64,000 bases of DNA, taken from Monocercomonoides exilis PA203 (taxonomy: Eukaryota; Protista; Preaxostyla). The position numbers and the translations under genes are program-made. Below the pieces are notes generated by a model. The model did not search any database. It was not told where the DNA came from and worked only from the letters and a program-made list of their open reading frames with translations. Shown one piece after another: positions 1 through 64,000 of the stretch (position 1 is its first letter; each line of letters opens with the position of its first letter). The stretch is taken from assembly GCA_001643675.2 (NCBI GenBank), contig LSRY02000041.1, forward strand, positions 682,001 through 746,000, in the 5' to 3' direction.

Positions 1-165
1 TGAAAAAGCTCATTGAAGACATCTTAATCTTTATTTGAGTGAAAACATTTGTTTTTCAAGCAATTGTGATATTTTTTCAATTTGAATACAAAATCTCTTC
101 CTGATGATAATCTATCTTTGAAAAAACAACACCCCAATAAAAGTTAAAGTTTCAAAAATAATCAC
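1..165. mobile_element. 3' part of a degenerate copy of the GGG...CCC MITE family (truncated by window start)
   Basis: Ends ...caacaccccaataaaagttaaagtttcaaaaataatcac, matching the ends of the copies at 42780 (aacaccgaaaaaagttatgatttcaaaaattatcacc) and 43295 (ttcaaaaataatcaccc). Confidence 0.5.
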
Positions 166-438
166 AAAATATTGTAAAAATTTATCAAAAATGTTTCTAT
201 TTTATAAAACCCAAGCATTAAACACAAGCGACTTTTCAAATAGAACGATCCGAATGTTTATATCAATTTCGTTTGTGTTTTTTGAAATATGAGTTCAATA
301 GAAAAAAGGGAATGACTTCAAATCATTGCATCATTTTTAATCATACCCTCTATAAAATACAAAATATTAAGTTTTCTTATTTTTTTCAATGAACTTTGAC
401 ATGATAAATTTCGTTCAAACAAATTAAAGCTCAAATAA

Positions 439-1510
439 TTAAATTGTTTCAGATTCTTCCCCACTGGATGCTTTTTCACCATCATCTTCCGTTTTTTTTT
501 TCTCAATCGAATAAACTGTTGCATCTGTGTCATCCGTTCCAATGGATGAAATGTTGCTTGTTGCTGTTTCAGCATCATCTTCGCTTTTTTCGTTAACTTC
601 ATCGTATGTTTTTTCGTATCTCTCTGGATTATATTCAAAACATATTTCAAATAACTTCAGAATTGAAATTTTCTCTATTTTAAGCAATACAAATGCAGCA
701 ATGTGATCTTCAATGTGAGGCAGGCTGGTTCTATTATGTGACAAATACATTCTTTTCCTACTCCAGACAGCTTCTGTGTTATTTGCAAGACAATTTGTTG
801 TTTTATTTTTAAATTCCTTGCTATGATCAACTGTTAAGAACCCAAAACCTAGCTCTTGCAATTTTGAGCAGGCTTTCCAACAATCTGAATATATCATTGT
901 CCCAGGCTCAACGGTTTTTGTGACAATACAAAGAAGAGTTTTTGAATCCCTTTTTTCACTGGAATAATAAATGCTTTATTTCCCAAAGGATTTTTTTCAT
1001 AGATTCCAAATATCCAAACCTGCTTTTTGGATCTGCTCCTATGGTACTTCCTTTTCAGTAACAAACACTCATCCAATTCGACAACCTTTCCAACACCTCC
1101 TAATTTTTCTTTTTTGAGTAGTATCCCGAATAACAAGCTTGTTGGCAAATAGCAAAAATTTCCCCCGTTATTTTTTCGCCAAGGCCTGTAAGAGATCTGG
1201 CCTGAAGATGCTGAAGGCCTAAGTGAAATAATAAAACAGTTTGTAATATAAGTTCAATTTTTGCTTTTGCATGATAAAATGGAGTATTTAATAAAATAGA
1301 ATTATTTCATTTGCATTTTCTGCAGTGATAGACAAATCTTCCTGTTGGTAATGCGTAGAAATACATATCTTTGTTGCATAGTGAGCATTTTTTTGAGTTA
1401 AAAATTAATTTATTATCGAATAACCAGCGTTAACTGCTTTCACTGTTGCTAAATGTTTTAAACAAGATATGACGAGAGTTTATTTCAGTGGAATTTTCCT
1501 CAATTTCCAT
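439..1510 (-). pseudogene. Decayed Merlin / IS1595 (ISXO2-like) DDE transposase
   Basis: Joined frames give a Zn-ribbon (KKCSLC...YHCRKC), then KLGGVGKVVELDECLLLKRKYHRSR..QVWIFGIYE, PGTMIYSDCWKA, TVDHSKEF and NNTEAVWS, all ISXO2-like motifs. There are in-frame stops near 1300 and frameshifts near 1113 and 955. Confidence 0.85.
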
Positions 1511-1703
1511 TATTCTAAACAAATTATTATAACAAAAAATCCTATTTGATTTTTTTTAGTTATGTTTTTGGGACAGATCAAAAAAGATACCATGATCGAA
1601 TGGCATGCCAAAATAAGAATGAAAAAACATTATACATATTTATCAATGTTTTTCCATAGAATAAATAACTGTTGTCAGTAATGTTTCATATCCCCCTTTT
1701 TTT

Positions 1704-2629
1704 ATCGGGACCTAAAATTTCTGGATCTCCAGAGCACTTTTCGAAAAAAATAAATAATAGAAAACTTTAAATATATAATAATAAGCAATTCATGAAAATA
1801 TATTTTGGTTTTCAATTTTTGTGAGGAGATCTTGTGTTTTTTGTTTTATTTTTTTAATTTTTATTTTTTTTTTTTTTGATCAAAGACTTGCTCATATTTT
1901 CACAAGCTTTTGGTTTGAGTGTTTTGAGTGTTTTGAGTAATTTCATCGTTTATAAAATTTTCTTCTTTTGAATTTTGGTTATTTTTCATTGTTAAACACT
2001 TCCTTTTTTTATAATTATTTCCATTTCACTAAATTTTGATAAAAAAAAAAGCGAAATTTGAACTGTTTTGTTTTTATTGTTGAAAAATTGTTGAAAAAAT
2101 GAATGTTTTGATTTTCACAAAAATTATGAATCGAAAGGATGTGATTTGAAGAAAATGAAACAAAAATACACAAAAACAAAGTATTATAAAAAAAAAACTC
2201 CATCATAAAAAATAAAAGGTTATTCATCTTTTTGAATACCTTTGTATGTTAACAGTTTTCATATTTGAACTACAAAAATCATGAAAAATATTGTATATAC
2301 ACAAGAATTCTATATTTTGTTAAAAAAATCGTGAAATGGAAATAATAATAAAAAAAGGAAGTGTTTAACAATGAAAAATAACCAAAATTCTAAAGAAGAA
2401 AAATTTATAAACGATGAAATTACTCAAAACACTCAAAACACTCAAACCAAAAGCTTGTGAAAATATGAGCAAGTCTTTGATCAAAAAAAAAAAAATGACA
2501 GAGCTTTTCACAGAATTTTTATTACGAAAAAATATTTACAGGAATAGCTTATTATTATATATTTACATATTTCAATTATTAATTTTTTTCTGAAAGTTCT
2601 CGGGAGAGCCAGAAAATTTATGTCCCGAT
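1704..2629. repeat. Foldback / long inverted-repeat element
   Basis: Inner arms 1864-2029 and 2331-2495 are reverse complements with about 3 mismatches. Outer arms (atcgggacctaaaatttctggatctccagagcacttt vs aaagttctcgggagagccagaaaatttatgtcccgat) are more diverged. Confidence 0.9.
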
Positions 2630-2817
2630 TGATTTTTTGGGTTCCGATAAATTATTGACCCTATATTTGAAAGAAAATATATTTATATGTGCTCTTATGG
2701 AAAACAGAAAGTTAACAATTACACATTATCTATTGAAAGAACAAGTTAGAAATATATTTTCGTTGCATTTTCTTTCGCAAAAGAAATCAGAAAATTTTAT
2801 TATTATCAATGGCTTTC

Positions 2818-2997
2818 ATGGGACAAAATATTTTGAATTATATATTTTGTTCCACTTAATGTTTTCAAATTTTTTTTCCTTTTTTAAAGTTTTTGTGTGT
2901 TTTTTGCATAATAATTGAAGACATATAATGATGTGATGGCTGAAATAGTTTGGAACGAATCTCAATTATTTTCATAATAGAAAAAATTTTGCCCCAT
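2818..2997. repeat. Small degenerate inverted-repeat element (possible MITE)
   Basis: atgggacaaaatatttt...ttttgttcca pairs with tggaacgaat...aaaaaattttgccccat; no clear TSD. Confidence 0.4.
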
Positions 2998-4799
2998 ACA
3001 CTTTACACTTACATTAATCTTCATTTATTCTTTTTAAATAAAAAACCAATTCATTTAAAGTTTTCAAACATTATCTTTCTTATTTTTTCTATCACAACAC
3101 TTCATTATTTTATAAGGAATAATTAGAATAATAAATAATTCTTATTTGGAATTTCCTTTATTCTTCAAAAGTGCTTTTCAAAATAACAATTTATGTTTTT
3201 TTTTCAATATATTTGGGTGATTTTTTTTGATATCAAAAAAAATTCCGACGTTTGATCAAAAACAAATATTATTAAGGGTTTGGTTAACAAGAAAAATGAA
3301 TGAGATGATCATTCAAATATATTGCTTGATAAATAATAATTATTAATTATTTGTTGATTTTAATTTGTTTCCAATTGTTTTTATTTCAAATATCGAGAAA
3401 TGAAAATAATTTCAAAAATAAATATCGAAAATTCGATAAACCAAATAAAACATAAGTGAACTGGTTTTTAAAACATGTCAACAACAATCACAATACATTA
3501 TTAATCAAATTTTAATATAAAAATTTGTTTTATGATATTGTTGTTAAGAAATTTTAAAATTGATGCTAAAGATATTAAAGCATTTGTTGAAAACAAATAA
3601 ATTTCAAAGTTTAAACAACTAATTCACCGTCATCCTTTCCAGAAGTCATTTCTCCATCTAATGCATTAATTTCTGGTCCTTCTGAAATATGTGAGATTTT
3701 TGCTTTTTTTCAATTCCATCATTCTCAATTCAAATCCAATTAGCTTCTTCAGAAAATATCATCTCCAATTCTCTTCCAAATCCCTTCATCCTGGGCACTT
3801 TCCATATGAATTCGCTCTCCCAACTCGATAGCCACCCAACACAAGGAGATATAAACATTTCATTCATTTCCATTCTTTTCCACCTCCTGCCATGAAAACA
3901 ACACAAAAACATTCAACAGATAAATATTCAAATATAGAAAAATCAATAAAGACCAAACTGCCCTTCGACTGTTTTTCGCCAAGCACACTCATTCCCACAG
4001 CCATCATCATTCAAAATAAATCAATCTCTTCATTTCAGTCTCAGAATGGTCAAATTGCTGCATGGAATGCATCTCCACAAAATACATCGTGTATCTCACT
4101 GGAGAGTCTTCTCAGCCCGTACACATTGTGGTGGATGTCCAGAGGTGTTTTTTCTGTTTTTGGCATGATCATCTCCTTTAATAATATTCTCAACCGCCAA
4201 AAGAAGTATTTGATGTTTATCTTGTCAATAACATGAACATGAGGGATATGGGGCAGAGAAGAGATGGAAGAATATTATTTGTGGGAGAGGGTGGAAGTTG
4301 AGTATATTTTTGAATGTTAATATTTCGAGAGGGGCTTTTAAAAGGAAGAAATTCTGAGACAAAGGGGTGGGGAAGAGCAGGTGGAAATTCGGAGAAGATT
4401 ATATAGAAAATGTGAAGAGATGTGGTTGGAGATGATGAAGAAGGTGATTATTGTTGATTGGAGAAATGGATTTTGAAAAAAAGGAAAAGAGGGCAAAAGC
4501 GGGACAGAAGAAGAATATTCCGAAATATTCAAATGGAATAGGGGTATTTTTTTATGAGAGGAGAAGAATGTTTTATGGAAGAGAATGGGAAAGATGAAGA
4601 AAAGGAAGGGAATTGATATTTTTTGATGATTTTGGGGGTTGAATGGAAGAGGAAAAATGGAAAGGAAAGGAAATTGAGAGAGATTTACGTTTTCTATTTT
4701 TGAAGCGAAAGGAGAGAAAGTCACAGAAAGAAGACAAATGACTTTGAAGGAATCAAGCTTTTTTGATTAATAACATAACGTCAGCCATAATATTTGCAA

Positions 4800-7700
4800 T
4801 TTGGGTTTTTTTATTTCGTTGCGAAATAAACTTGTTAAATGTGGCATTGCATTCATTCGATAACATCATATGAAGTCAAGTAATCTTCGTCAGAAATATC
4901 ATTCGACAAATTTCATATTTCTTAATCATCTCTTCTCCGCATTCTCATTCGTTTTCTTCCTCATTTCCCATATCTTCTTCTTCAAATTATAAACTTCTTA
5001 TTCGTCTTCTCCTTTCCCACCAACAATGCCATATTCATCTCGTTAAAATCGTCTTCATTTCTTCTTCAATTACTTCTAATTTAATATTTCTTCTGACTAA
5101 TTGAAGGATCAAACCATAGACCTTTTGATGCATATTAGCTGTTCATTTGGCAGATTGATTACAAGCTTCTCGAATTAGATATTCACTTTTCTTTCTCTCA
5201 ACAACAACATCGTCACTGTCAACACCTTATATGGGATTGTTGGATGTGCATTTGAACAACTTTCCTCTACTTCAGCTGCGCATTCCGCTCTGCTTGGAGG
5301 TTAGAACGGCTTCCGCGAGCTAACTGTGCGGATTGGTCGAATAGATATCGAGGGGAAATGGGAGTGGGAGGAAGAAGCTGCCAGACACATCACTGTCATC
5401 CACTTGCTTTATATCACCCCGAGAAGCAAAGAGAGAGAAGTTCAAGTTCAAATGGAAGAGGCAAAGAAAGCTTCGCGAATGAGTAAATTGATCGCAGAAC
5501 AGAGGAAAGGGAGACAGCAGAAAGATCCAAAGGCGAATACAAAGACGAAGTAGAAAGATGTATTTTGCACATCGTAAATTGACGCTTTCGATAATAAACT
5601 TGCAAAGGCAGCAACAGAAAGGAGGAGAAGGGACAGGGGAAGAGGAAAAGGGGGTGATGATCAAGATGAACATCAGCAAAAATTTTGCTTATTCTACAGC
5701 GCACTCTCATGTGCTCAGCTGCACACTCAAAACGACACAGCCTCATCGATAATTGTCATCCATTCTTTTTCTCCCCTGCCACACATACGATAACCTACCA
5801 CTTCTGTTTTTGTTGTCACTTCGCCGAAGACCCTTACTCCATCGTCTCCCTCCACAGACTCCTTTTTAGTCACGTAGAAATTACTCGACATATCTTGCCC
5901 AAGCTCTGCCTCTTTATCGAACATTTCTTCTTCCTCTTCTTCTTCTCCTTCTTCAACTCCTTCCTCTATTTCTTCGTTCTCGCTACTACAGCTTGTAACT
6001 GTGCCAATCCTGCGTGCAGTTATTTGGAAGAGCAGATTGAGCAATGCAGTTGTGTTTTCAAGCAGCTGTGCGTCAACCACGAGGTTCGTTTTTGAGCGGC
6101 AGAACATCCTTCTGAACAATGCAGTGAATGCGGCTAGCCAGGGGATTCGGGCGTGTAATGATGGTGGCGAGGAGGAAGAGGAGGAAGAGGAGGAAGAAAA
6201 GGAGGAGGAAAGAGAAGAAGGAGAAGAACAAGATGAAAGCAGGGAAGAAATAGCGTTCGCCAAATAAAAAATCAATGAGAGTTGGGACGATTTCAATGTT
6301 GATTTCGGAACTTGAGCTGCAAGAGAAAGAACTTTGGAAGAGCTCGCAGATTGTGAAAGGAGAATAAGACGAGTTTGATAAAAATGAGAAAGAAGAGAAA
6401 GGGTTTTCAAGAAGGGGAGAGGAAGCCGCATTTGCAAAATTTGAACTCGTTGAAACAGAATTTGCGATGAGAAACACAATTAACTCAAAGACTGATATAT
6501 TGATCGAAAACAAAAGAAAACAGAAAACCAGATGATGCAAGCAAAGAAGCGAGTATTTTTTAAGGAAGACGAGAAAGAGAGTTAGCGGGGGTGTTAATGG
6601 AAGCAAGGTGGGGGAATTAGGTGCGAAGATACAGAAAAGTGGAAGGAATCCGAGCTTTTGATAAGAGATTATTTGCCTGCTTGTGGTGATGTTATGGCAG
6701 TGCATGAAGAGGAGAAAAATACAAAAGCTTTTTGAAAGCTGAAAAAAACAACGAATTCATTGAACAACAAGAAAATGCGGCAAATGGGAAGGAAGTGAAG
6801 CAGAGAGCAGAAGCCGAGTTAGCGCTTGTTCAGACGATGCAAAGGAACATGGTTTTGATATTGAAGGAAAAGAGGAAGAAAACAGAAGAGATATTGAAGA
6901 AATGAGAAGAAGACTTGAAAGACAGAGAAATTGAGATGGAAGAGTCAAGGAGTTTGTATAAATCAACGGTCTTTTCTTCTTCAGCCATTGAAGAAATCGT
7001 CGTTTTGTCTAATTTGAACGGGAAATAGCTTTTCTCTATTAAATCAAATGCAAAACGATCTGCATTCACAAACTTCGCAGTTTTTTCGATCTCCGCAAAC
7101 ATATTCTACCCAATTTTTGTACTGCATCCTGAAAAAGTTCTGATGAAAGATGATATTCTTCTTTTTTCAAACAATTAACCGAATGTTCTCTTCCTCCTTC
7201 AAACACGATTTTCATAATTCAACTTATTTTGCTTTTCTCAAACACTGCACCTTCAATTCTGGTTCCATTTATCATTATTCCAAACCCGCACTCCCTGCAA
7301 TCATATTTTTCTCTTCTGATTTCTCATTATTATCTCAATGACTTTCTACATCTTTGGTAAAACAGTTCTTAAATACAACAACAATTTGGTACATGCAATA
7401 AACTTAAACTTTTATTCTGCTCCATCTTCAGCTAAATTGATCCAACATCATGCAATTTGTCCTTCGCGCGCAAAACCCCATAGATTTATTGGAGCATACT
7501 TCAATCTATTCTCTATGTCGTGCTCCCTCTTGAGATGTTCCATCGCGCAATGCACTCATAAATATTAAGTGCACAATCTTCAACCTACTTTGTGAAGAAT
7601 TTTTCGTAGAGAAATATGAACATTCCAGCATCACGGTATATGAATACATCTGATTTGTCACAGCAAAAAATCGAGTTATCTTTTTAATCGACGTTACCCA

Positions 7701-8060
7701 TAAAGGCAAAAAAAGAGCTATTTCAAAGAAAAGACAAGTGAACCACACACAAAATGCACATCTCTTCTATCTCTTTCTCATTCACTCTCAAAGCAGTATG
7801 AAAACTTGGCTTCAAGAAAAACGTTTTCCAAAAGGTGATTTGTTGAAGTTGATGGCAGAGTTGAGGAATACGACGAGATTAATAGCATAGAAAGCGAAGG
7901 AGATGGATGGTGATCGTATAGGCAACATTTTGAAAAGTATGATTTGGATGAAGCGGGGCTGAAATAAAATGAAGAGAAGCAGTGGATAGTGAAGGAAATC
8001 AGAAAATTGTTTATTGTTTGAAATAGAAGAGAAAAGGCGAGTTTGAGTCAGTTGCGACAA
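4800..8060 (-). pseudogene. Fragmented coding-like region, probable decayed member of a low-complexity hypothetical gene family
   Basis: Raised GC and a chain of minus-strand ORF pieces (5727-6479, 6073-6705, 6830-7102, 7506-7748) with Ser and Glu tracts, broken by stops and frame changes. No recognisable domain; boundaries approximate. Confidence 0.35.
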
Positions 8061-8730
8061 TCGATTGTTAATTCACCAACAGTTCAAAATACATTTCCTG
8101 AAACAATTTGTCCGTACAGCTGAAACTGCGATTTGTTAATGAAGTTTTAGCTGAAAAAATAGCAAAAAACAAACAGCTTTTATTCTTTGAAAGTTATTAA
8201 TTAAATGTTTTTCCAACAATTTTTCTAGATCACTTTTAATGATGTTTTCCATAAATTAATGTTGTTTGGTAAGTTGAGAAACTTTTTATTTTCTTTTCAA
8301 GGAATGAATATTTTTTTTAAATTTTTAAAGGAAACTTGATCAAAAAATTCTTTTTCACCTAAAGCATAAAAAAGGAATGTTTTTTTTATATAACAATAAA
8401 ACACATATTAATCACAGTTTCAAAAGCTAAATATTAATGAAAAATCAAATTTTTCTCAACGATCAACATTTTCCACAATCGAATTTATTATTTCAATTTT
8501 TGATCTTTTTTTATGATATCAAAAAAAATCACACATTTCTTTTTCTTTTTTCTTTCAATTTTTCTTTTCTTTTCTTTTCTTTCTTCTTTTTTTCTTTCAC
8601 CTTTTTTTCATTTCATTTCATTTGTTTTTTTCTTTTTGAAATTTTAAAAAACTTTATTTTTTTTCGATCACATAATTCTGTTTTGAACTGAATTTATAAC
8701 AAACAATTCAGTTCGTTCGCAACAAATAAG

Positions 8731-10676
8731 ATGTTCCGATATTTCATTAATCAAATTAAAGATGCCCATAAGATTAATCTGTTTGAATCAATCATCAAAA
8801 CCAAACCAGAAAAACTGTTGAATACTAGTTGCTGATAATCAAAATAATTTTGTCCATGAAAAATTTAAAAAGCAAATGCGATAGTGGGAGTGAAGTTCAT
8901 CAAGCAGATATTTCACTTTATTCGTACAACCAACAAAAGATTGGATATGTATTGGTTTCTTCTCATTGCACAATTAAAGTGATAGAAGCTTCAACCTTGT
9001 CAAAAACTACTTTGAATGTTTCTAAGAAAATCAAAAAAACATTGAAACAGAACGACTTTTTTCTATCTGTTTCAACGATTGAAGGATCTGAACTTATTCA
9101 ACAAAAAATCTCAAATGACATGCACATTTGTTTTGTTGATGAATGCTTTGGGATGATTTGGATTTGCAAGTTACGCCAATCGGCTCTTACACTTTATGCA
9201 ACCTTTGGGAACTATCCAAGTTACACTCAATTTCGAGAAGAAATTGCCTCGAGGCTTTATGAAATCCGAAATCATGAAGAATGGAGCAAATGCTCGGATA
9301 AAGATTCCTTCATTCAAACTATTTGTCCCAAATATGAGCCATCAAATTCGCTGATTCTTTCAACAAAAAAACTCAGCATGAATCCATTATCTCAAACAAA
9401 ATTTTTTACAGGCTCGGAAGATGATGATCAATCATCAGATAGCGATGATATGCATTTTTCGAGCGATGATTTTGAGGAAGGAGAGGAAGAGGAAGAAACT
9501 ATGGAAGTCAGCGAAAAATTCAGTGAAGATCAGGAAAGAGAATCATATGACTCAAATTTGAACAAACGAGTTATTTCAGCAGTGCGTCAAAGGCAGAGAG
9601 CAGCAGAACGGATAAAGATGGACATTGAGCCAGATTATTCTGGTCAAGAGGAGGAAGAAAAGGAAGAGGAGGAAGAGGAGGAAGAGGAAGAAGAAGAAGA
9701 TGATGATGAATCTGGTTGTGAGCCATCGGGAGTGCTAGTTACAGATCCAAGAAATTTCATTGTTCCCAAAAAGTTGAAATCAAAAGTTTTAAAAGCAAAT
9801 AAACAACATTCGAATATTGTAAAGCCTTCTCCTTCTTCTTCTTCTTCTTTTTCTTCTTCTTCTTCTTCTTCCGTTTTGACTTCTTCAAGCAACAAAATGG
9901 ATATTGAAGAAGACAAAAACACACTGCTGCTGGTTGGAAAAGCCATTTCCAGTTCGTTTGTATTCCGCCAATCAGGCGCATTAGATGTCTTTTCAATGCC
10001 TCATTTAAGTGGAGCAGGCGATCTTGCTTTTGCTTCTTCTTCTGATCTCAAATATTTAGGCACATATCAGCTTCCAAGCGCTTTGGCTGAGTCTTCGATG
10101 CATTCATCGTTTTCATCATCATCATCATCATCAACTTCTTCTTCTTCTTCCTCTCCTTTCTCATCCTCTTCCCCCTCCTCTTTTTTCTCCTCCTCTTCTT
10201 CTTCCCCCTCTCTTCCATCGTCTTCGTTATTCCACACGTCGTGTGCTGTTCTGCACAATTCCAATCAGGAAATGCTCCTTTTGGATGCAAAGCACAGCGA
10301 CCGGCTGACAGGATTCGACCTTAATCAAGGCAGAGTTGTAGCTCAGTGGAGCGCCCACACAAAGAACAGCGAAGGAGAAAGCGGAGGAAAAGGAAAAGGA
10401 ATGGGAATGGGAAAAGGAACAATAAAAGGAAAAGGAATTGGAAAAGGGAGAGGAAAAGAGAATGAGAAAGATAAAAGTGAAAGGGAAGGATATACGCCAA
10501 TCAGATGGATTACAAAGAAGAAGAAGAAAGAGACTGCTGACTTTGATGCAGATGACCCAGTTGTGATTGGCGTGAATTCCAATGAGACGTTCCTTCTCGA
10601 CACCAGACTGCCTGACAGAAGTGCAGTTGTCACTGAATTTGCTGTTTCTTCCTCTCCTTTTTATTCTTCTTCTTCT

Positions 10677-10708
<32 letters not shown>

Positions 10709-11513
10709 CTTCTCTTCTTCTTCTCTCCTTCTCTATCCCTCTCGTCTTTCTTCCTCTGGATTCAGCTATGCTGCCTCCACTAACCCGATGCTCACTGTGG
10801 CAGCAGCAACTGCCGATGGCTGCGTTGCTGTGGGCTCAAAACGCGGTGTTGTGCGTCTGTTTGACGAACGGTTTGCCGGCAGAGCGAAGACACAGCTGAA
10901 TTTGGGAGGAGGAGGAGGAGGAGGAAGAGGAGGAAGGAGCGATGGGAAGAAAGGGAAGATGAGTGATCCAGTGATTGGATTAGATACAACAGCAGATGGA
11001 AGATGGCTGCTGGTTACAACGCCCACATATCTTGTGCTGGTGGACACTGTGCTGGGTTCATCATCATCATCTTCTTCTTCTTCTTCTTCCTCCTCCTCAT
11101 CCTCCTTTTCCTCTTCTTCTTCTTCTTCCTCTTCTTCTGGTCGCTTCCGCACTGTTTTCACCCACCCTCTTCCCTCATCAGAGCGTTTGGACAAGACGCG
11201 CATCCGGCTGAGGCTGAGTGCAGTAGACACAGCTGAGCTGCTTGTGCAGTGCGGGGGAATCTGCTTCACGCCGGCAAAGCTGTTTTTTGATGACAAAACG
11301 AATGAGAAGCTGATTGTGACAACAACTGGCCCCTATGTGATTGTTTGGGACATGCGAAATATTGAACGGGGCAAATATGAGAAGTATAAGTTAAAGCAGA
11401 TGGGGGATGTGGTTGTGGATGGAGACTTTGCGTGGGATGGCGCGCAGTGCAGTCTTGTTGTGGCGACGGAGAACCACTTGGTGAATGAAAGGCTGAAAAG
11501 GACAAAGAAATAG
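8731..11513 (+). CDS. VID27: Vacuolar import and degradation protein 27 (Vid27/CYPRO4-like WD40 protein); exons 8731-8780, 8873-11513
   Basis: C-terminal motifs ATADGCVAVGSKRGVVRLFD..RAKT, DPVIGLDTTADGRWLLVTTPTYLVLVDT, RLRLS, FTPAK and LIVTTTGPYVIVWD match the VID27 domain. An inferred GTTTG..AAAG intron (8781-8872) joins ATG 8731 in frame. Confidence 0.85.
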
Positions 11514-12323
11514 GAAAATTTGATTATTTCTTAAAAAAGTTAAAAAAATGTGTTTCAATATTTTTTTTTGTTTTTAATAGTTGATTTTTTTGAGGGGTAG
11601 GGGGAGTTTGAATGATTTATGCTTACAATAAAGTTCAATATTTTTTGGAAACAATTAGACAACAAAAGTTTTCTTTCCACGAAGTCATATTTGAAAAGAT
11701 TTTTTGTTTTTTTTTCTGTACATGTTTCATATTCATTTTTTCCCAATATGTTAGTGTTTCAGAAGATGTAATTTTCTTTCTTTCTTTCTTTTTTTTTAAT
11801 GCTTTAGGAATTTTGTTGTGATTTAAGTTGTGAATATCCTAATTGCGCCTTTAATCATAATCTTTGTATTATTTTTTCTTTGAAGAATTTTTTCATTAGA
11901 ATTTGCATATTTAAATTGTTGCACAAACATAAAAAAAAAGAAACATGCTTTACAAAAAAAATTCTTACATTAATTTTTTTTATGAATTCACTTTTCAATT
12001 GTAAAATAAAAAATAGAAAGTACAATTGTTGGACAAGAAAATCACATTCGTAATATTCAATCGAAGCCTCAAAATTAAACAATAAGCTATTTAAAAATAT
12101 CTATAGATTGGAGTTAAAAAAAAAGAGTGATGACACAACCATATGGAAAAAATAATGCTTTTCTATTCTTCTCCGATTTTTTTTCAATGTTGGTATGCCC
12201 ATAAGTAAATAATTAATCCGAGGTTATTTGAATTATTGTTTATTGAAGAATTAAGGAAACATAAGTTGTTGACATTTCATCATTTCTTTAAAGTAGTTAA
12301 TATTAAAGATTTTATTTAGGAAA

Positions 12324-15300
12324 ATGTCTGCTTCTCAGTCTTCTTCGGAACAAAAAGAAGCAAAAGAAGCAAAGAATGAAGTTCTGGAGTCTTCCTCATC
12401 ACAGTCTGATGATGGCACAAAAGAAATTAGAAATAACTCTGTACAGTCCGGACAAGGGAATATTAAAGAATTTGCGAGAAAGCCAAATAAAGAAGAACAA
12501 TCTTGTTTTTTAGCAAACCTCTTTTTTTGCTTCTTCTTTCCATTTGTTTGCCGAATTAAGCCAATCAGATCCGAAGATTTTCCAGAAGTGCATAGAAAAG
12601 ACAGTGCTGAAAGGGTAACTAATTTGGTTGAAAAGAAGTGGATAGTTAAATATGAAAAATATGTGAATGAACTGTGCAAATATGAAGAGGAGTTGCAGAG
12701 AAATCCACAGTTTGTTCTAACATTTTTTTCTTTTAGCTTTGTGGATATGATTTTTTTTTTGATTGATTTTTTAGGACAACCTTGAAAAAACCAGGTTTAC
12801 CTTCATTGATTGGAAGTGTAATCGGTGGAATTGGCATATGGAATATATTATTCGCTGGGATATCATTGCTACTAGGCCTTGCCTTTAACTTGCTTCAACC
12901 AACAATGATGAAAGAGCTTCTTAAATCGTTGAACCTAAAGCAGCTCTACGATGTTACAAATGGCAATGCTGGGAGTGGCGAATTTCCTTATGCTGCTGTG
13001 ATTATTATCATCCTTTGCCCTATTGGTCATTACATGTTTGATGCATTGGGTTTCCGGATGCTGTTCCATTTCTGCTCGCAGATGCGTTCTTCGCTGACAG
13101 GGCTGATCTACAACAAGACGCTGAAGCTGAACATAACATCGCAGGCAAACATAGACACAGGGCGTATTCTAACGCTGATCTCAACCGACGCTCGGCAGAT
13201 TGGAGAGATGCTCCCGATGTTCCTGCAGATAATCGTCATCCCCTTCCAGTTCTTCATCTCCTTCGTGTTCGTTCTGATTGATTTCAGCTATTCCACCTTC
13301 ATGTCCTGGGCGGTGCTCGTCATCATCGTGCCTTTCCAGGTGCTGATGGGTGTTCTGATGGGCGGGCAGCTCAAGATGTACCTGGGATACAACGACCAGC
13401 GGAACAAAGTGGTGAACGAGACACTTCAGGGGATGCGTGTGGTGAAGTACACAGGGCTGGAGAATGTGTTCATGAAGAACGTCGACACCATCAGAGAAGG
13501 GCAGATCAAATACTCTTTCTACTTCACACTTCTCCAACAGACCATCTTCGGCATCCTGCGTACAGTCCCAATTCTGAACAACCTCGCCACGTTTTCAGTG
13601 TTTGTCGCCGTGAACCACATCACCCAGGAGCAGTTCTCATTGAAAGTGATGCCGAACATTGGGTATTTGACACTCATGACACAGCCAACGAACCAGCTGC
13701 CCATGATCATCCAGGGATACTCCATGCTGCAGATCTCTGTCAACCGTATTGCTGAGTTCCTTGTGCTCCCCGAAGTGAAGATTATTCCTCTGGAAAAACC
13801 AGCTGAGCCAGAACTGGCTGTGAAAGTGACCAGCGCCTCGTTCCGCTGGGGCAATCCTCCGGAGATTCCGATGACGATGGCAGAGAGGAAGAAAGCACAG
13901 GCCGAGCTGAAGAAGAAGAAGGCGGCGCAGGCAAAGATGCTCGCACAGAGAGCTGCATCAGGAGGAGAAGGAGGAGAAGGGGAAAACGAGAAAAGTTTAC
14001 TCCGCGGAGAAATATCTCCGTCTTCTAGTGATGGGATAGCGACAAATAACACACAAAGCACAGAAAACGCAGAAAATACTGAAAATACAGAAAGTATGCA
14101 AAGTATTCAGAATACACCAACACCTTCATCGAGTAGTAATCCATCTGCTCTGATGTCCGTGTTTTCGATGTATCCAGAGACATCACAATCAACAACGATG
14201 CCTTCCAGAGCATCTTCAGCTGCCGTTGATTATTCATCATCATCCTCTTCATCATCATCCTCTTCATCATCGTCATCTTCTTCAAGTGTGATGATAAAGT
14301 CTGATTCATCAGGTTTGGAGGAAATGTCTCTTGTTCAGTATGAGAAGGAACATTCGAAGGCATCTGGAAACAAAGAAGAAGCGAAAAAGAGCGAAAACAC
14401 AGAAGAACCAACTGTTTCGACGAATTCAGAAGAGAAAAGCAAAGAAAATAAAGAAAACACAGAAAATGCAATGTCGAAAGAGGAATCTCAGAATAAACAA
14501 GAAGAAAAAGAAGAAAAAGAAGAAGAAAACACAAAAGAAGGATTAAGTGATGAAACAAAGAATGAAGCGAATGAGGAAGAGAAATGCTCAATTTTGACTA
14601 TTCGCGCTGAAAAACCAGAAAGCTCAACAGAAATTGAAGAGAAAGAAGCAGAGAAAGAGGAAAATGCACAGAAAGAAGCTGAAAAGGAAGGCAATGAGGA
14701 TGTTATGGAATCTAAGGAGCAGAATTCATCGTCATCGTCATCGTCATCATCTTCTTCTTCTACATCATCAACCACATCATCTGTATTTTCTTTAACTTCT
14801 TCTTCTTCCTCTTCTTCCACTTCAACTCAACTCCACATCTCCTCAACAACAGAGTCACGTCAGCCTTCCAGCCATTCTCACTCCTCCAGCTTTAGCCCCA
14901 CTCCATCTCCTTCTCTTTCTCTTTCCATTTCCATCTCTCCTTCTCCTTCTCCCTCTTCTTCCATTTCCCCTTCTGCCACTCCTTCTCCTTCCCCCACCCC
15001 TTCTCCTTCCCCTTCACCTTCACCTTCTCCTTCCATGCTCCCTGTGACAGACCGTCCTGTTCTAACCGACATCTCTTTCTCTCTCCCCAAAGGCTCCCTC
15101 ACAATGGTGATAGGCGGTGTGGGCTCGGGGAAATCCTCGTTGGGAGCGTGTGTCATCGGAGAAATAGAGAAGATCAGCGGAACAGTCGAAGTGGATGGGA
15201 ATGTAGCGTATTGCCCGCAGGTGGCGTGGATCAACGACAACACAGTGAGGGGAAACATCACGTTTGGCTCTGCATTTGACGAGGAAAAATATTTGAATGT

Positions 15301-17755
15301 GGTTCATCTGTGTTCGCTGGAGACGGATTTCAAGACTCTGTCGGCTGGAGACCAGACGGCCATAGGGGAAAAGGGGGTGAATTTGAGTGGAGGGCAGAAG
15401 GCGAGGATTCAGCTGGCACGGGCGGTGTATGCCGATAGAGACATTTACATTCTGGATGACCCTCTTTCAGCAGTCGATGCACATGTGGGGAGGTTCTTGT
15501 TTGATGAGTGCATCATTGGAAATCTGAAGGGAAGAGGGAAGACAATATTTCTGATGACGAATCAGCTGCAGTATTTGGACAAAGCAGACAATGTTATTTT
15601 GCTGAATCAGGGGAAGATTGTGGCGCAGGGCAAGTATGAAGAGCTGAGGGAGAAAGGGATTGACTTCAGCAAGTACATCATCAAGAAGAGGAAGACAGGA
15701 GATGGAGAGGCGGATATGAAGGCTCATCATCACCAGTACCAGCATCAGCATAAGCACCATCACCATCACAATGAGAATGAAAAGGACAAAAGAGAAGGAG
15801 AAGGAGAGGGAAACGAAGAAGAAGGCGAAGGCAAGCAAAAAGAGAACAAAAACGACGAAGTCGAAGACAAACGGAAGATGCTACATGGAGCAGAAAGCAA
15901 TGCCGGGAAGCAGATTATGACTGAAGAAGAGCAAGAGACAGGCTCTGTCCCATACAGCATCTACTTCAAATACATCAGATCTCTCTTTCCTTTCCCTGTA
16001 TTCCTCTTCTGGGTGTTTCTGGTGCTGGCGAGCTCAGGTTTGATCTGCTTTGCTCAGTATTGGCTAGGAATAATTGGCTCTACAGATCGCATCAATACAC
16101 TCAGCTACAACTGGAAGATTGGATTGTACGGCTTCTTCGGCGTGGGCATGTTTGTGGTGAACCAGACGCGGGCGTTTGTGTCAGCGTATGCAGTGAAGCG
16201 GGCGAATAGGATCACACACAGGAATCTGCTGAACCATGTGATGCATTGCCCATCCTCTTTCTTTGATACAACACCATTGGGCAGAGTGCTGAACAGATTC
16301 ACTGGGGATATGTCACAAGCAGACAACACGATGTACTTCTTCCTCATTCAAGTACTGAACTTCTGGCTGAACATGCTGGGACAGTGTGTTATTGTTGGCG
16401 TGGACACTCCGTTCTTCCTGGCGATTGGGCTTCCTGCAATGGTCGTGTTCTACATCATCATGTGCATCTACTCACGCACCTCGCGTAATCTGCAGAGACA
16501 AGAATCTATTTCTCGTTCTCCTGTGCTCTCTCTCTATGGCGAGACAGTCAGTGGTGCTGGCTTGTCCACAATCCGTGCGTATCACCTGGAGGACTCGTGG
16601 AGGCAGAAGTTCTTCTGCTTCAACGACGAATGGACGATCCGCTTTGTGCTGTTCCGTGAGGGGCAGAAGTGGGCGACTCTGTACTGCTCCTTTGTGTCTA
16701 CCTTGTTTATGGCAGGTGTGGTGCTTATTGGCTGGTTCACAATGGACATCTCACAGCTCAGTGTCGCCATCACTGCATCCATCCAGTTCGCAATGTATGG
16801 AGTCATCCTTGTGCAGCAGAACACAGAATTGGAGTCACGAATGACCGGATATCAGAGAATCGTGTTCTATTCGACCAAATTGCCACAGGAGAAAGATCAC
16901 TCAAAGAAAGACGGGGCGGTTGAGCCGCCGAAGGAGTGGCCAGCAGAGGGGAAAGTGGAGTATGACGATGTGTCGTTCAGATATCGCCCTGGTCTACCTT
17001 ATGTTCTGCAGGATGTGTCATTCACATTCAGAGGAGGAGAAAAAATTGGGGTGTGTGGGCGAACAGGGGCGGGGAAGTCGTCGTTGTTGTTTGCTCTGTT
17101 CAGGCTGATCGAGCTGGATCCGAAGCTGCAGCCGACGATGATTGATGTGAGCACAGGTTTCCCCATCCCGCCACCAGATCCTTCGATTGAGCCGCCGAAC
17201 AAAGGAAGAGTGCTGATTGATGGAGTGGATATATCCAAAGTGAATCTGGGCAGAGTGCGGAGATCGATTGCTATCATTCCGCAGGACCCCACGCTGTTCA
17301 CAGGAACTGTCAGGTACAATCTTGACATTGGAGGTGGTTGCAGTGATGATGAGATATGGGAAGTGTTAGATTTGATAGAGATGAAAGAGGCAATTCTTGC
17401 ACTTCCCTTGGGGCTGAACACACAAGTGGCCGAAGGCGGGTCGAACTTCAGCTGCGGGCAGAGGCAGCTGATGTGTTTTGGGAGGGCGATCTTGAACCAC
17501 TGCCGCATTGTGATTATGGACGAGGCAACGGCCAGTGTGGATGTGGAGACGGATGCGAAGATACAGAACACGATCAGAAAGGTGTTTGCAAAGCAGACGG
17601 TAATTGTGATTGCGCACAGGCTGAACACGATTATGGGGAGTGACAGGATTATGGTGATGAACAAAGGGCGCGTGGCGGAGTTGGACACACCCGCTAATCT
17701 GCTGGCCAATCCAGATTCAGCTTTCAATGGATTGATTCACAGCCTTGATCATTAG
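12324..17755 (+). CDS. ABC transporter subfamily C (short MRP type, TMD-NBD-TMD-NBD); exons 12324-12709, 12775-17755
   Basis: NBD1 has GGVGSGKSS, LSGGQ, IYILDDPLSAVDAHVG. NBD2 has GRTGAGKSS, IIPQDP, FSCGQRQL, IVIMDEATASVD, IAHRL. TMD2 carries FFDTTPLGRVLNRF. Intron 12710-12774 (GTTTG..TTAG) restores the frame. Confidence 0.95.
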
Positions 17756-18145
17756 TGATCAGTATTGTATTTTTATTCTAGTCAGATATTTTGTTGGGAA
17801 TAATGAAAGTATATTATCTTTATTTTCATCACAACACATTTTTTGTATTATGTGTATGCTTGAGAGTTGAAAAATTTGAAACTCGTTTATTCACATCACT
17901 GTTAATTATTTAGATTTTTTTTTTTTGAATTTTTCACACATTTAACAAATGCTATCAAATTGAGAAGTGTTCATTTTACGTGTTGCAGTGTGTTGTTTAT
18001 TTTCAGCCCAACTTCGAGTGAAATAACTGATTGTTAATAAATGATAATATCACAAAAATAAATCCATTATGGGCAAAAAATATTTATTTCCAACTCTTTT
18101 TGTTCTATAAGAGTTTTCATTGGACTTTGCTTTACTTAAAATGCA

Positions 18146-20811
18146 ATGGAAATGACATTTCAAATTATGCAGCAGAAGCAACAAAGCAAAGAAAAAGATG
18201 CTTCTTGCTCTTCTGCAAGTTTAGATTTACAAAATGAACTTGGCTTTCTTTCGCGTTCTGACAAAATAAGCTTACTTCAAAAAATTAAAAAAGAATGTGA
18301 CGAAGATGTTTCACTGTGTGTTAAATTATTTAAATGTATTTCACACAATATTTATTCTTATAAATGAAATTATTTAATTCAATTTAAAGGCCATGCCGTG
18401 AAGATGCAAAATGCATCGTTTTCGGAACTGGAAATCCAGATGCAAAGCTTGTTTTTATTGGAGAAGGACCAGGAGGGCAGGAAGATAAAACTGGAATTCC
18501 ATTTGTTGGCGCATCAGGAAAACTTCTTCATCAGCTTCTTGAAAAGTTAAATATTACCACTGACGATATTTACATTTGCAACATATTGAAATGTCTAAAC
18601 GGCAAAAAGAAAACTCTTTCGGAAAGCGAACTCATGGAGCATGCAAAATATCTTCTTCAACAAATAAAAGTTATTGATCCTGTTTGGTTAGTGGTCATGG
18701 GAAATTATGCAATGAAATTTGTTCTCAACAACTTTAAAATGGATGGGATGGCAAAAGTGAAAGGAATTTTAGCTGTGCATGGACTTGAACACAGAATTAA
18801 AAAGCCATATAAAAAAACCAATGAACCTGGATGGGTTGATTACTTCAGGGTATTTCCGACGCTTCATCCGGCAGCCGTATTGCACAATTCTTCGATGAGA
18901 TCGTCTTTGATCGATGATTTTGAAATATTTGGGAAAATTCTTCGAGAAGAAATTGCTCAAAAACCGATTGAAGTTTCAGAAAGTTCTTTCACAACTCCAA
19001 AGAAAAGAACCAGAACAGCTTCAAACGATACCAAATCAATCTTTTCGCCAACTTCCCCCAAATCTTCACAGACAACTCCAACTACTAGAAAATTCCGCCT
19101 TATCAAAGATGAGGAAGGTGAAATGAAGGATGAGCAAGAGACTATTTTACAGACTGAAAAGCCACTTAAAAGTAATCAAAATGATTCTTTGCATAATTTA
19201 AAGTCACTTTCCAATAAAGACAAAGAGAAAACAAACATGTCTGTAACAACATTGTCTTTGGAATCGTTTACTAATCCTTTCTCCACATTAAAGGCGACTC
19301 CTCATCATTTGAATAAAGAACACTCTATTTCAAGCAATCCTTTTTCTGAAGAGTCATTCAGTGAGGAAAAGAAGCTGATTGATTTGAACGAGCTTATTCC
19401 ATTGGATGACTTGAATGTGATTGATTCTGATTTTGATGAGGAAATGAAGCTACCTCAAGAACAAAAGAAAGAAATGACTTATTCTGTGTCTCAATCATCA
19501 TCATCTAATGCAATCGTGAATACAACTCAGAAAGATGAAAATTTCATCCAAATATCAGAGAAAGAACAGAAGGAACAGAAAAATGAGAAAATGGATGAAA
19601 ACGTACAAAAACCAACTCTTCATTCCGAAGGCTCATTCAACAAAACGCTTGTTGATGCAGCTTTCAAACCAACACTTCACAGACAAAGTCAGCTGTTATA
19701 TAAACAACTTCACAATTCTCAGGCAAAGCAATTATTATCAAATACAGAAATTCATTATGACAAAAGAATAGACAATACGTTGATTGACACTGATAAAGAA
19801 CATTTTACTGAGCAAACTATGAAATACCCAACACAATTGGATTTATCATTATCTGAAACTGTTTTGCCGGCAGATTCTCAACAATTAACCTCATATTCTT
19901 CTCAAATGCCACATAAATTGATGTCTGAAGAGGATAAAACTGCGTCTTCTGTATGCAAATTAAACACACTTTCACCAACACTTCATCTACCAAGCACACA
20001 GTCTCATTTTATGGCTGATTCAGAAGTTGATTTCTCTTCTCCTCAAGAAAAATTGCTGTTATCAGAAAATAAACAAATTTTTTCACAAGCCAAAACAGAC
20101 AAGCAAATTGAAGAAATAATCAAAATGAGAGATCAAACCAGAAATGAAGGCAATCTCAGTTCAGAATCACAGGAAACATCCACATTGTCTTCTCCATTTT
20201 TGAGTCTCCAAACACAAAATCATCAAAACGAATTAGATAACTCTCTTTCCCAGTTCTGCAATCCTCTTTTGTCTTCTGCTGTTTTTGTCACAGCATCACA
20301 TGCCCCTCAGCCATTTGCCTCGTCTGTTCCTTCTTCTCTTCCTTCTTCTGTGGATGTGAGTGCTTCTGAATCACTTGATCAGACTTTTATGCTTACACCT
20401 TGTTCTCCTGATATTTCTTCATTATCACCATCATCTTCTTCTTCATCTTCATGTTTATCTTCTTTTATTTCTTCTTCTGCAGCGAACACTTCATATTCAT
20501 TTCATGAACAGAGTTTTGATTCATTCAATGATTCAAATGATCATTCTACTATTTTGCATTCTTTAACTGATGAATCCATTTTGCAGGAAGAAGAGACTGC
20601 GATTGAAGGAACAGCTCCCACACTGGTTGATTCATGTGTTGCAATTGAATCTCTTTCTGCTATACAAAATAGTTCTGATATTCCGTCTCATAACCAAGTT
20701 ACTTCTTCTTCTCTTAGCCCATCTTCTCAATCAAACATTTCAAGAACTCCAAAATTTCAACGTTGTTCACTCTTTTCACAACTTTATCCAAATAGATCAC
20801 CAAAAAAATAA
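18146..20811 (+). CDS. Family-4 uracil-DNA glycosylase with long low-complexity C-terminal extension; exons 18146-18315, 18390-20811
   Basis: VFGTGNPDAKLVFIGEGPGGQEDKTGIPFVGASGKLL, IYICNILKC, QIKVIDP..VVMGNYA and PTLHPAAVLH are the family-4 UDG motifs (GEGPG motif A, HPAA motif B). Intron 18316-18389 (GTGTG..AAAG) keeps the frame. Confidence 0.9.
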
Positions 20812-20949
20812 TAATAAATAAAAACTGTATAGTTGTTTTGTGGGAAAATAACTTTGAATCAGTTGTGCTGTTATTTAGAAAATTTTGAAAAAAAATACAA
20901 GATAAAATTTCATGATCAAATTTAATATAATTTGTGTATTTAAATAAAA

Positions 20950-22200
20950 ATGTCCGATTCAAGTGATTCTGAATCGTCTTATGTTCCTGAAGAAGACGAA
21001 ATTATATATGAAGACGAGTCTGACACAGATTCAGAAGAAGAAGTTGATGCGAATTCCCAAACTGAAGAAAAGCCACATGTTTCTGTAAAACAAGAGAATA
21101 TTCTTCTTAAAAAGAAATTAAAAGAGATCAAAAAAGACATGCCTATAACTGAACAATTATCCTTTACATCAACAACACCTTTAAAAATCGAAAAATTGGG
21201 AGATGATTTGGAACGTGAACTTTCTTTGTATGCAGTTGTTAAATAAAGATATTTCAAAAATTAAATGAAATTTTACATTCATCTATTGTATCATTGTTTT
21301 ACTTAGCTACACCCAAACCGTTGATGTTGTTAAGGATGCATTTCGCGAATTGGACAAAGTGCATCTCCAATATAAAAGGCCTCCTTCATTTTTCAGCCCA
21401 ATGATAAAGGATGATGATCAAATGGAAAAGGTTCAATGAAAATATTTCATGATTTATTCGTCTTTAACATTTTATTTTATTTTATTTTATTTTTTGTTTA
21501 TAATTTCCAGATTCAAAAACATCTTGAAGAAGAACAAAAAAGACTTGAAAAAGCTGAATTGGTAAAGCAAAGCCGCCAACTTAGAAAAGAATGTGTGTAA
21601 CAATCAATTATTAAGCTATTCAAAACAACTTTATTTATTTATTTATTTTGCACGAATAGCGAAAAAAAAGCCTGCTGTTCAACAAAAGAAAGAATCACAT
21701 GAAAAATTGAGAGATGATGTTTTGGCCGAAATGGAAAAACCAGAAAAAAGGAAGAGAGGCGATAATCATGACGGAAAGAAAAAATTCGGGAAGAATGAAC
21801 TTCCAAAGAAATCCAAAAAGAGAGAAGCAAAAGATAGAAAATATGGCTTTGGTGGAAAGAAGAAGCATTTGAAGTCAAATACCTTTGAGTCGACGAGCAA
21901 TTTTGATATTCCACGTGGATTGAAGGTTTGAATATCAGCTGTCAGCATTTTCATTTCTATAAAAATCATTATCCTCTGTTAATATATTCTAATAATATTT
22001 CTCTCTAATGTTTTACTCAAAATTTCATTTTCTTTTATTATCTTCCATTTCATCATCTTTTTTATTACTAGAAAAATCCATTCGGCGGATTTTCATCACA
22101 CAAATCCCGAGGAGGAGGAGGAGGAAGAGGAGGCAGAGGCGGAAGCCGTGGTGGAAGTAGAGGAAGTAGAGGAAGAGGAGGAAGCAGAGGAAGACATTAA
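20950..22200 (+). CDS. EBP2: rRNA-processing protein Ebp2; exons 20950-21227, 21307-21430, 21511-21592, 21660-21925, 22072-22200
   Basis: The spliced product reads DDLERELSFYTQ..KRPPSFFSPMIKDDDQMEKIQKHL..KQSRQLRK..KKREAKDRKYGFGGKKKHLKSN. All four introns are GT-AG and phase-consistent. The last exon encodes an RGG-rich tail. Confidence 0.9.
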
Positions 22201-22374
22201 TCGTCTTTTAATGCTTTGTTGCAAACATTTCACAATAAATTTTAAAAATTTCACATCAACAAAAAATTCCAAGATTTATATGTGTGGCTTTGAAAAGTGT
22301 ATCAATTGAAATTCTGTTTCTTTTTTGTGCATTTAGCTTGTTTTTGCTTTTATTCTTCCTTCCAAACTTCTTTT

Positions 22375-23622
22375 TCAAAGAACAGAGAAAGAATGAAGAG
22401 CTCTTTGATAAGAAGATGCGGCTTCTTCGATGAGTTGTTCGTCTTTTCTAACTTCTTCTTCTTTCTCTGCCAAAATCCTCTCATACTTCTTTTTTTCATC
22501 AAACCTTTTTTCAGATGGCAAATAGAATCTGCTTTCTTTTGGTGAACTTTCCTTTGGGTGGAAGTATTCCATTTCATCATCTCTTTTTCTTTCTCTATGC
22601 GTTGTTGGACGATGACATGTTGGGCAATACTTGTTTCGTTTCCAATGCATCTCTTCTTCGTTTTCCTCGTATTTTTCACTTTTTCTTCGCCTGTGTTCGC
22701 AATCTCGTTTATACGCTTGCTTTGCATATTCTCTTTCAAGCTGTTGGCGTGAAACTTGATAATCATCAGAAGGAGTATAAATTGGCATTATTGAAGTGAC
22801 AACAGATGGATTCGTGCTACCAAAAAGGTGAGATGGTGAAGATGATGAGTGAAGTGTTGGAGTTTCTGTGTGAGAAACGGATTTCTTTATTGATATGTCA
22901 AGAGATTCACTTGGCATAGAAGTTGGAATGACAATTGTTTTCATTGTTTGTAGTTTCCCTTTTAGCTTGTCAGTTTTTCCATTAAATCCTGAAGTGTTAA
23001 TGGAATGTGATAATGGAGAAGGAGGATCGCAATTTTCATCTGTCACTGAAGATTCCTCAGATGAGAAAGATGAAGTATCTGATTCACCTGAAGAAGATTC
23101 TGAATCATCATTTGTAATCTTTTTCGAAGTTAAACGGTAATGCGATTTTCGTGAAGGAGAAATACTGGAACGTAAAGAAAAATTTCTAGAAACAGGTCTA
23201 TGGATAGGACTTTTGTTAAAAGGTGATAGATATTGCTGAGAAGTCAAGCGAAGTGAATTCAACGTTTTTCTTAAACTTGCATAATCCTCAGCGAATGTTG
23301 ATTTTCTATGATTTGAAGGAGAAGATTTCTGTCTGGATGTTTTTGAATATGATTGATTATGACGAAGAGTATTGTGCATTTTTTGTTTTCTTTGATGTTC
23401 ATGAGGTTCATCAAAAAATTCATTTCGTAAAATTTGTTTTGTATGAGATAAAGCCTTCAAAAATGATTCATAAGATCCGTCTCCATCATGTAATATTCGT
23501 TCAACCGTTTTCTTTCCTTCTTCAGATATTCTTTGGTCAGAAATGTGTAATTCTTCGGATAATAGTTTTTTCATTTGCTCATTCAAAACATGTTTAGAGG
23601 GGGGATATGCTGGAATGCTCAT
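22375..23622 (-). CDS. Hypothetical protein (Ser-rich middle, charged coiled-coil C-terminus)
   Basis: Open frame of about 415 codons in AT-rich DNA, with ATG at 23622. No recognised domain; contains one CPTC. Confidence 0.6.
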   Translation of the reverse strand: MSIPAYPPSKHVLNEQMKKLLSEELHISDQRISEEGKKTVERILHDGDGSYESFLKALSHTKQILRNEFFDEPHEHQRKQKMHNTLRHNQSYSKTSRQKSSPSNHRKSTFAEDYASLRKTLNSLRLTSQQYLSPFNKSPIHRPVSRNFSLRSSISPSRKSHYRLTSKKITNDDSESSSGESDTSSFSSEESSVTDENCDPPSPLSHSINTSGFNGKTDKLKGKLQTMKTIVIPTSMPSESLDISIKKSVSHTETPTLHSSSSPSHLFGSTNPSVVTSIMPIYTPSDDYQVSRQQLEREYAKQAYKRDCEHRRRKSEKYEENEEEMHWKRNKYCPTCHRPTTHRERKRDDEMEYFHPKESSPKESRFYLPSEKRFDEKKKYERILAEKEEEVRKDEQLIEEAASSYQRALHSFSVL

Positions 23623-23892
23623 AAGCAAAATATACGTTTGCCCAAATACAAAATAAAATTTAACTTATAAGAAATTTATTATTATGGGAATGTTTTTTTT
23701 GAATTTTTCGAATATCATGCAAAAAAATTGTTATTAATTCTGTTTTTGAGAAAAATATAAATATGCATTAACATTTAACTTAAATTTTAGCTAAATAGTT
23801 GATTATAACTGGATTTTTCCATTTTCTAAAAATGAGACGTGAAAAAATGAAAGACTAATTTGCAAAATCATTAACACAAAAGTACAATTTTT

Positions 23893-26800
23893 CTAAGAGC
23901 TGGCCTTTTCAAGGCACTCTTTTGCTAATTCTTCGCATTGTGTTAGGCACTCACGACTTCCCTGGTAATCTCTGTCACACATCGTAGCGCATCTTCGTCT
24001 TCCATCCACGCAATCAGAAATCGTGACTGGTTTATCTTGTTTATTGACATTTTTATTTTCAACATTTGAATCTCTGCCTGTAGATTTATCGTCTTTTCTT
24101 TGCTTTTTCATTGCCTTTTTCTTCATATTTGCATATTTTTGTGAAAGCGGCTGCGTTGTTCTGTTAGTCTTGATCGATTCCTTTATTTTCGAAGGCAATT
24201 TGCTTTTAATCTCTTCAGAATCTTTGTCAAGCTTCTTCAAGAAGTAATCAACAAGATGTGAAGATTTGTGTGATTCTTCTTCATTTGAGTGCTCAAATCC
24301 CTTTTGATCGAAATCCCACGAACCAACCAATGCATCGAGTTCGTCATTCTTCTCATTCATTTTTCTCAAATACTCATCTACAATATTCTTCGGATGTTCT
24401 GTCGGTTCTTTTTCCCCTCTCTGCATCTTTTGCTTTCCTTGCATTTTATCATTTATTGCTCTGTTTATGCGTTGCCTCACCATATCAGCTGGCCCTCTCT
24501 CTTGATAGCGCTGGTTCTGCCTCTGATCAAACTGACTGTTGCTTCCAAATCCCTTTTGGTTATCAACCATCTTCTTTAGCTGTTTGCCAACTTTCTCTTT
24601 TCTGCTCTTAATTGCATCTTCCATTCTTTCTCTTCTTGATTTCATTCTCTTTTTCATTTCCTTTTCTTCCTTTTCTTCTTCTTCTTCTTCTTCTTCTTCT
24701 TCTTCTTTCTCTTTCTCTTCTTCGTCTTTGTCTTCTTCGTCTTCCTTCCCTTCTTTTTCTATTTCGCAAGCTCTCCACTCCTCATCGCAGCCAAGATTGC
24801 ACTGCTTCCCTGCAATTCTGCAGTCCTGATACGCTTCTTCCTCTCCCTTCCCGCCTTTCATCTGCCTCTGCACACATCGCTGTGTAAAGCGCCGGCATTC
24901 AGAATAGCACTGCCTGCGCTGCATCTCACATTCTGGTGCAGACGATGGAGGAACCTGAGAATTCGCTTGACTCTCTCCTTCTCCTGTTTGCTTCTGGCTG
25001 CCCATCTTTCGCATTCTCCTCTTCATGATTTTCTTTTCCTTTCTTTTTTGCATCTTCTCCTGCTTTTCTCTTCGCTCTTCTTCTTCTTCTTTCTCCTCCT
25101 CGTCGCGTTCGACTGAATGAATGCACCGCTCAAATTCTGCGTCGCATCTTTTCACTTCTCTCTGAACCTCTTTCGAGCATTCCTCTTTCGTCCTCCCTCT
25201 TTCAAGGCAGCTGTTTCCGAAGTCAACACAATTTGACAAGCAGTCCACTTTCTGCGATTCGCACATCATCTCTCCGTCTGACTCACTCAGCACACTGTTG
25301 TTCGTCAGCATGCTTTTCATCCCGCGTCTGTCAAAGTTCAATCCGCCAGACATTCCACTAGAAACATCGTAGCGCAGTTGCTTTTGTGTGCCTTTCTTGT
25401 TGATTGAATTAACTGGACTAACAGAATTGTCAAAGGAATCTCTGTGCTCATAGCGGCTGTGCTTTCTCATCTGCTTCAGCTCAGTTTCTGTGGAAGGCTT
25501 AGCAGAAACCATCGCTTCGTCAAATAAATCGGCCAGTTGGTACATCCTTCTATCTGTTCGCGTGTGCTTGTCTTCTTCAGACGCAGCTTTCATCAGCTTC
25601 TGCTTTGTATTGTCCAAAAGCTGCTTCTTCTTCTCTTCTGCCACGTCAATCACGTCTGCCACCATCACTTCTCTCTGTCTGTGGCACCTGTCTTCGCATG
25701 TTGCTGAGTCCCGCTCACATTCCTGAACACATGTCACCAGCGGCTCTTCCCCAAAGCTCCGCAAAAGCGTCTTCCGCACATTCGTTCCGAGTCTTTCTCC
25801 ACGCTCTTTCGCTTTGCTCTTCGCTTTGTCCTTCAAATTGCTATCCCCTTTCTCTGACTTGCCTGTCTTTTTGGCTGTCTTTGCCTTGTCCAGCTCAGCA
25901 GCCAGCGCAACATGATCCAGTTCCTTTCCGAAGTCGAAGTCGCGCGAGCGCCATTCCTGTGCCAGTGTGCTCATCTTCATCCCTCTTTTGCTCCATCCCT
26001 TGGAATCGCTGCTGCTGTCGTGGCAGTCGTCAATGCACTGTGTCTCGTATTGGCTGCACTCATCAGCACATTCTTCGAACGTGCGGTTGATTTGGCTGAG
26101 CGCTCTCTGCAGCTGCCGTTCGTGTCTGTGTAAGGCATGTACTGATGACAATGCAATGTCCTTCACACAGCCACGAGGATATGGAGATGATGGAGGCACT
26201 TTTCTTTCTGAGGCAAAATGAGGAGATGATTTGGATGACGGGCTGATCTCAACAAACTCTGAATTCAGTGTGTCTGTCTTTTGTCTGTTTGCCCTGCGAT
26301 TTTTGAATTTGTTCAAAGATCGGTTAAGTCTCTCAGTTATATCTTCTTCCTCTTCTTCTTCTTCAATTTCTTCTTCGCCTTTTTCTTCCTCTTCTTTTTT
26401 CTCTTCTTCTTCCTCTTCCTTTTCCTTCTCTTCATCTTTCGCAATCTGTTTCGCTGTCACACTCACTTTCATAAACGATGCCTGCGCCTTCCCCACACTT
26501 ATTCTGCACTTCAGCATGCACTGCTCGTTCTTCGCATCACACTCTGCCAGCTTCCCTTCCAAACATTGATTCAGCTCCTGCGGCGCGATTGCTGCACTGA
26601 GCTGGTTGTATCGGATGCTTCCGGGGGCTGCTTTGCGCCGCGCATCTAGATCCTGCTGGCTCAGCTCCATCATACACCCAAGCTCTGCATTCACTCGGCA
26701 CCGCGCGCTTTCGTCCTTGCAGGTGCTGTTGCAGTCGCTGCTGCTGCTGGCAGAAACGGGATTCGCTTCATCTGCGCTGTTTGCAAGGTTAACAGAAACA

Positions 26801-29544
26801 GACGGTTCGCTGAATTCATCAGCAACGAACGAGGACAGAGGATGGCTCCGCTTATTGGATTGAGATGAGTGTAAATCAGAAAAAGAAGAAGAAGAAGATT
26901 CTGAGTCTGGCTTGTAATTCACTGAACGACTCGAACGAGAAGAAGAAGCTGTTGCTGATTGATCATTTGAAGATGAAAGGGCAGAAGATGCATCACTTCC
27001 TTCGACATCTGTCTGCTGCATGCCGCTGGAAAAGCGATCAGCAAGAGGATATCTTCTGCTCATAAACGCATCCAATGGGCGCTCAGACACATCGATTTTC
27101 TGTCCTTTAACCTGATAGCGCGGGCTGTGATAGTCATCTGAGAATTGCCTGCTGCGCTGTTCGTCTCTTTCCTCTCCAAATCCGCCGGCAGAATTTGCCA
27201 TGCTCACGTTGCTGTGCACACCTGCCCTGTTTGGATATCTCTCGTCGTATCTTCTTTTCGCGTCCACTCTTCTGCCATCTGTCACTTTCTTGTCTGGCCC
27301 GTTCTTTCCGTCCGCTTCGCTTCCGCTGCCGTTTCTTCGCTTCTCTTCTTTGAGCATCTTGTTCACTCTCTTTCTAATGTTATCCTTCCGCTCTTTCGTT
27401 CTGTCGTTCTCGCTCTTCGCATTCAGCCCGCTCTGCTTCATCTTCTGCTCTGCTCTTCTGTTCGACTCTGTCACATTCGGAGGCGCATTAAACGTCTGCA
27501 CACACAGCGACACACACTCGCTCGCCTCTTCTGCACACTGCGGCATGTTGTGCTCGATGCAGGTGATAAGACAATCAGACTCATCCACGTCGTACTGTGC
27601 AGCGTCTTGTTTAGAGGTTGAATCAGCACTTTCTCCGTCGCTTGTTTGTGTCTGCTTCATTTTCCGCTGAGCACACTCAGATCGGCAGTAATCCCTCATC
27701 TGCGTAGAGCAGCTGTTGAGTGTGTCGTTGCAAGACGCAACACAATCATTCTTGTCAGCAGCATACTTTGCAATGCCTCGCTTTTTCAGGTCATCGCGAA
27801 GCATCAGCCGCTCCTGCTCCTCTTGTTTTGTCTGGTTCTCTGTCTTGTTCCCAACAACAGCTTGTTCGCACTCGTTGTGACACGTAGCCATCAGAGCCCC
27901 GCACGAATCAGTCTTCTCTGCCATGCAGCGCCCCAGGCATGTCCGCTTTTTGTTCGGCTGGACGTGACGATTGTGCTGTTTGTATTTGTTGACAAGCTGA
28001 TGTCGCTTAACTTTGTGTGCTCTTTGTGTTTCTTGGGACGAGAAACCTTCTTTCGATTTCTTTTTATCATCTTCGTCATCATCATCATCGTCATCTTCTT
28101 CTTCATCATCGTCATCGTCATCGTCATCGTCATCGCCATCCCTCTTTCCTTCCTCCTCCTCACACTGTGCATAGCAATCCATCGCAGCTGTGTGCAAACA
28201 TTGCTTTGTGTTTTCCATGCATTGCCTGTCGCACATCTTTACTGCTTCTGAGTCCGTCACGTCCGCATCGCACTCCTTCAGGCAGTCTTCCTGCAAGCTG
28301 CTGCATTCCGCCTCGCATTGCTTAAGACAGTTGTCGCACTCGGCAGTTTGGGATGCGTCTGCTCCGTCTGTCTTTGTTCCGTTGCCAAAGCACACCGGGT
28401 CGCATCTCCCATCGCAGTTGTCAATACACTGATTAACCGCTGACAATCGCAAAAATGTGTCATATTTCATTTTCAAAAAGAGAAAGAGAGAAAATGGTTG
28501 AATATTTTTTTTAAAAAAAATGCAATTTTTCTCAATGGTAAACACATAAAGCACACTTTCTCTACACGTGAGATCACAATCAACATCCACTTGATCTGTA
28601 AGAAGCAAAGACTGCGAAGAGATAGACTGCATCGGAGAAAAAAGCGATAATCCGAGCGCCTTAACAACAGCATTCTTCATTGCTTCGTGAGATGGATGGT
28701 TGCACTTCAAAGGGCATGCTTCAATGCAACCTGAATATGGTTCGATGCAGTCTTTAATGGACGCGAGAACACAACGACGTTCGCATTGGGATAACTTGTT
28801 ATTGTAATCTTCTTTTTCTGTATCTGTTATATTCCCATTTAAAAGAGAAGAAAGCTGATTTGTGCATTCTGTATGGCAAAATGTCACTGCTTTTCCTTCG
28901 CAAGAATCAAGTTTTTGCTTGCATCCAAATGAGCATTCCGAAGAAAATCCTCGTTTTGTTTGATCCTTCAAAATACATTGGCCATAACTGTTACTGCAAT
29001 TTAGCAAAACATCTTTGACGCAAGATGAAATGTCGCATGAGCCATCTGTAAAAATGAGAATTTCAAAAAAAAATGTGAATACGTTGCACAATTCAATATG
29101 AAAATTATTAAACTTTGACATTTCTCCGTGCATGTAACTGTTGAGTTCTGTTGGCATTCACTTAGAACGTTCACACAACTTATTTGAGTACCAAAGTTGC
29201 AAAGATCCTTGCATTCAAGGAGATTAACCCCACAAATTTCAATTTCTTGATTTTTAATAAATGTAATCTTGTGCATAAAAAAATTTTGTAATACCTTCCA
29301 TTGTACATTGCTTTTGACATTCAGCAGGATCTTTTGAAAAATTGCATTCTTTTCCGCACAGAACATTTGCATTTGAAATACACTTCATTGTACGATTAGT
29401 ACAAAGAAGATTGCATTTTTCTTGGTCGTTAGAGTTTAAAAAAATAGGTGAAAGCTGCCGTAATGTTCGATTATGATTGGATGGGAGAGAAAATGGAACG
29501 GCATATGAGATTGATATAAACGACCAAATGCACAAAAAAAGCAT
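23893..29544 (-). CDS. Secreted cysteine-ladder repeat protein; exons 29544-29295, 29245-29114, 29045-28557, 28439-23893
   Basis: Signal peptide MLFLCIWSFISISYA. Three GT-AG introns; removing them restores regular Cys spacing. Repeated C-x3-C-x6-C-x7-C-x3-C / C-x3-C-x7-C-x6-C-x3-C units are separated by charged linkers. No TM segment seen. Confidence 0.85.
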
Positions 29545-29691
29545 TAATATTTTGTTTTAAAAAATTTCAATGGTAAACAACAATAACATAATATTGTAGA
29601 AATATCACATCATGTCATTCATCATAGAAATATAAATGGGAATGATCTTAAAGATCAGTTTATATTATTAAATAAAATAGATCAGATAAAA

Positions 29692-30860
29692 ATGGAACTG
29701 TTATTGATTGCATTCACAATTGCCTTTATTTACGGGGAGAGCGAAAAGGGAGAAACAAATAGTGCTTTTTCAGATATATTTTACTGGAAAAGCAAGGCTA
29801 TTTGGAAAGCTTCTTCTGTTCCAAATCCAAGATCAAATCCGAACAAATGTGTTTCAGCAATGGATTTGAACGAATACATGAAACTTTTCAATTGCACTGG
29901 AAAGCTTCCTCCGTTATGGATATGTGATCCTGATGGTTTTGTTTCTCCATCCGTTCTGAAAGAGGTTAATGAAAAAATTAGTGAATTGGAATCAACAAAC
30001 GGAGCAGAGGTGGGAGTGATTGTTGTAGAGGTATGAGTCAAACAAATTATCATTTTAAATTTTGAAATTATTTATTTTATATATTTTTTTAAATGAAAAT
30101 TACGAAAATTTTTTTAGTCAAGAGATTCAAGCGAATCATCAAGCGACTTTACAAAGAATGTTTTTAATTCTTGGGGTGTTGGAAAAGCAAATGTGAATAA
30201 TGGAGCGTTGTTTTCACTTATGTTTGATCTTTTGTTTTCATATGTAATGACAATATTTGTTTCCTTTTTTTTAAATAAATGTGTTTGCTGTTTATTTTTG
30301 AATGGATCTCTTTATCATGCAATGCCACAAAGGATAAATGACCGTGAGATGTACATTCAAACAGGAAAAGGAATTAAGGATTTGTTTTCGGGATCAAGAA
30401 TTGATGAAATCTTGAGTGCTTTGAAACCAAGTCTTCGAGATGGAAATTACGATGCAGTTTGAGAGCTGTTGCTTAGCTTCTATTTGTTATATGATTTTTC
30501 TGTTCTTTGTTATTCTATCTGATTGTTTGTATTTATGAAATTATGTATGGATTTCAGGCTGTCAAGACAGCTGTGGATAAAATTTGTAAAGTCATCAAGG
30601 ATAATAAAAAGCCATTTCCAGAATGGGCGCTCGTAGTAGTTATTGTAGTTCCTATTCTTGCTGTTGTTTTGGTACCAGTCATAATTACTGTTATCTGCTC
30701 GGCAACGGGACATTGCAAGTCTACTGGAGATGGAAGCTCTGGAAGCACCTACATAAATTCTACGACTGATAATTCATATTCTTCAACTTCTTTTGATAGC
30801 AGTTCTTCATTCGGTGGTGGTTGTTGTGATGGTGGGGGAGGAGGTGGTGGAAGTTGGTAA
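29692..30860 (+). CDS. TPM (TLP18.3/Psb32/MOLO-1, YgcG-like) domain single-pass membrane protein; exons 29692-30030, 30118-30221, 30333-30456, 30558-30860
   Basis: Signal peptide; VPNPR..C..WICDPDG; VFNSWGVGKANVNNGALFSLMINDREMYIQTGKG; LKPSLRDGNYDAAV; TM WALVVVIVVPILAVVLVPVII; terminal FGGG..GGGGGGGSW. Three phase-consistent GT-AG introns. Confidence 0.85.
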
Positions 30861-31814
30861 AGTGATTGTATTTCCTTCATTTTGACGATTTTTTATTTAT
30901 TTATTTATTTTTTTTATTTTTATAAAACTGCATGGACTGTTTTTATTTGACTTGAAATGATACATATGAGTTTGATGTCTTTTGTGAGTATTGTTATTTG
31001 TTAATGAATTCGATAATTTTTTGTTTTTTTATAGTTATTATTGTTTTTCTTTATTGAAGTTTTCATTTTTTGAAAATTAAAGTTAATTTGAGTAATAGGT
31101 TCATCAAAGTGATAGAGATACTTTATTTGGACTGAAGTTTTGATAATTGCTTGCATTGAGTTTCAGCGATGCATGCTCTTATTATTTTTGAGCTTTTATT
31201 TTGTTGTTTTGTTTGTTTTGACGCTCCAATTGAACAGGGGTTATTTAGTTAATGAGCTAAACAGCAATTCTTTTTTATGATTGACATATTTTGGTGGGAC
31301 AATTTGTAACATGCTGAAAGTTTTTAATTTTTTTAATTTTTTTTTTTTTTAATTTATTAAAGAGTGATCCATAAATAAATTGAAAACTTTTTGTTGGATG
31401 AGCAATGATTTGAGTCGATCTGGGAAGTTAACTTTAGCCAGTGATGAAAACATCCTGCGAATGCGAGAATTTGATACATTATTCACAACAGTCTTTAAAT
31501 GACAATAATTGGTGAATCTTGAATGATGTTTCAAATTTTTTAATGTTCAATATGGCACTGCTTCGCAAAGTGAACGCAAAAAAACCCATTTCATTTTAGA
31601 ATTACTCCCCCCTTTAAATAAGTTGTATTTTTGCAATTAAGATATTATTCGTTTCAATTCAGATTGAAATCAATAATTTGTGGGTTTCATAATAAACATG
31701 TTGTGAATTAAACAGTTGGACAATAAAAAGAATACATAAAAATATGAATGCAAAAGCAACAATAATACAAGAAGGTTCTATATAAAGATATGGTCTTTTA
31801 AGTTTCCCTTGACT

Positions 31815-34800
31815 CTAATTCTCCACAATTTCCATCTTGCTAATCACTTCGCCAAAAGTTGGTCTGCTATCTGGCTCGTCTGCCCACATCTTCTCCATCA
31901 GCCCAACCATTTCTTCTCCTTCGATTCCTTCTGTCAGCGGTCGCACCCCATCTCTCATCATTTCCTGAGCTTCTTCAGCAATGCACTCACTAAAAGGCAC
32001 CTCTCCTGTTGTCATTTCATGGAGAATCAGTCCAAGTGTGAAAACAACTCCCTTTTCAACTCCCTCGTCTTCATTTCCTATTTCCGGTGCCTTCCATCGC
32101 TTCATTTCTTCCTTCTCCTTTTTATCCTTCAATTCCTCTGTCAAAACAAATATTTCATTTTCATTTCCTTCTTCAACAAAAATTGAATATGGGCACAACT
32201 GCCTTGCCATCATTTCCATCCTTTCGTCTCCTACTGAAATCAGATGCTCAAACAGCTCTGCAACTGCTAAAACTACTTCTTTCCCATCAACAACATCCAT
32301 CGCTCTTGTCCCCAAGGTGAAATTACCTTGCACAGAATGAATAGCTGAATGCAATGTTTTGATGTTCTTCTTCTCTTTCTCTCGAAATGGCTTCTTTGCT
32401 GACATCATATTGAATGAATGTGATTGTGGCACTCCAGAAGCAGAGGCATTCTCTGAAAAAGGTATTGGAGATTCCAAATCTGGATGATCATTTTCATTCA
32501 GAATTTCATCGTTGCTCATTGAAGGAGGCTCTGGAAGATCTTCATCGTTGTCAATGAGAAGTGGAATTTGGCTCGTCATCCCTTCCAGTAATGTCGATGG
32601 CATTTCGCTCATCTCAAAGTTCCCTCCATTGTTTTCACTTCTTCTCCTCTCCATCTTTTCCATCATCTGCTGGTTTTCTAATCTTTCTTTCTCAACTCTC
32701 TTTTCGGATTCCTTCAGTTTCCTTCGCTGAACCACAACCATCATAACAATCACAAATAACAGAATTGCAACAACAACAGCACACATAATGAAGGCAACCA
32801 AGCTCCATTCAATTTTATCCTCTCCTTCTGCAATCTTCTCATCTCCTTTCCCTTCAGATACGCTTCTATTCTTCAGAATGAATGAATTTGTTGATAATGG
32901 AGATTCTGTGTTGCCAAATAAAATAGATACACTCACCTCAACATCATTTCCACAACTTTTGATAAAATCTTTTGCCGCACTTCCTTCAACTTCTCTTTCT
33001 GATAAAAACTTATTTGAATCAAAATTATGTTTTTCAATCTCTTTCTCTTCTCCATTCCTCTTCACAACTGAGAATGACAGATTGCATGGAATAAGAAGCA
33101 ATCCTTTGAATGTCAGCTTCATTCTATCTGTTGTTTCTTTTGCTTCAACGCTTTCCAGAACAGGAATGAAGAACGATGAATACCTTTCTGAAACAATCCC
33201 TTCAAAACTGCACCCATTATTTAACATCCAAAGAGATGTGTTTGGTAAAACTCCATCTCCTCCTTTCAAACTCTTCACATTCAATGTTCCTGAATCTGAA
33301 CAGATGATGTTTCTTCTCAATGATGGATACTTTTCAATTGATGGATTGTTATTTATGAACTCTCCTTTCTCAATCTCAACACTTCCTCCGCTCATCGTTA
33401 TTCCACCTTTTGGTGAATTCGAGATTGTTGTATCTTTCATCAAAACAGAACTCTTTACAACATCCACAAGAGATCCATCCCATCTGCACATCTCTTCTTC
33501 TTCTGTATTTGAATTCTTTTCATTTCTTTCATTTGAACTTCCATCAAATATGCAACAATCCATTTTAACATCTGTGCAATCCTCCAATTTCATCAATTTC
33601 CCTTTCTTTCTTTTTGATGAACACCCACCAAATGAACAGTTCGAAAACTCCACATTTCCTTCCATCTCCTCAACATCAACCACACATGTTCTTTCATCCG
33701 CACATGTGATGTTCTCAAATGAAGATGACAGAATCGAAAATGAAAACTCACTTTTTTCTCTGTTGTTTGAACCCGGTCCTCCTCCACTAACATTCAAAAA
33801 CCATCCATTTTTAATCTTTACATTTCCTACTTCCACTTTTTCCATCTTCACATTTACAACTCCACTGATCTTCATGCAGTCTTTGCTTCCCTCAATATTT
33901 CTGAGTGTCAACACATTCACTTCAGCATCCTCTTTCATCAGCATCACCGCTTCACCATCAAATGAAAGCCATGAAACACTTACATCCCCCATTGAGCATT
34001 TCCCCCTTTCCACAAATATCAAACAGAACTGCACTTGAACCATTTCCTTCTCAGCTGAGCTCACTCCCTCAAATGAACACATGCTGATCGATGTCTTTCC
34101 TGAACTTATCGTCATGAATGATGAATGTGTTGTTGGAAGCTGGGCTTGTGCTGATTCCACTTCTTCAAAGGCAAATTGAATCCATCGCATATTCACCTGC
34201 CCCTTTGTCTCCACAATCATTTCTTTGCTGCAATTCATCCTCCCTTTCACAACCACTCGACTCTGCACTTCATGCATCCCGCTCAGCGTGAGTGTGTCCA
34301 GTCCAATTTCCTCATCAATCACTGACTCCTCATCGACAAACGCCTGGCTGAAGAAATCGTGTGTCAGATGCCTGAGCCCAAACCCAATTGTCACACAAGG
34401 AAGTGAAGGCTTCCCACACTGCTGCTCATTGCTTCCCCCTTTCCCTTCTTTGTTCGACACCACAATCGTGTCTGACTGGTATTTCACAATCAGACTCATC
34501 AAGTCCATCGCCTCTTCCTTGTGCTCTCCCGCATCCATCCCATAGATCGCATTCTGCCTGATGAACTCCACATCACGGAAGTCGAGGTTGAACTGTGTTT
34601 CGTTGATCTGCCTCTCGATGCAGTCACACACAATGAACACATCATTCCCGACTTTTGCTGTGTTCCTTCGGAATATCACCCCATCAAACACATAATCCAA
34701 CTCTCCCCTCACTTCAGTCTTCAGATACACCCCGCCTCCTTTCCCTTCGCTCACAGAGCATCCACACTGCTTCACACTCGTGTTCACAACATCGAACCAT

Positions 34801-37800
34801 CCTCCTTCATTCAATTCAAACAGCATCGCCCCTCCCTTTGTGCTTCTTCCACAGCTGCACCCTTCAAACAGTGAATCTTCAACAACAAGCCTCACTACGC
34901 TCTCACTTCTGCTCGAAATAATACACGGATCAACTCCTTCTCCTTCAACTGATCCAATACTGCAATTCTTCATCCTCATCTCACCTCCTCCATTTACTCT
35001 CTCTCCTTCAATTTCAAATAAATTACCACTCTCCAATTTCGCTTCAATAACTGTGAATTCATCAATCACACTCACAACTTCTCCACTCACCACAAACGCA
35101 CTTCTCTTCCCAAAATATGAAAGCACTTTGAACATCTTCATCTCTAACTCCCCTTTCTTCACAACACAAAATGCAACATCTCCCATCCCTTCTCTCTTTC
35201 CCTTCCATGAGATCGAACAGTCTTCCCATTCAACTTTCCCTCCCTCACTCACAATCGTCCCTGATTCTCCACTTCCAAAAACATTCATCACACACATCTC
35301 CAATGCTCTCAGAGTGACTGCTCCACTGTTGCGAAGACACGCTTTTGCTCCACTTTCTCCATCACTCCCCAACACAACTGTTCCATGTTCCATCTCATCA
35401 TATCCTGCTCCCACAGATTCCACCTCAATCCCGCTCAAATCATGTTCCTCTTCCACTCTTATCTTTTCCTTCACCCTCACAACTTTTCTCTCTCCTCCTC
35501 TCTCAATGTGCTTCAATCCCATCTCCAATGTCTCACACGGATCCTCTTCACTCCCACATCGCACAACATCGTCTCCATTTTCCCACACCACAATCCTCTC
35601 GCTCATGTATTCAATCACAAATCGCAACAGATCTGTGTTCATCCGCTTTTCATCACTTCCAACAAATGCATTCGTATCATCTTCCATCCCTTCAATATCA
35701 ATAGCAAATGTCTCATTCCTCACTGTCACATTCAGATCTGAATCCAAAATGAACATGTTCTTCCCCATAAATGCCTCATTCCCAGCAAACTTCACTCCCT
35801 CAAACTTGAATGGCATTCCTCCCCTCCTTTCACTGCAATTCACATACATCCATCCTCCTTTCCCACAACTCACTTTCTCTGCTGAACATCTCTCCATCAT
35901 CCCCTCTTTCACATGAATCATCCCTGAATCAAGGATATTCACCCTCACAGCCCCACCACTCATGCTCTCTCCTCCTGTGATGCTACTCATGTTGCTCTGT
36001 TCTATCTTCATCACTCTCTTCACCTCGGCACATATCACAGCTGACTCATCTGCACCAACAACCGACAGGCTTCCAAACGAGCAGTTGCTGATGCTAACAG
36101 ACTCACTCTCTGCTCCATTCTGTTCCATCCCAAGAAGAGCAAGATCCATCAGACACTTTCTTGTCCTGATGTTATTTATTGATATCCACTTCATCCTCAC
36201 AGCTTGTCCACAGCTCCTGATGATTCTATATTCTATTGCCTCTTCTTCCCCTTCCTGCATCCCAAACGAACACAATTCCATCTCCAAAACACCACTCACT
36301 GTTGATGAGCTTATCACTGCATCCTTCCTCTGTTCAAATGATCCAGGCAATTCAAACCAAACATTCACAAACACACTCACTCCTTTCGAATCAAGAACAC
36401 TTTCCCCCTCTCCATCAATTCCTTTCTTCACAACCACTTTCTTTTTCTTGTTATCTTTCCCTTCAATCCGAACTCCACTCGCATCTCCCACCTTCTCAAC
36501 ACTTGTGCTCCCACTAATCACTATTTTCTTTTCTCCCTCTCCACCAAACCTCCCAATTCCATAATCCACACTCCTGCACGGACAGTTCTCCATCCCACAC
36601 CAAATTCCATTGTCTCCATTCTCACTCTCCACCTCAATTACAGGCGAGCTGTATCCATCAATGAATATGAACAGATCAACCTCACTCACAAACTTCTGCC
36701 TATCCTTCCCTATCAGGGAATTCTCTCTCTCACTAATCTCTCCACTGAACGAGAAACCACTTCCATTCACAACCCTCCTCAAATCATCACACACAACAAA
36801 CACATCCCTCCCGCTCCTTGCTCTGTTCTCTTCAAACCTCACTCCACTGAGATCAAAACTGCATCTCTCTCCTTCTATCACCAGCCGCAACCCTCCTCCA
36901 CACCCTCCTCCATTCATAGTTCCTTCTATTCCTGCTGTGCATGTTTTCATCAGTGTCACTTCTGCTTCGCTCCTGATTCTCAGTTGCGCATTCTCTTTCA
37001 AATCTATCATCATTCCTCCTCCATTTCCTTTCTCTGCAGCGCATTCCTCAACACTTGTGTTCCACAAGTCTATTTCACCACCTTCTCCAACCATTCCACT
37101 CATCATACCTCCATCTCCATCACTCACTCGGACATTGCTCCCATTGCATCCCCAGATAGATATCTCCTTTGCCTCAACTTCTTTTATAATCCCTGAATCA
37201 ACAAAATTACATAAACTCCACTTGCATTCACTCATCCTTGCAATACAGTTGCTCCCTGCACAAATCAAACTGCTTCTTCCCATTTCACACACACTGATAA
37301 TCACACTTTCTCCTGTGATTGTGCTTCCTCCCTCACAAACAACAAATCCCATTTCTCCTTCAAAGGTGATATCATTCAGCTCCACATTCTTCAACGAGAC
37401 AGATGATAATACCCCATTCGCTCTTATCACAGGCTTACCAAACCTCATTGATGCAAATCTCAGTGAAGTCACATTCGCCTCTCCCTTTTCCACAATCAGC
37501 AAGCTGTATCCAACATAACTCACTCCAACTCCAAATGTGACATCACATTCACTCAAGTTCAGTGTTTCTCCTTTCAGCTGGAATATCGCTTCATGATGCT
37601 CAAGAACAGATGGCATCACCAGCCCAATCTTCCTCATCCTTGTTTCCTTCAACACCACAAACACCCCAATGCATCTTTCCTCATCTCCTTTCCATGCAGC
37701 CTCACCTCCAATAACAAGTGATCCATCATCCCCTGTTCCTTCTATCACCCTTGCCATTTTCGAAAAGACCACTGTCGAGCCAACCTCAACTCCATTTCCA

Positions 37801-40508
37801 ACTTTGATTGTCGCTGTTGTTGTTCCATCTGCTGATGTGTTCTCTTCCCTCTCAATTTGGTAGTTCAATGTTCGACACTCGAAAAATGTGTGTCCGCACA
37901 TTGGATGATCTGCCCCTGAAGATGAAACATAGATCTCACTCCTTGGAACATCCAGGAGATAGCACACAATCGGAATCACCAGTGTTGCATTGTTCGTGTC
38001 TCCCACTCCCTCCACTTCATGTGCTTTTTCACTCAAAAGCGAAACAAATCCATATCTCCCTTTCGGAACCAATTCCAGCTGATACGATGTTATAAACACA
38101 TTTACCCCATGTTCTGCATGGTTGTTTTCAAATACCACATTCACAATCTCAAACACACTTGATGGAGAAGACAACTCCAAAAACACACCTCCTCCACTTC
38201 CCTCCTCCTCTCCACTTCCCTTCTCTGCCCCACATTCTCCAATTTCTGTTACAACATTTGTTCTGCCAATCTTGAATGTTCCACTTTCATCGACTCTCCA
38301 AGCAATGCTTCCTCCATTCCCTTCCTTGCACACACAGTTTCTGAATGTGGTGTTCTCCAGCTCCCATGAATCTCTTCTCTCGCTTAGAGTGCTGAATATC
38401 ACCCCATCCCTTCTCATCCGACTGATCCTTTGGATCGTCACATTTCCCAGTATCCCTCTCCCAACTCCACTTTCCTCCTCTTCCTCAAACAATGAGCAAT
38501 CGCTCAGACCAATATCCTCAATCAAACAGTTTTCCATCTTCATTTTCTCAAATATCACTTTGAACGGTGAAACATCAAATGTGTGTGTCTGCCCATCTTT
38601 TGCCCCTGATATGATCACACTCTTCAGTGTCAGTTTCTGTGCTTCTTTTCGCATCTCAAACAATGAAGATGATGATTCTGCGCGGTTGTGTCGAATTGTT
38701 ACCAAAGACAATCCCATCGATCCCGAATCCAATGTGAACAAACACTCATGAGAATTCAGCTTTTTTGTGGAAATGATACACTCACTCTCGCTTTCGCCCT
38801 TGAACGAAATATCTCCCCCTCCAATGAACAGGGCCATTGAAGAATAGGTCGATCGAAGAATATTCACTGTTCCCTCTGCTCCTTTCTCAATCATGTTGTA
38901 TGCCTGCTCAATCGTGTTGCATGGGCTGGTCTGTGTTGTTCCACAGATAGGACCTTCAATCCCATCTGCTTTGACATACGTTGTACGCACTGTTGGAAGC
39001 CATGCATCGTAATCTGTTTGGCTGTTATTGTAAAATACTCTCTTTGAGGGGGTTGTTGAGAACGATGACTCAAATGGCGAACCTTTCAAAAGAGAGTTTT
39101 TGATTTTGACATCATGACCTTCTTCATTTATTGCCTTGTTTCCACTGAATAAGCAAAATGATATCAATTTTGGAGATGGATCAGTTTCCATCCAACTTGC
39201 TGAATATAATAGTATTCCTCCACCTCCACCTTCTGAAATGCCTGCTTCTGTTCCATTTGCCTTGTTCCCTTCAAATTCACATTCTGAAATTAAAAATGTG
39301 TTTGTTTGCCTCTCCATATATAATCCTCCTCCAAAAGATCCCGCTTCATTGCGAATAAATTTGCATTTCTCAATCATCTCATTTTCGTTGCCAGAAGATT
39401 GATAAATGCGCAAGCCTCCCACGCTATGTACAATTGCTTTACATTCACAAAAGACACATTCAGTAAATAAATAATCGCCTTTCAACTGGAAAATAATCAT
39501 TCCGCCTGTTTTATCTTCCGCTATGCAATTTGAGAAATCACATTTCGTCATTTTCACCCCTGCTGCTGATTGAACATCAACAGCTCCATCACATTCATGA
39601 CTTAAATTCTTGAATGAGCATCTACTGCACTCAAGAGTCGAATCTCCATTCAAATAAATTGCACTGCCTGAATTTTCTGAATTTAAATCGTGCCATTCGC
39701 AGTCGGTGAAAATATGTGTTTCATTTGCTCCCAGTACATTCCTTACCATGTTGCGTCCGCCTGATTCATTGACATTCATCGCTCGAAAGCAGCACTCAAA
39801 TGAGGTGTTTGTTGCTCTCAGCGAGGCACATGGGCTGTTCACTGACCTTAAAATGCCCCCATAAATAGCATCCCAAACTCTGAAAAACGAGCAGCCTTCA
39901 ATCATTGTTTCTGTTCTCGCTCTCAAGTCCATTTCTCTTTGCGCTCCTGAAGCAATAGAAATATTTGTCATCTTCAAGCCAGAGGTTTTCACAAAGCAGC
40001 TCGCATTCGGTGCAAGAAATGGAGCAGATGCCAATTCAAATGATAAAAACGACGAGTCAGAAAGAGATAAAGCATGTGTCTCGCGAAAAGGAGGCATTGA
40101 CAAAAATGAGCAAAAAAGTCGAGGAATTGGTGCAAATGGCTTTGAATTCAAGATCGTAAGATTTACAAAATTCACGTTTCCTCCATTGACCACAAATGGA
40201 CAAGTCTTCAACGAAATTGAAATGGAAAGTTCCTCCGCGTCAAGACTTCCTCCCTCGCAAATCAAAAAACCATGTTTTCGCTCACACTGCATCTGCAAAA
40301 TACTTGATGCCTTCAGCGAAGAGTTAATTGCATAACATGTTGAGTATATTGTGCTCCATCGGTCATACAATTGTGTGCTTGTGCTGTTGAAGAATCCTTG
40401 CGAAGATAATGCTTCTTCAGCATTCACTTGAAGTATTTCCTTGTTCAATGCATCTTTCATGCAAAACGTTGCAGTGACACACAGAAAAATAGCATACAGA
40501 AACTGCAT
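31815..40508 (-). CDS. Large type-I membrane protein: repeated beta-helix (Pmp/pectin-lyase-like) ectodomain, TM, cytoplasmic truncated kinase-like C-lobe
   Basis: Signal peptide MQFLYAIFLCVTATFC; recurring GGG(L/V/I) and FxxNxA motifs; five CGxxxxxC modules; TM WSLVAFIMCAVVVAILLFVIVMMVVV; RWKAPE..VVFTLGLILHEMTTGEVPF..RP..SRPTF (kinase subdomains VIII-XI). Confidence 0.85.
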   Translation of the reverse strand: MQFLYAIFLCVTATFCMKDALNKEILQVNAEEALSSQGFFNSTSTQLYDRWSTIYSTCYAINSSLKASSILQMQCERKHGFLICEGGSLDAEELSISISLKTCPFVVNGGNVNFVNLTILNSKPFAPIPRLFCSFLSMPPFRETHALSLSDSSFLSFELASAPFLAPNASCFVKTSGLKMTNISIASGAQREMDLRARTETMIEGCSFFRVWDAIYGGILRSVNSPCASLRATNTSFECCFRAMNVNESGGRNMVRNVLGANETHIFTDCEWHDLNSENSGSAIYLNGDSTLECSRCSFKNLSHECDGAVDVQSAAGVKMTKCDFSNCIAEDKTGGMIIFQLKGDYLFTECVFCECKAIVHSVGGLRIYQSSGNENEMIEKCKFIRNEAGSFGGGLYMERQTNTFLISECEFEGNKANGTEAGISEGGGGGILLYSASWMETDPSPKLISFCLFSGNKAINEEGHDVKIKNSLLKGSPFESSFSTTPSKRVFYNNSQTDYDAWLPTVRTTYVKADGIEGPICGTTQTSPCNTIEQAYNMIEKGAEGTVNILRSTYSSMALFIGGGDISFKGESESECIISTKKLNSHECLFTLDSGSMGLSLVTIRHNRAESSSSLFEMRKEAQKLTLKSVIISGAKDGQTHTFDVSPFKVIFEKMKMENCLIEDIGLSDCSLFEEEEESGVGRGILGNVTIQRISRMRRDGVIFSTLSERRDSWELENTTFRNCVCKEGNGGSIAWRVDESGTFKIGRTNVVTEIGECGAEKGSGEEEGSGGGVFLELSSPSSVFEIVNVVFENNHAEHGVNVFITSYQLELVPKGRYGFVSLLSEKAHEVEGVGDTNNATLVIPIVCYLLDVPRSEIYVSSSGADHPMCGHTFFECRTLNYQIEREENTSADGTTTATIKVGNGVEVGSTVVFSKMARVIEGTGDDGSLVIGGEAAWKGDEERCIGVFVVLKETRMRKIGLVMPSVLEHHEAIFQLKGETLNLSECDVTFGVGVSYVGYSLLIVEKGEANVTSLRFASMRFGKPVIRANGVLSSVSLKNVELNDITFEGEMGFVVCEGGSTITGESVIISVCEMGRSSLICAGSNCIARMSECKWSLCNFVDSGIIKEVEAKEISIWGCNGSNVRVSDGDGGMMSGMVGEGGEIDLWNTSVEECAAEKGNGGGMMIDLKENAQLRIRSEAEVTLMKTCTAGIEGTMNGGGCGGGLRLVIEGERCSFDLSGVRFEENRARSGRDVFVVCDDLRRVVNGSGFSFSGEISERENSLIGKDRQKFVSEVDLFIFIDGYSSPVIEVESENGDNGIWCGMENCPCRSVDYGIGRFGGEGEKKIVISGSTSVEKVGDASGVRIEGKDNKKKKVVVKKGIDGEGESVLDSKGVSVFVNVWFELPGSFEQRKDAVISSSTVSGVLEMELCSFGMQEGEEEAIEYRIIRSCGQAVRMKWISINNIRTRKCLMDLALLGMEQNGAESESVSISNCSFGSLSVVGADESAVICAEVKRVMKIEQSNMSSITGGESMSGGAVRVNILDSGMIHVKEGMMERCSAEKVSCGKGGWMYVNCSERRGGMPFKFEGVKFAGNEAFMGKNMFILDSDLNVTVRNETFAIDIEGMEDDTNAFVGSDEKRMNTDLLRFVIEYMSERIVVWENGDDVVRCGSEEDPCETLEMGLKHIERGGERKVVRVKEKIRVEEEHDLSGIEVESVGAGYDEMEHGTVVLGSDGESGAKACLRNSGAVTLRALEMCVMNVFGSGESGTIVSEGGKVEWEDCSISWKGKREGMGDVAFCVVKKGELEMKMFKVLSYFGKRSAFVVSGEVVSVIDEFTVIEAKLESGNLFEIEGERVNGGGEMRMKNCSIGSVEGEGVDPCIISSRSESVVRLVVEDSLFEGCSCGRSTKGGAMLFELNEGGWFDVVNTSVKQCGCSVSEGKGGGVYLKTEVRGELDYVFDGVIFRRNTAKVGNDVFIVCDCIERQINETQFNLDFRDVEFIRQNAIYGMDAGEHKEEAMDLMSLIVKYQSDTIVVSNKEGKGGSNEQQCGKPSLPCVTIGFGLRHLTHDFFSQAFVDEESVIDEEIGLDTLTLSGMHEVQSRVVVKGRMNCSKEMIVETKGQVNMRWIQFAFEEVESAQAQLPTTHSSFMTISSGKTSISMCSFEGVSSAEKEMVQVQFCLIFVERGKCSMGDVSVSWLSFDGEAVMLMKEDAEVNVLTLRNIEGSKDCMKISGVVNVKMEKVEVGNVKIKNGWFLNVSGGGPGSNNREKSEFSFSILSSSFENITCADERTCVVDVEEMEGNVEFSNCSFGGCSSKRKKGKLMKLEDCTDVKMDCCIFDGSSNERNEKNSNTEEEEMCRWDGSLVDVVKSSVLMKDTTISNSPKGGITMSGGSVEIEKGEFINNNPSIEKYPSLRRNIICSDSGTLNVKSLKGGDGVLPNTSLWMLNNGCSFEGIVSERYSSFFIPVLESVEAKETTDRMKLTFKGLLLIPCNLSFSVVKRNGEEKEIEKHNFDSNKFLSEREVEGSAAKDFIKSCGNDVEVSVSILFGNTESPLSTNSFILKNRSVSEGKGDEKIAEGEDKIEWSLVAFIMCAVVVAILLFVIVMMVVVQRRKLKESEKRVEKERLENQQMMEKMERRRSENNGGNFEMSEMPSTLLEGMTSQIPLLIDNDEDLPEPPSMSNDEILNENDHPDLESPIPFSENASASGVPQSHSFNMMSAKKPFREKEKKNIKTLHSAIHSVQGNFTLGTRAMDVVDGKEVVLAVAELFEHLISVGDERMEMMARQLCPYSIFVEEGNENEIFVLTEELKDKKEKEEMKRWKAPEIGNEDEGVEKGVVFTLGLILHEMTTGEVPFSECIAEEAQEMMRDGVRPLTEGIEGEEMVGLMEKMWADEPDSRPTFGEVISKMEIVEN

Positions 40509-40919
40509 GATCAAGTCGATGCGTTATAACCTCTGCGAAGCAAGCAAAAAATTAAAGAAAAAACGCACTGCACGATCATTCCCATTTTATTTTGAATATG
40601 AAAATTTTTTATTTTCTGTTATTCGGATTTTAATATTGATTGTTATAAATATATTTCCGATCATTAATAGTGATGTTTCAGAATGGAACCAAATCATTGA
40701 GTTAGCTTTAATCCTGTTAAATTTATGTATCATTTTAATAATAGCATTTTCAAATTTTTGATTGAAATTAGAAAATTAAATATTTTTATTTTAAATTGCA
40801 CTTGTTCGATCAGATATCTGAGCTTGATTGTCAACAATGAATGTTCATATTTTTGAAAATTTTTTATTTGTTCCTTTTTGAACAAATATGATTGGCTAAT
40901 TCAACTGGACGGGTTGTTT

Positions 40920-41926
40920 TTTTTATCCGAACAAAATTTTAAATTTGAATATCTCACCAAATATTTAATATCAATTTACTGCAATTTGCAAAGTTGGACA
41001 TTAACGTGCACAACATCTATTTTTACACAAAATTTTTAATTGCATTGATGTTTGCTTTTTGAAATATATAATTTTTATTTTTGAAAATCCAACTTTTGAT
41101 GAGTTTTTCTATTTTAATAAAACGATTTAGTTCATCTTTAATTCATTGTAATTATCTTTTTATGTTATTAACAATTCTGGTTATTATTTATTTTCGGCAA
41201 TTTGCTCGTTTGGACTGAATGGAAAGCTATCATTTTTGAAAAAACGCAGTCAATGGGATAACTAAAAAAATTTTTTTCCAAAATTCATAAGCACATATGT
41301 GAATTAAACACATGCAATAATAAATATGACAGTTATATTCAATTATGACATTTTTAAAATTTCAAATAATTTAATATTCATTTCATAAATGGAATTTGTT
41401 TTCAAATTTTAAGATTTTTTCTGATCATTTTCATTGAAATTATTACCATATCGTGTTTTATGTAATGAATATTAAATTATTTGAAATTTTAAAAATGTCA
41501 TAATTGAATATAACTGTCATATTTATTATTGCATGTGTTTAATTCACATATGTGCTTATGAATTTTGGAAAAAAATTTTTTTAGTTATCCCATTGACTGC
41601 GTTTTTTCAAAAATGATAGCTTTCCATTCAGTCCAAACGAGCAAATTGCCGAAAATAAATAATAACCAGAATTGTTAATAACATAAAAAGATAATTACAA
41701 TGAATTAAAGATGAACTAAATCGTTTTATTAAAATAGAAAAACTCATCAAAAGTTGGATTTTCAAAAATAAAAATTATATATTTCAAAAAGCAAACATCA
41801 ATGCAATTAAAAATTTTGTGTAAAAATAGATGTTGTGCACGTTAATGTCCAACTTTGCAAATTGCAGTAAATTGATATTAAATATTTGGTGAGATATTCA
41901 AATTTAAAATTTTGTTCGGATAAAAA
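40920..41926. repeat. Near-perfect ~1-kb palindrome (470-bp arms, 67-bp spacer)
   Basis: Arm 40920-41389 is the reverse complement of 41457-41926. Coordinates sum equally at both ends, so there is no net indel. One mismatch seen next to the spacer. Confidence 0.95.
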
Positions 41927-42201
41927 TAACCATTTTAATAAATGTCCTGAATTTTTGTTATTGAAAAACCATTATTATTCAAATGCTTACAAAAATTTTT
42001 CAAATCATAATATGTGTCATTATTTTTTTCGTAAAGTCCCTTTTGTTTAATTGATAGATGAAAATATGAACTAAGTATTTTTCACATATTACCATTCCAA
42101 CTTTTCAAATTTCACCTTCATAAAACAAATCACATTGTTTAGAATTTATTACCATTCCGGGATCCTTTGTGAGTTGGCTTTGAAAAATTGGTAATATATT
42201 T

Positions 42202-42454
42202 GGGTGATTATTTATGAAATCATATTTTTTCTATCAAAAATTTCGGTAAGAATATTTTTTTGAATATTCGTGAACGAACCTTGAAAAGTGAAAGATCAAT
42301 TTTATGACACCTATGCTATTTTTGAGAAAAACTGTGGCTTTTGAAACGATGAATAAACATTATTCATTAGAATGAAAATTATTTAACCAATGACAATGAA
42401 TATTCATAATAATGAACACTCCGAAAAAAGTTATAAATTCAAAAATAATTACCC
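42202..42454. mobile_element. MITE, TIR GGGTRATTATTT, 4-bp TSD ATTT
   Basis: attt|gggtgattatttatgaa ... ttcaaaaataattaccc|attt. Confidence 0.85.
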
Positions 42455-42526
42455 ATTTGAATTTTAGTTTTGCCTGAAAACAAATCAAAAAAAACTTTTT
42501 TTGAAAAATTTAAAAATTTGAATTAT

Positions 42527-42782
42527 TCATTATTATTTTCGGAATCATATTTTTTCTGTTGAAAATTTCTGATTGAACATTTGAAAGGAATATTCAAGAA
42601 TGGACCCTGAAAAGTGATTGATTTTTTTGATGATGCAGCTTCTCTTATTTCATGTCAAACTTTGGTTTTTGAAACGAATGATAAGCATTTTATGTTTTCA
42701 TGACAAACATTCAGCAAATGATAATGAATTTTGAAAATAATAATAACACCGAAAAAAGTTATGATTTCAAAAATTATCACCC
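42527..42782. mobile_element. Second, 5'-eroded copy of the same MITE family
   Basis: Colinear with 42202-42454 (aatcatattttttct, tgaaaagtga, ttttgaaacga, ccgaaaaaagttat, ttcaaaaattatcacc). Left TIR is degenerate and no TSD is visible. Confidence 0.7.
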
Positions 42783-42793
42783 CTGTTATATGT

Positions 42794-43295
42794 GGGAAAT
42801 TATTAATAAATCCATATTTTCTCTTTCAAAAATTTCTGTTTGAAATTTTTCTTTGAATGCGGATAAATGAACAATGAAAAGTTATTCCTTCTTTGAAATG
42901 GGTAATTATTTTTTGAAAAGTCGCAAATGTCTAATTTTTATTTAAATCAAAAATTTCATATCTTGTTCAAATTTCTGTTACAGCTCATGCAACTTCACCA
43001 AAGTGGAGGATATAATTTGACAATGCTATTTAACACATTTCTGTGAAGTTACATGAGCGGAAACCGAAATTTGATCAAGATATGAAATTTTTGATTTATT
43101 TGAAAATTAAACATTTGCGACTGTTCAAAAATAATTACCCAAATAAAAAATTTTTTTGAATTAAATCTCAAACATTGTTTTCATAAACAATTATCATATT
43201 ATTCTTTTTTAATTGAATTTTTCCTCTTTATTGAAATGAAAACCTTATAAAAATCAACATTCCGGAAAAAGAAATGACTTCAAAAATAATCACCC
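42794..43295. mobile_element. Third MITE copy, TSD ATGT, interrupted by a nested element
   Basis: atgt|gggaaattatt ... caaaaataatcaccc|atgt. Removing 42900-43144 leaves about 257 bp colinear with the other copies. Confidence 0.8.
42900..43140. mobile_element. Nested foldback MITE with ~100-bp arms, TSD AAAT
   Basis: aaat|gggtaattattttttgaaaagtcgcaaatgt ... acatttgcgactgttcaaaaataattaccc|aaat. Confidence 0.9.
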
Positions 43296-43600
43296 ATGTT
43301 CCTTCTTAACCAAATATTCTTTCTAGGTGCATCATTCTTCAAACTTAATCTCTTGTTAAAAAAAAATCATCTGAAACTTAGATTAAATGAAATTAAAACT
43401 ATTATAATCAATTATCACTTTTCTCCGATAATAATTTTTTTTTGTGGAAGTCAAACTTAAGATTTTTGAAGTCAATTTTGTTTAAACAAAATGAAACGAT
43501 CTTGTTTTGCTTTTTCAGAAAATATTAAGTTTACTGAAAGATCAAAAATGCCATAGTAAATTAATACTGTAATTTTATCATTATTTATTCGAGTTATTCA

Positions 43601-45592
43601 ATGTGCAACATTATATTACACCAGCCAATATTATACTCCAAAAAGAGAAAAGAAAACTACTTTCTTTTGATTGAATCTACGACCTCATTGGAGAATTGTT
43701 TTTTGTCTCAAACTCAAAGTTCTTTATTATTGCAAAACGACAGCATAATATCTGGAACCATTTCAACTGGCTGGCCTAATATCTCTTTTTGTTGCGACAT
43801 TTTTAAAAGACAAAAGTTGAAATTTGATTCATCAATTTCAATCCATTGCTTTCTAATTCATCAAACTCTTTCACAATTTTTTGATGGTAAAAATTCAAAT
43901 CAAAAATCGGAAAACTTTCTTGAACATGCAAATTCGAACTGTTATCTGGACGATAATTTCTGTTATGTGAAGTTAAATCATCCAATTTTTGGAAAAAAAG
44001 AAAATCGTGTTCAAAAGTTTCCAGTCTCAACAACAACTTCCCACGTTCCATACTCAAAGTTTTTTGTGGTGAATGATTTAGTTTATTCGATGTCATTTCG
44101 ATCATGTGATCTTCTGTACATTGGAAAATCATTTCAATCTCTTCCATCAGACATTAAATTAATTATTCCTCGCAACTCCTTATTCATCGATGTTGATTCT
44201 GCACTGTTTTATGTTCCTCCTACAGTGGCATTACGTAAAATTTTTTCGAAATTCTTAGCATTGCTTTCATATCAATTTGAAGGAATTTCATCAAATAGCC
44301 TTTCATTAAACATTAAGGGGAAATATCACAGACTATCTGAGAATGCTCAGTTGCATTGGATAACCGACAGGATAAAACTCAGCAGGTTTGATGCAATGCC
44401 GTATCCGTTGGTGTCTGCGGCTTCCATGCCATTATTTTTGCATCCATACGCGCCCGTTTCTGGTGCTGCCAAAGTTGGCCAAGACCTTCCTCATTCATCA
44501 ACACCCTTCTCTTCCCAACTCGCAAGCTCTGCTGCTCTTTTGCCTCTTTCGCAATCATCCCACACCCGCTTCAGCCTCCGCCCCCGCCTCCGCCAGCCAG
44601 CGCGCCTCGATTGCCGCGCGAAAGACAGCAACAGCGACGACGAGAAAGAAGAGAAAGAGGAGAAAGAAGAGAAGGACGATAAAGAAGAGAAGGACGAGAA
44701 AGAAGAGAAAGACAATGAAGAAGAAAAAGAAGATCCGAACAACAGCGGAATTGGTTCGCCTCGCGATCGTGTTGCCAAAAGAGACAGAGACGCCCTGACA
44801 CGCCTGGCGCTGCACCTGATGATGCTCTGTGCTTCTGAGAAGATCCGCCAGTCACTTCATTCATCTTCATCATCATCATCATCATCATCATCATCTTCTT
44901 CTTCTTCTTCTTATCCTCCTCATCCTTCTTCTTCTTCTTCTTCTTCTTCTTCTTCTTCTTCTTCTTCTTCTTCTTCTTCTTCTTCTCCACCGTTTCCACC
45001 CCATCTATCATCACACTCATCAAATTCCCTCTTCACCTCACTTTCCTCTGGGTCTGGCAACACCACCAGCTTCACAAGCGCCGAATGCAACGCTTCTTCT
45101 CCTCTCTTCCATCTTCTGCAGACGTCGCGCTTTCTGCCGGCAAAACGCACAGATCTTTCTCTCCTCCGCCGCCTCCTCACCCAAATGGCCTGCCTGATGC
45201 ACCACTTTATAGCCCCTTCGCCTGCTTCCTCTGCCCTCAGCTATCCTTCAACTGCTTTTGCTCATTCTTCAGAGAGACATGAAGGATCGCTGCCTTCCTC
45301 GCTGCTGGGATCAGCTGAGTCACAGTTGTCGTGTTCTCATCTTTCGGCTTCTTTCTCTGCAACGTCTTCGAATTCTCCTTCTTCGACTTCTTCTTCTTCT
45401 CCTATTCCTTCTTCTCTTCCTTCTTCACTGCCTTGTTTTCAACTTCCTCCTTCTTCAACACCATCATCTGCTTCTTCTTCTTCTTCTTCTTCTTTCATTT
45501 CTCCAGAAATTAATAATCTTAATACATTCAATGCTTCTGCTGCATATTCCTCTTTCCCTTCCTCACACGATTATCCACTTCATCATTCCTCG

Positions 45593-45623
<31 letters not shown>

Positions 45624-46054
45624 CTTCTTCTTCTCTCTCGTTCTCATTCACTTCACAAGCAGCTATCCCTTCCTCTCTCTCCGTCTCACCCATTTCATCC
45701 TCATTCTCTTCTTCTTCTTCTGTTGCTTCTTCTGTTGCTTCTTCTCTTTCTTCTTCTTCTCTTTCTTCTTCCTCTCTTTCTTCTTCTTCTTCTTCTCCTC
45801 CTCCTTCTCATTCAATTGCTGCTTCTGCTTTTGAACCTCCTTCAGAACAAACCCATCCGTCTTCATATTCACACACAACTGATCTGTTTACACCTTCTTC
45901 ACGACCTCTTCGTTCCACTTCAATGAGCGCTTCTTCTTCTTCTTCTTCTTCCTCTTCCTCTTCTTCTCGTTCCACTTCATCATTTTCTTCCCCTCCTCCT
46001 CCTCCTTCTCCTCCTTCCTCTTCTGTTTCTTCCGTTCCTTCATCTCTTCCTTCT

Positions 46055-46087
<33 letters not shown>

Positions 46088-46149
46088 CCTCACTTACACG
46101 ATGACTTGTCTCTTGATCTTCTGCAAAAGAACTCATCTTCTTTATTGGC

Positions 46150-46188
<39 letters not shown>

Positions 46189-46762
46189 TTCTTCTTCTTC
46201 TTCTTCTTCTTCTTCTTCTTCAACAGCCCCATCTCTTTCTCACTCCTCCTCTTCTCTTTCTCCTCCTCCTCTTATTTCTTCCCGTGCTTATTCTTACTCT
46301 TCTTCCCCTTCCCATTCTTCTTCCCCTTCTCATTCTTCTTCTCGTCCCGCCCTCTCAACCAAACGCTCTTCCTCATCCAAAATTCCCTTCCCTCCCCGCA
46401 AATCCAAAACATTATCCGCACACAACAACACATTTGCCTTCTCTTCTCCTTCTTTCTCTCTCCTCATGACCCCTTCGATGGCCTCTAACTTTGTTCTCCA
46501 TCGTCTTTTTGCTTCGCCTTTCTCTTCTTTGAAGCACGTCCGCCTTCCTCTCACAACCATTCCTCATTCTTCTTTGCTTCCTTTTCAGCATTTGGCTCAA
46601 TTAAATTCTTCTTCTTCTTCTCCTCCTTCCTCTTCCTTTTCTTCTTCATCTTCTTTTGCACCTCCATATCCACAAACCCATCTTCCTCTTCTTCCTCCTC
46701 AACGTTTATCTTTCTCTTCTTCTTCTTCTTCTTCTTTTTCCTCCTCCTCTTCTTCTTTCCTT

Positions 46763-46797
<35 letters not shown>

Positions 46798-49700
46798 TTT
46801 CCGTTCTTCCATTCTCTCCCCTGTCCCTCTGTCTATCTTGTCTGATGCTTATGCTGACACCCCCTTCGACCCTCTTCGCACTCAACGTGCTTCTTCTTTC
46901 TCTACCCGCCCTTCAAAACAGACTGCGTTGCAACAAACTTCGAATATTTTCCCTCTTTCTCCTCCTCCTCTTTATCTCCCTTCTTCTTCCTCTTCTCCTT
47001 CTCCTTCTCCACCTTCTCCTTCTCCTATTTCTTCCTTTTCCTCTTCTTCCTCCTCCTCTTCCCCTTCTTCTTCTCTTCCTCCTCTTCCTCCTCCTCTTTC
47101 TTCTTCTTCTTCCTCTTCCTCTTCTTCTTCCTCTTCCTCCTCCTCTCCCTTCGTCCGCCTCCGCCTTCCTTTATCCAAACCCCTTTTTCTTCCCTCTGAC
47201 CGCACCAATCGTCGCCCCGTCCCTGCCTTCTCCTCTTCTCTTCCTCCACTCCTCCATTCTCTTTCTCCTTCTCTCTTCCTCTTCTTCCTCCTTGCACCTT
47301 ATTCTTCTCCCTCTGAACTTCCCTTTTTTATGGCGCTTTCATTGATTCTTTTCCCTCCTTCTTCGGCGCTTGGGAATGTGCTGATGGCGGTCTCAAGATG
47401 TCAGCCAAGAGTTGTGCTGGATGTGGAGAGGGAGAGGAAGGAGGAGAGGAAGGAGGAGAGGAGGGGGATGAAAGGAAAAGGAAAAGGAAAAGGAGAAGGA
47501 GAAAGGGAAGAAAGGGAAGAAGAAGAAGAAATGGGAGAAAGAGAAGGAACAAAAGGAGAAGAAATTGAAAGAGAAGGAAAAGAAGCAGTGGAGAAAGAAA
47601 GAGAAAGAAGAAAAGACAACACAAATATGTTGTTCAACTTGAATGAGACGAACAAAAGTAATGTTCCAATTGCGAATGAAAGCGAAAATGAACGCTTTGC
47701 AAATGACTTGAAGAGTCTGAATCGATCATTTGGAAATGAGGGAGAATCTGCTGAAGTCAATGCAATAAATGCACTTACGAGTTCGTTTGCTTCTTCTTCT
47801 TCTTCTTCGTCTTCGTCGTCATCTTATTTAAATTCTTCTTCTTCTGCCATTTCATCATCATCGTCATCGTCATCTTCTTCTTCTTCTTCAAATATCAACT
47901 CTTCATTCCGTTCTAATAATGATGATGCTAAACACACAAAATTATCTGCTTCTTCTCATTTTGCCTCACAAAGCTCAATAAATGCCAACATCGCAAAGTT
48001 CAATGAAAATAACAGCAATAATAACGACCTAACCATTCCGCAAGAAACATACAGATTACAAACTGACATTAAACTTAACAAAATTTCAAATTTATCCAAA
48101 AATTTTTTGAATGTTGATAAAAAAATAGCGAAAAATGAGGTAAAATACGGAAGAATAGAAGATTCTTTGAGTGTTGGCTCATCTGCTGCTCCGCTTCCGT
48201 CTGATATTTCAATCAAAAAATTGAATTCTGATAGAAAATGTGGAGAAAATGAAGAGAATGATAAAGATGATGGCGAAAATGAGGGAGAAAATGAAAAGAG
48301 AAATGGAGAAGAAGAAGAAGACAAAGAAGGAGAAGAAGGAAGAGAAGAAGGAAGAGAAGAAGGAAGAGAAAGAGAAAGAGAAGAAGAAGAAGGAGAAGAA
48401 GAAAAAGGGAATGAAGATATTTTCAATGCGAAATCTCCAACACTTGCACAAGAAACAGAAGAAGAGGTTGAAGAAGCAGAAATCGAAGAAATTGAAGAAA
48501 TCGAAAAAGAAGAAGAAGCAGCAGAAGAAAGAGAAGAAGAAGAAAGAGAAAAAGAAGGAGAAAACAAAGAAAACAGAGGAGATGAATCAGATAACGATGG
48601 TTTTACAATATTTTCGCATCTTCTTCGCTCTCCTTCATCTTCTCCTTCTCCTTCTCCTGATGAAGAACTGCCTTTGCATTCACAGGATCGATATAACAAA
48701 ATGGTGAATAAGAGAAACGAGAAGAAGAAGAATTCAAAGAAGAAGAAGAAGAAGGGAGAAGAAGATAATGAAGATAAAGATGCAACAATTGTTGAAGATT
48801 TTGCTTCTCCTTCTTCTTTCCCTGCTTACTCTCATTATCAAAATCTATCTTCTTCTTCTTCCTCTTCCTTTTCTTCCTCCTCTTCCTCCTCTTTCCCTTC
48901 TCCTCATTCTTCTTCCACTCAAAACTATCTCCAATCTCAATCTGAATGCTTTTCAGGCAGTTTCCAATCACCTGCCCCTCGTCCTCTTTTCCTCAACCCT
49001 TCTTCTTATCCATCATTATCGTCGTCGTCATCATCATATTCCTATTCCTCTTCTTCTTTTCCTTCTTCAGGTTTTCCTTCTTCATTATCTTCTTCTTATT
49101 CTTCTTCAAATTCTTCCAATTCTTCTTCTTTCTCTTCTTCTTCTTTCATGGCAACACATCCATATCCTCTGTTAGATCCTTCTCCTTCTCTCTCTGCAAC
49201 AGCATCTTCTCTTTCCTCAACAATTTCCACTTCTTCTTCTTCTTCTTCTCCTTCTTCTTCTTCTCCTTGTCTTTCTTCTTCTAAAACACATCTCCATCCC
49301 CCTTCACACACTTTCCACACCGTCGTTTCTTCCTCTTTCCCTTCGCTTTTCCACACAAACATGCCTATTTTGTGCTCTCCGCTCTCTTTTCCCTCTCGAA
49401 ATATCGGCGCGGTTGAGAATTCTTTCACTTTTTCGTTCATTTTCTATCAGTTTTCATCCCTTTCTGCTCATAAAAACACCCTAAAAGAGGCAGAAACGGA
49501 GCTAAACACACAAAAAACGAGGTTTCAGACGCTTTTTGAGTCGTCAGTTCATCAAAAACAGGTGAAAACAATGAAATTGAAGCAAAAATACGAAAAATCA
49601 GTTATTCGCCTTTCTTTAGCTGTGAAAGAAAGAAAAAATTTGCTTCTCAAAAGGAAAGAAGAGCTGAAGAAAACAATCAGAAAATGGAAAGGTTTAACAG

Positions 49701-51592
49701 AAAATGGAGTCCAAACAAAGTTTTCTGTGTTCGAAGCAGCAAAGCAGATAAAAGGGCTCATTCAAACAGTAAAAGATCAGTTTTCTTTGGGAAAACATCA
49801 ACAGAACAATAAACTTGATGGAAGGATTAATTTGAGAAATTCTTCTTTATCTGCTTCTTCTTCTTCTCTTTCTCATCCTCCTTATCATTCATCATCGTCA
49901 TCATCTTCTTCTTCTTCCCTTTCTTCCCTTACTTCCCTTTCTTCTTATTCTTCTTCTCTTCCCCATCTCCTCAGCATCCGCACCCGCCAAGCCTCAAAAC
50001 TCCACACTCTCCGCAAAGTTGCCCTTTCAACAGAATGCCAAAGGCAATTGTGGCTCCACAAGATTGCTGAAGAGCTTTTGGCTCTGTTTCCGATTGTGCC
50101 TGCTGCTGCCATGGAAGACGTGCACTTGAGCTGGATGGCACAGAATGTAGGGGTAGGGGTGGAGGTGAAGGGGGAGAAGGAGGTGAAGGGGGAGAAGGGG
50201 GAGAAGAGAAGGAAGATGGAGAATGCAATGGGGAATATGAATGGGAATATAAAAGGAAGCGGAAGTGGAGGAATGAATGGAGGAGCTAATTCTAATGCTC
50301 ATACAAATTTAAATTTTGGAGGCAGATTGGAGCAGAACAAGAGCAAAAACCAGAATCAGATTGGAAATTTGTCACAAACAAATCAGATGAATCAGACGAA
50401 TCAGATGAATCAAATAAACCAGGTGAAAATGCAACAACAAATTCAACAGAATCAACAACAACCAAATTTTCATCCACAAAAAGCAGTGGAAGGAGCAAAC
50501 TTACAAGTGCAGTGTTCATCGTCGTCGTCATCATCATCATCATCTTTAGATTCTCCATATGCTCTAAATGTGAATGCTTCTTCATTTCCATCTTTGTCAT
50601 CATCATCTTCTTCTTCTTCCTCTTCATCCTCCTCTTCTCCTTCTCCTTCCTCCAAAGTTTATCTTGTTCCGTTTTCTCCAACATCCCATTCAGCTTCTGT
50701 TTCTGCTTCAACTTCTCTTCCTTCTTCTTCCTTTTCCTCTTCTTCTCTTTCCTCCTCTCCTCTTTCTCTTTCTTCGCCTGCTCAAAGTTCTTTTAACATT
50801 TCTTCTTCTCCTTCCTCTTCTTCTTCTTCTTCTCTTTGTTCTTCTTCCTCTTCCTCTTCTTCTCCTTTTTCTCCTTCTCCTCTTGCTTCAAAACGTGCTC
50901 CAACTCCTCCTCAACCTCTTGTTCCTTACAAAAATATCAGCCAACTACAAATTTCTTCTTCTTTTTCTTCTTCTTCTGCAGTTAATGTTCGCTCTTCATC
51001 TTCTCGTAAATCCCTTCCTCCAACTTATTCTCTATTTGCTCCTGCAAAGTTGTTTTCTTCTTCTTTTCCTCTTTCTACAGCAAAGCAACTTTCTTCTTCT
51101 TCTTCTTCCTATTCCTCCTCATTATCATCTTCCTCTTCTTCCTCTTCTCCCACTCCTCTTCCTCCTCCTCCTCTCTTCCCCAAACAATCTCAATTTTCAT
51201 CTTCCCCAACCAAAAACGATGCTATTTCAATGTTCACTCCTGAATCAATGCCTCAAAGTTTTCTTTCTTCATCTCCTTCTTCCTCTCCTTCCTCCTCCTC
51301 CTCTTCTTCTTCTTCCTTTTCATTGCCTTCTTCTAACCCTATCTCTTCTTCTCCTCTTATTCATTCTTTATCTTCCTTCCCTTCTTCTTCCCCTTCTTCT
51401 TCGCCATTGTCTTTCTCATCCTCCTCATTATCTGCCTCTTCTTCTTCATCCTTATCATCATCATCATCATCTCCTTCTTCTTTATTACCTTCTTCATTTC
51501 CTTCCTCCTCCTCCTCTTCTTCTTCTTCCTCTTCTTCCTCTTCTTCCTCTTCTTCCTCTTCTTCCTCTTCTTCCTCTTCTTCCTCTTCTTCC

Positions 51593-51627
<35 letters not shown>

Positions 51628-54600
51628 CTCTTCCTCTTCCTCCACTCTCAAAAAGAAGCGCCTGCGCATCGGCGCCAGCTTCCGCAGAGGTTTCATCGTT
51701 TCTGACATGTTTTGGCTGCCTTCTTCGCTCGTTTCTGGAAGCATCGCCGAAAAACTAGACAAAATTCGCTCTGTTTTGGAGTGGTGCAGAACGCCTCAGT
51801 CAAATAACGCGGGGGTTTATGCGGGGGGAGGGAATAATAATGGAGGGAGTGTAGGGAATGTGGGAAATGTGGGGAGAGGAGGAAGAGAAGGAAGAGAAGG
51901 AAGAGAAGGAGGAGGAGGTTATTCTTCTTCCTTTTCTTCTTCTTCTTCTTATTCATCTGGAAAATCTCCGCAGGCACAATTATCTCGTTCTTCTTCTCTT
52001 TTCCAACCAATAACATCATCATCACCTTTATCTTCACCTCTTCCTTCCTCTTCTCTTTTTACCTCTTCCCCTCTTTCTTCTTCTTCTTCTTCTTCTTCTT
52101 CTCTCTTTTCTCCGCATCCTCTTTCTTCCTCTGCAGCAATAACCACATCCCATCCTCTTTCCACAATGCAAGCAATATCTTCTCCTCTTTTGTCTTCAAA
52201 GGAAACAGAAGCAATACAAGATTGTTCATTGAATGAACAGAAGAAAATGGAAAATGAGAGAGAAGGAGAGAGAAAGAAAGAGAAGGAGAAAGAAGAGAAG
52301 GAGAAGGAGAAGGAGAAGGAGAAGGAGAAACAAATGGAGCAATCAATTCTACAGCATGCATCGTCAATTTCTTCATCGGCTTCTTCTTCTTCTTCTTCTT
52401 CTTCTTCTTCTTCTTCTTCTTCTTCTTCTTCTTCTACGTCTCCTTCTTCCTCTCCTTTAAAGTCGGATTCAGCATTAGCAAAAGAAAAATCAATTACTGT
52501 TAATACATCTTCTTCCTCTTCTTCCTTTGCAATGAAAGGCAATCCTCCTTCTTTTTCTTCTCCTCTTTCTTCATTGTCCTTCTCAGCTGGCTCAGAAAAC
52601 GAGAAAGAAGAGAAAGAAGAGAAAGAAGAAGAGAATTGTGAAGGAGAAAATGGAAAAGACAAAAGAGAAGGAGAAGAAATTGAAAGAGAAATGCAAAAGG
52701 TTAACATGAATAATAATTCTTCTTCTGTTCCTCCGACTTCTTCTTCTTCTTCTTCTAATGTGGTTTCTTGTTCAGACAATAACATTACCTCTTCATCATC
52801 TTCTTCCTCTTCCTCTTCCTCCTCTTCCTCTTCTTCTTCTTCTCTCTCCTTCCGTCCAATCATCCATCGCAACACACTTTCTCTATTAGATCAACTATAC
52901 CCCTCGCTTTCTCAGGCATCTCAAGCAAACTTCCGTTCTCTCTCTTTCTCTTTCTCTTCTCCTTCTTTTGCTCAATCTTCTTCTCCTGCTTCTCCAACTT
53001 CTTCTGCTCCTCTTCCTCCTTCTTCTTCCTCTTCCTCTTCTTCTTCTTCTCATTTTGACCACTCACACCTTCCTGTTCTTTCCTTCCCACAAGATCAAGC
53101 TCCGATTTCTTCTCTTTCTTCTTCTCCTTCCTCTTCTCCTTCCTCTTCTCCTTCATCATCACCTTTCCCTTCTCCCGCTTCCTCTCTCAACTCCTTCTCC
53201 TCCTTCCTCACTGTTCACACCCTTCCTCACATTCCAGCTCCTCCTCCTCCTCCTCCTTCTTCTTCTTCTTCCTTATTCAATTCCAACCTCTCCTCCTCCT
53301 TCTCTTCCTTCTCTTCCTTCCAACCTTCCTCTTTTTTGTCTCAAAACCAGCTTTTTGCCTCTTCGCCATCGCCTTCTCCTTCCACATCGATGTTTATGTC
53401 TTCTCCTTATCTTCTTTCTTCTCCACAAACAAAGAGGAGTCTTTCATTTGCTCAGAACGGAGACATAAAACAGCAAAAGATGAATAAAATGAGGCAGCAG
53501 CAGATGATGATGATGATGAATCAGCAACAGATAAAGAACAAGAATAATACGGAAAAAGATAAGGAGAAGGAGAAAGACGTTCAGAAGATGCAGAATGAGA
53601 ATGGGAACGAAAATGACAACAAAAACGAGAAAACAAAAGCTAAAGAGAAAGAGAACGCAAAAGAGAGAGGAAACCAGAAAGAGAAGAATGTGAGTGAGCA
53701 AAGTGCATCATTGAATGATCCATTTATTTCTCATTGCTCTCGTTTTGTGGCTGATGCAATGAACAGCGCAATGAACAGACAGGCACACACTCAGATTCAA
53801 ATGCAGTTGCAGTCATCTTCTTGTTCTTATCCTTCTTCTTCTTCTTATTCTTTTAATAGAAATTATAATGATGTTTCGCATCAAGCTCTATCTCCAATTA
53901 ATCCATACTCTTCTTATCTCTTATCTCTTCCTTCTTCCTCTTCTTCTCCTTCCTCCTCCTCTTCTTCCTCTTCTTCTTCCTCTTCTTCTTCTTTGTCAAT
54001 CCCTTCCTCCTCTCCCCCCCTCTTCTCTTCTTCCACCTCAACCTACACCCTCATCCGCTCCACCCCTTCCCGCCGCCTCTTCTCCATCATCACCTCTTTC
54101 GTCTGCGATGGGCGTGTGGGCCTTCGCGAGTATGTTGCATGTGCTGTGGGCATCTTGGCGACTGTTCTTTCTCTTCTCTCTCGCTATTTGTGTGTGCCTT
54201 TGGACTGCCCCATCATCCGGCAGTTTTCTCGCTCTCTGATCAGATACCACAGAATGGCGCATAAGGAGATGGACTTGTCGTTGATTAAGCAGAAGGAGGA
54301 GAAGGAAAGAAGAAGTTTGCTTGCAATTCCCAATTGGGATGTGAGGATGGCAAGAAAGTGGGAAATTGAGGTGGCGAAGGAGATGTTGTTGGCTTCATTG
54401 AAGAAGAAGGAGAAAGAGAAAGAAGAAGAAGAAGAAATGAAAGACAAAACAATTCTTAATAATACAAATATAAGAAAGCAAAGAAAGAATGTGAAATCGA
54501 ATGAAGAAAGCAACAAGAGTGGTGATATTTTGAAGGACAATGAGCTGTTGAAGTCAATTGCGCTGTTCCATTTGATGCAGAATTCGAAGTTTTCAATAAG

Positions 54601-55304
54601 AAGCTTCAATTCTGATTCTGCTGATTTCTTCTCTCGTTTGGCTGCTCACAAACAGATCAGCAGTCAAAAACAGTCGTTTTGGCTGTTGAATTGCTTGCTG
54701 GAGTTTGCAAAGCAGATGAACAATTCTTCTTCTTCGTCGTCGTCGTCTTCTAATGCTTCAGCTTTAACACCTTCCACTTCCTCTTCTTCTCTGTTACAAT
54801 CTTCTTCAAATCTTTCTTCTTCCTCCTCTTCCTCCTCTTCTTCTTCTTCCTCAGATGATTCAAGTGTTCATTCAACTGGAGAAAACAGCCTTCCTCTTTC
54901 TGCTTCCTCACAACAAACTGATTCTTCCTTCTTTGACGATTCATTGGCTCAATCTGGATTGGATATGCTGTTTGCAACAAGAAGCATGACAACCACAAGT
55001 TCATTGGATTCATCCAATGGAATTGTACCTTCTTCATCTTCCTCTTCTTCTTCTGTTGCTTCTTCTTCTTCTTCTTCTTTCTCTCCTTCATCATCTCCTT
55101 CATCGGCCTTACCTTCTCCTTCCTCTTCCTCTTACCAATCTCCTCAAAAGTCATCTAATTCTCCTTTTTCTTCCACATCTTTCTCTTCTCCTTCCTCATC
55201 TCCTCTTTCCTCCTCAAAAACTTCATCCAAACAGAGATCAGACAAGCCGAAGCGTCCAGAACCTGTTTATTGGTTCCGCTGTCCTCTTTTCTTTGCCGAA
55301 AAGG

Positions 55305-55336
<32 letters not shown>

Positions 55337-56236
55337 TCTTCTTCTTCTTCCTCTTCTTCTTCTCCCTCTCCCTCTTCCTCTGTCTCGAAAGACGATGGAA
55401 ACGGCTCGTTCCTCTTCAAGTCAGGGATCACCCTTCTCAATGAAGACATCGCCCAGCTGCTTCGCACTATGAATGTGGCCTCGTTTGGACAGTCAAGGAC
55501 ACCTGCCAATGTGCTCCAGTTGCTTCTTGCTCTGTCAACGCCAAATGTTTATGGAAATAATTCTTCTTCTTCTTCTTCTTCTTCTTCTTCTTCTTCTTCT
55601 TCTTCTTCTTCTTCTTCTTCTTCTTCTTCTTCTTTGCCTTTGTCTTCTTCATTGCCTTCTTCATTGTCTTCTTCTGTGATTCAAACTTTTGTTCCTCTTT
55701 CTTCAACTCCACAAAACAAGCAGAAATTGGAGTTCCAAAATACAAAGCCTTCGAATCTTTCGAATGGGAAACAGTTCGTTCCACAAAAAAACAGTGAAAT
55801 TGATTCACAGTTAACGAGAAGACAAGGAAAACACTCAACAAACAGAGGAATTCGCAAAGATGACGATGTTAGAAAATACACCAATTCAACAGAAGACGAA
55901 TCAGAAGAAGACGCTTCCAGCGCTAAAATAGAGCATTTTGACACGTGTTTGAGCAGACAGATTGAAGAAAACACAAAAATGATAAGTTCAAATGAAAACA
56001 TCAAAATTATGTCAAACCAAAATTCCCTTATTATTCCGTGTGATGAGGAAGAGTTGGATGTTGTGAAGATTCCGTATCATTCAGCCAGATCTGCTTCTGT
56101 TTCTTCTCTTTCCCTTTCGACTTTCCATTCTCCAGTTACGCTTGTTACTTCAAATGCTCCGGTTTACTCACCTGAATGGGATGTTTATTCATCTGCGTAT
56201 TTTTTGAGTCCGAAGTTTTCATTCGACATGTTTTGA
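43601..56236 (+). CDS. UVRAG: UVRAG/Vps38-like (Atg14-family) class III PI3K complex subunit, hugely expanded by poly-Ser/poly-Glu
   Basis: 4211-aa ORF. A coiled coil (~49470-49790) is followed by LWLHKIAEELLALFPI, VACAVGILATVLSLLSRYLCVPLDCPIIRQFSRSLI, CPLFF, FKSGITLLNEDIAQL and TPANVLQLL, in the order of the UVRAG/Vps38 C-terminal domain. The 5' exon structure is uncertain. Confidence 0.75.
51519..51620 (+). repeat. (TCTTCTTCC)n 9-bp higher-order microsatellite in a poly-Ser tract
   Basis: Tandem tcttcttcc units read directly from the sequence. Confidence 0.85.
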
Positions 56237-56940
56237 AAGAGTGTTAAATTATTGTTAAAAAAAGATTTGAAAAAAGAAAGAATTTATTTGATTTTATTAA
56301 TTCGTTTGCTTAATTGTTTATTTCCATTTGTTGTTTATTTTGTTTGCGTTTTTATTTTTATTTTATTTTATTTTATTTTATTGGTGTGTTTCGTTTATCT
56401 GGAAGTTTCCAGCATTATTGGCTTGTTTGTATTTTTTTGATTTGTTGTGGTATTTTGATGCATTCGTTTTTTACCAAACTTTATTTATGAAAAGCATTTC
56501 TTTTTTTTGAGAATTTTTATCATTTATTTTGTTCAGTTTTATTTTGTTTTATTTTGTTTGTTTTTATAATTTTTTACGCAATTTTAAAGAGCTGAAGAAA
56601 TGAGTCTTATTGATGCTTTGGATGCTTTGTTTTTCTGTGTTTATTCAGCCATTATGGCTGTGCTCTTGCAGCTGATTTTCATCCGTCACAAGTTAATTCT
56701 TGTGAAGGAATAAAAAAGGAAAAGGAAAAGACTTCAAACGCTTAAAAAGTTGCAAAAGCAGCAAACAACACTTAAACTTTCTCAAAGAAACAAAAACACA
56801 TTGGAAAAGGAAAAGGAAAAAGAAAAAGAAAAGGATGAATGCAAAAGAAGTGCTTTGAAATTGTGTCTAAATGAACACATTCAAAGAGAAACATTTCAAT
56901 AAAACAGATTAATTATTAAATAATCATTAATTTATTTCTT

Positions 56941-57204
56941 GGGAAAATGTGGACTTTCAAGCTATTTCGTTGAAAATTTATGCACTTTTTGATGACTTTT
57001 TGTGATAAAAAAATACCAAAGAAATTTGATCATTTTTTGAGATACGTGAGATATTACAAAACATGATGTTGCACAATTATTTATTTCTGTTTACAGATAT
57101 AAATTTCCAATTTGTTTTGAAATCGAAGAAAGATTCTTAAAGTTTTGAGCGTAACAAATATTTATCACTTCGTGCAAAAAAAGCTTGAAAGTCCGTATTT
57201 TCCC
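56941..57204. mobile_element. Probable MITE with ~23-bp TIR
   Basis: gggaaaatgtggactttcaagct ... agcttgaaagtccgtattttccc (2 mismatches); no convincing TSD. Confidence 0.65.
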
Positions 57205-57417
57205 CCAAGTCATCAGTTCAATTTATTTCAAAAGAAGCTCTGCAAAAAGCACTTTATTTATTCAGCTGAAAAACACTTTGAAAATTCGATTGCGAATATT
57301 AAAAAGGCAAATGTCACATTTGGCGGACCTCATTTTTCTTGAATGAAGTTCATTATTAATTATTAAATAGTGTTATTATGTGATTTATAAGGGAAATTGA
57401 AGTGCGGATATGTATCA

Positions 57418-57647
57418 AAATTTTTCTGAAAAGTTCCTTTTGTTTAATTTTCAAATAAAATATTAATTTCATTTTTCAATCAATTTTTGTTCCCATTCAC
57501 AAAACTTCACCAAAATGGAATTAATCACAATATCGAGATTATATTTTCTTGATAAAAAAATTTGGTGAGTTGGAATAGAAATTTGATTGAAAAATGAAAT
57601 TTGAATTTTTTTAGAAAATTAAAGAAAAGGAACTTTTCTTAAAAATT
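57418..57647. mobile_element. Diverged foldback element homologous to 42900-43140
   Basis: Arms gaaaagttccttttgtttaattttc / gaaaattaaagaaaaggaacttttc and atttcatttttcaatcaa / ttgattgaaaaatgaaat. Shares the internal aacttcaccaaaRtgga with 42900-43140. Confidence 0.75.
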
Positions 57648-57738
57648 AAGACATGTGTTTAAAAATGTAAATATAAATTGAAATTTTTTCAAATTTTTGG
57701 ATGTGATCATTATTTCTTCTGTTTGATCGAAACTTCAA

Positions 57739-58559
57739 ATGAATCGAAAAGAAGTTCAGAAGCTAATTAAGACATTTCCAAACGAAAATGAAGCTTGTTT
57801 ATGGATGTTTGGAACCACACTGAAAAGAAAAGTCACTTGACTCAGAAGACACAGAATTCCAAAGAAATAAATCAGAGAGAATACAGGGAAGAAATATTGG
57901 AGGTGCAAAAAATGAAGAGTGAAACGTTCGTTATTTCATAATAGTCAGTTTAACAAAATGCACATCAAAATAGGAAAAGTGCTGATGATTATTCTCTTTT
58001 TTTGGATTGGAATGACCATCAAACATGGAAGTCTTCTACTCAATATTCACAGGCACTCAGTCGGTTTTTGGTACAGTGCATGCAGATATGCTTGCACACA
58101 ATACCTTATAAACAAGCCCATTCAACTTGGACGTGAAGGCAAGACATAAGAAATAGATGAATGCTTATTACGTCGAAGAAAATATCGAAGAGGAAGGTTC
58201 AAGAGGCAGCAATGGATTTTTGGAGCAATTGAAAGAAGAGAGGGTCAACAAGTTGGAAAAAAAATGTTATGGATCATCAAAGATCGTTCAAAAACTATGT
58301 ATGACCAACTGCAAAACAGCTCATATTGCCTGGAACTACTATTGTGAGTGATTCTATAAGGGCATATACAACATTCTCAAAAGAAAGCTATGTTCATAAA
58401 ATTGTTGTTCAGGATCGATATTATGTGCAATTTGCAACTTGAACATGCATAAACACAGTTGAAGGGAAGTTGCATCATTTCAGAGAGTTTCTTTCAGTTT
58501 CCGGAATGAGAGTTGCATTTATCAAAGACCATATATCTTTATTCATTGTTAGAAACTGA
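57739..58559 (+). pseudogene. Second decayed Merlin / IS1595-type transposase
   Basis: FPNENEACLW..KYWRCKK*..QLGREGKT*EIDECLLRRRKYRRGRFKRQQWIFGAIER, then after a frameshift LPGTTIVSD..INTVEG; several in-frame stops. Confidence 0.85.
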
Positions 58560-58568
58560 TTCAATTTG

Positions 58569-58569
<1 letters not shown>

Positions 58570-58622
<53 letters not shown>
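58570..58622 (+). repeat. 53-nt poly(T) tract
   Basis: Uninterrupted T run. Confidence 0.9.
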
Positions 58623-58624
<2 letters not shown>

Positions 58625-58796
58625 TGAGAAAAATTTCTCGTCACATGAAGAAGGTTATAATAGTGAAAAAATGAATCAAATGATGAAGAGCATAATTTAC
58701 CAAATTTTGATAGCATAGTTCAGAGCAATGACAAAAATGAATTTCAAACTGCGAATTTGAATTTAGAGCAAGTAACGGTGCATCAGCTTCGTAATA

Positions 58797-59050
58797 CAGT
58801 TTGTGCAAAAAATACCGGACATCGCAAAAAATACCGGACAAGATCGATATCTCAACAACCGCAAGAAGAAAAATTCTGATAATTTTCCTCGAAATATATC
58901 TCGTCAATACAAACTCATTTGACATACGAGACTTTCAAAACTTCCTCGTTTGTGCTCAGAAAAAATCATTATTGAAATTTCGGAGAAATAGGAATTTATG
59001 TTTCTCCGAAATTTCGATCTTTCCGGTATTTTTTGATGTCTGCACAACTG
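58797..59050. mobile_element. Tc1/mariner-type MITE, TA TSD, CAGT termini
   Basis: ta|cagtttgtgca..aaaaaataccggacaagatcga ... tcgatctttccggtattttttgatgtctgcacaactg|ta. Confidence 0.8.
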
Positions 59051-59515
59051 TACATTGAATAAGTATTTTATTATATTTATTCAACAAAAATATTATTTTA
59101 TTTTTTGATTTTTGCAACTTTCTGCACACATTAAACAAGTATTAATAACGTTTAAATTGCTTATTTTTGACCATAATTAATTATATGCAAAAAATAGTAT
59201 GTCCACCAAGGTGCCTTCTGCCATTTTAAATTTAAATTCATGACGTGAATGAATTGTGCTTCATGCTTCAAATAATCATAATTTACAAATCGAGAGTATA
59301 ACAAGTTTATCAATGTTTGATAAATGATGCTTTTTCCTTTAAAAAATTTTTTTATTTGCAAATCTCAAAACCAACAAAGCTGAACTGAAAAAGAAAATAA
59401 AAACTGACGATTGAAAACTGAAAACAAAATTTGCTTCAAATGAAAAGAAAAACTCTTTGTCTCTATGAAATAACAAAATGAAAGAAAGAACTCTTAATAT
59501 CTGAACAAGGAAATT

Positions 59516-61550
59516 TCACAGAATCAAATAAACTTCAACAATAACTAACACAAGTGAACACTTGAAAAACGAAGTGTTCATGTGCTTGAAGAGCTTAACT
59601 GCAAAAGTCTCTGTTTTGTTGACAAAGCTTTCCCACCAATTAGGATCCGAGCCTTTAAGCCTTGCATAATAATCCCTTCGTATTTTCAATGCTTTTTCGG
59701 TTTCAAGCCTATCCATCCAAAATTATGATACTGTTTTTCTCATGTTCACCGCTTTTCCCACTGGCTTCCATGCTTTTTTTTCGTAGTGCTCGTCAAATCC
59801 AACAATAGCCTCGCCCTTTAAAAGCTTGCGCAATCCAAGTTTCATCCTCAGCCATTCAAATTTCTGAATGGCAAAATAATACCTACTGTCAATCTCTTCG
59901 TTCCACAATTCCACTTCCAATTCTTCACGCATGCCTTTTGAGTCATCAGGAATACATAACAATTCAAAAACCACAAAAGGAACAATCAAAGAAGCAATGC
60001 AAAAGCCAAAATGCAGCTTTATTGAGCCATCCAGCTTCAGCGGGACCAGAATCAGAAACGGAAGCACAACTACGCTGAAGACTGCCACTCCAATTAATAT
60101 AAGTCCTTCGTCAAAAGAATTCAGTTTTTCATTAAACCTTCTTCCAGTACATCCCATTGCAAAGAAACGGGCAAAGAGAATCAATGCGCTCCAAATTGAT
60201 AAAGAAAATATAGTTCTCCACTTGAGCGATGTCAGGCACAAAAACTCGATAAATATGAGCTGTTCAACATCATGCAATGCATTTTGTGAGAAAAAAAAGA
60301 AAAAAAAGAAAGAAAAGATTAATTTTCAAAAATTTCAAATTCATCAATCAGGTCAAACCGTCTGCTTTCAGCGAAGCAATCACAAAAAACATCAGCACGA
60401 AACCAGCTGAAATGACATCCAACAGCAAATACAGGTATTTTGAAAATGAAGCTGCCTGCTCATATTCACTCACCAATATTGCTGCAAATATCAAAGCAAC
60501 AAGTCCAAAATATGGCCATATGAACAGAAATTTCGGAATGTGCTTCCAAAAATAGTCGAAATACATCACAGTCAAAAGAATAATTCCGTTGGCAATATAC
60601 CACCATTTGTTTGAATATTCGCACTTTTTCGCACACGAAATGAAATAATCTACAAAACAATACGATCCAATCAGAAGTGTTGAAAATGTCAAAGTGTCTG
60701 CGAATGACTTTTTGGATGCTTTTCCGTTCGCTCTCACTCGAAAAGCAATTTCACTGTTCCTCGAGAAACTGAGTAATCCAAGTACGATCAAAATTTCTGA
60801 TATATATCGCAAAACAGAACAAATCGATGTTTTAAGCTTCGATTGCTTCAGCCTTTTCCTATTCTCCCCAGAGATCCGTGGAAAATCTCGTATGCACGCC
60901 AGCTCTTTGTATATTCTAAATGCAACAGGGAATAATTGCACAAAATATACATATTTAAGATATATAATCAATTAAAGAATAAAAAATGTTCAAATGCTTC
61001 AGAATACAAACTGCAACGTCTCCTTCCATCCCTTTGCGCTCACCCCGTATTTGTAGCTCTCTTTCCAGTCTTCTTCCGAACGAGGGTTAAAAAAATAAAT
61101 ATATTGAAATGCACAATCTGGCAGAAGGCAAATCTTGTGCATGAAGGGAATTATCGCTTGACACTTGATTTTCGCACATCTGTACAACCAGTGGGAAAAG
61201 GCAATGCAAAGCGTCAAATGTCGATTCTTTCTTTGAAAAATATGAAAAAACAAAAAAGACGAACTCTTCCGTTTTTGAGAGGAGATTGAATCGGCGATTC
61301 ACCTGCGATAACGAAAGAATCGTTGAAAAGTTGCATTTTCCAAAGATTCTGTTTGCAACAATCACACACAAAAAGGGCAAATCTTGTTTCATCAAAAGAT
61401 ATTGAAAATATAAACTCAAACATCCTCAAAATATCATCGGGAAGGCTGCCTGAATAAAACGATTTCAAATATAAAATATTGTAAATGAAGCACATCCGTA
61501 CCTAAACATGCATCTACAGCACTCTTGGAAGAGCTTTCTCTCATTTCCAT
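59516..61550 (-). pseudogene. Multi-exon multi-pass membrane protein, TMEM185/TMEM60-like motifs, possibly disrupted
   Basis: Hydrophobic ORF pieces with two LK(A/L)DG motifs (ASLKADG..LKWRTIF; PLKLDGSI). In-frame TAA at 59723-59725 is followed by about 68 more codons. No phase-correct acceptor found near 60240. Confidence 0.4.
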
Positions 61551-62966
61551 AAAAAACTGAAATAATAATTTATGGGGTTGTTTTTCAAAAAATCAAAAAA
61601 GAATTGGAATACACTTTCTATTTGATAAAAGTGTGTATTATAACAAAATGTCAAACAATTCAAAAATCTTGTAACAAATATGTTTCATTCCTTTTTTCTT
61701 CAGTTTTCAATCGAACAATACACATTTCATCGACTAATCTCTCGTTTTGTGAAAGTTATTTCATATGTTTCATTTCGTTTTTCATTCACAATTGCTTGTG
61801 AATGTCTTTCATTTTTTTCCCACTATCTGAAGAATTTTCAAATCTAATAAATCGAAGTTGAGGTTGTTGAAAAGAACACTTATTTGAAAACTTAATTTTT
61901 CAACTTTAAAAAGTGCCTTCTGAACAAACGAATAATTTCAACCATGGAAACATTCATCAAATACTGCAATGGTGTTTATCATATGAAAGATAACTGGACC
62001 TGTTGCATTTCTGTTTTCAGATGCGTTCAACTCACACACAACTTTGTATTTGAAGGCACATCAATCTGCTGAAGCTTCTTGATTTTCACTGACATCCTTG
62101 CTGATATAATGAAACTGCCAATACAAAATCATGGGAAGAGTTCATTTCAAATGACTATTTCGATAAATGCTCATTGCAAATATCGCAATTGCGTTCCGTT
62201 TTTTTGTTTCACCTCCTCCAAATGTTCAACAATGAACAACGGTTCGCATAAGATGAGACAGATGAGAAAGAACAAAATTTGGAGTATACGGAAGATAGAA
62301 ACTCTCTCGGAAACAAAAACACATCAACATTGATTTTAATAAATATCACAATGAAACGGTTTATTTGGAAATACGATCGAAGAGTGAGTCAATTATATTG
62401 ATTTGAAAAAGAAAGATATCACAATATGTGAGCTTTTTCAATTCTTTTGGAAGAAACAAGAATATAAACTGAAATCATCTGACGAGGTGGATAAAAAATT
62501 TTCAAAGGATAACATCAATAACACTTCATTTTTCCTGTTGTCAACATTTGTTTGAAAGAAACAATTTTTGAATCAAAGAATTATTTCAGGAGATTTTTCA
62601 CTGATGATTAAGTGCATTTTTTCATGTTCATACAGAAAAACCATTAGTGAAACATTTTTTCATGATTTTTCTTTTTTCGTTTTTCATCGATGAAACATTT
62701 TCTCTCCGCAAACAAAATCGAATCTTTTCAACTTTCATTTGATAAATGGGTTTATAAAATATATTTAGGGCGTTAACTTTCATATTATTTGAATCAGTTG
62801 ATCTTTCTTGATGAGTGTTTCATTAGTGGTGGAGACTGTCTAATGATGACAAACTCACTTTTCAAATGATCTTTGGATGATGAGCAAACCATTGATTATA
62901 TCTATTTGCGTTCAAATTAAGGATGTGTTGATCATTTGTGATATTGATCGTGAAACATCAAAACTC

Positions 62967-64000
62967 ATGATATTTATCATTCTGATTTTCACATTTGCAA
63001 TTTCACAAGAATTGGATGAAGGAAAACCTTATACAGTTTATGTGAAGCAAAGTGGAAGTGAAACCCACACTGGAACAGAGATCGGTCAGGAAAAGAAATC
63101 ATTGAAAAGTGCATATGGTCTTCTTGGAGATTATGAAGCATGCAAGATCTTTATTGTGAATGATGCAACTGCACTAACTGCACAGCAAACATCTTTCTAC
63201 AAAAATCAAGGAATCACCATTGAAGGAGTTGACAGCATAGGAACAAAAAATGAAGTTGTATCAATTAATTGTGATGTGCATCCAGAAGGAGATCTATTTT
63301 CTTGTGGTGGAGATACAGAATTCAAATATTTGGCAATCTATTTTCCTTCATCTTTGGGAGGATCCTCGAGTAATGCATTGGTTCATGGAAGTTCTGAAGA
63401 ATTAACTATAAAAAACTGTCAATTTATTCGGCCAACAACAAATGGGGGGAACAGTTAATTATTTCCTTGTGTATATGGAAAGAGGGAATTTAAATATAGA
63501 TTCAGTGGAGTGCGCTGATGAGAGTCGCACAGTTGCGTTTGAAAGTGGTATTTCTTATATAAGTGCATATACTGTTTCATTAACGAATTTGACATTGAAA
63601 ATAATATCTAGTTCTAATTCAATTGTTTCCATATATGGAGGTTATGATTGCAAATTGGATGTTTCTTTGAACAACTGCACATTCACTGAATGTCAAACAA
63701 ATGGTTCTCATTTGTTGTTCATTTTGGACAGTAATAGTGAAAGCTCATTTTCAGTTGGAGATGCGGGAGTTACTTCTTTCTCATCTTGTACTGGCATTAA
63801 ATCTGGAGGAATCTATTTGAATTTGTCAAATGCACGATCTGCATCTAAATTAATATGGCCAATAGATGGAAGGAATCTTGTGTTTCAAAAATGCAGTTGT
63901 GGAAAAGGAGAGTCAAAAAGAAATACTGGATTGTCAATATCATTGAATAATGATTCATTGTTCAAAGATATGGCAGATGCAATGAAGGCAAGCTTTGCAG
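62967..64000 (+). CDS. 5' part of a secreted beta-helix-type protein, frameshifted at a G6 run (63444-63449); runs off window
   Basis: Signal peptide MIFIILIFTFAIS, TVYVKQSG, IKNCQF. Removing one G gives NGGTVNYFLVYMERG..NNCTFTEC..SGGIYL open to the window end. Resembles the ectodomain style of 31815-40508. Confidence 0.7.

Follow-up and report, generated by a model that had tools for sequence, protein, structure and literature searches.

A putatively secreted Monocercomonoides exilis protein with mirror-symmetric cysteine ladders predicted to form serial helical hairpins

Plant alpha-hairpinins consist of two antiparallel helices and a loop, with a CX3C motif facing a second CX3C and nested Cys1-Cys4 and Cys2-Cys3 disulfides, and their precursors can carry several such modules after a signal peptide in one chain (PMC7191063). 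A two-disulfide alpha-hairpin motif is also present in the CS-alpha/alpha toxins, including kappa-hefutoxin, the Om-toxins, and conotoxins flf14 and vil14 (PMC7191063). These known disulfide-stapled helical hairpins are small peptides with two staples. The twin-CX3C small Tim proteins and twin-CX9C CHCH proteins are likewise helix-loop-helix structures with mirror-placed cysteines, only two nested disulfides, and oxidation by Mia40/Erv1 in the mitochondrial intermembrane space. The variant-specific and high-cysteine proteins of Giardia (VSP/HCMP) are very cysteine-rich components of the secretory pathway in an anaerobic metamonad that lacks Ero1. Here we describe a protein predicted to be an extended, serial version of the two-disulfide hairpin, its closest known parallels in principle being alpha-hairpinins and twin-CX3C hairpins.

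The window analyzed is a stretch of 64,000 nucleotides from M. exilis PA203 (assembly GCA_001643675.2, contig LSRY02000041.1, positions 682,001 to 746,000), and all coordinates below refer to it. The gene MONOS_5284 occupies 23893-29544 on the minus strand in four exons with a CDS of 5,418 nt; its three introns are all GT-AG and all in phase 1. Its product is NCBI protein KAH7818745.1 (P0126; 1,805 aa), to which our model is identical over exon 1 and from exon 2 onward. Intron 3 keeps the reading frame and contains no stop codon; the raw open reading frame 23893-29157 therefore reads through it, and this stretch is not included in the public proteins P0001 and P0126. A homolog of exon 1 was found in all five paralogs (see below) and the position of intron 1 (...EG, then gt) is common to them, while intron 2 is missing from paralogs C29 and C14. 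The hydrophobic maximum of the protein (1.83, 19-residue Kyte-Doolittle window) lies at the N-terminus, and the hydropathy profile contains no second hydrophobic or membrane segment beyond the signal peptide. From these features we infer a soluble, secreted protein, the signal peptide being called from hydropathy alone. No informative neighbor genes of MONOS_5284 were found; a head-to-head gene with a TPM domain, considered as a functional partner, was dismissed for lack of conservation at the paralog loci.

Table 1. Features of MONOS_5284 in the window. Module entries give the cysteine gaps of the two halves and the length of the tip loop between them, in residues.
Feature	Position	Strand	Remarks
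Exon 1	29295..29544	(-)	start codon, signal peptide, M1 half A, first CX3C of M1 half B
Putative signal peptide	29544-29500, ~codons 1-15	(-)	hydropathy
Intron 1	29246..29294	(-)	49 nt, GT-AG, phase 1; interrupts M1 half B
Exon 2	29114..29245	(-)	remaining M1 half B and M2 half A
Intron 2	29046..29113	(-)	68 nt, GT-AG, phase 1
Exon 3	28557..29045	(-)	M2 half B, M3, first CX3C of M4
Intron 3	28440..28556	(-)	117 nt, GT-AG, phase 1; GC 0.22-0.29
Exon 4	23893..28439	(-)	4,547 nt with stop; remaining M4, M5-M11, long charged linkers
M1	29199..29415	(-)	3,6,7,3 / loop 8 / 3,7,6,3; 5 rungs; intron 1 inside
M2	28975..29177	(-)	6,7,3 / loop 4 / 4,7,6; 4 rungs; intron 2 inside
M3	28714..28935	(-)	3,6,7,3 / loop 26 / 3,7,6,3; 5 rungs
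Cys outside rungs	28704-28702	(-)	extra codon after M3
M4	28270..28578	(-)	3,6,3,3,3 / loop 17 / 2,3,3,6,3; 6 rungs; intron 3 inside
M5	27868..28233	(-)	3,6,7,3 / loop 74 / 3,7,6,3; 5 rungs
Poly-Asp/Glu run	28140-28066	(-)	within M5 loop
M6	27502..27744	(-)	3,6,7,3 / loop 33 / 3,7,6,3; 5 rungs
M7	26506..26733	(-)	3,6,7 / loop 36 / 7,6,3; 4 rungs; without innermost pair
Cys outside rungs	26169-26167	(-)	lone codon upstream of M8
M8	25684..26070	(-)	3,6,3 / loop 97 / 3,6,3; 4 rungs
M9	25123..25263	(-)	6,3,6 / loop 9 / 10,6; three complete rungs and one partnerless Cys
Cys outside rungs	25230-25228	(-)	M9; mirror partner missing
M10	24766..24930	(-)	6,3,6 / loop 17 / 6,3,6; 4 rungs
M11	23914..24012	(-)	6,3 / loop 9 / 3,6; 3 rungs; stop codon six residues on

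There are 99 cysteines after the signal peptide, and 96 of them fall into 48 mirror rungs in 11 modules (Table 1), bearing out the palindromic spacing within modules that an earlier note on this DNA had described. The recurring form that it singled out, 3,6,7,3 opposite 3,7,6,3, is found in M1, M3, M5 and M6, and in the module beginning CNSTC (M7) both innermost cysteines are absent as a pair, as it had also remarked. Its further mirrored forms correspond to M8, M10 and M11; in M9 one cysteine has no mirror partner. Its range of loop lengths, 8 to about 100 residues, is right at the upper end (M8), but the shortest loop is that of M2, with four. The poly-Asp run that it placed in a loop lies in that of M5. 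In both M2 and M4 the innermost step of the mirror is out of register by a single residue, and M4 contains the only CX2C of the protein. The ladder segments have many charged residues and few hydrophobic ones, and the protein, acidic overall and predicted to be largely disordered, has long acidic/basic linkers of up to 256 residues.

This symmetry exceeds what the cysteine spacing would give by chance. When the inter-cysteine gaps were shuffled 2,000 times, 14.75 +/- 2.4 mirror-matched gap pairs were expected against 29 observed, a number that none of the shuffles reached, and the outcome was the same for three paralogs. Gap order is able to tell a mirror from a direct repeat in eight modules, and all eight are mirrored.

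The family comprises five genes, all of them in M. exilis, and we aligned the paralogs using the public spliced proteins. Across the five, 168 rungs are intact, 15 have lost both cysteines, and a single one has lost only one; the double losses occur at rung positions 1, 2, 3, 4 and 5, and there is one instance of rung 2 missing beside a retained rung 1. Such rung-wise co-loss of mirror cysteines is a signature of nested pairing, which the alignment thus supports in agreement with the earlier note, the disulfides themselves being putative. In the two closest paralogs the ladder segments are 57% identical (45% without the cysteines), versus 28–29% in loops and linkers. A small cysteine-rich gene adjoins the C29 paralog, and no further copies of it were found. 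A genome-wide DNA pattern for C3C6C7C3C gave 557 matches versus 40 for the control, a count that is uninformative as to family size because TGC/TGT trinucleotide repeats dominate the matches.

AF2 models were available for residues 12–216 and 205–540 of P0001, corresponding to half-ladders M1b to M6b; the input alignments contained just 5–6 sequences, and pTM was low (0.33–0.41). Every half-ladder covered is predicted to be helical, with pLDDT of ∼75–88, versus less than 50 in the loops and ∼40 in that of M5. Continuous helices span residues 2–41 and 42–113 in the models, and neighboring hairpins are predicted to join via one continuous helix at M1b+M2a and M4b+M5a. Model residues 1–75 superpose only on canonical helical hairpins (e.g., Snf7, ATP-synthase c subunit, Skp; Z 6.4–7.3), and the cysteine stripe fits a period of 3.6–3.8 (R 0.92–0.97), not a beta period. 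The models and the periodicity support the prediction that the modules are antiparallel alpha-helical hairpins, as the earlier note had proposed.

The resemblance to alpha-hairpinins such as EcAMP1, MiAMP2, Tk-AMP-X, Sm-AMP-X and the vicilin-buried peptides is one of principle. The CX3C-Xn-CX3C motif can be read in the outer (C1,C2/C9,C10) and inner (C4,C5/C6,C7) pairs of M1, M3, M5 and M6, and likewise in M8, and the helix-loop-helix arrangement is predicted for the ladder modules. However, alpha-hairpinins have two disulfides rather than the putative 3–6 per module of MONOS_5284, and lack its six- and seven-residue steps, central single rung, loops of as many as 97 residues and predicted inter-module helices; they are plant defense peptides of about 30–50 residues, released from vicilin-type or multimodular precursors, with no sequence kinship to this 1,805-residue protist protein. 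The CS-alpha/alpha toxins, short two-rung peptides of animal venoms, are not homologous. A putative ER-type signal peptide, 3–6 rungs, steps of 3, 6 and 7, and no Pfam match set MONOS_5284 apart from the small Tim and CHCH proteins, as does a host that lacks mitochondria and in whose genome no Erv domain was detected. Giardia VSP/HCMP have CXXC repeats and a C-terminal transmembrane anchor, whereas MONOS_5284 has CX3C, CX6C and CX7C in predicted helices, a single CX2C, no membrane segment, and no Pfam match. Spectrin and alpha-actinin rods offer an analogy only, in that serial helical units have a helix running into the next, but spectrin repeats belong to the cytoskeleton and are bundles of three helices around a hydrophobic core, free of disulfides.

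Sequence and structure searches are consistent with an orphan, lineage-restricted family. Only the M. exilis paralogs came back from a profile search across 1.84 billion proteins, even though the companion protein collection includes proteomes of two other oxymonads, Blattamonas and Streblomastix. No relatives of the domain type were found outside the five genes by Pfam, PDB sequence, fold, or profile searches, and Pfam, PDB sequence, Foldseek, VIA-align and ESM Atlas gave no match for the ladder protein. The earlier note had not recognized the family, and no strong match to any described domain emerged from these searches. In Pfam, zf-Tim10_DDP (PF02953) and CHCH (PF06747) were not matched, nor was Vicilin_N at E <= 1; weak rows for Ins_beta (E 0.07) and TMEM181_GOLD (E 0.063) were judged to be chance, and so was the profile-search row for P0005 (E 5e-4), a repeat protein unrelated to the family. 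The ESM Atlas search by features yielded no usable match, and that by shape only unrelated helical proteins (TM <= 0.35). The top Foldseek rows for model 2 were spectrin and alpha-actinin rod repeats, non-significant at E > 3. As controls for the database searches, an ABC-transporter membrane domain gave a match and a VID27 ORF gave none. Literature searches found nothing on MONOS_5284 itself; they likewise gave no account of cyst walls or secreted cysteine-rich proteins in Monocercomonoides, and none of helical hairpins with multi-rung disulfides.

We propose that MONOS_5284 encodes a secreted protein of eleven nested-disulfide helical hairpins, perhaps with a structural extracellular role, an account that, taken as a whole, we think somewhat more probable than otherwise. 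Mirror cysteines would lie on one helical face of both helices and be oxidized in the ER by PDI-type enzymes, giving a nested ladder of 3–6 inter-helix disulfides (1-10, 2-9, 3-8, 4-7, 5-6). The ladder would replace the hydrophobic core of the hairpin, since charged residues abound in its segments and hydrophobic ones are scarce. Each ladder could act as a clasp closing a tip loop of 4–97 residues; these loops are charged and variable in sequence, and disorder is predicted for them. Hairpins sharing a continuous helix would form zigzag rods, with the long acidic/basic linkers connecting modules. The ladders may confer resistance to gut proteases, and the three off-rung cysteines could permit intermolecular links. 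Most speculatively, the structural role might be that of a component of a surface coat, a matrix, or a cyst-type wall.

The same architecture could instead be that of a polyprotein precursor, in which cleavage at the basic linkers, and maybe within loops, would release stapled hairpin peptides with antimicrobial or protease-inhibitor activity. A signal peptide followed by many cysteine modules and linkers is also the plan of type-2 alpha-hairpinin precursors (PMC7191063), and the linkers contain more R-Y motifs, frequently in the form KR/RR-Y, than expected (8 versus 1.9). Sixty dibasic sites are present as well, although this is about the chance level at the K+R content of 17%. Modules would not be separable units if continuous helices are common to neighbors as modeled, the loops and linkers, reaching 97 and 256 residues respectively, are far longer than in peptide precursors, and the non-cysteine surfaces of the ladders are conserved; we regard processing into peptides as unlikely.

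Nor do the cysteines have to form disulfides within one chain. A role in metal binding was at one time suggested for small Tims of the twin-CX3C type and also for surface proteins of Giardia. In MONOS_5284 the two helices might be bridged by a metal such as Zn or Fe, bound by the mirror cysteines, with CX3C opposite CX3C making four-thiolate sites. This would suit an anaerobe in the anoxic, reducing gut, and neither ERO1 nor Erv/QSOX oxidases were detected in the M. exilis genome (searches run without a positive control), a result that also weighs against disulfide ladders. However, the genome encodes two-domain thioredoxin proteins of PDI type with WCAHC/WCGHC active sites, five-rung modules would leave an odd, isolated middle rung, and cysteines are gained or lost in twos by rung rather than in fours by site, with the loss of rung 2 beside a retained rung 1 leaving half a site. 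A metal-thiolate zipper thus seems to us improbable, a shade more so than the precursor. Alternatively, half A of one chain could pair with half B of another to form covalent dimers or a network, especially where the halves are 74–97 residues apart: mirror spacing is compatible with any antiparallel pairing, long disordered loops cancel the entropic advantage of closure within a chain, and there are three off-rung cysteines to consider. Yet the loops of 4–9 residues in M1, M2, M9 and M11 allow only hairpins, those of M5 and M6 shrink to 8–18 residues in paralogs C14 and C7, and AF2 folds the modules within a single chain; intermolecular ladders are in our judgment very improbable, the least favored of the three.

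A bolder form of the hairpin account is that these rods represent an undescribed fold class, in which up to six consecutive disulfides substitute for a core and common helices chain the hairpins together, invented in the Monocercomonoides lineage by an anaerobe without Ero1/QSOX. We offer this tentatively, as a serious possibility with the balance tilted against it; if true, it would imply an unknown oxidative-folding route and a new extracellular material in oxymonads. A hairpin of five to six rungs, arranged eleven-fold and helix-fused, would be a new structural solution, giving rigid, probably very stable rods without a hydrophobic core that could be useful for protein design and as loop-display scaffolds. 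About 48 disulfides per molecule would be needed in an anaerobic host in which Ero1/QSOX were not detected and whose lack of a mitochondrion is established. The five-gene family, if secreted, is a candidate for the surface or wall biology of a poorly known gut symbiont. Because cysteine loss among the paralogs has proceeded by rungs, the disulfide map is predictable and directly testable. We note that the exceptions to the pairing rule are one rung of M9 and the three off-rung cysteines.

The ladder gene, MONOS_5284, is a single gene on the minus strand of the window, which covers G000:C38:682001-746000, and its splice sites were taken from the sequence and then checked. Its three introns of 49, 68 and 117 nt are each GT-AG and in phase 1, and the coding sequence of 5,418 nt comprises 1,805 codons. 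Because intron 3 keeps the frame and contains no stop codon, the raw open reading frame at 23893-29157, which six-frame lists give as 1,754 aa, spans and hides it. Exons were searched one by one, unjoined, and cysteine spacings across introns were obtained by arithmetic. The NCBI protein found by cluster look-up (P0126; KAH7818745.1 / XP_067722603.1, 'uncharacterized protein MONOS_5284', 1,805 aa) starts with exon 1 of our model and is identical to it over the rest. The EukProt version (P0001, 1,732 aa) is truncated N-terminally, beginning within intron 1 and lacking the signal-peptide exon (the region concerned is 29246-29544), and that of the paralog MONOS_3144 (P0002, 1,756 aa) is also N-terminally truncated, without the signal peptide and the first modules; the complete models are those of NCBI, with 1,805 aa (P0126) and 1,979 aa (P0127), respectively. 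The neighbor of the ladder gene, in head-to-head orientation with only 147 bp between the two start codons, is a multi-exon gene for a TPM/MOLO1-domain protein that carries a transmembrane segment and a tail rich in Gly; this arrangement was not found at any of the four paralog loci.

Coordinates of the features and cysteine layout of the modules M1 to M11. Gaps are residues between cysteines, before and after the loop; window positions unless a contig or sub-stretch is named.
Feature	Coordinates	Strand	Details
Exon 1	29544-29295	-	splice sites from sequence
Exon 2	29245-29114	-	splice sites from sequence
Exon 3	29045-28557	-	splice sites from sequence
Intron 3	28440-28556	-	117 nt
Exon 4	28439-23893	-	splice sites from sequence
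M1, M3, M5, M6			3,6,7,3 / loop / 3,7,6,3; loops 8, 26, 74, 33 residues
M2			6,7,3 / loop 4 / 4,7,6
M4			3,6,3,3,3 / loop 17 / 2,3,3,6,3
M7			3,6,7 / loop 36 / 7,6,3
M8			3,6,3 / loop 97 / 3,6,3
M9			6,3,6 / loop 9 / 10,6
M10			6,3,6 / loop 17 / 6,3,6
M11			6,3 / loop 9 / 3,6
Out-of-rung Cys, P0001 C169	28704-28702	-	codon; +73 in P0126
Out-of-rung Cys, P0001 C975	26169-26167	-	codon; +73 in P0126
Out-of-rung Cys, P0001 C1288	25230-25228	-	codon; +73 in P0126
Linker Tyr after Arg	about 27320-27100	-	example region
TPM/MOLO1-domain gene	29692-30860	+	multi-exon
PDI-like protein	L030:967-2484		two domains
PDI-like protein	L031:394-1647		two domains
Small Cys-rich ORFs	L032:5919-7055 (G000:C29:1024418-1025554)	+	upstream of the C29 paralog
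Triplet array	G000:C1:857581-858231	-	TGC/TGT/GGC

The protein contains 100 cysteines, one of them within the N-terminal hydrophobic segment, which is its only such segment. Nearly all the others (96 of 99) fall into 48 mirror-placed pairs, here called rungs, in 11 modules, and the palindromic spacing that the earlier note had described thus holds across the protein. Mirror order is seen in all eight of the 11 modules that are able to separate a mirror from a direct repeat. There are 29 mirror-matched gap pairs, compared with 14.75 ± 2.4 when the order of the inter-cysteine gaps is shuffled, and none of 2,000 shuffles reaches 29; three paralogs agree. The 3,6,7,3 / 3,7,6,3 pattern does recur, in four modules, and the other reported mirror types are those of M8, M10 and M11. 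Loops had been put at 8 to about 100 residues; the upper end is borne out by M8, although the shortest, in M2, has only four. Three cysteines stand outside the rungs. One, following M3 in a CP[LF][KE]C motif, is common to the target and the C41 paralog. Another, in M9, has lost its mirror partner, and a lone cysteine 300 residues upstream occurs in the target paralog only; these two may be bonded to one another or take part in intermolecular links.

Searches of the M. exilis genome (an oxymonad, Metamonada; 82.3 Mb in 101 contigs) with exon 3, exon 4 and a five-sequence profile agree on five ladder loci, C38 (the target), C41, C29, C14 and C7, and none of these own-genome searches revealed any further locus. 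All five paralogs share a hydrophobic N-terminus, the same first half-module and the same position of intron 1, and four are represented by public 'uncharacterized' proteins (MONOS_5284, 3144, 370 and 3857).

Nested pairing was assessed by covariation among these paralogs, in which gap vectors place missing cysteines unambiguously. M3 of C14 and M10 of C29 lack rung 1 on both helices; rung 2 is likewise missing from both in M1 and M7 of C7, and rung 3 in M9 of C41 and in M5 of C14 and C7, where M5 reads 3,14,3 / loop 8 / 3,14,3, as seen also in alignment A3 of the public spliced proteins. Inner rungs are gone from both helices in M2 of C29, C7 and C14, and M7 of C14 keeps a single cysteine pair. 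The joint loss of the innermost pair noticed earlier in M7 extends to all four scorable paralogs, which lack rung 5 on both helices. Over the five paralogs 168 rungs have both cysteines, 15 have neither, and one (M9 of the target) has a single cysteine; assuming nine independent events, with a chance of one in five, four or six for each, the second loss would hit the mirror partner every time with a probability of about 1 in 10^6. Judged by sequence covariation, rung-wise loss supports the predicted nested disulfides 1-10, 2-9, 3-8, 4-7 and 5-6.

The half-ladders are predicted to be helical, as had been proposed. An AF2 model of P0001:12-216 (6 sequences) has a mean pLDDT of 60, with 74-88 for M2 and M3, and helices at 2-41, 49-74, 80-111 and 118-153, the first joining M1b and M2a (a and b being the half-ladders before and after the loop). 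The second model, of P0001:205-540 (5 sequences), has helices at 2-31 (M4a), 177-213 (M5b), 222-282 (M6a) and 297-331 (M6b), and 42-113 places M4b and M5a in a single helix; pLDDT is 77-87 in the ladders and ∼40-50 in the poly-Asp and other loops. Cysteines of a half-ladder lie on one helical face, with a best period of 3.6-3.8 (R 0.92-0.97; R 0-0.5 for a beta period), and a period of 3.8 would imply some right-handed twist or local strain. Ladder segments are 22% cysteine and contain many E, D and R but few hydrophobic residues, which would leave the role of a core to the rungs. Neither model had a PDB match in Foldseek at E ≤ 0.001. In a VIA-align search of 48,161 chains, model residues 1-75 matched only generic antiparallel helical hairpins (ESCRT-III Snf7, PspA, ATP-synthase c subunit and Skp; Z 6.4-7.3, which the tool grades as non-specific), superpositions that confirm the model as hairpin-shaped without indicating kinship.

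By analogy, the known principle closest to the ladder is that of the alpha-hairpinin, twin-CX3C or CS-alpha/alpha hairpin, in which two antiparallel helices set CX3C opposite CX3C with nested pairing (Cys1-Cys4 and Cys2-Cys3), at times with many modules per precursor (PMC7191063). In the ladder modules this facing motif occurs twice, with a central rung added. Differences are the three to six rungs rather than two, six- and seven-residue steps, loops reaching 97 residues, and helices shared with neighboring modules, in a giant, non-plant protein without sequence kinship to alpha-hairpinins. The likeness that had been suggested stands for motif layout and predicted pairing and does not extend to family membership: the module acts like an extended alpha-hairpinin, yet lies outside that family.

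The family was unrecognised by the earlier note, and so it is by the databases. None of the five paralogs gives a Pfam match, profiles A1 and A3 retrieve nothing meaningful among PDB sequences, and we found no paper naming MONOS_5284. The HMM search that had been proposed, run with profile A1 and HMMER on 1.84 billion representative proteins, returned M. exilis proteins and one other match, which we put down to chance; a word-based protein search returned two M. exilis proteins only. As a control, the ABC transporter of the window matches many Streblomastix strix and Blattamonas nauphoetae proteins at ∼45-55% identity, indicating that proteomes of other oxymonads are present in the collection behind the word-based search. 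The exhaustive HMMER library is clustered from a similar collection, and the absence of the family outside M. exilis is thus meaningful at HMMER sensitivity, at which the family appears restricted to these five genes.

The protein is strongly charged, with a net charge of about -48 (P0001: E 201, D 141, K 173, R 121). It carries 16 N-glycosylation sequons and lacks both a membrane anchor and a GPI-type tail. Ladder identity in the closest pair of paralogs is 57% (45% without cysteines) as compared with 28-29% for loops and linkers, which also differ greatly in length (M5 loop 74, 76, 44, 8 and 8 residues across the five, with MONOS_370 and MONOS_3857 among those in which it is short). Conserved ladders, divergent and length-variable loops and linkers, the charge, and the lack of an anchor together suggest a structural role outside the cell. 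In this reading the ladders would be rigid rods, resistant to proteases, that clasp hydrated, disordered, charged segments and string them together, and the secreted protein could be a component of a coat, matrix or wall. Linker tyrosines mostly follow arginine (RY, RYP, KR/RR-Y). RY occurs eight times in MONOS_5284 against 1.9 expected (0/2,000 shuffles) and seven times against 2.6 in MONOS_3144, and is not enriched in the two shorter paralogs; it may serve as a short linear motif, with a part in processing, binding or cross-linking.

Other arrangements can be envisaged. The product could be a precursor cut into hairpin peptides, or the ladders could be intermolecular. The cysteines might alternatively form a metal zipper instead of disulfides, but losses come by rung, which argues against four-cysteine metal sites, and the joint loss of mirror partners likewise speaks against cysteine pairing within a helix. 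As to machinery relevant to disulfides, the genome has ∼45 thioredoxin-domain matches, including two-domain PDI-like proteins with WCAHC/WCGHC active sites; an exon-by-exon profile search, run without a positive control, gave no match to ERO1 (PF04137) or Erv/QSOX (PF04777), a result to be read as 'not detected' rather than 'absent'.

Small cysteine-rich ORFs immediately upstream of the C29 paralog have mirror gaps of 10,7,3 / 12 / 3,7 and 7,3 / 5 / 3,7, with no Pfam match and no second copy in the genome, and may represent a small gene in its own right with this type of structure. Elsewhere in the genome, a pattern scan showed a long, near-perfect triplet array, of CAG/CAA type on the opposite strand.
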